From Chlorokybus atmophyticus (lineage: Eukaryota > Plantae > Mesostigma and Chlorokybus algae): DNA of 64,000 nucleotides. The stretch is taken from contig RHPI01000277.1 of assembly GCA_009103225.1 (NCBI GenBank), positions 141,633 to 205,632 of the forward strand, read 5' to 3'. Every line of letters begins with the position of its first letter. Positions within the stretch are counted from its first letter, which is position 1. This document shows, in pieces, positions 1 to 64,000 of the stretch. The notes beneath the pieces were generated by a model. It saw nothing but the letters and a program-made list of their open reading frames with translations, made no database searches and was not told the DNA's origin. The position numbers and the translations under genes were made by a program.

Positions 1-193
1 CACGCGCACGCGCACGCGCGCATGTATGCATGCGTTGTGTACATGTAATGCATTGTGCAGAACCTTGTGCGGAAAGCATGTACTGTGCAAGCAACACACT
101 GCATTGCACAATGAGTGAGAATGTGCATCACACACTGTGTCAAACAGATGCGTATGCGCGTATGTACATGCTCATCATGCAAAAACTGCTTGC

Positions 194-454
194 CTTTTCC
201 TTCATATCATCCAAACTAGCTTTCAGCTTGGCGGTAACATCCTCGGCAAGCTTGCCAGTGGCGGCGGCGGCGGCGTCCTTCTTGTGCTTGTTGTTGTTGT
301 TGTTGTTCGTCTCCGCATGGACGACGTCACCCACTTCGTCGTCGTCGTCGTGGTCGCCCGGGGTGGCGAAGCCCTCCTCGTCCGATAGAAGCAGGAACGG
401 GTTGCTGCCGTCGCCCTTCTTGCCGCCCTTGCCTCTGAAGCGAAGGTCCGCCAT
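194..454 (-). CDS. First exon of a hypothetical protein (gene continues off the left edge)
   Basis: ATG at 454 opens MADLRFRGKGGKKGDGSNPFLLLSDEEGFATPGDHDDDDEV...KLKASLDDMKEK. Putative GC donor AAG|GCAAGC at 194/193, followed by CA/TG-rich intron-like sequence. Confidence 0.5.
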
Positions 455-876
455 GGCTGGCAGCAAACCTAGCCTGGGCGCATTCAATGTCAGACACCAG
501 ATTAGGCCAAGCCAGGCCAGGCTAGGCGAAAAAAAAAACACAGCTCACCAGGCCACAACAGACCAGACCAGGCCAGACCTGTGTTTGGCCTGCAATGCAT
601 GCGGAGCAAATGACACCGCTTACCTCCACGGCCGCCCCGCCCTGCCTCGCCCGCCGCCGCCGCCGCCGCCGCCGCCGGCCTGGCCTTCTCGGCCTGGAGT
701 GGACACAACGGCTGGCACAAGAACAATTTTGCAAAACAAATTCACAAGGTTGGCGTTGATATCGGCGATCTTCAGTATTGCCCACAACACAGCAACAAGT
801 CGGTACGAAAAAGTAACAAACAAACTGATCCACAAGCTGCTTTGCTTGGCTGAGCGGCGTTGGGGCGGTGGCGGCG

Positions 877-3782
877 ATGGCGGCAGCGAGGAGGAGCGTA
901 TGTGTGCGGACGGCTTCGTCGTTGCCTGCACTCCTGCCTCTCGCTCTGCTGATGCTGGCTGCTGTTGGCTTCCTGCGAGGCGCAGGTGATGCTGTGTGTG
1001 CGCATTTTGCTTGACAGACACACAACCGCACGCTCATTACCGCGTAGTAGAGCATGACCAAGCGAATGCAACGCAATGCAAGACGAGTGAGTCGCATGTT
1101 GCCCCATCTGCTATGCGGGTCAAGTACATGTATGCTGCACACAGCAGTGACGTTGTCTTGTCTTGCAACACGTGTGACGCGTGATTTGAGTGTCACACCT
1201 TACCGATGAACGCGTCATGTGCTTGACCCTCCGCACAAGGCATATGGCACATGGATACGGTGCAGGCATGCACGCGCACGCACACAAACGCATGTGCAAG
1301 CTCGTTGTGTCACGCGCATGTGCACGCACGCACGCACACACCCCACCTCATCCCAACCCCTTCCCAGCAGTATATGCGTGTGTGTAAGCGTGCATGCGTG
1401 CGCACGCGTGCACTTGTTCCGTTGTACACGCATACATGCGTGAGCCGCACACACACGTGCACGTGAGTGCGGCTGTGCACATGTGGTGTACTCAAACACA
1501 CACGTGCCGATGCAGTGTGCCATGGGTTTGGGCATGACCATGGCGCTTACCCCGGCATGACGGACGGGCTGTACTCCAAAGTCATCGAACCCACACTTGA
1601 CACGCACCACCTCGAAGGTAACGTGGGATTTGATTGCACGTACACGCACCGCGAACAAGACACGTCACTCGGTGCGCGTACATGTGCGTGCGTGCGTGCG
1701 TGCGTGCGTGCATACTTGTCGGTATATACAGATCTGCCTGGGTTTACGAGGAGCGTGTACGAGCGTGACCACGCCCTCATCACGCCCGAGAGCCGCGTCT
1801 TCGGCCCCCTCCACGGCTGGTACGACCACATACCCACTAGTTGTTATTGCTGCTAGTGTTGCTATAACCACCCCTGCTGGTTATGCCACACCAACAACAA
1901 TCACAACAGGCGTAACGCGGACGTGGCGGTGTTGGTAACTCCCGCCATGGGCGCGCACTTCACCATGGCGCTCGCCAAACTCAGAGGTGAGCACAAGGAG
2001 TGAGTATGAGTAGTTACAACCACTCGCTAAGTGCAACAATGGTCAAGGCACGACAACACGTGTCACATCTCGTTACCAAGTGCTGGTTGCGCGCAGGCAA
2101 CGCCTCTCTCCCGGCGCCATCCGAAGGCGTAGAAAGGTCACGCGCACGCACACACGCGCACGCACACGCACACGTGTGCATCACTCATCAGTCTCACACT
2201 GGTTCTCGGTTCTCAAGCAGGTTGGTGTTTGTGGTGGAGGGCACCATCGACGTGCACTCGGCCGACTCTTCTCTACACGAATTACAAGTGAGGAAGGAAG
2301 ACAGCGGTTGCGTCGTGTGGGTATCACTCAACTGTTGTTGAGTGATACCATGGTGCGAGCGGAATGTGGCAATGATGTGTACTTCCCTCGTGCGGTAGGT
2401 TGATGGGTATGCTTACTTCCCACCCGGCCACAAGCACTCCGTCGAGTCCACGCACGGCGCTGGCATCCTCGTGTTCGAGAGAAAGTAGGTGGTGATTTGA
2501 GTATGTGTGTGTGCGCGCGCGTGTGTGCGTGCATATGTGTGCGTGTGTGTGCGTGTGTGTGCGTTGGTGGACGCAAGCACACACATACTCACACACGAGT
2601 ACATACACGTGTGTACTAGACTGCGCGCGTGTGTGCGTGCGTGCGAGTGCTTGGGCGGACGTGTGCACGCGTGTGTGCGTGTGTCTAGACTGATCACCTC
2701 TTCCTCTCTAGGTATGTTGGGTTGGCGGGTGTTGGGCAGCCGCGAGCCAAAATCGGCTACACCGACGACAACCCCGCACTCGAGACACCAGGAGAGGTGT
2801 GTTGCAAAACTGTTGGGTTGGGGCTTACAAGCGTATGCGTGTGGGCGTCTGTGAGCGTATGTACACATGTGCGTGTGCGTACATGAGTGGGAAACGTGCC
2901 TGAGTGAGCGAAGTCGACTTGCTTTTCCAGGTGTTTGGTTTGAAGAAGTTGTTGCCAACAACACCCGAGTACGACTTCAACATCCACGTGAGTGCGGGCG
3001 GGCGGTCACTTGTTGGCTTGTTGACGCTGAGACACGCGCTCCCGCGTGCACATGCCATCTGCATGATGCAATGCACGTGCTTGCAATGGACGTGTGTTGC
3101 AAGGCTGTCCTCCTCTGCAGGTGATGGACTTCCACCCGGGGGAGTACCTCATGGTTAAGGTGCGAGAGTGACACATTCCTCATCGCATGTGTATGTGTGT
3201 GTGCTTTGTAGCGTGCTTGTGCTCCATGTTATATGAAATGCTCTTGATGTCATTGTTCGTTGTGACACGCATGCACGCACGCACGCACGTGCGTGTGTAT
3301 GCTATGTTTCGTTCCTCATACTCATGCTGTCCAGGAGCTGCACTACAACCAGCATGGCCTGGCGCTGCTGGAAGGCCGTGGCATATACCGCCTCGGTAGC
3401 AACTGGTACACACACACACGCGCGCGCGCGCGCTCACATTGGCATGTTGGCTCTTCCTGCGGCAAAGTCACTATCAGCACATCGCTTGGTGTATTTGTAA
3501 ACCAAAACAACATAACCCACACGCACGCGCACGCGCCGGCAGGTACCCGGTGCAGGCGGGTGATGTCATCTGGATGGCGCCTTACGTCCCTCAGTGGTAA
3601 CAGCATGTTGGTTCATGCCATTACGCTTAGTACAATCCCGGTCGTGCGATGAGTTGAGAGCTCATGGTATGTGCTTTGTTACATTTTGTCCAATGTTCAT
3701 GGACAGGTATGCGGCGTTGGGTTCGACGCGGTCGCGCTACCTTCTTTACAAGGATGTCAACAGGGACCCTCTGAGCCACTAA
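877..3782 (+). CDS. UGLYAH: (S)-ureidoglycine aminohydrolase (plant UGlyAH / bacterial AllE-YlbA cupin family), multi-exon, with N-terminal signal peptide
   Basis: GT-AG exons join in phase: MAAARRSVCVRTASSLPALLPLALLMLAAVGFLRGA | VCHGFGHD...HLE | DLPGFTRSVYERDHALITPESRVFGPLHGW | RNADVAVLVTPAMGAHFTMALAKLR | GNASLPAPSEGVER | LVFVVEG | VDGYAYFPPGHKH...FERK | ...LETPGE | VFGLKKLLPTTPEYDFNIH | VMDFHPGEYLMVK | ELHYNQHGLALLEGRGIYRLGSNW | YPVQAGDVIWMAPYVPQW | YAALGSTRSRYLLYKDVNRDPLSH*. These motifs match plant UGlyAH. Confidence 0.95.
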
Positions 3783-4243
3783 GTGGGTGAGGGAGATGTA
3801 CAGATACAAGCAGGTGCTCGTGAAGCCATTGTGGTTGGGTGAATCCAGACATATATATACAGTTGAGGTGTTGTGTAGGCATGTGTGTGGCAGGAAACAA
3901 GTTGCTGGTTGTTGTGAAAACGAGAGACGAGCAGTGCTTTCAGGAGAGTTATAGCAATAATGTTCGTAGGCAGTAATTAGCAGCAGTCAGTAGACGAAAG
4001 GCCGAGCGTGAAAGAGATCTGCAGCAGTGAAGTGTACAGTTCATCTTGTTTGACACTTCAGTATCGTATTGGTGACACAGAAGGTGTGAACTCATGTTGT
4101 GTTGTTGTTGTGCTCCGGGCACTTCGCAAGAGTCGACTACATCCGATGATGACAATCATGGGCAAGGATCAACATAAATGTATCTCATACTCATACTTGA
4201 ACTCGCACTAAGTCCACCACCTCCAACACCTCCTCGATGGCAT

Positions 4244-5764
<1,521 letters not shown>

Positions 5765-6248
5765 CGTGCGAGCAAACACTGTGTGATCTCAATGTGTGTT
5801 TGTATAATACATCAACACTTGAGCTGCATTAACCATACACACAGTCGTCCCCCTCTCAGCTCATGCATGCTGCTGGCTGGGACACTTGACTACATAGCCT
5901 GTGTGGGTATGGTTATGTGCACGAGTGTACAAATGTGTGACTCTCGGCTGTGACTCTCCCCTTGCCGAATGTGTACTGCAACTGCATTGCCCTGTAGGTT
6001 TAGCCAAACAAGATGAGTGGCACAAAGCCGACAGTGGGGAGAAAGGGAGAGGCTGAATGAGAGATCCCAAAGAGCGCAAGTGACTGTTGTTTGGGGAGCG
6101 TAACTCAGTACCGCTCGTCGTGCGTTACGCGTGTTGCTGCTGATCTATCTTGATCACGTGACGTGACGATCGCAGGTACCGTACGTGAGGTACGGCCATA
6201 CCAGAAGAAGAGCCAACGCCGTACCGTAGTTACGCTTGGCATTGTGCA

Positions 6249-7585
6249 ATGGCGCTCAGCCACGTGGCCATCCCCGTCGCCGCCGCGGCCGCCGCCGCCG
6301 CCGCTGCTCCAGGTGCGGCGGCGTGCAGGGGTCCCACCAGGTTGCCATGCAGAGCTTCAGCGCTGCCGCCAACAGCCTCCACTGCGACCTTCTCCCGTCG
6401 CCACCTCCTGGCGCTTCCGCTCGCCGCCGGCTTGGCTTCCTTCACAGCGGCGGCGGCGGCGGCGGCGGTCGCGGACGAGAAGGAAAAGGCACAGGATGAG
6501 TCCTCTGATGGCAAGCAGACCAACCTACCCATTGAAAGCATCAAGGCAAACATACACAGCGTTTCTTCACTCCGTATGGTCGATGCTCAGCCCAATGCAT
6601 GCGGACACAAACGCACATGCACAGCCACATGCACATGCACATGTGCATGAATTTGTGGAGGTGAAGAGGCGATGGCAGTACAATGCATGTTGGCAGTATA
6701 CAATGAATCCAAAGTCAACCTCTAACTTGCATGGGCATAATATGTGTCTTTGCATCATGATGACAGAAGAGTCGTGTAAGCGCATCCGAAGCAAGGGCTG
6801 GCGTTGATTACCCTTCTTGCATGTGTGCGATGTATGTAGGAAGCATGTATGTAGCTCTCTCACTGCTTGGCTACTGTTGTATCACTGGTGCAGGACATAC
6901 TTGAGAGGGACCTGCGCGACGGCCAGTACTTCATTACGGGCGACCTCACCCCTTCCATCTTCGCCGACAACTGCAGGTAGGTCACCCTCACTCACTACGA
7001 CCCACCCACCACAACACCAACAACACCAACAATCATACAATAGGTTCAAGGACCCTACTAGCGACGTGACTGGGTTGGGTCGTTACCGCGCGGCTCTGGG
7101 CGTTCTGTTCGACCCGAGGCACTCGCGCCTGGACCTGATCGGGCCCGTGCGGGTGGTTGAGGGGGAGGGGACGATTGAGGTGACGTGGAGACTGCAGGGG
7201 TGAGTGGGGGTGGAGGGGTATGTTGTTGGTGGTGGTGTGTGGTTGCTGATGAGGTTGGTGTGGATGGGTAGGTACTTGAAGTTTCCGTGGAGGCCGTACG
7301 TGGAGCCTTACACAGGTGAGATGCTGCATGTGGCCTTTGGCTGTGTGGTCTGTCCCAAGGATGGGTGTGGGACTTGCGTGTGCACTGGTGATAGTATGAT
7401 GTTGGAGGTTAATGATATCCGATTCTGGGTATGGCTTGTGTGTCGCAGGCACGAGTCGGTACACGTTGAACGAGCAGGGGCTGATCCAAACTTATGAGGA
7501 GACGTGGAGCATCACGGGTTTTGAGGCGCTGCGGGAGTGGTTGACGCCAACGTGGGGACGATGGAGACCACTCATACCGGCATGA
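6249..7585 (+). CDS. Plastid-targeted DUF2358-like (NTF2/SnoaL-fold) protein, multi-exon
   Basis: Transit peptide plus twin-Arg motif (FSRRHLLALPLAAGLA), then PIESIK | DILERDLRDGQYFITGDLTPSIFADNCR | FKDPTSDVTGLGRY...VTWRLQG | YLKFPWRPYVEPYT | GTSRYTLNEQGLIQTYEETWSIT...*. This pattern is typical of plant DUF2358 proteins. Confidence 0.8.
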
Positions 7586-8434
7586 TGCTCAGCGGTTGGT
7601 TGTATCACTGGCTGTTGAGAGAAGGATATATAAGAGCCCTTGGCGCAGCACCTGGAAATAGGCGCGCTGAGTTTGTCTTGTCCGATGCAAGTGTGTGCAT
7701 ATGCGTGGGCATAAGAGATAGTATGCTACATGTGTGCGTTGTGCTGAAGGCGCAGATGTCTGTGATGCAGATCGGCAGTACACAGGCATGAGAGTCTTGG
7801 GGTTAGTGGCAGATAAGTAGGCGGGATGAAGGAAAGAAGTGGGCTTACCTGGCGGTTGCTCATGTGTTGGTATTGTCTGTGCTGCGGCTGCAAAGTGAGA
7901 CATGCTGTATGTGTTGTGTACTGCCCTGCATGCGCACTGTAGCAGTTCGGCACATACACACTAACTTACATGAGGAAACATACACTTGTTTGCGACCTGA
8001 ATGTCTAGGTAGGGGTTGCACTTGATGCACGAAGCGCAGCCAACGAGCACGCAACCCAGTCTTGATTGGGCAAGTACAGCCTACATGCAAATTGAGGACA
8101 GGACACATGACCGTGTACATAGGCAATTGCCTTATTGCTGGCAAACATGTTTTGAAATTCAACAGCGGCACAGCAAAAGCTTCTCATGCTGATGTCTTCT
8201 ATGCAATTCAAGCAGACTGCTGCACATTGAACCCTGACACAGAATCTGGCAACGCAAACCAAACGCCTCCCTGATCTCGCAACCTACAGCAACTAACCCT
8301 AGACAAAACCGACTTGCCACCTTACTAGAGCCGTAATATGTTGTTCTTCCACTTCCCAACAGTGGCATAAGGTAAGCGGCTATTACCATTTGATGGCAAT
8401 TTTCTCCTGCACAGAGACCCAACGCAAAGCCACT

Positions 8435-12157
<3,723 letters not shown>

Positions 12158-12802
12158 GCTTACAACCCGCCTCCCTCACACCCTACAGCTCCGCCTCCCA
12201 CTGTACATACCGGCGCGGCCACTGCCGCCGACACCACAACGCCGACACCACCACAAGCACCGCCGCCACCCGACACAACAGCTCCAAGCGTACGTGAAAT
12301 TGTTTTCCCTGTTACTGCCTCTACAATCAAGGATTCTCGAAACAAATGAGCAAAACCCGCAAACCGACAAGACCCTTTTCCCAACCTCGTTTACGTGTGC
12401 ACTGCAGCGACCTCGAAAACAAGTGCAAAGCTGGCACACAAAAAGCAGAACTTTCCAGAGTATGATCAGCGTTCAGCACGTTCAGTAAGCGAGATGAGCA
12501 CTGAACGCTGAGCTTGGCTCACCGGTTTCACAATGCATCAGGCAGAAGGTCGTTAGTGATCGGGAAGGTGAGATCTGGGTCTGTCCTGGGCGTGTGGATC
12601 CGGATGGTCGTGGTTAGGGCTTTGTTAGTGCAAACCCTAAACTGGGCGGTGGCATTGGCGGGGTGGTCGTCGCGGTGGGTGTGGTCGTCGTCGTGAACGA
12701 CGTTGTATGTGGGAGTGGTTTTATCATCTGTGTACTTGACCTGCTTGTCACGGTTGTTCTTTTTTTGCCTTGGCGGCAGCGGGGCAGTAAACAGGCGCCG
12801 CG

Positions 12803-14261
12803 ATGAATGCCGCAGACGTCAACCGGCAGATTAAGCAAATGGTGCAGTTTATAAAGCAGGAGGCGCAGGAGAAAGCCAATGAGATTAAGCTTGCAGCTGA
12901 AGAGGTTTGTGGTGTGTGTACCTCTGACTTTCTTGCTTACAGCTTGAAACGTACGAGTCACATGCCAGCTGCTCCTGGTCAACATATCATGGCTTGCATT
13001 GCTTGGTGAACGAGTCCGCAGACGCATGGCAGCTGAAGTTGTGCTTTCTGTTGTGTATCACACTTTGAAAGCCCAACAACACAGACGTGGTGCACTCAAT
13101 GCATATTCTGGATGGTGCTTGGTCGAGTCCCAGCAGCTTAACAACCGCTGGCATTTGGGGCATGCTTGAAGGATGGTTGCAATGCTGTGCTGTTGAGGGA
13201 GCATCCAATTCACTTGGCCTGCAGGAGTTCAACATTGAGAAGTTGCAGCTGATTGAAGCTGAAAAGCTGAAGGTGCGCAAAGAGTACGAGCGCAAAGACC
13301 AGCAGATTGCGGTGAAGAAGAAAATGTGCGCAAGCTGTTGATAAGAGCTGCACAGCAGAGTGTCGCGCAGTTGTAGCAACCACAGAATGCCATAGCAGTT
13401 TCAGACCTAGTAATGCTCACACTGCTACCTGGTGTCTGTGCAGTGAGTACTCCACGCAGTTGAATGCGGCAAGGTTGAAGGTTTTGCAAGCACGTGATGA
13501 TTCAATTCAGAAGATCAAGGAGGATGTCGCTGCCAAGTTGATTGCCATTAGTTCTGGACCACAGTACAAAAACCTGCTGCGGAGCCTTATTTCCCAGGTC
13601 GGCAGGCTGCTGTGTGCTCAGAGTCCCCTTCAGTTGTCTCTTGCCTACCCTATCCTGACATTGGACTGCCTGTAGGGGCTTGCAAAGCTTGGGGAGAAAG
13701 AAGTGCTTGTGCGCTGCAGGGAGATGGACGTGCAGTTGGTGAAGGAGGTACTGAAGAGCGCTGCTGAAGACTATGCCAAGTCCGCAAAGGTGAGCCTATG
13801 ATGGCAATTGTGTTTGTCTGCAAAGCGCGTTGCCTTTGACCAACTGCCCATTGCGGTAGGTGCCAGTCCCAACAGTTGAGCTTGACTCGGCACACTTGCC
13901 TGCCCCGTCAACTTCTGGCAACCACGGTCCCTCTTGGTGAGTGCGCTTCACCTTTGACTATGTGTAGTATGTGTCATGTGTTTTGCATCAGTCGATGTCA
14001 TACATGTATGCTCCTTGGTGATACTTGTCACTTTGCAGCTCTGGTGGTGTGATCCTCGCTTCCAAAGACAGGAGAATTGTCTGTGGCAATACACTGGATG
14101 AGAGACTAAACATCTCATACGGACAGAATCTGCCTCAGGTACATCGGTCATATCACCAGCATTTTGTAGTCGCATCCCAGGATAATGGTATGAGGTCTGA
14201 GCTCACGTGTGCTTCGCAGATTCGCAAAATGTTGTTTGGCAATCAGAAGGTGGTTGCTTAA
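12803..14261 (+). CDS. VHA-E: V-type H+-ATPase subunit E, multi-exon
   Basis: MNAADVNRQIKQMVQFIKQEAQEKANEIKLAAEE | EFNIEKLQLIEAEKLKVRKEYERK | EYSTQLNAARLKVLQARDD | GLAKLGEKEVLVRCREMD | ... | SGGVILASKDRRIVCGNTLDERL...LPQ | IRKMLFGNQKVVA*. Confidence 0.97.
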
Positions 14262-15398
14262 TGATCGTGCAGCGGAGACAACTGGCTGCAAGGCTCACCA
14301 GAGCATGTGTTGTTGCCACAATGCATGTGGCTACGTCATTCTGCTGGCAGCCAGCGACATGGCTTCAAGAGCAGTCAGCAACACTGCACTGCAGGCTCAT
14401 AAGCAGAGGGACACAATGACATGCTATCCGGGCATGCAACATTGCCTGGAGATGCGTTGCTTAGTAGCGGGCTTGTAACGGGCACAGGCATGTTGGTAGC
14501 AGACGCGTTGTACCCCGTTGACATAAGGGTGTAAACACAGGGTAATACTAAATCGTCACACAATGATGAACTACATGTGGCTGTCTGGTTGCCCGACACA
14601 GATATTGTGGGTGATAGCTAAATTAGCATTATGCCATGAGCGCTATGAATAACCCCTGGCGTGCCTCACAGCTACCATTGTCAACAGATTTCAGATGCGC
14701 ACAATGATGTGAGGTGCTCATTCCAAGTCCAGTCCGCGCAAAGTTGTATCCCACAGTACGTTGTGTGCAAGCAATTTGGTTGAACAAGGAAGGAAATAAA
14801 TCAAGGGCTGGCCAAGCCCCCGGGTTAGGACAAACCAAATGATGGCCACAATCATGCAGTTGCAAGCCACTAGTGCTAATTCAGCTTGAGGACATGGCGC
14901 TCGCAGTTCTCCAACATATTCACTCAATGCCACATTTGCGATTGATTAATGCATGACTGCCAGACACCTTGCACAACTGTGGAGTTTCGGAAGGATGCAC
15001 AGCAAGAGGTGCAAGTTTGTTGACCTCTACGCATATCATGTACATGTGCAGATACAATTGCAGATGTTGTTTAATAACATCAAAAGTTGATAGCTAATAG
15101 TCATAGCTGGGACAATGATTGTATTCGTGTTCATGGCATACGACTCAAGGTAAGAGCTTTGTTACAGTTTAAAAGTAATGTGAGTAATTGGGCATAGTCT
15201 AATGCATTAACCCCCATTTGTACAAGTCATAAATGTACCGTACAATTGGGCCGCATTTCATAACAATTACACAAGTCTTTTGCGCCGCAAGTGCGGTCCA
15301 CATGAGCTTACCATAATTGTGCAAATACAACCCCCTCTTACACCCCACCCCACCCCCCCCAAATTAATGGGGGTGTAATAGGGGGGGGGGGGGGGGGG

Positions 15399-15471
15399 NN
15401 NNNNNNNNNNNNNNNNNNNNNNNNNNNNNNNNNNNNNNNNNNNNNNNNNNNNNNNNNNNNNNNNNNNNNNN
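15399..15471. other. Assembly gap flanked by poly-G
   Basis: N run. Confidence 1.
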
Positions 15472-17099
15472 GGGGGGGGGGGGGGGGGGGGGGGGCATTC
15501 GCACAAATACGGTAAGTGCGAGCTTTGAATGCGTAGGTGTGATTGATGCGTAGTCGACCCAAATATCTGTTCAAGCCATGTATATAGACAACCTCCTACT
15601 ATATCAGCAATTATAGTATCACAAACTTACAACAACACGAACATCAATGTGAATGCCTAAATGTGACCATAGTTATGTATGTGTGCAGTATATTATGCTT
15701 GATATATCGAATAACATGTTGCTCGTGTGTACTTTGTGCATGCATTTAAACGTTGTTGCTTGGCGTGTACAACGCATAATGTATAGTAGGATTTAATCAC
15801 AATGCAAACAGTGTTTCGTAAGATGCGAAACCCGTGTGTTTTCGCTGTGTAGGGCCCCGTGGATTAATTACACCTGTAAAGTTCTGATTGTACTAGTGAC
15901 ACATGATGTGCACGGGACGTGATGTGCAACATGACAACTCATCATATGTGATGCGTGTCCCGCAGCATGGATTGTGACGTAGTCAATTGTGACTATATTG
16001 AATACATAGAGTAGCTGAGACGTTGGATTAGGCAGCGTGTCAGTGAGTCTAGCGCTAGGTCATAACACTGCAACTTTCATGCAATAGTGCAATTCATAGT
16101 GCATTATGGATACCGAAATTACAATAGATTGTGTCACAGTCGACCATAGTCACAAATAATATTTGACGGTAACTCAACCCAAATATGGTGCAAGCAAATA
16201 AAGTATTGATAATGGATTATAACAGGTGTGATAAGTAATAAGCATTAATGCATGTCTTTTGGTAGTATAAACCCATTATGAACAATTCATAGTCATACAA
16301 CATCATTTGATTATGTGCATGCAGTCTGAAATTGCAGGAGCGTAGTGAGACACCATCAATAAACAAGCATCAAGCGAATCTCAAGTTGTCGTGGGTTGTG
16401 GTAATAAAGAGGTAACGGTGATAGTATATTAATAAAGGATTGTGATATATATGTATGCAAAGTTTGTGAATACCATATGCTCCTAAACTTGCTGCTTTTA
16501 TGAGTTTGCACTCCATTCGATTGTAGTCAATTACACTTATATAAAAGCCCCTCATGTAATTGATGTAAAACTTGCAGTGACGGTAAATCACATTAACATT
16601 GAGTTGCTTAGCGCTACGTGTCATGCACGCTTGAGCATCATGTCGATGGGTTGTGACTTTAGGCGTTTGCAAAGTTAATATGGTATTTAGGCTTTTGCAG
16701 GAATAATAAAGTGCGGTTCTTCAATAGAAAGTCTTTAATTGTTTGCTACTTGTGCTGCCAGCTCCAGGTCATCTAAGATCTTCTGGGGCTTTCTTCAAAG
16801 GCTTTGCATAGAGTTTCCATACACCTTGCGATGAAAACTGGCTAGAGTTACTGCATGGCACTGCTTTAGACAAACTTTTGCTTGTTTTAATATGCATTGT
16901 GTTAGTATTGTAACATTTGAGCCTGTGTGCATCCATGAATGACACAGCTCATTTTTGTCAGTATGGGTTTTAAACCCGTTTCTGCCCGTAATGGTTGGTT
17001 TTCAAACAATCTAAAAACAAATTAAATGGCACAACAATACTTGGACAGCACTAGCATTACCGCTTTCAGCCGATAATGGTAAAAATCACGACGTTGTCA

Positions 17100-17344
17100 G
17101 CACTGGTGCTAAGACATTCGTGCCAGCCTTGGCATTAACTGCGCATTTAGTGCCAGTGTTGATAGTTCTTCATCTGTGCCGTTACTGAGAGTAAATTGGC
17201 ATGCTAGTGCAGGCAATAAGCCGCTTGTGCCAGTTTCGGGCGGTCGCGGGTCAAGACCCGATGAGAAGGTGCCAGTACCGGCATAAATTGTTTCTGCCGG
17301 TACTGGCACGGGCTGCAGGGCCCATGTGAGTGTGAAGGCCCTTA
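17100..17344. mobile_element. Possible DNA-transposon (PIF/Harbinger-like) terminus with subterminal TGCCAG repeats
   Basis: Several (G)TGCCAG motifs, a perfect 15-bp inverted repeat at 17269-17309, and ...GTGTGAAGGCCC followed by TTA (17342-17344). No matching other end found. Confidence 0.25.
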
Positions 17345-20300
17345 TCGATATTCGTGCTTGATGTCGTGACGCCGATGCGTACGCTGATTTCATCGCATGA
17401 TTTCCTCTCCCCAACCCATGGTCACGTGGATTGTAATCAATTGGTGACCCCGCGGTTGTCAAACACGCTTTGATTGCGTACAACGGCAACACGGCGCTTA
17501 AGATAGATAAATGATATCATGCACGTGATTGAAGGGTGTACACGCTATGCATGTATGCAGGTACGAACACAAGTACCACATCACAAAGATGTGCTCAAAA
17601 GTGTCATATATTAGTCATGGGACATGGCTAAATGGCATGTGGCTCCTCGTATGGCAGCAACTTTTGCTGCCATAGCCTAGTGGTTAAGGCGCCGGTGTTA
17701 TAAAAACTCACAATTACATCAGCTATAATTGTGCACGTTAAATAGTGGGTTGCTACGCTACGGCAGTAGTGTACTTATCCACTAATCACGTTCATTTCTG
17801 CATTAACATGTATGGGTGGTCACAAATTAGGGGGCTAGATACATAGATATGGGCAACAATCACAGTACTACTTGTTGCTATTATAGCATAGCATCAACTA
17901 GTTCATAGATCACATTCAATTTATTGTGTAATATTAAGCTGGGCCACTATGCGCTAACATGTGTCAACGAATAGTTTTGGCAGGTTAAGGGCGCTGTTGA
18001 AAGCTTTTATGCTACCGATTGTGCTTGTGACGACGCCGTTGTTACGGTATCTTTTGAAAGAGGTGTTGCGTTAGGCATTATATCATCTCACGGTCATCGC
18101 CGATAGAGATTGTTTGGCTGTCATGCATTGGCGGTGTAATGAGCCGAGTAAACATTGCATTCTGCAATACTTGCTCACGCCTGTGTGGTACAACGTTGTT
18201 GCAATGGTTGGCAAGGCATGTTGCATTGACGATAATAACGATACAAGCAGGCGAATTTCTTTGGAGCCGAATCTGGAGACGGTGGCCACTACACAAATTC
18301 TGCGCTCGCTGTAGACTGAAATTAATGTGAAATCGTTTATCAAGCTGGTGCGTGGCTACTGCAATGACAGTTTTAATGATGATCCATTGCATGGTTTTTA
18401 ACATCTACGGCTCTGTGGTGAATTTTGCATTGGCAATTTTTTGCTACCTCGGAGCAGTTGTGATGTGTATCAAAAAGGTGCCGATCTAAAGAAAAAAGAC
18501 ATCATGAAGTGCGAAGAGCTGTACACGCTATGTGTCTACATTGGTACGACTGTAGCACTGTGATACTAGCACATATCCGCTAACTACACTTTAACAGTCC
18601 ACAACCACAATTATGGTTTCAGCAGCTCAGCTACAATCTTACATGTACCATACATACAATGCAGTTTCGCCCGTAGCGTATATATATATATAAACATATA
18701 TATATATATATATATATATATCATGCTGATACCGACCCATATGCATGTTTGCATTAAACAGACCCTGAACGATGGTTTTGGTAGTTGAAAAAGGTTCTCT
18801 TAAAGTCGTTGGTTTTGACAGCGGCGTTTTTACCCACCGCCGTTCCTGCGTAACCTCCTCCCAGATGAAAGTGGTCATGGGCTTGGACATTTGGCTTTTC
18901 GGCTGATGACTAGTCCAGCATCCAAACGAAATTTGTCTAATTAACACTGAAACGAGATTGTAACTATAGTGTAGAGTTGCAATCAAGTGACACATCAAAG
19001 GGTTCTTCGGGGTATGCAAGGGCACCTATCCTCGTACCAATGAAAACTCGTGTTTTAATCCATACATTAACGCGCAACTGGCGCGTTGCGGCGCAATGTG
19101 CGCGCCAATTTACCCATCGTCTCACGTTCGTCGTTGCTCGTGGCAATTAGAGATGCTTTGGGCTTTTTACGTCGTCCTTGGTAATGACGTCGCCGCAGCA
19201 CATCTTATTGCGCAACCAAATTTATCAACTGCGGTGCAACGGTTGCGTCATTTTTTGTTTATAAGGATTGAATGGATCGACTTCAACGCATGGCATAAAA
19301 CTTGCATAAATATCATAAACATGGTCACTTTTCGTTGTTGGTGTCATGCACTCGTCCCTGATGTGCAATTGCAATAAGCAATAGCCTTCAAACTTTGCAC
19401 TACCACCGTCAATTCTTGCAACATCAACGACGGGCGCAGACGACGTCGATTGTTAATTTGATACATAATTGAACAATTCAGCATTGGACTACTGCGAACA
19501 TCACTACGCATACGTAAGCCCGGAGAAATCTGTGCCGATATTTCGTACAATTGATGCATGATTTACATTATTTGGCATAGTTAATAAAGGCCATGACATC
19601 AAGATGTGATTTCATCGGGATATTACGTAGGCACATTCAACGGGCCTTTGCTAATACTCATCGAGCAGCCAAAGAGAGGCAGGCGGACTGCGTATACCGC
19701 TGCGCAACCCGGCGTTCGCGGGTGCCATATGTGATAGCCCTTGTGCGCGTGTGTCATGTATCATGTTTAAGTGACCTCAAATGCCGGCAGACCGGCCAGC
19801 CTAATAAGAAAGCCGCACCATTGGTTTGGCAATGAACGCCGATAAAGACAATTCAAGAGTCATGCACTGGTGGTAACTAATGAAGCGGCAGATCATTACA
19901 CCGGGTAATCTTTTTAATGTTAAGTTAAACAGTATCAATTTTACATTGCTGACATTAACAACTTACAGGTTTTGTTACCAACCACCAACGCGCGTAGGAT
20001 GGCCTTAGACGCAAGGTGTTGGTGATGTGAGCATGGAGATTTATTTTTGTATTCTTTGTTAATTGTTAGGTCTTCGCTTTGTATGTTTAGCAAGCCAAGG
20101 ACGTGCTTGTCATGCGTGTGAACACTACTCTCATGTGGAAACTTGTTGTAATGTTGTGGCTTTGAACTTTTGTTTCTGTCTATGATCATGCGCAAGATGC
20201 TTGTTAGCTACGCAGCTACACTAATCAACCACGTGGCCACTGTCCTCTGCTAATCCGGGCGGCCGCGGTGGCATAGGCGTCGGGAGAACATGAATCTGGT

Positions 20301-23039
20301 CAGTTTAGGCCTCGTTGCAGTGTGTCACTGGCACTAGAAGGAGAAAGACAGCCAGCTCGTTGGCGAGCATGGTTTGCAGAGGAGTGTTGGTGAAACCACA
20401 CGCTTGCATCTGAACTCAAAATTACAGAAAGGTTGGCAGTTTCGGTGAGTTGAGGCTGTTTGCGCACTGTCTGCATGGGAAAACCAGAGTGTAATGAGGT
20501 TGTGTGTACACAAGGCTGACAGGGTGCCTTGAGACCTTGTTGAGCAGGAGTAAAGACGCTGAGGTGTGCCTGCCCACCAAGTGCATCAGTTTTGCTGTGT
20601 GGTGAACCTGCTGACAACAATTCACTTGCAATCGCACATGTGCGCGCATGCACACGCGTGAATGCATGCAAGCCCGCATGTACGCGAACCAACCTGCGTA
20701 GGCGTGCTCTTGCGCACATGCCAACTCCATAAGGTTTGCATACTCGCACACTCGTGCTTGCAATCGCGCGTTCAGGTTTCTTAAACACACTGTCCCATGC
20801 TCGTGCGCGCGCAGTTGCTTGCACGTCTTCTCTCACGTCGGCACGGTCACACTGACACGGTCCCTGTCCCCACAGGCGCAGCGCAGCGTCAAGCGTGGGT
20901 GCGAGTATCAGCAAGCAGTCGCCGTCGCCGTCTCCTCCTCAGCAGCAGTGTGGAGCTGCCGCTGGACGCGTTGCGGGATGCCTCCGCTGCACCGCTTAAC
21001 TGCTAATCGACCTCGCGCAGCCGCTCGTAAGTGAGACGGTTGTTCAAGTTTTGCCGTTTCGTCGTGCCTCCTGCATAAGTGCTTGTGGATGTGGCATGTG
21101 CGCTCGTTGGTAGGTGTGTATACGCATATCTGCACGCACACAACTACAGTACACACGTGTGAAGATGTGTATGCTCACACGCACATGTGCATATGCAGGC
21201 GCATGCATATGCGCATGCGTGGGTACGCGCGTGCGCGTCTGCTTTCGGTGGGTCTGAGAACCCATACGAACGTTTGCTGCGTGTAGTGTCGAGACAACAA
21301 CACAACAATACCACATACCCCAATCAGTCTGCAATTTCCCACTCGCGCAGGACACCTCAGCCTCGCCATGCATGGCGTCGCCCAGCAGCAGAGCGTTATC
21401 GTCTTCCTCTCGTTGCGCCCGACAACACGCGCGTGAGTGTGGAGTCAGTCTTTGACACGCATGCCAATGTCGTTTGCGTGCACTTGCGGCCGCGAGTGTG
21501 CACGCACATAGCTGCACATGCATGTGCAGCTATGTGCGTGCACACTCGCGCGTGAGTGGTGTGCATGTGTCGCGATGTCATTGCTGATTGCACATGATAT
21601 ACACACTGCGCGCATATGATCATCACGATACCATGCAAGAGGAGGCGAGCATCACCAGCTCTCTAAACACGACTGCCATTGCTACAACAAACAGTGGCAT
21701 CAATCGCCCGGCAGTTCCCGCTGGACTCTCATTCACAAAACATCGCGCTGAGCTTACGGTGGCAACGGGCCAGTCACAGGCACCAACTGGAGGATGTACG
21801 TGAAGATATGATGTCGTTGTTGTTGCTCATACGGTGCATTTCTGCTACAATTCCGTGTGCATGGCTTGAGCGGATATATAGCAGAACAACCTACACACGC
21901 GTGTGCATGTAGCATGTATAGACACATGTGTGCAGGCACAGTAGAGCAGTGATTTTGCACGTGTGTCCACGACACTGAGCACAGTACCTTATGTTGTGCA
22001 CCCTGATGGCTGCAGGATGCAGCTAGGGGCATGAAGACGATAACGCAGCTGCCAAAGCGGCCTGAGCCCGTGCAAGTAGAGACGGTGAGTGTGTGATATC
22101 ACAGTCAGATTGACACTGAATCAACGACTGTCATGTGGATTTTACGACTGCTCCTTCTTTTTTAAAGTCAGTTGTTGAGTTCGTCAGTGATTGTGTGTAA
22201 CACAAGTGTACGCTCGTACGCTATGCTTGACACGTTTTGTGTAACTATAACTACGTAGGCATGGAGTCGCCCCTCACAAAGGCTGCAAAAGGCTTTCAAG
22301 AGCTCTCTCCCTTTCGGTGGTGCTGGCAAATCAATGCGGTGACGCAGGCATCTGTTGCTGGTGCCATCTTATGACAGCTTTGATGTAGCAATGAGAATAT
22401 ACAAGTGCAAGCGCCATCATGCGATGGTGTGCGCCTTGTATATAGTGCTGCTTACGTGATAGAGAGATATACTTCCAGTATGAGCGAATGAGATGGCATG
22501 TCTTGATGCATGTGCTTTGAGCTTAGCCAGGGAGACACAGTCGTCATGATTGAACCATGAACAAACGGCAGCACAATCGACTACAATAGGCCTGCGTACA
22601 AAGCACAGGCATCTTCAGTCACCGTGCAACAGGTTTTTTAATTTTAATTCACTATAGCGTGCAGTGTACAGCATTCCAAAGTACCTACGCACCATGGTGC
22701 CTCACACGTTCTGTTGCGCATTGTTTGTACACGTGTATGGCATTCCCACACCATGCATGACCCCCTTCCCTTTCCCAATTCGACGCAATTTTACATATCT
22801 ACATGCCACAAGTTGGGGCTGTTGGGCGCCAAACAAGACAGCCTATTCTTCCCGCCAACAGAGCTGTAAGCCCAAACGCTCAACAAGATGATGCAGGTTG
22901 TGGGTGTTTTGGTTGCCGTCGTTGTTCATTGGAGGATGTATCGGCAGCAAGTAGGTGAAGAATCAAAGGGCCACCAGACAGCTCCCGCAGTTCTGCTGTA
23001 TCTCACCCTGATGAAGAGGTGTATAGCCAACAACCAGCA

Positions 23040-25251
<2,212 letters not shown>

Positions 25252-25418
25252 ACCAGGGACGTAGTCGTTCTAGTGTATGCATGCATGCCATAGCTTACCA
25301 GTGAGACGCCTGCTGGGGCGCCGCCGGGTACTGCGCAGCAGCGTCAAGCTAGCCAGAGCCGGCCAGGCCGACCGCACCAGCATGCAAACTCTTGGTGACT
25401 GATGGATGGCTGCTGCAG

Positions 25419-28175
25419 GTTCTGGTAACAAAGCGTTGCGGGGAGCGTGACTCCCTACCTACCGTGCCCGGCACTTGGGCCAACCTTTATTCTTTATTTC
25501 TTACACACAAGACAAGATATGTCTTAAGAAATAGAGAGAGTCAAGCAGAGTGTACAGCTGTGTATATAGGCTATGTATACAGGCTGATAGAGTATGTGAG
25601 GGCAGCTAGCAAGCTAGCTGTAGTCTAGGGCGGGTCCGGATGTGGAAGGGGTTCATTGAGAGGTAGAGGGAGCTGCAGCACGAGGGGGAGGAGGGAGAGA
25701 GTGCCAGGCAATTGAGGGAGAGGGGAGGAACCATGTGGGAGAACATATGAACGAGTTGTAGCCCCAGCTAGCCTTGAACTTAAGATATAGGTTCAAGCCT
25801 TTGTCTTCAGTGTTTACAGAGAAAAGTACCCGCAGCCAGTCTCCCTTGGCTATGGTGAGAATAGAATGTGAAAGAGAGTGAATACATGCTGCTGGGGAGG
25901 GTGTGGTGTGGTCGTAAAGGCAGCGATTACGGCAAAGCCAGATGTGCCAGAGTGCAAGTAGAATCAGGGTGTGATGTAGTCCTCGAGCTTGAGGAGGGGA
26001 GGAAGGAGGGATGAGAAGAAGAGAGCGTAGCGAGAGGGGGAGGGGAGCACCGCCCAGACCAACCCACACCTGCGAGAACCACCTCCATACTGATGAGCTG
26101 AAGGGGCAACTCACAAAGAGGTGGGAGGGGGACTCGACCTCCTGCTGGGAGTACATGACACAAAGCCCTGCGGTCATGTGAAAGCGAAATAGCCTGTCAC
26201 CGGTGTATAATGCTCGGTGAGCAAGCAGCCAGGCAAAGCACTTGGGCCAACCGTGAGCGTGGCCGCCGCTTCACGTTCGACGCAGTGTCCCCGTAAAAAG
26301 CCGGGCAGCATGACAGTTACATTGGCGGGTAAGTGTCTCCACATGCATGGAGAGCCAAGGACAGGACAACAGCGTTTAGTACTGGAGCAGCAGCAGCCAG
26401 CCTCTTGCACACTACAGAGCTGCCAATGTGGTGGACTCGGTGCTGTCATACAGGATGCTCGGCCAACCAGAGATGATCCGGGGGGTCATGCTGCTGGCAC
26501 TCCAGGTATGCTTGTTGCTCTACATGTGTATGTGCGCGCCTACAGCGGGCTGCTGCTGGTTTTTCATGTGAGATCCTTCCTGCTCTTCTTCACAGGTCTT
26601 GGTTTCTTCTGGGAGAGGCGTGCTGAGCATGTCATACATGGAGGTGTACAATGAAGTGCTTCACGACCTGTTGTTACCTCAAACAGCTGGTAGCGCCCTC
26701 TCCCTCCGCGAAGACCCCGTACAGGTGTGAGTGCACACTTGCCTACACACACGCATAAACACATGCACACGGTCGCGCATGCACACACCGCTGGTTGTTG
26801 AGAAACGTAAGCTGCGCAGATGCAGGCATGCATGAACACGCATACACGCACACGCACGCACCGTGCTGACTCGCACGATGCTTTGCAGCGCTTGATGCTG
26901 GCGGGGTTGACACAACACGGCATGGAGTCCGTGCAGGAGGTGATGGCGCTTCTTCATTCAGGTAACAGCCGTCGTACAAAGGAGCCCACCAAGGCGAACC
27001 GCACCTCGTCGCGTTCGCATGCGATTCTGCAGGTAAGCCAAGAAGTTCTTTGGTGGAGAGCTTGCATTGATTGTTGTTGTTTGGGTGTTGTGCATGTGCT
27101 GAACAAGCATTGTGCAGACCTTGGTTGAGACCAGACATGACGAGGGGCGCATGGCTTATTGCAAGCTGTCGCTTATAGATCTGGCTGGCTGAACGTTCGG
27201 CTGCCACGGATCGGGTAAGTGTCTTGGGTCAGTTGCCCTTTCACTACCTGTTCAATTTGACATACATGCGCGCACACACGCACGTACACATGCACGCACA
27301 CGCGCGAAGCATGCGCACGCATGCACACAGAGGCACATGTTACTCTGCACATCGAGTTGGTTGCATCAACAGTAAGAGCAGCTTGACGGTTGAATCGCTC
27401 TGCTCATGGTAGCACACGCTTCAATCAGTGGGAGGAGCAAGCATCAACAATTTTTTTTTTATCACTGAGCGGCTGCAACCACGCCCTTGTCCACGGCAAG
27501 AAGCTTATACCTTTTCGCAACTCCAAGCTCACGCGGGTGCACATACTATGCGCAAAGCAAAACACGCCGCATGTAACAGAAAAGAAACATGCATGCCATT
27601 ATATTGTGTTGGCAGTTGCTGAAGGACTCCCTTGTTCGAGGCTGCAGAACCGCCATGACTGCTTGCGTAACCCCAAGCCATACCGTGTTGGGTGAAACCA
27701 ACAAAATGTGTCACTGGGCTCAATCAGCCAAGCAAATGCGCTCACTGGTACCCACGCAACAGAATTGTTGTGCATGTCATGTACGCAATCTGCACCTGTG
27801 CATAGAGTGTTGTGTTGCGCAGGCGGCGGATGCGCAAGTGGTGGACACGCTGATGCCACAAGCGCCGGCGAGTGCTGCCACGCTGGCGGAGCTTATAGCG
27901 GAGAACAACCGGCTACGCACGCAGCTGTCGGCGATGTTGGTGAATAAAAATAACGCCAGCAACAGCGATGAGGGCACGCCGGGCAAGCGCAAAGGCTCGA
28001 ACCTCTCCACGCAAAGCGCAAAGCGGGTCTCACTAGGAGCTCCGACTGTGGTACGGCCGCAAGTGTTACCTATCTGGGTAAGATGTTGCAGGCACAGATA
28101 TGGCACACACACTCATCGCCATTAGTAGGTACCACTGCAAGAGGCCTCTTGACGGGTTTGCCGAAGCCCAGCAGG
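25419..28175 (+). pseudogene. Kinesin-8 (plant KIN8A/KIF18-like) pseudogene
   Basis: Exons encode RGRRFTFDAV, AANVVDSVLS, MLG...GVMLLALQ, SMSYMEVYNEVLHDLL...LREDP, GNSRRTKEPTKANRTSSRSHAILQ, KLSLIDLAG/ER, GASIN/LSLSGCNHALVHGKKLIPFRNSKLTR, LLKDSL...GETNKMCHWAQSAKQMR, and a coiled coil. The P-loop is absent, there are frameshifts at ~27190 and ~27455, and a LINE sits in a coding exon. Ends approximate. Confidence 0.88.
25486..26237 (-). mobile_element. 5'-truncated L1-clade LINE (zf-RVT C-terminus + 3' UTR) with 15-bp TSD
   Basis: FAWLLAHRALYTGDRL...LCVMY...ESPSHLFVSCPFSSSVW...LWHIWLCRNRCLY (zf-RVT). A-rich 3' end AAGAAATAAAGAATAAA. Direct repeat GCACTTGGGCCAACC at 25471-25485 and 26238-26252. 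Confidence 0.92.
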
Positions 28176-29545
28176 TGAGTCACATGGCTACAGGCAAGCC
28201 TGTGGAAGGACTTTAAAGTCTGTGTTGGGCAATGGCAGCATCAAGTTCAGGCGCTTGGTTCACACTATCATGGCAGTCTGGCAACAGCATCCCGGTGAGT
28301 TGTGGGCGAGAGGTTAATGTGTACTGTTGAATCTGGTTGCTTGACCGCTGAAGTTTTGTGTGCATCATGCAGAAGTGTTTCGCCATTCAATCCATGATTC
28401 CACGCATATGTAATGCGGCATTGGCGGTTCCTGTATAACGCTTGGTCAATTGGCTTGCCTTTTCACCAGCAGCTGGCATCACCCTCTTCAGATCATCATC
28501 CCCGCACGTAAAGGTAATGTAAATAATGCATACTGCAACTATTTAGGCGTCAGCTGGCATAGGTATTTCCGTTCAAGATGCAACCGCGTCAGTCTCCTTA
28601 GGCATCTCAACTGTCTTGATGCAGACCACAAGCCACGAAGGCCGCACACGCCTTCTACGCTTTTCAGCTCACCAGGGTGGTTTTTCCAGCAGTGGCAGGT
28701 GGCCCCGCACGTCCCAACACAAAGCAATCAAAGAGCTCCAAGTTCGCACATCGTGCCCCAGCTGGTGCACAAGATGTACGCCACCTACATATGCTGCACG
28801 TTGATTTCCATCGCGGCCTTTAGCAGAAGAGTACTTGCGAGATTACTATCCCTACTTGTTTAAGTAGGATTTGATTGATCTAGCAAGTCTGCGTTGAGCT
28901 TTGCAGTTGATCGTTTACCCACGTTTGTGCATTTGGTTATGCATATTGGCTCTTTGAAAGTTAGCAGAATGTGGCGGCCAGCGTACAATGTAAGTATGAA
29001 AACAAGTGCGCTCAGATGCTCCCAAGTACACAATGTTGTAAATAGTTGTAATGGTTGTGGCGAAGGGTAGTGCCAAAGAGCCCGGTGGTCGTGTGTACAG
29101 AAACTGCAAGCAATTGAAGTGTAAACACGGTGCTGGTGAGTGTCCATGGCTGATGTTAGTATGTGCTTAGCTAGCATGTGCATGTGGCTTGACTTGCATG
29201 CATGCAGGCTGATAGGGGTAGTGCAGACAGTGCATTGAGTGTTGGCCCGGTGGTGAGTTATGATGAGCGTTGCGTGCATGTCGGTGTGATTGCTAGCACA
29301 CCATGCATGCGGATGTTGTGTGCATACCCCTTTTGTAAACTGCATGTCGCATCTTTTGAACACAAGTCAATTTTAGTACACGACAACCTGATAAATAGCC
29401 TACAACAACGACATATACAACTACCGCACGCATATCCTGTACATAGTCAGGTATTTACAATGTCCAGCAAAGGCAACACGCCACGTCACCACATCAACAC
29501 TCGCCAAGTAACACCATGCGGTGACGGCCGTGCATGCGCGGGGGG

Positions 29546-29819
29546 NNNNNNNNNNNNNNNNNNNNNNNNNNNNNNNNNNNNNNNNNNNNNNNNNNNNNNN
29601 NNNNNNNNNNNNNNNNNNNNNNNNNNNNNNNNNNNNNNNNNNNNNNNNNNNNNNNNNNNNNNNNNNNNNNNNNNNNNNNNNNNNNNNNNNNNNNNNNNNN
29701 NNNNNNNNNNNNNNNNNNNNNNNNNNNNNNNNNNNNNNNNNNNNNNNNNNNNNNNNNNNNNNNNNNNNNNNNNNNNNNNNNNNNNNNNNNNNNNNNNNNN
29801 NNNNNNNNNNNNNNNNNNN
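29546..29819. other. Assembly gap
   Basis: N run. Confidence 1.
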
Positions 29820-30257
29820 CAATGGGGGAGGGGGGGCTATGCATGGTTACTTGGCGTACCACATCTGGGCTATGATGCCTGCGAAGACCTTTGCTGGGCT
29901 TCACATGTGGTACTGACCATTTAGTATGACAACAAATCTGACCAACTACAGTTGGTAGCTGAGCAGACTTGCGTTCAATAGCTACGGAAGAGTGTCTATT
30001 ATGCGGTATGAGCACATACCCTCTCGCATTTTCTGTACAGCAAGGCAGCCTTCCTCTAACTTACGTTGACCAGTATTGCTCCTTCTCAAATCAGACTCAA
30101 ATACCAAAGGAGCACACCTGCACATATATAAACATAGTACATAGGACCACCTATAAAGCACCGTTGCAGTACATACAAGCAACAACTATATACACAGCCA
30201 CTCGGCAAATGTTGCGAAAGGGTGCCACACTGTGCGCCTTCATATGTCTGTTGCTCT

Positions 30258-31175
30258 CTAAGACGAGCGAGCCACCTGTGCAGGGTACGACTCGTGCATG
30301 CCGGCCTTGTGCACAAACTGCGGGGTGTAAGCGCCGAGGAGGTCCTGCCTGGTCATGCTCGGCTCGTTTAGGAACGCGTGGTTGGAGCGCTGCCACCACG
30401 AGGGTGCGCTCGATGCCTGCGCAGACTGCATGGTGGCACTTGCAGTCACCCGCTTCTTGATGGCTATCCTTGGCTTAGCCGTTGGAGACTCGTACTCAAT
30501 CTCCAAGTCCTGCAAAACCCGGCAAGCATGTGTAAACATACCACACGCACACTATGCCAGACAGTAAACCCAAAGCTACACACGCGTGCCGCACCTCTTC
30601 TTCATAATCATGGTGCGCCTTGTCCTCACCAGCAGCCTCGCTGCTGGCGTCTGAAGCTCGAGGCTGGCGGCGATCATCGCTTGTCGCTTTGGACAGCACG
30701 CCCGCCTTGTCCATCCAGTGCTTCTTCACTTCGGTGAAAGATCGGGGCAAGCTGTGCGCTGGGGGGAAGGCAGAGCATACTATCAGTCACCCCATAGGAC
30801 AACTGCAACACAACTCGCTCAACAACGACAGACGTGTCCCAGTGGATACAAATAAATCTGAGCTTGGAAAGGTTGCAGGGTGCGACTTGCGAACGAACAA
30901 ACCAAGCCTAGGAAGGGTGACAACTGCAGTTGGCATTTACCACGACCGACCTCTGCGTGCAAGGCGAACGGGGGGGGGGCAGTTTCGGTGAGTTGAGGCT
31001 GTTTGCNTCTTGCACTGCTGATGTGCAAGAAAGTCTGCAACATACAGTGTAACAGCACCAGCTTACTAAAGACTCCATTTATCCAGAAACAAGCCAGCTC
31101 GCAGCCTGCCTTACCTTCATGCAGACTCTCAGAGGGGATGTAGTCCGAGTCCCATCCTGGCATGAGAGAACCCAT
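30258..31175 (-). CDS. Small plant-type uncharacterised protein (Arabidopsis At1g19020/SDA1-like family), multi-exon
   Basis: Starts MGSLMPGWDS, has SLPRSFTEVKKHW in the middle and ends SWWQRSNHAFLNEPS...YTPQF. This matches the MGSLMAGWDS...WWxxSNWAFLNEP...YVPQF family signature. An N at 31007 and a poly-G run leave the exon-2 frame unresolved. Confidence 0.78.
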
Positions 31176-32799
31176 GACAATTGCAAACGCCTCTTCCGCT
31201 TCACCCTAATAGCAAGCACACCAAGAGTAAGCACTCTTCACCAGACAGCACCGTGATAACAGGCAGGGCCAGGCCAGCACTCTTGAACCTGGCCACGCCA
31301 GGCCAGACCAGGCCAAGCTCCAATTGGCTGCTTCTAAACAGGCAGGCAAACAACCAAAATGCGGGGAAGGAAGAGACACTTTGCACCCACCTTGACGCTA
31401 GTGTGGGCTACTAACGCTTCTGCAGCTGACCACCTCGACAACGACAGTAACCCTTTCGCCGCCGCTGCCGCCAACTATGGTTGCTTGCTTGCTTGCTTGC
31501 CTGACTGCTGATGTTGGACGGGTAACAGGCATGACAATATCATGTGACAACAGTTTCCTGCGTCGTCTACCCTTAAACTGGTGCCATGCACGCGACATGT
31601 CATGAAAGATGGTTGAGCGACGGGAGCATGGTTTGATCGACGCATTTTACTCGCCAGCAGTAACCGCTCAAGGTTTAAGCTCGCCGGTTGTTAACCATGC
31701 TTGAGGTATCAACCCGCGCGGGAGGCCGCTATGATTATGCTGTTGGAATTACAATTGGGAATGCCCTGGTTAGTTGACCGCAAAATGTCGGTGGTGGAAC
31801 TGTGTGTCAGAGTTGTACCGGTTGGCATTCTTAAAAAACCGCGGCATGGTTGACCAAACCGAGATTAGCGTTTTTACAGTGGTTAGGGCAGAGCCAACCA
31901 CACGGTTGTCATCACCCGATCAGCAGCAACATTTCCAATATCAAAGCAGCATGTAAGATATAATTAGCGTTGTGGTTAGTCTGCTAACCGGTGGCCGGCT
32001 TTGAGGCGCACCCGCCAATGCTGACGTGCGCAAAAGCGGCGCGCCCGAGAGGTCGCTTGGTGCAGAATACCTTGCCGCGGATGAGGCTGAAGAGCGACCG
32101 TCGACGCACCGTCTGTCGGCACTGTCGTGCGTACACTGATGAGTGACGAGGGAGTCCCTCTTCACATCAGTTGTTGTCGACCTGGGTCATTCCGTGGATT
32201 TTAGACTTGGACTCCTGTTACTTCCGCTCGGGAAGGAACTTCCCAAAGATAACGAGAGTTTAACGCTTTTATGCTTATATATGTCGGATGCCTTTCGAAG
32301 TGCCTTTCATAACCAAAACAGCACGGAAGGAAGTGCACGGAAATGTGTCCTATAAGCAGTCAACATGCATGTTATACCTTGACGGAAGCACATAATCTGC
32401 TTATCGTTAACATATACATCATCTCGTCTGTAAATACAACTATATCTCACTTGAAAAACTATAACATAATCAATAAACCTTAATAATATTAAGCTCGGAA
32501 CCTTTCATGGATAGTATACCAAGGCTTTTGTGAACGAACACAAAACTCCGTAGGCTGACGGAAGGGTACGACTGGTTGTGAGCGCTTTTCAACATATTAA
32601 AAGCTGCCGTAAGGGAAGTTGACTGCCGTCCGGGGAAGGGCAAAGGTCTACTCGGGAGACTTGCATCTTAATGATAAATAAATAGGGTATTAAAGAAGGG
32701 TCCCGGATACAAGCAAACACAATACAGATCAAGAGTCGGGGAAAGAATGATCTACTACTAATAAGCTGTAAACGTGATGATGGTTTGACTGCTTAAGCT

Positions 32800-33080
32800 G
32801 ACTCATTATATCAAGTTGGGAGCTGATGCATATTTGCATGCATGCGATGTCCATATGAGAGAAAGTGATTATAAGACTAAGTGAGGCTAGTGACTTTATG
32901 AGTGATTGAATGAGTGGCTATGTGAGCGGGTGACTGAGTGCTCCAGCGAGTAATTGTGTGACTGACTTAAAGCTTGAGTGAGTGAGTGAATGACAGAGTA
33001 ACTGCCTGCAACGGCGTAAATGACTAGGAAACAGAATGAGTGGCTGCATGATAGTCATAACAGAGTGAGTGGCTAAATGT
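32800..33080. repeat. Degenerate (GAGT/GACT)n low-complexity tract
   Basis: Repeated gagtga/gactga words. Confidence 0.55.
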
Positions 33081-33362
33081 GTTTAACACAGTTGTGCGCG
33101 TGTGTGTGCAACACTTACCACGACCTCAAGCCTATGTTTCTAACCGTGACATCTATAGATGTACCAATCCGGGATGCTGCATCCTAGACTGGTACATGCA
33201 TGTTGTGGATGAGCGGCGCTCAGCCACAACACGTATGCCGTTGTATACGGCACACCTTGTGCTATTCTGCACGACCCCAATAGTTGATACCGTCGCCCAA
33301 TACCTATCGTCTACAAATATGTGCGAACGTGTTTGCAAAAACTGCCACCTCATGCTTGAATG

Positions 33363-33402
<40 letters not shown>

Positions 33403-33866
33403 CATTCAAGCATGGATATACGCATCGTGAGTGTTTCTACCTCGTGAGCCACATGATCGCTGCATAAGGAGTTTTATGTGCGGGTAAAATCACGCATATT
33501 CTAGTGCTATAGATGTGGTGGCATACATTGTCAAATATAATCAATCATATGCAATTCCGTCGCTAACGGTAATTGCCTCTCTCGCCAACATTAGCGATGT
33601 TGAAGTCAGCAAGTGAAGCCATTCTCCTTTACAGTAGCAATCGGCACATTTGCGGGAGGTATTGGCCAAATTGCAAATGATTAGTGATTAACTGTCAAGC
33701 ATTTTAGCCACTTTCTCGATGACTTCATTATCGTGCAAACAATTTACGTTGTTGCAAAACAGGTCTATTACCATAACACAGTGCATGTTAGAAGTGAAGG
33801 CTTGCACCATCAGCGCCGCAACAAGTAGGCACTATCGTGGAATATGTGTTGCCTAGGCACTTAAAC

Positions 33867-36800
33867 TGTGACGGTGCTCGTGCCTTGACACCTGTGAGTT
33901 GGTCCCATCAGCAACCCTCTCACCAAGACACGGTATTCACCCCGGAACCTTGCCCCCTCTGCCAAGCACACGCGCGCCCCGCCACTCGCGTACGCGCCAC
34001 GCGCATGCGCTCGAAGCTACACACCGACTTGTGTAGCGCCTTGAATCGTCTTACAAGCAAGCACACACCAGTGGACACACGCTAGCAACCCCTGCTAACC
34101 ACCACCAGGCTTGCACACGAAACTAGGGAGCTAAAGGTTGTATTGCATAAAGTGAAATGTCCTTTTTATACCTATCAGTCTACACATGCTACTATCCAAA
34201 CGTTTCTCGAGCTAAATGGAACCAAAAGCTAAGATATTCTTGTAGAACCTTGTAGTACACTTTTAGACCTTTTATAAGGAACTCCTCAAGAGATGCCCAT
34301 TTGGCAAAGTTATACTATTTGGCGCCAGGCCCTTCCAGAAATCTGGTTGAGTACTTCTCGATTGGCCCTCCGTTTTCTGCGGTCTTTTAGACCGGTCTTG
34401 GGGCCGGTCGATATCTGCAGCAGACTCACAACTCACCGACATCCGCCACAAGTCGTGAAAACATGTTACTTGACAAATAAGGCCAAAAAGGTCATGAAAT
34501 CATGATATTTGACATCGACTGTTACACTCCTCCCCCCCTAGGTGAGCTTTGACCTCGAAGCTTGCGAGGTTGTCCTAATCGTCGTTGCAGGTACGCTTGC
34601 AAACTTGTTGTGCATTCGCCAGGTGCTCCTCCGGTTCCAAGTGGCCTCATGCATAGGGTAGCCCTTCCACTTCACCAAGTATTTGCGCACGTTTCGCACC
34701 AGTTTCTCCCCCACAATGTCCTCCACGTCATATTCCACATGATTTTCTATAGCCAACTCCGGCGGTGGACGCAATGGTGGTTCTCCTTGATTTGGTTTCA
34801 GCAGGGATATATGAAAGACAGGGTGGATGTGCATAGTCTCAAGTAGTTGCAACTTGTACGCGACGTCCGAGATCACCTTGATGACTTTAAGTGGTTTAAA
34901 CCAGCATTTACTTAACTTGCAAACTCCAGCACGTACCTGCAAGTTCTTCGCAGAAAGCAATATCAAGTTACACCAAATTACGTTATCAAATGTAACGTGC
35001 CGGCAATGTGCGTCTGCGTACTGCTTCTGCCTGTTTTGCGCCATTAACAAAGCTTCTCTAGCTGCTTTATTGATGTCAGCACATGTCTTCAAGAAGTCAC
35101 CCCCCGCCTCAACATGCACATCTCCGTGTGGTACCCATGCTGTGGCAACGGCGTCAATGGATGCTGACCATAATTCATCAAGAAGGGGGTAACGCCGGTG
35201 CTTGCATTCTTGTGATTTTTCATTGCAAATTCCGCCACTTTGAGTAACTCCGCCCAATTATCTTGTTGCGTTTTTATGTAGCATCGTAGCATGTCTTCAA
35301 CCACGCGATCTGCACGCTCCGTTTGGCAGTCCATTTGCGGATGGAATGACGTGCTGAACTTTAATGCAGTGCATAACGCACTTTGCAGCGCCTCCCCAAA
35401 CTTACTTGTGAATCTTGGGTCGATCCGTCACGATACACCTTGGTAAGCCATGTGAGCGAAAGACATGCTTCAAAAACAATCGTGATGCCTCCGCTGCAAT
35501 GCAATCCTTGCGACATGGAGCTAAGCGCACCATTTTACTTGTTTTGTCCACGAACACCAGTGTTGCTTCATACCCGTCTCGTGTCTTTGGTAGTCCAACA
35601 ATAAAGTCCATAGTGACTTGCTCCTACTTGCATAATGGTATTTGTAGCAATTGAAGTAGCCCACCTGGCTTCTGGTTACTCGCCTTCACTCTTTGACAAG
35701 TGTCGCACAAGGCTACATAGTCGCACACGTCTCTATGCATCTCCCGCCAATAACAACGATGCTTCAAGCTTGCCAATGTCCTCTCTAGTCCTTGGTGTCC
35801 AGCAATGGGGACATCATGCGCTTCATGTATCAAACGTACCCTCATATGTTGAATGTTACGGATGTACATGCGCCCGTGGTGCCAAAGAAGTCCGTCCTTC
35901 ATTGCCCAGTGATCGGTTGCATTCGGACCCTTTTCGCTCAACTCTTGCATTTTGCATCTTCCTTCCACAGCTTCATGTAACACGCCCCGTATTTGGTCTA
36001 CCCACTCAGGCTGCACTTGCGCGAGCACCTCCATCGCATTCACTCGACACAATGCATCGGCCACACTATTGGACGTACCGGGCTTGTACTTGATGTCAAA
36101 GTCGAAAAGCTAAAAGAATCCCAACCAACGTGCTTATTTTAGACTTAAATGAAGCTGTATTTGTAAGTACCTCAATGGAGAATGATCCGTCTCAAGCACA
36201 AACTTCTTGCCTTTTAAGAAACAACGCCATTGTCGTAGTGCCATTACTTGCGCCAAGAGCTCCTTCTCCTGCACGGGGTAGTTTAGCTCCGCATCATTTT
36301 CTTGCTAGAGAACGCCACTCGTTGAAGGCCGTTGCCGTGGTCTTGCTGCAAAACAGCTCCTATAGTTGTGTCGGACGCGTCGTTAGCCATAACGAAGGGC
36401 TTTTGCATGTCAGGGTGAACCAAGACTGGTGCCTTTCTTAATGCCTGCTTTAACGTCAAAAATGCACGCTCTTTGCTTGCAGACCAGCTCCAAGGCTTTC
36501 CTTTCTTGAGAAGGGTGGTTAAGGATGCCGCGACATGCGAAAAATCCTCTAATGAACTTGCGATAAAAGCTAGCAAGGCCCAAAAATGACATCACCTCTT
36601 TTACATTGGTCGGGGCTGGCCAATCACGCATCGCTTGAACCTTGCTTGGGTCAAGCTGCATTCCCTCACGCGACACAATATGGCCAAGGTAAACCACCTC
36701 TTCAAGCAAGACCTTGCACTTCTCCAACTGAGCATACAACTTATGCTCCTTTAAACGCTGCAACACGCACCGTAGAAGTTGTATGTGCTCCTGTTTTGTC

Positions 36801-39800
36801 TTCGAAAACACTAAAATGTCGTCGATGAAGATGAGCACTCCCTTGCCAATCAAGTCAGCAAAGACTCCGTTCAGGCTTTAAAAAGTCGTTAGTGCGTCAA
36901 TAAGGCCAAAAGACATCACCACCAAGTCGTAGTGCCGTAACGTGTATTAATCGCAGTCTTTTCCACGTCCTCCGGTGCAATGCGGATCTGATGATTACCC
37001 CCGCAAGATCAAGTGTTGTAAAGTATTGCGCATCTTGTAGCTGCTCCAGCAACACAACAATTCGCGGTAGTGGAAAGCAATTCTTTTTGGTAATGTTGTT
37101 GAGAGCGCACATACATGCGCAGTCACCGTTCTTCTTCCTCACGAACAAGATAGGCGCACCATATAGCGACTTACAAGGCTGAATGTAGCCGCGCTTGAGC
37201 AAGTTCGCCACTTGTCGCTCCGCCTCTTCATGCTCCAAAGGTGACAACTTGTATACAGGCTGGTACGGTGGCTTGTGTACGCCCTTAAAAGCTCGATTAC
37301 ATGGTCTACATCTTTTGGAGGTGGTAGACCGGGTGGTAGCCCGTCCACCATGATGTCCTTGAACTTTTTCAAGAGTTCACGCACCTCGGGGTCTGATGTA
37401 GCCTCCGCATTACTAGCGGTCTGATGTGCTGTCTTGATCGCTTTCTTACGCACCACGCACAACCATGCATCTTTCGACTTTCGTGGGGATAGCAACTTTT
37501 TTAACTTCGCGTATGACTCTTGAGGAATTGCAGACATACCGGGCTGTTTACCTCTTCTGGAGTCCACTCCCGCAATGCTTGCATTTCCCTTTGCCGTGAT
37601 CGCCATGCGTCGTCCCGACGTAGCGGCACAACCGCCGATGCCGTCATCGCTGGGGTGGTCTTCAACTTCAATGGGGCAATCGCGTAAGCCATGTATGGTC
37701 TCTCCACGGATGGTGAGCACGTGTCGCCTCCAATCAATGCTTGTATTGTGTTTATGTAGCCACGGTAGACGCAAAACTCCATCGAACCCGTTCTTCAATG
37801 TGATGCAGCAAATGCACATACGCTCACTCACTGGACCAATGCGTACTTGCAACTCTTTGATCATGAATGACATTCCTTCAGCCCCGAAAAGGTTTTCTTC
37901 CATCAACGAGCCTTACTTCTCCTCCACGCAACGGCAAGAGCCATCAAAATCGCCGTGCAACAACTTCCGTCATGAAGTTGCTATTTGCTCCACTATAAAT
38001 CATCAACTTGCACTCTCTCCATCTTCCTCCACCGTCTCGAATGCGTGCTCGGACTCCTAAGTACTTTCGTGCTTCTTCACTAGCATAACTTACCACCGTT
38101 GGAGTATACATTGGTACCATGCCTCCGTGGCCATGAGTCTTCTCGCTTAAGCAACGTGTTGGACAGTCCGGGCATGCCTGAGGCTTCCCATCCTCAGTAG
38201 TAGCCTCTGCACCTACTGAGGGCAATCGTTTCCCTGCCGCACGCCTTTTTGCTCCATCACGTTCACGCTGTTGCGACGTATGTCTCGACCAGGCGCATCT
38301 CCTCGCGCTCTCCTTGGACAGTTGAAGGCTTTATATTCGGTAGAGTCACACACGTAACACTTACGCACAGCACCAGCTAAACGCCGCTCAGTAGACCTTC
38401 TCATACCCTTGCGCGCATTGATCGCACCCACCTCCATTGGTGTAGGTCTCGAGCTAGCCCCATGCTCATATGTGGGTGTAAAAGCCAACTCTCTGCCCCT
38501 CCAAGCACGCGCTCCGGTACCAGCTGTGACGGTGCTCGTGCCTTGTCACATGTGGGTTGGTCCAATCAACAACCCTCTCACTAAGACACGCTATTTACAC
38601 CAGAACCTTGCCCCCTCTGCCAAGCACATGCAAAGCCTTCTCGTGCCTGGTTGCTTGGCCCGCGTTGACGGTCACGCCTCCAATCAAAGTTTGATGTTGT
38701 TGTCTTGAAATACAACGCATCCAGGCGCTTCGCAATGTGTATCGCCTCTGCTAGCGTTTTGGGTCACGGAGCTCCACTTCCTTACGACAATAAAGCTTTA
38801 AACCACAGGTGTACCTGTCCAGCTGCTCCTCCTCGGTCATGTTGGGAATGGACATCACCAAACGCTGCAACGCAGCTGTGTACGCCATCACCGACTTGGT
38901 TTGCGTAAACGTTGCAAGTTGATCGCGCGCGGCCTTCACGCTTTCCACGGGAACAAATTGATGCCTGACCTCTGCTGTCAACTCTTGTAGACAATAGCGC
39001 CGCCAATCCACTTGTAACACGTGTACACCGATGCCTCCACCATACAAGCGCAGTCCTTCAAGCAACGTTGCCGCCACCTCTACATGTAGATGCGCGGGCA
39101 CCTCCGTAAGCTTCAGCCAAGAAGGCATTTTAAAGCCCCATTCATTTACTGCATCTCCATCTCATTGAGCCCTGAATAGCTTTGGCTTTGGCACCTTTAC
39201 ATGCACGCGCGAGCTCGACACCATGGGAACTTGTGCATGCGCCATCGCACGCTCGTACGCCTTTGTGCTTGTGCAGCCGCTTGCATGTAATAAAGCTCTT
39301 CTCGCAGTGCTAGGATTGCACCTTAAAGCTTCTTCACACGGACATCCTCCATCTCCACCAATACACTACACTCCGCTCTTAAAGTAAAAGTGTAAACGCT
39401 CACACTTCCTCTCTCTCACCTTAGTAAACCGAGCTCTGATACGAGTTGTGACGGTGCTCGTGCCTTGTCATTTGTTAGTTGGTCCAATCAACAACCCTCT
39501 CACCAAAACACGGTATTCACACCGGAACCTTGCCCCCTCTGTCAAGCACACACGCGCGCCACTCGTACGCGCCACGCGCATGCGCTCGAAGCTACACACC
39601 GACTTGTGTAGCGCCTTGAATCCTCTTACAAGCAAGCACACACCAGTGGACACACGCTAGCAACCCCTGCTAACCACCACCAGGCTTGCACACAAGAAAC
39701 TAGGGAGCTAAAGGTTGTATTGCACAAAGTAAAATGTCCTTTTTATACCTACCAGTCTGCACATGCTACTATCCAGATGTTTCTCGAGCTAGACGAAACC

Positions 39801-40102
39801 AAAAGCTAAGACATTCTTGTAGAATTTTGTAGTACACTTTTAGACCTTTCATAAGGAACTCCTCAAAAGATGCCCATTTGGCAAAGTTATACTTTTGGCG
39901 CCAGGCCCTTTCAGAAATCTGGTTGAGTACTTCTCCACTGGCCCTCCGTTTTTTGGCGTCTTTTAGACTGATCCTAGGGCTGGTCGATATCTGCGGCACA
40001 CTCACAACTCACCGACATCCGCCACAAGTCATGAAAACATGTCACTTGACAAATACGGCCAAAAAGGTCATGAAATCATAAAATTTGACATTGACTACTA
40101 CA
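33867..40102 (-). mobile_element. Ty3/Gypsy chromovirus-type LTR retrotransposon, near full length, degenerate
   Basis: LTRs at 39447-40102 and 33867-34526 (TG...CA). PBS-like TCGTATCAGAGCTC (39444-39431, tRNA-iMet type with one mismatch). PPT GGGGGGGAGGAG (34538-34527). Order is gag (EEEQLDRYTCGLK; degenerate CCHC), PR (LMIYSGANSNFM), RT (YGAPILFVRKKNG; FIDDILVFS), RNaseH (NDASDTTIGAVLQQ), IN (HDVPIAGHQG..CDTCQR; MDFIVGLPKT), chromodomain (EYDVEDIV..YLVKWKGYP..EATW). Many stops and frameshifts. Confidence 0.96.
38525..38628 (-). repeat. 104-bp LTR 3'-end fragment inside gag
   Basis: TGTGACGGTGCTCGTGCCTTG...CCCCCTCTGCCAAGCACA matches the LTR end at 33867 and 39447. Confidence 0.9.
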
Positions 40103-40345
40103 CTTGGGGTGGAGGTTAAGGTTAAGGTCGAAGTTAAGATTGAGATTGAGGTTGATGCTGAAGAAGGAACTTGAATTTGGATAGAGTGAGGATGAAGGTG
40201 GGTTGAGATTGATGTTAAGGTCGTGAGGTTGAGCTGAGGGTTGCGGTTGGCTCAACTTGGAGTTGGGGTTGAAAATTGAGGTTAGGGTTGGGGTTGAATT
40301 GAAAGTTGGGGCTAAGGTTATGGTTGAAGGTCGAAGTTTCAATTC
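40103..40345. repeat. Degenerate GGTTGA/GGTTAA hexamer satellite (reverse complement of 42316-43020)
   Basis: Runs such as ggttgagattgaggttgatg and ggttagggttggggttg. Confidence 0.8.
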
Positions 40346-40426
40346 ACATTAGCATTGTGCGTGTTTGAATTCGCCTCATATAATATATGAAGATACTACG
40401 CGCACGTATTGCGGAGTTGACGTGTA

Positions 40427-42315
40427 TGTAACAGTCGACGTCATATTTTATGATTTTATGGCCTTCTATGCCTTATTTGTCAAGGATCATGTTTTCATAA
40501 CTTGCGGCGGATGTCGGTGATTGTGAGTCTGCCGTAAATATCAACCGGCTTATGGATCGGTCTAGGAAACGCCAGAAAACGGAGGGCCTGTCGAGAAGGA
40601 CTCGACCAGATTTCTGGAAGGGCCTGGCGCTAAATAGTATAAATTTAGCCATATGGGCATCTTTTAAGAAGCTCCATGACGCGAGGATTGCACTGCACCG
40701 GAGGCAGCACGATTGTTTTTAAAGCATGACTTTCGCTCGCATGGCTTACTGAAGAGCATCGTAACGGATCGCGACCCAAGATTCACAAGTAAGTTTGGGG
40801 AGGCGCTGCACAGTGCGTTAGGCACTACATTAAAGTTCAGCACGTTATTCCATCCGCAAACGGATGGCCAAACGGAGCGCGCAAATTGCGCGATTGAAGA
40901 CATGCTGCGATGCTACGTGAACGCACGACAAGTTAATTGGGCGGAATTACTGAAAATGGCGAAATTCGCAACACCTACAAGAATGCAATGCACCGACGTT
41001 ACCCCCTTCCTAATGAATTACGGTCAGCATCATTGACGCCATTGCCACAGCATTGGTACCACACATAGATGTGCATGTCGAAGCAGCGGGTGACTTCTTG
41101 AAGACATGTGCTGACATCACCAAAGCGGCTAGAGAAGCTTTGTTAATGGCGCAAAATAGGTTGAAGCAGTACGCAGACGCACATTGCCGGCACATTACAT
41201 TTGATAACGTGACATGGTGTAACTTGGTATTGCTTTCTGCAAAGAACTTGCAGGTACATGGTGCAAGTTAAGTGAACGCTGGCTTGGACCATTTAAAGTC
41301 ATCAAGGTGATCTCGGACGTCGCGTACAAGTTGCAACTACCTGAGACTATGCACATCCACGCTGTCTTTCATATATCCATGCTGAAACCATATCGAGGAG
41401 AACCACCATTGCGTCCACCTGAGTTGGCTACAGAAAATCATGTGGAATATGACGTGGAGGACATTGTGGGGGAGAAACTGGTGCGAAACGTGCGCAAATA
41501 CTTAATGAAGTGGAAGGGCTACCCTATGCATGAGGCCACTTGGAACCGGAGGAGCACCTGGCGAATGCACAACAAGTTTGCAAGCGTACCTGCAACGACG
41601 ATAAGGACAACCTCGCGAGCTTCGAGGTCAAAGCTCACCTAGGGGGGGAGGAGTGTAACAGTCGACGTCAAATATCATGATTTCATGACCTTTTAGGCCT
41701 TATTTGTCAAGTAACATGTTTTCACGACTTGTGGCGGATGTCGGTGAGTTGTGAGTCTGCTGCAGATATCGGCTGGCCCCAGAACCGGTCTAGAAGACGC
41801 CAGAAAACGGAAGGCCAGTCGAGAAGTGCTCAACCAGATTTCTGGGCCTGGCGCCAAATAGTAATAACTTTGCTAAATGGGCAGTATTTTGAGGAGTTCC
41901 TTGGTGCGTAGGAAAGGTCTAAAGGTGTACTACAAGGTTCTACAAGAATATCTTAGCTTCTGATTCCATTTAGCTCGAGCAACGTCTGGACAGTAGCATG
42001 TGCAGAGTGGTAGGTACAAAAAGAACATTTCACTTTGTGCAATACAACCTTTAGCTCCCTAGTTTGTGTGCAAGCCTGGTGGTGGTTAGCAGGGGTTGCT
42101 AGCGCGTGTCCACTAGCGTGTGCTTGCTTGTGCGACGATCCAAGGCGCTACGCAATTCGGTGTGTAGCTTCGAGCGCATGCGCGTGCGTACGCGAGTGGC
42201 GGGGCGCGCGTGTGTGCTTGGCAGAGGGGGCAAGGTTCCGGTGTGAATACCGTATTTGGTGAGAAGGATGTTGACTGGACTAACTCACATGTGTCAAGGC
42301 ACGAGCACCGTCACA
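40427..42315 (+). mobile_element. Internally deleted copy of the same Ty3/Gypsy chromovirus family
   Basis: Partial 5' LTR 40427-~40675 fused directly to the integrase core (FLKHDFRSHGLLKSIVTDRDPRF..QTDGQTERAN), then chromodomain, PPT GGGGGGGAGGAG (41642-41653) and a full 3' LTR at 41654-42315. Confidence 0.95.
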
Positions 42316-43020
42316 CCAACCTTAAACCGAATATCACCCTCATCGACAGACACTTAACAACAACCTCAACCCACCCTTACCCTCGCTCCAGCGTAACTTA
42401 GATCTCTAGCCCTAACCCTAACCCCAATCCTATTTAAATTCAACTCAAAACACTTTAATAAGCACGCTCATTGTTTCATCCCAACGTAAATCTTAACCCC
42501 AAACTCAACTTCTACCTCAACTTCAAAACCAACCCTTACTGAGGTGGCACCCTCATTGCCAGAATTAAAGTTAACATTAACATCAACCCATCCTTAACCT
42601 CACTCTAATAAAACCCATTATAAACATAAAACACCTTGGTAAGCATGCTCAATGTTTCAACCCAACCCGAATCTCAACCCTAAACGCAACTACAACCTCA
42701 ACCTCCAACCCAACCCTTTTTGAGGTGGCAACCTCATTATCAAAAAATAAACATTAACCTCAACCCACCCTCGACCTCGCACCATCCAAACCCAAAATAA
42801 ACATAAAACACCTCAATAAGCACGTTCAATATTTAATCCCAACCTTAATGTCAACCTCAGACTTAAGCTTCAACCTCAGCCTTAACCTTAACCCTCACCC
42901 CAACCTCAAACCCAACCCTCACCCTCACCCTCAATAGCATCATCGTCCTTACACTCTTTCTAACCATTAAATTGAACTTTGTTTCAATCCTCACGTAACC
43001 TTAACCTTAACCTAAATCTG
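42316..43020. repeat. Telomere-like degenerate hexamer (CTCAAC/CTTAAC/CCTAAC) satellite with ~180-bp higher-order period
   Basis: Anchor AAAACAC(T/C)T..TAAGCA(C/T)G(C/T)TCA recurs at 42447, 42628 and 42805. TGAGGTGGCA.CCTCATT recurs near 42540 and 42720. Confidence 0.8.
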
Positions 43021-44961
43021 TGACGACATGCAGTCATGTGCAACATAATGCACTTAGAATCATGTGTCTGCACAACACTATTATGATTCGTTACTACAAT
43101 GCACGCATTTATTAAACCCTTAACTGTGCATATAAGAGGCGGGTCAGGATTAGCTATTTAATGATGACGGATGCAATCTATAATGCATGTGAGCAATGCC
43201 TACCGGCAAAAAGAACCGAACGCGTGATAATACATTAACGGAATTAAAAAGTATCATAACATCTACGGGTCATTAGGATAGTTTGCTGCATGCTTGACCA
43301 CTTTACGCATTATAGCTTGTAGCAATTATAATTGTAGCTATCACAACATGTATGTGCCACATGCATTGGCATCTGGGCATGCTGTAGTTAACTTGGTGTG
43401 AACTTCCATGAACTCGCACAAAAGAAAGCTTTGAGAAAAAGGATATATTTTTAAGCTATTTGTATACGTAGTGATAATCTAACAATGAACGCATTGTGAT
43501 TGTACCTCAAGTTGAAAGCAGCCTCTCGTCATCTATGCGGTTGAATATTTAAAGTAGCCCGGCCGGCTACCGCTTTCTTGCTTTAAAACCGTACATGGAC
43601 CTATTTGCACGTATGATATCGTAATATTGTCACATGATAACATTGTTGCCTTAACCACTAAGCCATTGTAGCTAAAGTTGCCGCCATAAGGGGAGCCACA
43701 CATGTCTCATATATGCCCCATCCCATATATGTTACACACAACTACATACAAATGGTCGTGCTCAAAAACATAAGCAATCGTTATACATCGCCAACATTGT
43801 TGTATACATATGTACAACAATTTATAGTGCATCATATGATGCGTCCCTGTTTAGACCAATGTAGCGTCACCGTTCCTATGCTACAGCTTCTTACTTTCTC
43901 CCTTCTTTTCGATATGGCTTCTTTCCCCCTTCACCCCTGTCTGTTCTCTTCATATTTGCATCCAGCCTTCATGATGGTTGGCAAACATTGCTAAAGCTTA
44001 GTATGGCGTGTGAAGCACAATATTGAGTTGTCACATGTGGTGAAAGAGAACTTGTCGTCAGCTGCCAGTTGGGCTGAGAGATTATCGGATGAGGTCACCT
44101 TTACAGCTAGCTTGTGTGGCTAAATGACTTAATGATGCTTAGGGTGCGTAATACAATGAATCATGCAATGATTAAAAAGCAGCGAAAACGGGTACATAAG
44201 ATTAAATGTTGATAGCAGTATTTAACAAAATCCGGGGAGTCATGGTGCCCACTATTGCGAGGCAGTTGCATTATGTGATGATTACGATTGTGTCTACACC
44301 GTAAACTTTACGGCGTGTAGGAAACCGTGGGCGACATGGTCGTCGGTAACTTCATATATGCGCTTTTTCAACTTGCATGCGATCGTGCTATCGTTGTTAC
44401 GATTGCTACAAGCCTTCCCCTTAATCTTACTTAGCTTAATCAATTGTGTTCCCACAATATTCTCGCATATCATGCTTTGTTGACCATGTACATTGATTGA
44501 GCGTCTTTAGCAAGATAGGTAACTTATCTTGCTAAGGACGCTCACCACCAAGTCTGAATGTGTTTCAGGACTTGAAAGCACCCTTAAGTAGGGTGCTGAG
44601 GAGGTTATATGTACTTGTGAGTTGCGGCTTCTCTACTCTCTCTTCCTGTCTCATTACCCAAAGTTACTCATCCCTTTCCACTCGCAGATTATGCAATTCC
44701 TACTTGTTGTGAGTGTATTTGTTTATATACATTTTGAGTGTGCATGCAAAGCTTATTGTCACCTCTGCCTTTAAGTCTTGCTGACATTTGAATTTTATGT
44801 GCTATACCAGCCTTACTTCCTCACCCTTGGCAAATACATTGTGAGTGCAAAGGCCAAGGAGCTCAAAACGGAGCCCACGTTGACTTTGGTAGAAGCGGCA
44901 CTGTCTAAGCAAGCCATCCAATTATGTAGTATATATCGACATTGAAGTTACATGTGCCCTA

Positions 44962-45001
44962 ATTACCTTCCGAGGCACCTCGAGGTGCCTCGGAAGGTAA
45001 T
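44962..45001. repeat. Perfect 40-bp loop-less palindrome
   Basis: ATTACCTTCCGAGGCACCTC|GAGGTGCCTCGGAAGGTAAT. Confidence 0.95.
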
Positions 45002-45598
45002 AGGTTCAATGCCTCCAAGAGCGGTCGCAAGGCCCAAAGAGCTCTTTGGGGCCTTAAGACACCTTTCGGCCTTTATGGACCTGGAATCAGCGAAATATAG
45101 CCCAGAAGCGTGCCACCGTTGCACAATGACCAACGTGACATTAACAAACAAGGTGCATGCGTATGCATACCAACTTGGTTAAACTTAGCGAGCAGATAAT
45201 GCATTAATACGCAATTTGCAACATGCACATATGCACCTGGCGTCATTGGTTATATGCTTGATGTGAGCAGGTATCGCACAAGTGGACGTAGCCGGGCAAG
45301 TGGCATACTATAGCTACCTTAGCATTTTAGGGGTTTGGAGAATCGCGATTGCGTTTTACTCGCACAATATGCACTTAACGCGTGCTTTGTTGGTATGTCT
45401 GAGTGCTAGCAACAAGCTTGTAAATGTTATACACCCCATTGTGTGTCGAACCGCCATGGCACTTACCCAATGCGGAAAGGAAACAAGGAGCGACATCATC
45501 ACATGAAATACAATGACGGTCATCAAGCATAAAGCAAACCACTCAAACATTAACATGTGTAACATAAGGTTATGTTTGAATCCCTCCCCCCCCCCCCC

Positions 45599-45923
45599 NN
45601 NNNNNNNNNNNNNNNNNNNNNNNNNNNNNNNNNNNNNNNNNNNNNNNNNNNNNNNNNNNNNNNNNNNNNNNNNNNNNNNNNNNNNNNNNNNNNNNNNNNN
45701 NNNNNNNNNNNNNNNNNNNNNNNNNNNNNNNNNNNNNNNNNNNNNNNNNNNNNNNNNNNNNNNNNNNNNNNNNNNNNNNNNNNNNNNNNNNNNNNNNNNN
45801 NNNNNNNNNNNNNNNNNNNNNNNNNNNNNNNNNNNNNNNNNNNNNNNNNNNNNNNNNNNNNNNNNNNNNNNNNNNNNNNNNNNNNNNNNNNNNNNNNNNN
45901 NNNNNNNNNNNNNNNNNNNNNNN
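45599..45923. other. Assembly gap
   Basis: N run. Confidence 1.
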
Positions 45924-46920
45924 CGGGGACAAGCTCTTTATAGACATTTTGTAGCATAAGCAACAACAGTAAAGCCTTGCCGGTCAGGTTCATTATTCAA
46001 TTCGGTGCCGATGGGCACCTCGTAATGAGGCCTGTTGCGCACGCGCAAAAAGTATGTGCTCAATTGCGTGCTGACATAGCTCCCCTACGTAGACAAGGAC
46101 AGAACATGACCAACACCAGAAATAAACGCAGTCGGCAATTGATCATTATGTCACATAAACTACAGTCACCATTGACTTAGCTACAATGCATGCACTCAGA
46201 TGACGCCCTTAAGTGTTTTGGAGAAAATGAAGAATACGATTGAGGCCGTGTCATTCATTTATTGCGAGCAAAATGCTAGCGTGGTGAAGAGTGTTCATCG
46301 CTGCTAGCAGCTGCTTGGCGCATAGTAACTTGAGACAGCAACCAAGCAAATGCATTGATATGGAGATCCCGAGGAGATCATCATGATGCTGCGCTCAAGC
46401 GCAATTGTGTTCACTTGTGAACTGTCACAAGTCACTCAAGAGGCACTAGTTCGACGGATGAAGTCATCTATTTTATAGTTGCAATCCAAATCTTGTGTGA
46501 CTGTCATCAACCCACCCAAGACATAGGCACGAGTCTACAACATATGTAATTGTTGCGCGCCATGGTACATGCCAGGTCCAACTCCTTGCCTATGAGCACA
46601 GAACAGGAGATCCACTAACAAGCATGAGTGCACATAGATGAACAGAGACCACTGACGCTGATATAATTGGTGACGGCATCGTGCGCATGCACCGTCCTGT
46701 GCACTTGCCAAGCACACGTATGCACGCAAGCAGGCAAGCAGGCACATCAGCATGTTTAACATTGACAACAGCTAGCCTGCACGCATAGTCATTTGTACAC
46801 CAACTTGCTCAGAGCGTCTGCTGCTTAACAGCTCTGGCACGAAAAGTATTGTGACCCATAGCAACTCTCACCAAACCTGATGCTACCCAAAATCATTGCC
46901 TATTGCATTGCCGGTGCAAC

Positions 46921-48782
46921 TTACTGTACCAACTGTTGCAGCCACCACTTGTCATGCGCTGGTTGGATTGGCATTCCATTAAAAGTGCCATGTGCCCATG
47001 TCACATTCAGCTGATGCATGACTGGCGGGCAGGTTGCTTCGCCGATGCAGCCCGCCCACTCAAAGTCCAGCAAGCACGGCTTCCCATCTAGGCCAACAAG
47101 CATGTTTAAATCCGCGAAGAACGCCATAAATGATAAACCCGGCGGCGTGCAACGCCGTGACGGCCTGAGTCAATACTTCCATAGGTCGAGGTGTGGGCGC
47201 TTCATCCCATAAAACGCCACTCACGAAGTGCATGACGACGATGCTCTAGCCACCATGCAGTTGCTCAGTGCCAAGCAAGCCCGGTGCGTAACCAGCTTTA
47301 CCTAGCTTAGCATGCGCTTCAGTGCAACACTGCTTGTAGAACCTGATGATGACATCATCGTCTACACATTAGCCGCGAAAGCAGTGCTTGCTAATGGCGG
47401 CAATGTACGCGAAAGGCATGGACCTTATGCTGCGGGGATAAGGGAATGTAGCTGGCGGTCAGGTGGCACAGCTGAGTGGTATGACTTGGTCAAGAACAGC
47501 TTGTCGCTGTATTGCAGCAGGTTGTTGAAATCTTTACGCAGCGCCGCAAAGCATTGCGCTGCTTGCAGCATGAGCGGGTCGGTTTTGTTCAGCAAAAGCA
47601 GTGGCAACATCGGTGTCAGCGGGTGGCGAAGCATTCCCTTACCAAACACAGCAGCGTTGACACGCACATTCGAGCCGGCCACCTCAATGAGCAAAGCCGT
47701 ATATGCTGCTTGGTAGAGTGGTGCCAAGTCGACTCGAACTTGTAGTGTGCTATGGATTGTGCGTAGAAGCCAACATTTTCAAGATGTGGACAGCCCGATC
47801 CCTGCCCTAGCTAGGTTCTGCCCTCCAAATGCAGTATGAGCGGCCCGGTGCAATGCTTTACAGACTGAGCATCATACTCCACCCGAGTCGCAGTTGCAGA
47901 GTGCAGATGAGAGAAGCTCTTTGAATGTTGCCAACCTGTCTGCTTTCTTCTCGAACATTTTTGACATCTCCTTAGCCAAGCGTAAGACGAACATGCAGTC
48001 TCGCGGGACGGTGTGATAGTCTCACAGTTCTACGTGAACTCTGCTAAGAATGGGTCCCATCAACGTGATGGGTGTGCCTGCACATGATGCTGGCGGATGA
48101 TGCAGCATGCACGTTGCCGACGTGTCGTTCGCCTTGCTCCAACTTTTGCGGTGCTTGGACGAAGCGTAGGTCACAGGAATGGGCAGCTTACAAAGCCTTC
48201 ACATCGTGGCGTAGCGAACTTTATCATGGTCATCGTGTTGATCATCGTCCTCATCATCGTTCTTATTAAGCCTGCCACAACTGAACACACCACATCAAGC
48301 CACTATGCCAAATGCCCTTGTCGGTGCCATGGCAACTTGGAGGCAAAACGAGAGGAAAGGTCATGTATGTGTGACTATCCACCACCACAAGCACATGCTT
48401 AGCACACGTCCACACAGTTTGCTGTGAAATTGAACCCATCAACCTGGAGGGAAAAGTGATGTTAAGGGGGCAAGTGCTGCCTCTGCCTTGGCCCCGGCTC
48501 CGGCACGATAGCGAAGACATACACGATGCCTTTGTTGATGTCAACGACATCACCCAACACCTTCGCATCCGGTGGACGAATCAAGGTCCAGAGTCCGTTG
48601 GGCTGCAACACGTAAAGAGCTTGCAGCTTGCCCTTCAGGTCATGGTTCACATAGGCATGCAGCTTGTCAATTCTTGTCTCGCCACTAGCCTTGGCTAGTG
48701 TCGCCCAGCTGACGAAATTGACGTCGGGCGGGAGGTCATTGACGTTGTGACGCACTTGTAAGCGCACTAACACTTGGGACAT
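46921..48782 (-). pseudogene. Crinkler-like (CR) gene: N-terminal header + restriction-endonuclease-fold domain + kinase-like domain, degenerate
   Basis: Header ends IVYVFAIVPEP. The REase-like part reads HHPPASCAGTPITLMGPIL...FVLRLAKEMSKMFEKKADRLATFKELL...LEGRT*LGQGSGCPHLENVGFYAQ...LLIEVAGSNVRVNAAVFG..HPLTPMLPL. The kinase-like part reads IIRFYKQCCTEAHAKLGKAGYAPGL..VVMHF..AVTALHAAGFIIYGVLR/NMLV..CLLDFEWAG..EATCP..VTW..PIQPAHDKWWL. In-frame stops and frameshifts. Confidence 0.72.
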
Positions 48783-49909
48783 CCTGCTCTTTTGGCACTG
48801 GTGCTTCTGCTCTCAGATGTGGTCAACACAACGTGCGCACCCTCCTGTCTTGTCCGACAATGCATTTGGTCGGAGCAGCACAGAGACAAAGTGCACGGCA
48901 CATGTGTGCGCGCTCAACAACGTGCGTGTGCAAGCGCTTGTGGGTGTGGGTGTCTGCACATGCGTGCATGCGTGTCAGTGGGTGGGGGTGCGGTGAGGTG
49001 CACCGTGCGTGCATGCGTGCGCTTGTGCGTCCTGTAAAAAATGTACTTACTTAAGAGAAAGAAAGAGAGCTCCGGGTCAGCGCAAGGCAAAGGAGCCGAG
49101 CTGAAGCGGAAAGCAAGCCTGCAGCAGCAAACAATGCGATATGATTGGTGGTGGGACAGAACATACACAGGGACACAATAAACATCATAACAAGATCACG
49201 CTCATGAAAGGCAAAGCCGTTTGTCTTAAACCTATTATTCAACGATTGCACACCATTCGACATGTGCTAAACCATCGTTACTATCAGCATCAACAGCATG
49301 CTCAATGTCTACCCGCACCCCTTTGAGTAACTTCAGCTTTACTCGCGCATTGCCACCCTACAAGCCTTACTGCTGCCGCTGTTGCTGCGCTGTGCACACT
49401 ATGTGCATTTCATGCGGGTGCACTCTGTCAGAATGAGCCGTTAAGTTGCACGATTGAAATCAGGTGAATTCAGTTTCAAGAGTGATTGTCACCAACAGTT
49501 TTGCATGTGCGTGCACGGATGCAAAGAAAGAGTTAAGTTAAAACATGGCTCAAGCTAGCTGTATTGTGTGTGCACATTCTACCACCGTTGTGTGCTTAGC
49601 ATACTAGCTATCCATGAAGCTCAACACACAACAAAGAAAAACAACACACTGATAACGTCCATCGACGCCTCTCCCCCAGCAAGCACCCATTCAACCTATC
49701 TATCTCACAGGCTATGTGCGCTGACTGCTACTGCTCCATCGTAAGCCGACATGCACAAGACTCCAGGACTCAGCACATGCATACCTGTATCGCGTGATGG
49801 CAAGTAGGGACAGCAGGTGTCAGCCTTAATCGGCAGGAGGAGGCAGGCGGCAGCGACAAAAACATCAACGACGCCGCCACCTCCTCCCAATTGTTTCCCG
49901 CCCTGACAG

Positions 49910-50325
49910 GTCAACTGGTCAACCGTTTGCCACCCTCGCAAACAGGGAGGCCTTGGCATACACGACCCAAGCTGGCAACGACAGCATTGCTTGCCAAGTG
50001 GGCGGCCAGACTTTTGGACCCTTCATGAGCGGCCTGGAAAGTCCTTGGCCACAGACCTTGACTGGCTGGGCAGCGAGTCTCTCCCCTCACCATGCCGCCC
50101 TCCTAACTCTCACCCCGCCCCTTGTCTAGTTCGCTGGGTGCCTACCGGGGCAGCTCTCCTCTCTTCCCCGGCGCAACCGACGAAGCGCTTGCCAGGTCAC
50201 TGGCAGCGCATTTTTCGGGCATGGATAACAGTCCGACCCTCCCTCCCCCGTGAGCCGGACACCTATGACTCTGTCCTTCGCCAGCATATCTTCCTCAATC
50301 CCTATCTCATGGACCGGGAGGGAGA
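49910..50325 (+). mobile_element. L1-clade LINE ORF2 fragment (region C-terminal to RT)
   Basis: VNWSTVCHPRKQGGLGIHDP/LATTALLAKWAARLL...HWQRIFRAW...LRQHIFLNPYL; frameshifted. Confidence 0.8.
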
Positions 50326-51099
50326 CGCGAACGTGCAGGATATGCGATGCATGAAATTGTGACATGCACGAGAGTGTGACACATGCCATGCAAGAAGCTG
50401 ATCACACCAATGACTTACTTTCACATGACGCGCAACAACTCATTGCCAAAGTCCTTGCATGCATTCCTGCACCGCATAAAACTCTTTGCTACAAATGAAC
50501 ATACTATACGTCTGCCAATGGTTCAACCAAGTTGAACAAGATGTGCGTTGTGAGTTTGGATTTTTCAACGCTTCCAATACAGTAGTGCACAATCATACAC
50601 TAGCACGTGAGCATGCGCATTTGTGCACTACTGTGCCAGTGGCGGTGGTCTGCGCGCCGGAATGTAACGGATATGTGCTGAAGGAAGGTGTGAGTGATGA
50701 GATGAGAGGCTCAACTGACTGCCCAGACATGCACTCTGATGACTGTGTGTCTGCGCGCCTGCGCACACGTTTGTGCGTGCGTGCATGTTTGTTGTGTGCT
50801 TAGGCCTACCGGCTTGGCCTTTGACGGTTAAGTAGCAGTGGCGTTGAGGCCCTCAGTGCGTGGGTGCATGCCAATGTGCTGCAAGTTGCATGTGCGCGTG
50901 CGTGCCTGACTTTGTACATACAATGCGCGTGGCATATGCTCATGTGCATGTGTGCTTACGCGTAGCCTTCAAGGACAGTAGTAGCGGTGGCGTTGCTGCC
51001 GTCAGTGCCTCAGTCATCGCCACTACCCAGTTTGCTATGATGATGCAGAAGCCGGCGTCGCTGTGGCCAGCAACGCAGACACCACTTCACAACCGTTCC

Positions 51100-52140
51100 A
51101 GATTAAAACTAACAACCGCACAGTGTAGAGCATGTCACTTGCTTGGTTTGAGCACACCATGCATGCCGGCACAGCAGCATACCCCTCTTGTACACCCAAT
51201 TGCAACGCATAATAATGAGTAAACTCATCTTCATGGTCGTGTCCCTCGCCTCCAGCCTCTTTAGCCACGTCTCCCTGACTTGTCGGATGTCACACACGCA
51301 CGCACGCACAGCGAGTATACTCATCATATGTAGGCCATGAATTGTAGGCCATGCATGGTGGTAGCCATGCATAGTTCATGCCTGCCCTAGTATAACCGAG
51401 TATTTCATACTGGTTGTGCAACTGGCGGAAGCCGTGCCGCGTGCTCAATGAGGAGCACCGCAATGAGGCAGTAGTGTGTAAGTGAATAGAAGTCCAGAGG
51501 CAAGCGATCGTGACAAAAATGAGGAATCAACCAAGCGACACAGACACGTGTTTTACACCGACCTACCGCTATTGCTAGTCAATACTGCAATCAACATGTT
51601 ACAGCCTTACCTGCAGCTACAAGAGCAGCCTAGAACAGAGAGGACTTGGGCACTTGACAAGACTGAAGCACTACTAGTAGTACGCCTTGCAAGTCTCTGA
51701 TGTGTTCATCAGGATCTGCTTTAGGCGCGGCCAACACCTCCTCATGAAAGTCTGCAAGCTCCCTCTTCATGTCTGTCCTGAAGTCTTCAAGCTTCTTCTC
51801 AAAGTGTTGGTCGAGCTGGAACTCCAGCTGTGCTTGGCCTGGCCTAGTGAGCGCAGGTATGTTGACGGCATCGCCGACTATGGCCGAGTCAAAGTCATAG
51901 CCCAGCCTCACTGAGTTCAAAGCAACGACGACACCTCTCCTACTGCACACGGTAGATTGTTGCCTAACCAGCAGAGCACGTGGGCGATGTGGTCTTAGGC
52001 ACTGCAACGGCAGACGACGCTCGCCGCTGCGGGTGGTAAGCTGGATCCCTGACAGCGCCAAGGTAATGCTGCCAGCTAGGTCACCACTCCTCCTCGTCCT
52101 CGTCCTCAGCAGCAGCAACTAGCACAACGTCGGCGCCGCC
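51100..52140 (-). other. Possible exons of an unknown gene (coiled-coil-like exon 51700-51935)
   Basis: Open stretch GYDFDSAIVGDAVNIPAL...QHFEKKLEDFRTDMKRELADFHEEVL with splice-like borders. No family recognised. Confidence 0.3.
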
Positions 52141-53299
52141 CCCACCCAGCGTCTCGAGTGAGCACATTCAACTGCATGCATGCATGCATTCTGCATGCAT
52201 TCATCACGTGCGTGAGAGCTTCCGTTCTGCTACCATCTGCGCCGTACCGCGGCGCTGCTAATGTTGACGTTAGCGCCGTAAACGTTAGAACTGCCGCAAT
52301 AACCATCGCTCAGTGGAGCTCAGTGGCTCAACTTGTAAGCTTAGTGGCTCAACTGCGGCAGCTGCTTGCGGAGTGCTACTGTTGTTGTTGTTGTTGTTGT
52401 TGTTATTGTCCATCCCATGGAGGCTGAGCTGTGTGTGGGTCTCCGCCTCCCTGCATGGTCATCCTCACTTCGCCGCTGATCAGCACCCTGGTGGAGACAG
52501 CGTGCAAAGCGCTTGGTGAAGGTGGAGTTCAGTCGTGATGGTCACACATGCAGCCTGCATGCACCACTTGAATTTGCGCTTCAGTCACTGTGTGCGGCGC
52601 CTACTCAAATTGAGTCAACTATTGTGGCTGTGTTGCAGGGCTGTGTTGCAGCATGTCCCCCAAAAGGCAACACGAGGTAAAATCTTTTTCTCACCAAATA
52701 CAGCAAATCACACAGGCAACCTCATCACGATGATGAGAGGGTGAGCGCTGCCCGTGACGGTTACTCGCACACGTTGGTGGTAATGTTGAGAGGTCTTGAG
52801 GTGAATATGCGGTGGATAGGAGCGAGGTGAATGAAGGTGTCATATGATGGTGGGAGTACATGCTTACGGGGATCTGTCATCGGCCATTCTGAGGAGAGCA
52901 CCATGTTGAGAAGTGCGTGCGTGTGTGCACCTGCGCGTGAGTGTGTGTGTACAAAAATGAACCGGCTCGGTGTTCACCAGCTCGACGTCCATCTGGTACA
53001 CTGAACATGTACCCAGTTCCTTCACATTGAAGCTGAATTGGCTCCTCCACTTGTTAAGGAGAGCCTCCAGCTCTTCTCATATGTCCTCCGTGACAAGAGG
53101 GCCAAGGGCGTGGTTCTAAGATGTTGCGTTGGCAACCACGGGTATGTCTTCCACTGTCACGGCTGCTTGCTCCTCCATGTGAGCCACCTCGAGGGCTGTG
53201 TGAGCTGCCTTGGTGTCTGCAATGCGATCAGCCCACCCCCTAGCCAGGTGTTTGACATCCTCGAAAGACACATGGCGGTCCTGCATAGCGAAGCTCAGC

Positions 53300-54260
53300 T
53301 CCAGCAACCAGACCATGCTGTTTTGGTCCATGGCGCGGTCGAACAGCTGACATTGCTGACCATTGGTCAGCGGGGACCCTGTGATACCGTTGGGAAAGAA
53401 CCCCATGGCGCGTTTGTGCTCACGTGCGTTGGGTTCTTCTAGCCTGCACGTTGTGGTGTTGAACACGCATCACCGTTATTGCGGAAGGCATATGACTCTG
53501 GGTTGAACACCAAAGTGAGAATTGCGCGGCGCGGTTGGCCAGGTTGGTTGCATTGGTAGAAGTGGCTATAGTCAAGACGTGTGACTGGTTGAGCTCTGCG
53601 GTTGGGGTCGAGGATGTCATCGACCAAGAGGTTGCGTGGCCGCGTACTCCGTGTGTTATCTGCTGTCATCAGCTCTTCTGTGGTGGCCAAGTTTGACCAC
53701 TTGACGCGGACGCGATGTGCACGGGAGCCTTGGCGCGCTGCGTTTAACTTAAATGGGTGCCCAAGAATGGAGCACACCTGTTGGTAGGTGGAGGCTACAT
53801 GGGGACGCTGGTCGTCCTCTGAGTGCACGTTTTCGACGACGTACCTTTGTGGCCTAGAGAACTGATGCTGTTGGAGGAGGTGGATCTCATCAACTCCCAA
53901 AACAGACCTGAGCGAGGGTCGTCAAGGCCTTGGCCTTTTCCTGCTCTGGAGAGTCCTTGGCACTCCCATCTAGCTATCAACAAGTCGATGTCGCCGAGGG
54001 GCAGCAAGTGGTCCTTTTTGGTCAGTCGGATATCTTGTGGCAAGGCTTGGATGCTGCCTTGCAGTGCCGACGAGGGCAGCTGCTGTGGATAGCGCTCGTG
54101 CTGCTGACGGACAGATGGTGCTTAAGGGCTGTTGAAGCGCGCGGATCAAGGTCGCAATAATAATACTTGGTGACTTTGACGCCTGTGGTGAGGACTGCAG
54201 CGAGACCACTGCCAATACCTCTGAACAGTTTTAACAACGTGATGCCTTGCTGTCGTTGAA
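53300..54260 (-). pseudogene. C5 cytosine DNA methyltransferase domain within the retrotransposon pol
   Basis: Motifs in canonical order across three frameshifts: I (ITLLKLFRGIGSG), II (YYYCDLD), III (LPQDI), IV (DLLIARWECQGLSRAG..GLDDPRSGLFWEL), VI (YVVENV), VIII (NAARQGSRAHRVRVKW), TRD (TLVFNPESYAFR), IX (EPNAREHKRAMGF) and X (QLFDRAMD). Confidence 0.9.
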
Positions 54261-56135
54261 AGGTATGAAACTCCACGACTCCGGTGGCTACCATGTGGTC
54301 TTGCACTGTGCCGTGTCCTTTATAGTGGTGGAAGCGAAGTGATCAGCGGCTGGGTCAGCAAGAGGTGCGCGTCCACCTGTGCCCGCCAGCGGCGTTCGGC
54401 CGGGTCTTGTGATGCCGCCTCTACCATGGCATCCTCCTGCTCCTCGGTGTAAGGAATGGAAGTGGCGTTGTCTGTGCAGCAAGGGGCTGCGGCGACGGCA
54501 GCAACTCTTGTGCGGGTGCTGTCATACGTGGCTGTTGCCGCCTCCCGTGTGCGCTCGTAATTGCGCGTGGCTGTGGCAGCCACTTTGCATTGGGCACGCG
54601 TGTGTGACACCAACTCAAAAGGCAGGAAGCCCTATACCTCTCCGTCATCTTCATCCCAATGTGGTCGGAACCACGCCCGCTCCGTACAGTAGTCAAGGCC
54701 CATACCCACGGGAAGTTGAAGTCCTGCCCAACAAGGAAATCGAAGGAGCCAGCGTTAGTGACCACACAGTGCTGAACGATCTCTGTGGTGTGGGTCGGGT
54801 CCAGCCCTGTCAACCAAACGCAGATGGCCTCTTTAGTGACCCCCATCACCTTGTCACGGCTCCCCATTGCTGTGTTCAATATGTATGGGCAGGGCATCAG
54901 CTTTGAATTGGTGATGCCAAGGGACCGCGCGAGGAAGCGCCCAATGATGACTAGCTGTGCTCCGGTGTCCAGCATTTCCCGCTTGGGCGCCTAACCATTA
55001 ATGGTCACATGCTTGCCTTGGTTGGCCACCATGGCAGCGTTGGCGTTCATGCGTAGTATCTTGGTGCGGGTTGTCGGCACCGTTGCCTCATGTCTTTCAG
55101 CTGGAGGTGCTGAGCGCATTGCAGCCAAAGCTCCTCTGCCTGCTGGGCCTTGACTACCCCCTCGTTGTTCTCTCCCTCTGCCAAATCGACCTTGTCGCGG
55201 TGGTTGGTAGACACGGGGAGGCCTTTGCGCTAACGGTTCTGGCGCTGGCTGTGAAGGTGATGGTGGATGCAGCCTTTGAGATGATGAAATCATGTCTGCC
55301 GGCGTCCCGAATGGCTGTGGAGGGAAGCCCGGCAGACCCGGTGTTTGCGGGCCTGCCTCGCATTCTACTTGCTCTGCGGCGTAGGTCCATCGGACAGCAT
55401 GAGCTGCCTCCATGACTACTGTCCCTTCTCACGTGGTTGTGGGCTCGGTGTCCACAACCGTCAAGTGGTGATATTGTGGCATGGGCTGCAGGTATATTGC
55501 GCGCAATGACTGCTGCCGCATGTCGTGAGTGATGGTGGGGACTCGCAAGATCTCTGCCATCGGTCGGGTGCGTCCTGCAGCCTGGCGTGCAACGCCTGAA
55601 ACATCTGAGTTGCCAGCTCCAACACAGCGGGGCGCCGGTATGCGACCCTGAAGAGACGATCTTTCATTTCATGAGCAGTGCCAGCTAGAATCTCATCTCT
55701 AACTGTTATTGAGTGGGCTCCGATAGTGTATGGTATTCACGCGGTGGCAGCGGCAGGATGCGATCATCTTGCACTACGTGCGTTGCGCGTTGCCCCCCAG
55801 GCCCGTACGTAATGGTGGGCTTGATGTTGCGTAGGGCGGACTCCCAAGCGCGCTCTGCTTGCGGTCCGCGTGGCACTTGCTGAGTGACATCAGGGTGCGG
55901 AGGAGGGGCCGCACGAACCCCAGATGGCGCGGCGGCAGTGGCAGCAATGGCTAACAGAGGTGCAGCAACATCATTTGCAGCAACAGTTGTGGCACCTGCA
56001 ACAATGATGGCGACGGAGGTCGCCGCTATGAGCGTTGCAGCCATTGTGATCGGGGCAGTGTCCGCAGTCGTAGCGAGTGTGGTGCTAACACCACCAGTGG
56101 GTATGCCAGCCATGGCTGCAGCAGCCTCAATGTCG

Positions 56136-56215
56136 GTCATCTCTGGCGCCAGTGTGGTGTTGGGTGTATCCGCGCTGGCGGATACACCCAATGCCACATT
56201 GGCGCCAGAGATGAC
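56136..56215. repeat. 80-nt inverted repeat (38-bp stem, 4-nt loop)
   Basis: GTCATCTCTGGCGCCAGTGTGGTGTTGGGTGTATCCGC-GCTG-GCGGATACACCCAATGCCACATTGGCGCCAGAGATGAC; three mismatches, all G-T type on the + strand. Confidence 0.93.
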
Positions 56216-59200
56216 TGGGACTGGCGGCACATGTGGGTGTTGTCGTCGGCGGTGTTGTCGACAGGGTCGTCCCAGCAAGGGTTGTGGCCACCGAGCCAGC
56301 TCCACTTGTGGCTTCCAACGACGCTGCTGTTGACGATGCGCCTGCCTCTCTGCGCGCACGTCTCGATGGTTAAACACGCGATGCAGGGGGGGAGTCTCTT
56401 TCGCGTTTATATGCCATTAAGGCCCATCGGGCAGCGTAGCAGGCTTGGTAGTTTTGCTCTTTGTTTTTTTCCAGCTGGGCCACTCGTACCATGAGGGCCG
56501 CGACTTGGTCGATAATTAATGAACCAGGTGATGCTTTGACAGCAGCAGCTCCGACGCGAGGGCGTTCATCGGGTCCCTTGCGCTGTGGAGGGCGATTCTC
56601 TGTGGCCAGTCTCCTCTTTTCGAGCGCCGGTGATTGCTGTTGGGGTTGTGGCCACCAGTGTTGTTGCCGTTGTTGTTACCACCAGCGTCGTTGCTGTTGT
56701 TGTAGCCACCAGCACTGCTATTGTTGTAGCCCCCGCTGTTATTGTTGTTATTGTTGTTGTTGCTGCAATAGTTTCCAGCGTTGTTGCTGTTGTTGTAGCC
56801 AATAGAGGGCCGTAGCTCGGGGAACTTGAGCCAGCATACTGCCTCTGAGTGTCCCACCTTGTGGCAGTAGTCGCACACAAGGTTGCCGTAATTTGCGGTG
56901 CACTTCTTTTTGTAGTGCCCATGTCGACCACGCTGATGGCACAACACTGGAGCAACAAGCGCAGCATAAGCTGACCATTTATGCTTGTTGCGCGTGACTT
57001 GAGCATCTTGACTGCGTTTTCGTCGAGGGGGCTCAGCACTCGCGCTTGCCATGGGACGTGAGGCGCTTTAGTTGGTGTCCAACACCGCCTTCTCATACAC
57101 CGCGCGCTTGTGAATGGCTTGTGCAGTCTCGAAAGCTTCTTTGAGGGTGTAGCCGAGGGGCCTACTATAGTTCAGTGTCAAACGCATCGACTCACTCAAG
57201 GTGGGGTCCAACTCAGCCACGTACACCACTGCAGCTGCCTCCTCACTGGCGATCTTGTAATCAGTATTCCTTCCAGCCGCGTATACAACCGGAGAGGGTC
57301 CTCATTGGGCCTCCGTAAAAGCGTCTCAACTCCTCTACGGTGATGGTGGTCTGGGGCGGGAAGGTACGCCGCAGTGCTGCGTACAAGTCCTTGAGAGGAG
57401 AGTTCGACATAAAAGCACCAACGGTGATGGCTGGTGCGCGCAACGCCACCGAGCCAAGTGTGAAAGGCTGAGGCTCCTGCCGGAGTATGCGAGCCCGGTA
57501 TTGGCGGTACTGGCGTCCCCGTTTTCAAGGCTGCAGATTGTTGTTCAGCCTGTTGAGCCTCGATGATGGCAGCGGCGCGGTTAAGCACTCTGGTCCGTCG
57601 GTTGGCCTTCTTGACCTCGACCTTTGCAGGTGTTAGCGAGGCAACAACCAGCTCGTCTTCGTCCTTTGCTTGTTGCATGGCTAGGGCCAACGCCCGCCCA
57701 GTGACTCGGGTTGGAGGGACCACTGCTGCTAAGGCAGCAGCTGCTGGGCTATATGTCGGTGCAGGTCCTATGGTGCTGGCAAGCTCGCCATAGCCATCGA
57801 CTCTGTGCAGCTCAATGGACTTCCACACATCGTGTGCCTCATGTTCAAGGTACTGCACCCTGATAAGGAATGACACCTCATCTGACCAGTCCTTGTTTTG
57901 GAGGGCTTGCTACCGCAACTTGGATAGGAACTTGATGATGAAGTCATCAAGTGGTGTGGTGCCCGCACGTCCGAAAAAGCGCAGGGAGTTGGTTGAGCTG
58001 GAGGGCTCCATTTCTTCGTCGTCACTGTCCGAAGGAGGTGGAAAAGCTTAATGGCAAGGAGTGAAGTGGGAGGAGCTGAAGCCGGAGACGGGGCGTGAGC
58101 CTCTGCTGCTACGGTAACTGCTTCCTTCACTTACTCGTTCGTAGGTGAGGTTGGAGATCGGGCTCCAGCTGCTAAGGTCCCCCTCGTCTGTTGGCGAGAA
58201 CAGGGTGGGCCTGCGCATACAGCTGATGCGAAGATGAAAGTGTATGAAGGATAGAGTGTTTGTGCTCTACACGGTTATGTAATGTTATCTAATGCCGCTA
58301 CCACTCACCGCACTAGTGCTTGTGCGCTCTATGTGATAATAGTGACAATGATGCACGAAGATGTATGCTACTGCAGGTTGCTCTGGTGTGCAGGATGCAA
58401 CCATACTCACTTGAGCAAAGAGGGTGACACTGTGAGTCAACAAGCCACTACTATAGGTCGTGCTCTTTACACAGTTCTTTGAGTGAGTGGAAAATGTGTT
58501 ACACTGTTAAGTGAGGTGAATGAGTAAGCAACACGTGGATGCTATGCTCCGACTGATGCCAACAAGCACATCGCGACCCAGCGTACTAAGCTCACAGCAA
58601 CGACAAGCACGGTGCACACGAGCATGCACACACTCTCACACGGTGAGGGGATTCTTAGTAACCAGGACGGCGTGTTTGTAGTTCACGTTGCTTCACAAGC
58701 TCCTAGCTTTCTCTCTTATAGTGTCACCAGCTGATCCGATGACCACCGCGACTACTTATACAAGTCAAATCATGACTGTTCAGAACACAAGCTAACGGTC
58801 ATATCAGGGCTATTCCCACTTGAAACTCTCCCTCGATATAAAACATAACGCGTAACTAAATTCACATCTGAGACAGCTACGAGTGGTGCCTATGTGGGCT
58901 ACGGCCATGAGCTAGTCCAAGGTCATGATCTACCTACTGGTCTATGACGTGCATGGGTTGGTATGCTGATAGTCTGGGCGAGGGTCTTGATGTAAGCATG
59001 CCACAGGTGCAGGTTGGCACACGACGACAATGGGCATGACATCTCGCAACATCTTCAGCCTTAGTGTTGCCAACAAACGCTTCATGGGGTGACCGTCCCA
59101 GTGTGAATGAGGCTGGTGGCGACAGCCAGGGGACCGCTTGAGGTGAGGTTGGTCATGATTCTGACACGCGCCCTGCATGACCACACCGCTTGTGCTTGTA

Positions 59201-60979
59201 CCGCTGTGCAGCGTCCGCTGCAGCTATTTTTGGTAGCCATTACCTACAGCATAGCTGCATGTGCTGATCGCGCTCAGTCAATGTATACACCCCCGCACCC
59301 CATGCCTGCAAGAAGACATGCATATGCACACAAGTGCACACACCAGTGACTGCGCTACAAACATGCACCATGCATGACCGTCATGACATCAGCACACTAC
59401 TCACTCATATGTTCTGTACCCATGGCATCGCCAACACTCTCACGCATTGCACAGAGACACACTGACTCCCGCATGGACACAGCCGCATGCAGGCAGGCGT
59501 GTGCAGTTAGCTCATGCACTCACACGCACACACCAATCAATGAGAGGGGACGACGACGCGTGGGGACAACCAGCGCCGTGTGTTATGACGCGCGGGTTGC
59601 CCGCACTCAAAGCGCGCAGGGCAACGTGGAACTTGCGAGGGCGGTGTTATTCTGGGCCGCTGTCTTTATTGTTTGTTTCTGTTTCAGAAACTGTTGGGTC
59701 CGTTGCGCAGGGCAACGCGGTGCTGCTGCAACTGTGGGCGCTGTTTGACTTGCGGTACTGCACGCCGGATTATGCAGGAGCACTTGTCCTAGATCGGAGT
59801 TTCGTATGCGTGCCAATGTGATCGCAGGTGCAGACGTGCGCGTACGCATTGCGTCCATGTGTGTGTCCAACAACATGCATGAGACGGAAAACCTGTATCC
59901 AACGTGTTCTCGTGTCCCCTTGACAGGACTTCCCGCAAAGCAGGTGGCTCTGAGGCGGACCCTCGCCACGCCACGCACATACTTGCGTTGAAGCCAGTGG
60001 GAGCGTCGTTGCATGCGTGCGTACGTGGGAGGCGGCACGGGTGTGTCTCGCGGCACTGACGAGTGCGCTGTCTTCGGCACCGTTGTTGTGTGGATGGAAG
60101 GGGCACTCGTGCGTGTGCGCGCAGACCTGACCCGGCAAGGAATGCACACGGATACACATGTTGATACATGCGCAACACGAATGCACTTGCACGTGCACTG
60201 CATGCGTGTGACACACGCATGCAGTGCACACACGCATATGGATAGGAAATGAACGCACGTATGCCCCTACCCCTACCCACACCCACACCTACTCGTATGA
60301 TAGTGCCACCCAGTGGGTGGATGTGCTTGCAGTCACATGCACTCACACACGGACGCGCGCGCACAGATGCATGCACACACGCGCGCGCACAAGCACACAC
60401 ACGCACGCACGCTCACGCGCACGGGCGCATTTGCGCATGCGTTTGCGCACACTGACTCCCCCCGACACGCAGACATGAACCCATTCCTATCAAAGATTCG
60501 CTCTTGACCCTACCTCTCCTTCCACACAGTTTCCGTAGGCCCCGGAAGCTGTCTTGACAGGAGGAGCATTGTTGCCCCGGTGCGAGGTGCTGATGGGTAA
60601 TGTTGGGTTGGGTGTAGAGAAGATGCGGCTTGATGACCCAACGGGAGGTCCGGTTTGTGACGTGACAAGGTTGAACTACATCTCTGACGTGCCGAGAGTC
60701 GACTGAGACACGTGCGTATTACAGAGTCGGACTGATGGGTGAAAGAGATATAAGCACAAAAGTCTCTGTGTCTGCACTCTCTGTGCATGACAAGAGTACT
60801 ACCAAGTTGGCAAAACAAATCAGCAGATAGAGTTGTTGACGTGACTTCAATCACCGAGCAGTAAGCCGGGCCGCTGCCCCATCCGGCATTGTGATAAGTC
60901 ATGTGGGTTGGTGCGCGTATGGCTGTGCATGCACGTGTTGTTGAAATGCCCATCAAACTCAGTGGCACGACAGTGTATG

Positions 60980-61135
60980 CACTTACGCGCAAAGGGGGGT
61001 GAGGCGTCCCCCACGACAACGAGTTTGGCGGTGGAGCACGTCAGCGCCACATTGGTGCGGCGGTAGTCCTCTACCAACCCAATGGCGCCGTCAGGGTTGC
61101 CCCGAAGTGAAACAACCTGATCAAGCAGCTCATCA
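60980..61135 (-). pseudogene. Superfamily-1 (UPF1/DNA2/NAM7-like, AAA_12) helicase C-terminal fragment
   Basis: DQVVSLRGNPDGAIGLVEDYRRTNVALTCSTAKLVVVGDA resembles the motif VI region (IGFLxDxRRxNVAxTRA..LVVVG), but the TRA arginine is replaced. The other exons cannot be assembled confidently. Confidence 0.55.
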
Positions 61136-62424
61136 CGCACCAACAACAACACGACACCCGCTCGTGGCTTCTTGTGGACACACCGTCCTCCTCCTCCTCC
61201 TCCTCCTTGTGCTGCCCGCACCCGCCGTGTCAATCACCTCTAAAACACGCACCCTAGTACCATTCGATGTGTATCAGTGCCGCAAGTCCACTCAAGCCCG
61301 TACGTGGCAAGCGTGTCACAACCGTGTTGTCTCAACATGTTAATACTGTTTTCTACTGTTCTCTCAAAATTAGAGTAATGGCTTTCCCGACACGTCGGCC
61401 ATGTTGTTGTGGTCTTGTTGGCATTGAAGAAAGTGGAGAGACGTGTTGGGTTGGTTCATGTTGGTATGCGTGTTGTGCTCCGTCAACTCTGGACACGGCG
61501 TGCGAGGACAGCAGACCGGGCTGGCCAACATTCCCTCTCTAGTACGCACATACACATGTGAACAGGCACATGTAGACGCTCGTGCGTGAGCACGAGACGC
61601 ACGACAACGTCGACAACGTTTGCAACATGTCGTTTAGATAGAACACGACGAGTGATACATGCACGCTGTGTGGAAAGACAACATACTGTGTGTGCTTACA
61701 TATCCTGCCAGCGTCCCTCACGCATCCTGCCGCGATTGCCCCGCGCACTCGCGGCGGCACTGCTTGCAAGCATGAGAGAGATACACACCCCAACACACAC
61801 GCAGATTGTGGGTGCTTATGGTTCCCTGCTCGTTCAACGTGTGTGTGATTGTGTTTCTGTGTATGTGTACGTGTACGTGTACATGCATGTGAGTGTGCTC
61901 ACGCCGTACTATATATGTGCAGGTATATGTCTAGCCATGTGTGTATGTGTATGAATGGGTATGGGTATGCATATGCATATCTGTATGTGTACATACCGTC
62001 TAGCGATCTTGGTCAGCTCATTGGCCTCTTGTGTTTCAACCCTGTGCTTCCTTGCATGTTGGCTGCGCTAGCTGAACTGCTGCTTAGGGGTGTGGTTCGC
62101 CAATGCTACGCTCACGTGCTCTAACGGGACACACGCAGCCATGAGGCCACTCACAACATGTTGTGACACATTGGGTCTACATACCCAACACACACGTGGA
62201 CGCACGCGAGACACATCCCAACACCTGTGATGCCCAGGGCGCACGGGCGGCAACGCGGGCTCGCGCTCAGCGCAGCGGCGCGTTGGCAAGATTGCCAACC
62301 TGAAGAGAATACAACAACTTTGAATGGATCGGCCCTGTAGGGCGGCGGCGGCGGCAGCGGCGATCTAGTTCTCTTGAGCATCTTTCGCGGCCTTTTCTTG
62401 GGGTGTGTGTGTGGGGGGGGCTGG

Positions 62425-62851
62425 NNNNNNNNNNNNNNNNNNNNNNNNNNNNNNNNNNNNNNNNNNNNNNNNNNNNNNNNNNNNNNNNNNNNNNNNNNNN
62501 NNNNNNNNNNNNNNNNNNNNNNNNNNNNNNNNNNNNNNNNNNNNNNNNNNNNNNNNNNNNNNNNNNNNNNNNNNNNNNNNNNNNNNNNNNNNNNNNNNNN
62601 NNNNNNNNNNNNNNNNNNNNNNNNNNNNNNNNNNNNNNNNNNNNNNNNNNNNNNNNNNNNNNNNNNNNNNNNNNNNNNNNNNNNNNNNNNNNNNNNNNNN
62701 NNNNNNNNNNNNNNNNNNNNNNNNNNNNNNNNNNNNNNNNNNNNNNNNNNNNNNNNNNNNNNNNNNNNNNNNNNNNNNNNNNNNNNNNNNNNNNNNNNNN
62801 NNNNNNNNNNNNNNNNNNNNNNNNNNNNNNNNNNNNNNNNNNNNNNNNNNN
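62425..62851. other. Assembly gap
   Basis: N run. Confidence 1.
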
Positions 62852-63099
62852 TATGGTGTATGTATGGGGGGGGGGGGCTCCTGGATGATGCCAGACCCTC
62901 CTGCGCTTTCCCTAACTGCCTCTCCCCCTCTTTTCTCTCTGCCTCACCACCGTTGACCAAGCTGATCTATTTTTGCCGCCTGATCGGACCTACCGGCGCA
63001 GCGTTGCCTGCTCCGTCTGTGGCGAGCTTTTCCCTTCCCAATGACTTTTAATCACCCTCCCCCTCTTCCCCTTCCTTCCCCCGACCGCGCCCACATCCC

Positions 63100-63990
63100 C
63101 GACCCCTCCCACTCCCATGGAAAGTGATCTCTCCTCTCTCCCCACTCAGTCTGTTCCTGCGTGGACGGATACCAATCCCTGTCTCCAATCAGTCTAGTCC
63201 GGCCTCCCCCACCCTCCAGGAGCCCCCCCTCAACCCCTTCCTCTGCATCCACAGATAAGATTTGTTCAATAATAGATACTGCACTTGACTCTGTCACTAC
63301 CACTATGCTAGACAATGCTGCTAGCATGGCCAGGTTCTCATTGTCGGACACACACGTAGCTATGTGGCTTGCGCATTTACGTGCTTCCTGCTTAGTCTTT
63401 ATCTCCCCATTTACTCCATCTCTCTCCCGGTGACATCCGTTCGTACTGCATGACTACACGCTGCGTGCACCGACGGATACGGTAGCTTTATGATCTCCTC
63501 TATCCACGATGTGTTGCACTGGGAGTTTCACTGTGTTTTGCACTCTTACGGCCTGCTCTGAGATCTTGTCACGGCAGCTACTCGCTCTCTCCCCACCTTC
63601 CATGGGCAGCCAGTACGTGTGCTCAGGTGGGGGGAGACTGCACGGGCTCAGTCGCGGGCTGAGGTTCCTTTCTAGGGGCCACAGAGATCGTGGAGCCCTT
63701 CCTCAAGACCGCTTTGCGCAGCTATGGTGAGCTGGGTTGCCCCCTGCTCTCATCTTCAGATGTTACACCCTTCTCCACCTCAGGCAGTCGTTTTCAGTTC
63801 TTGCCGCTCCCTGGGCGAATACTGCCTAAGAAGCTTCAGTTCACCTATGAGCTGGCCGCCCCCTCTGAGACCATCGTCATCGTCCTTACACCGACACCCC
63901 CTCACCTTTTTCAACTGCGCACAGGAAGGCACCCCAGAGAAGCATGCCCACAGCTGCAAGCGCAAGCCACCAGCTCCTCCCCTGCATTGA
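63100..63990 (+). mobile_element. Probable degenerate L1 LINE ORF1 region
   Basis: Pyrimidine-rich 5' region, then SLPTFHGQPVRVLRW, EIVEPFLKTALRSYG and a decayed knuckle (LTFFNCAQEG). Stops and frameshifts. Confidence 0.45.
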
Positions 63991-64000
63991 CAGCCCCCCC

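What the first reader, a model, noticed from the sequence alone, without database searches (positions are those of the whole stretch)
52955..57900. Retrotransposon encoding its own C5 cytosine DNA methyltransferase between protease and RT
Seen: on the minus strand, gag with CCHC knuckles and an LDTGA aspartic protease run into a domain with the C5-MTase motifs in order: FxGxG-like LFRGIG, D-x-D, DI, catalytic xCQ as WECQGLS, ENV, GSRAHRxR, ExxRAMGF and RAMD. This continues into the Ty3 pre-RT linker (FSFNVKELG..MDVEL...EPV), where the element is cut off. Established, recalled from memory: Ty3/Gypsy elements carrying DNMT domains were reported in charophyte algae (de Mendoza et al. 2018, Nat Commun). 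The class is therefore probably known, but this family or host may not be. Inference: the element may methylate its own cDNA or new insertions. This copy is dead (three frameshifts in the MTase, motif substitutions, no RT/RH/IN).
Basis: partly seen in the sequence, partly recalled or inferred. Interest (0 to 1): 0.85.

Follow-up and report, generated by a model that had tools for sequence, protein, structure and literature searches.

The report
Dead algal retrotransposon carrying DNMT3-type methylase
This is a broken, cut-off copy of a repeated jumping gene in the early-branching green alga Chlorokybus whose protein chain carries a DNMT3-like DNA methylase between protease and reverse transcriptase, likely used by intact copies to methylate their own new DNA, a design already described in the alga Klebsormidium.

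Summary
Confirmed. On the minus strand (about 58218-52961) lie gag with zinc knuckles, a protease, a C5 methyltransferase (Pfam PF00145, E 2.6e-8) and the Ty3 pre-RT linker, then a truncation. A neighbouring HSP70 exon is identical to a Chlorokybus gene model, which fixes the host. Diverged copies in two sequencing runs lack two of this copy's frameshifts and continue towards RT, so the domain belongs to a repeat family. The closest named relatives are Klebsormidium and Closterium polyproteins with the same order, and family profiles match DNMT3 best. This is a new member of KnitGypsy-Dnmt3 (de Mendoza 2018). 'WECQ' is the family's usual motif, not decay. Beyond print as far as my searches show: the family has at least 169 clusters at 50% identity and two layouts. 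One is PR-DNMT-RT (streptophyte algae); the other is RT-RH-DNMT-IN-PHD (Scenedesmus, Haematococcus). The layouts separate in both DNMT and RT trees, with catalytic residues nearly invariant. Methylation of the element's own cDNA is inferred; the one Gypsy enzyme tested in yeast showed no activity, which the authors call inconclusive. This scan noted the same kind of element earlier in moss genomes.

The parts
58219..58920 (-). Repeated non-coding block upstream of gag; likely 5' LTR and leader (ends, PBS and TSD not located)
   Evidence: Summed contig depth 127-347 in bins 57871-58923 of runs X1 and X2, falling to about 4-5 in the next bin; no second copy in the window and no clear PBS
56516..58218 (-). 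gag, broken by stops and frame changes; two zinc knuckles at about 56950-56834, the first degenerate
   Evidence: tblastn to Closterium P0147 (E 1e-4) and P0288 (E 1.9e-4)
55114..56515 (-). Low-complexity Gag-protease spacer (Ala/Pro/Gln-rich), part of the repeat
   Evidence: covered by diverged contigs; no Pfam hit at E<0.07
54709..55113 (-). Aspartic protease (LDTGA), with a stop at 54993 and a frameshift at about 54709
   Evidence: Pfam Asp_protease_2 E 1.2e-4; matches to P0142, P0140, P0197 and Klebsormidium P0007
54256..54708 (-). Protease-DNMT linker, with a stop at 54634 and a frameshift near 54320
   Evidence: P0142 match continues to 54605; diverged contigs tile across it (tables 5 and 8)
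53287..54255 (-). DNMT3-like C5 cytosine methyltransferase, motifs I-X, in four pieces (frameshifts at about 54110, 53884 and 53468); catalytic Cys, ENV Glu and motif VIII Args intact
   Evidence: PF00145 E 2.6e-8; family profiles best match DNMT3A/B/C; conservation table
52961..53286 (-). Linker and Ty3/Gypsy pre-RT segment (FSFNVKELG...EPV), stops at 53118 and 53079; element truncated at 52961 against a CA-rich repeat
   Evidence: Aligns to the pre-RT region of P0166, P0282 and P0173; 3 contigs in each of X1 and X2 go on past 52961 in sequence absent here (table 7)

Best explanation
This is a dead, 3'-truncated copy of a multi-copy Ty3/Gypsy retrotransposon family of Chlorokybus whose Gag-Pol carries a DNMT3-like cytosine methyltransferase between protease and RT, and in intact copies that enzyme likely methylates the element's own newly made cDNA. 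Shown: the domain order, the host, multiple diverged copies, DNMT3 as best structural match, and near-invariant catalytic residues across 201 relatives. Inferred: the protease releases the DNMT (alone or attached to RT) inside the particle. It is thus made in step with RT and integrase and meets the unmethylated cDNA first, putting methyl groups on CG before or at integration. The new copy would then resemble the CG-methylated, expressed gene bodies of such algae rather than foreign unmethylated DNA. Odds: identity and family about 0.95; catalysis selected in intact copies about 0.8; own cDNA as substrate about 0.55.
For: Pfam hit. The only organism-named hit among 7 is Klebsormidium KFL_009030040 with PR-DNMT-RT-RH-IN. 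Closterium proteins have the same order. PDB ranking for profile A3: DNMT3A 7e-25, DRM-type 3e-15 to 2e-10, M.HhaI 2e-10, DNMT2 about 1e-5 (the same order for A1). Among 24 layout-A and 177 layout-B domains, Cys is kept in 200 of 201, the motif VI Glu in 201 of 201 and both motif VIII Args in 200 of 201, although identities to the first row of alignment A3 are only 32-40%. Other copies lack the frameshifts at about 53884 and 54110 and run on past the truncation with a Ty3 pre-RT-type peptide (my hand translation; compare P0406). SymbioDIRS-Dnmt3 methylates CG de novo in yeast (PMC5890265 section 10). K. nitens has CG gene-body methylation that correlates with expression (section 9).
Against: KnitGypsy-Dnmt3, the nearest tested enzyme, gave no methylation in yeast (inconclusive per the authors). 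No intact Chlorokybus copy was seen: no genome is held and no contig spans the element. The DNMT3 assignment rests on profile scores, with no host DNMT3 or DRM in my trees. KnitGypsy-Dnmt3 copies carry the silencing marks CHG and CHH in K. nitens, so they do not escape host silencing in the long run. A chromodomain Gypsy copy in this window had no DNA_methylase hit in the pieces scanned, so the domain looks dispensable for retrotransposition.
Confidence: 0.6

Rival explanations
1. Self-restraint: the enzyme methylates new copies so that they are silenced at once, which limits damage to the host and lets the family persist.
For: Raised in PMC5890265 section 11. The enzyme and substrate are the same as in the best explanation, so every conservation result fits equally. 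Copies in K. nitens are silent and carry CHG/CHH methylation.
Against: CG methylation alone goes with expressed gene bodies in K. nitens. Many diverged copies exist in the host. The PHD finger in 141 of 181 layout-B proteins suggests chromatin targeting, but its specificity is unknown.
Confidence: 0.2
2. The domain acts on DNA other than its own, such as rival elements, giant-virus DNA or host promoters, or works mainly as a DNA-binding module.
For: An antiviral role is proposed in PMC6338049 (passages). No activity was seen in yeast.
Against: Its place inside Pol ties it to the particle. Catalytic and SAM-binding residues are nearly invariant, which argues against a binding-only role.
Confidence: 0.12
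3. The methyltransferase is a separate insertion or a captured host retrocopy in this one element, or the join is an assembly chimera.
For: No single contig spans protease to pre-RT, and several 6-7 nt matches flank the domain.
Against: Intact single-ORF CCHC-PR-DNMT-RT relatives exist (P0148, P0282, P0287). Diverged contigs tile both junctions (records 6, 7 and 9 and the joint at 54246-54339). The short matches look like chance, though I ran no control. In the DNMT tree the domain falls among elements of the same layout.
Confidence: 0.02
4. On origin: the Chlorokybus element arrived by horizontal transfer from another alga rather than by descent from an early streptophyte.
For: Retrotransposons move between hosts (general knowledge).
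Against: No close relative was found: the best identity is 43% over 291 columns, and the window joins neither the Klebsormidium nor the Closterium clades. This excludes only a recent transfer from sampled lineages.
Confidence: 0.25

Closest known systems
KnitGypsy-Dnmt3 of Klebsormidium nitens ('Gypsy-DNMT3' of streptophytes); de Mendoza et al. 2018, PMC5890265. Seen: abstract, sections 9-11, passages and a supplement term search; figures not seen.
   Same: Gypsy element with an intronless Dnmt3-like domain in the Pol ORF, in a streptophyte alga. K. nitens protein KFL_009030040 (PR-DNMT-RT-RH-IN) matches this copy's protease, DNMT and pre-RT segment. That this protein is a KnitGypsy-Dnmt3 copy is my inference from host and architecture.
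   Different: Different host class (Chlorokybophyceae) and a separate deep branch. It has WECQ/ENV where K. nitens P0007 has WPCQ/EHV. The DIRS-like repeat arrangement reported for KnitGypsy could not be tested. This copy is dead and lacks RT, RNase H and integrase.
SymbioDIRS-Dnmt3 of Symbiodinium (same paper)
   Same: Dnmt3-type domain in the Pol polyprotein, with two domain orders coexisting; shown to methylate CG in yeast.
   Different: A DIRS element with a tyrosine recombinase in dinoflagellates; an independent capture according to the paper. Not compared by sequence here.
EpiLTRs of Euglena and Cymbomonas (bioRxiv 10.64898/2026.05.21.726589). Seen: abstract, Results parts 1-2 of 3 and passages; supplements closed.
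   Same: Ty3/Gypsy LTR elements carrying a cytosine methyltransferase.
   Different: Their DNMT is sister to DNMT4 and comes with DAM and a chromodomain; the preprint calls it distinct from streptophyte Gypsy-DNMT3. No DAM was seen in what remains of this copy.

Membership tests
C5 cytosine methyltransferases (PF00145) | Motifs I-X in canonical order with catalytic Cys, ENV Glu and motif VIII Args | tested here: met
   the order is not permuted, so it is not DRM-type
DNMT3 clade | Closer to DNMT3 than to DRM, DNMT1, DNMT2 or bacterial enzymes | tested here: met
   Profiles A1 and A3 against PDB rank DNMT3 first by about nine orders of magnitude; shared AHR-x-R-x-x-W-x-NL segment. The window's short pieces alone hit M.HhaI weakly (E 0.005) or nothing relevant.
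DNMT3 clade | Groups with host DNMT3 in a tree that holds DNMT1/3/5, DRM and bacterial enzymes | not tested
   No tool returned host DNMT3 or DRM sequences as usable ids; the trees hold only element domains
Ty3/Gypsy LTR retrotransposons | Gag-PR-RT-RH-IN order | tested here: inconclusive
   Gag, protease and pre-RT are present and the rest is lost in this copy; the full order is seen in relatives P0007, P0148 and P0287
Ty3/Gypsy LTR retrotransposons | Paired LTRs, PBS, PPT and target-site duplication | tested here: inconclusive
   One repeated upstream block; no 3' end, no second copy and no clear PBS
KnitGypsy-Dnmt3 / Gypsy-DNMT3 | Intronless Dnmt3 domain inside Pol of a Gypsy element | tested here: met
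KnitGypsy-Dnmt3 / Gypsy-DNMT3 | Homology and shared layout with K. nitens elements | tested here: met
   on the layout-A side of a 99/96 branch
KnitGypsy-Dnmt3 / Gypsy-DNMT3 | DIRS-like arrangement of terminal repeats | not testable with these tools
   3' half missing; no genome held
KnitGypsy-Dnmt3 / Gypsy-DNMT3 | Purifying selection on the DNMT (Ka/Ks < 0.2) | tested here: inconclusive
   No Ka/Ks computed; residue conservation across 201 relatives is the indirect sign
EpiLTR | DAM + DNMT4-like domain + chromodomain | tested here: not met
   The DNMT is DNMT3-like; no DAM or chromodomain Pfam hit in the layout-A relatives scanned

The most novel reading that the evidence does not exclude
Gypsy-DNMT3 is not a Klebsormidium oddity but one very old retrotransposon lineage of the whole green line. 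It captured DNMT3 once, before or near the streptophyte-chlorophyte split, and has kept it catalytically intact in two positions of Pol: before RT in streptophyte algae down to Chlorokybus, and between RNase H and a PHD-tipped integrase in chlorophytes. Self-methylation of cDNA would then be a durable, widespread transposon strategy.
Probability: 0.4. Interest if true: 0.65.

Novelty: new member of a known kind. Interest (0 to 1): 0.42.

Why it matters
DNA methylation normally silences transposons, so an element that carries the enzyme inverts the usual logic, and what it does with it is still open. In the papers I read, the Gypsy case rests on one alga whose enzyme failed in yeast. This finding adds a host from one of the earliest streptophyte branches. 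Through the searches it also adds hundreds of natural, intact, diverged domains in two layouts, some in culturable algae (Closterium, Scenedesmus, Haematococcus), which makes the question easier to test. The copy itself is a fossil.

Tried and rejected
No genome is held, so intact copies and LTR pairs could not be sought. No RNA holder was listed, which says nothing on expression. Runs X3 and X4 had no cover over the element. The ESM Atlas did not answer. A viral-contig scan failed for lack of a conserved stretch. A test for CG/CHG-biased decay of this copy found 14 of 32 listed transitions in CG/CHG, no enrichment (p 0.48); it used only the rows printed, so it is weak. The scan for a PBS, TATA box or TSD was inconclusive. 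CpG observed/expected in the element (0.77) matches the window (0.78). Rejected: WECQ as decay; EpiLTR membership; DRM (motif order); a nested separate insertion. No structure prediction was run, because the profile match to DNMT3 was already clear. Earlier-finding look-ups by place and by sequence returned nothing.
Full report
Observation. The minus strand from about 58218 to 52961 reads, through many breaks, as gag, two zinc knuckles, a low-complexity spacer, an LDTGA protease, a C5 methyltransferase and a Ty3 pre-RT segment. Of 15 pieces scanned, Pfam names DNA_methylase on 53798-54121 (E 2.6e-8, above cut-off) and aspartyl protease on 54424-54990 (E 1.2e-4, just below cut-off). The methyltransferase lies in four frame segments. 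Two more frame changes separate it from the protease, and I count seven internal stops in the segments inventoried. The element ends abruptly at 52961 against a CA-rich repeat, and no 3' LTR or second copy exists in the window.

Host. An exon of the mitochondrial HSP70 gene at 8438-12160 is 100% identical over 98 aa to EukProt jgi/Chlat1/915; the next hits are at most 86% identical. That protein maps along the whole gene. Chlat1 is the JGI portal of Chlorokybus atmophyticus CCAC 0220 (reference list of PMC10739892). Chlorokybus is class Chlorokybophyceae in Streptophyta, treated as early-diverging in the title of PMC7027972.

It is a family, not one accident. In 2 of 4 runs laid, summed contig depth is 17-347 (X1) and 2-248 (X2) across 52957-58923, against 0-5 in the flanks apart from one microsatellite bin. 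Depth is not a copy number. Over 52800-55200, 100 of 149 (X1) and 41 of 62 (X2) laid contigs are under 90% alike. Some of them lack this copy's frameshifts near 53884 and 54110 and the one after the protease at 54709. Diverged contigs tile the protease-DNMT and DNMT-pre-RT junctions, but none spans everything. Three contigs in each run continue beyond 52961; by my hand translation they read P-V-x-R-R-Q-Y-x-L, like the pre-RT of relative P0406. One of the runs may be the source of the assembly.

Relatives. A search with the catalytic piece gave 7 hits among 102 candidates; the only organism-named hit is Klebsormidium nitens KFL_009030040. A profile of these hits and window pieces found 169 clusters at E<1e-30 among 1.84 billion representatives. 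With a further search (best 120 of 194 listed) I held 287 proteins: 32 with DNMT before RT or after protease (layout A), 181 with DNMT after RT/RNase H or before integrase (layout B), 69 with DNMT alone and 5 without. The ratio reflects my queries, not nature. A PHD finger follows in 141 of 181 B proteins and in none of the 6 A proteins that reach the integrase. Of 30 representatives looked up, those with an organism name were Closterium (7, layout A), Klebsormidium (1, A) and Scenedesmus sp. PABB004 (1, B). One search added Haematococcus lacustris (B). One B protein is labelled as a bacterial MAG, probably mis-binned (my inference). Layout-A proteins match the window colinearly from the knuckles to the pre-RT segment.

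Which methyltransferase. Family profiles rank DNMT3A/B/C first among solved structures (1e-15 for A1, 7e-25 for A3), then DRM-type, bacterial and DNMT2 enzymes. Across 201 domains the catalytic Cys (200), motif VI Glu (201) and motif VIII Args (200 each) are almost invariant. Glu before the Cys is the commonest state (127 of 201), so WECQ is normal for the family. This copy departs from the family at several otherwise conserved sites in motifs I, IV, VII-VIII, IX and X, consistent with decay.

Trees. In a DNMT tree of 41 rows, layouts A and B are split by a 99/96 branch. The rows were the window, 20 A and 20 B; 10 near-copies, most B rows and all unclassified rows were left out. The window is a deep A branch, at best 43% identical to anything and sister to neither Klebsormidium nor Closterium. 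An RT-RNase H tree of 8 A and 16 B rows shows the same split (97/99); A-B identity is 37%, against 26-28% to the window's decayed chromodomain Gypsy. This congruence fits one capture followed by a move within Pol. The trees have no proper root and no DNMT-less near relatives, so transfer of the domain between two related element lineages is not excluded.

Mechanism. Shown: architecture, multiplicity, DNMT3 likeness and conserved catalytic residues. Inferred from the general Ty3/Gypsy life cycle (my knowledge) and from PMC5890265: a domain inside Gag-Pol is packaged with RT and integrase and meets the new cDNA first. I put self-methylation of cDNA at CG first (about 0.55), with camouflage in a CG-methylated genome as its likely benefit. 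Immediate self-silencing, action on other DNA and a binding-only role are the rivals. Against: the K. nitens enzyme was inactive in yeast (as was human DNMT3B in the same assay), while two SymbioDIRS enzymes methylated CG.

What is known. de Mendoza et al. 2018 describe KnitGypsy-Dnmt3 in K. nitens only, in the sections I read. A 2026 preprint refers to 'streptophytes (Gypsy-DNMT3)' without naming Chlorokybus, Scenedesmus or Haematococcus in its main text. PMC12344493 mentions retrotransposon DNMT3 in streptophytes and dinoflagellates (passages; its one text supplement had no hit). PMC6338049 states broadly that DAM- and DCM-encoding Gypsy and DIRS elements occur in green algae and charophytes, without separating them (passages); this weakens any claim that chlorophyte cases are wholly unreported. 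The Chlorokybus genome paper's main text has no occurrence of 'methyltransferase' or 'Gypsy' (supplements not searched). Searches for Chlorokybus + DNMT3 + retrotransposon and for PHD + LTR + green alga + integrase + methyltransferase found 0 papers. Searches returned only the two papers above, and the listings showed no further paper on such elements by title or abstract start. Subscription journals, Repbase, figures and preprint supplements were not visible and may hold these elements. Earlier notes of this scan describe the same kind of element in moss genomes, one with a PHD-tipped integrase.

Verdict. A real feature, correctly read: a new member of a known kind in a new host, itself a fossil. 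Interest 0.42, carried by the breadth of the family and its two layouts rather than by this copy.

Noticed in passing
window 8438-12160 (-): Intron-containing mitochondrial HSP70 gene matching Chlorokybus model Chlat1/915; used to fix the host.
   Followed up: yes
window about 33830-40100 (-): Decayed chromodomain Ty3/Gypsy element (gag, RT, integrase, SH3, chromo) with direct repeats at about 33980-34530 and 39555-40104 that look like paired LTRs; no DNA_methylase hit in the pieces scanned.
   Followed up: partly
window about 40430-42320 (+): Inverted partial copy of the same chromovirus 3' end (integrase C-terminus, chromo, LTR), 86-96% complementary to 33870-35520.
   Followed up: no
window 25656-26270 (-) and 49907-50359 (+): LINE-like remnants: zf-RVT hit at E 6e-11 on the first; the second only resembles a LINE RT C-terminal segment by eye, with no Pfam hit.
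   Followed up: no
window about 4900-5500 and 24300-25100: Very long (AG)n tracts, each with a single N, probably assembly joins.
   Followed up: no
proteins P0170, P0290 (Scenedesmus sp. PABB004), P0226, P0357 (Haematococcus lacustris) and many unnamed ones: Large sister group with RT-RNase H-DNMT3-like-(G-patch)-integrase-PHD; Pfam often misses the DNMT.
   Followed up: partly
proteins P0142 and P0197: Long ORFs (1775 and 2159 aa) with protease and DNMT but no RT, RNase H or integrase hit; P0197 runs about 500 aa beyond the DNMT. They may be split-ORF or non-autonomous forms.
   Followed up: no
L001:8911-9882: Unrelated bacterial-type C5 methylase beside an adenosylhomocysteinase-like gene (labels by eye).
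   Followed up: no
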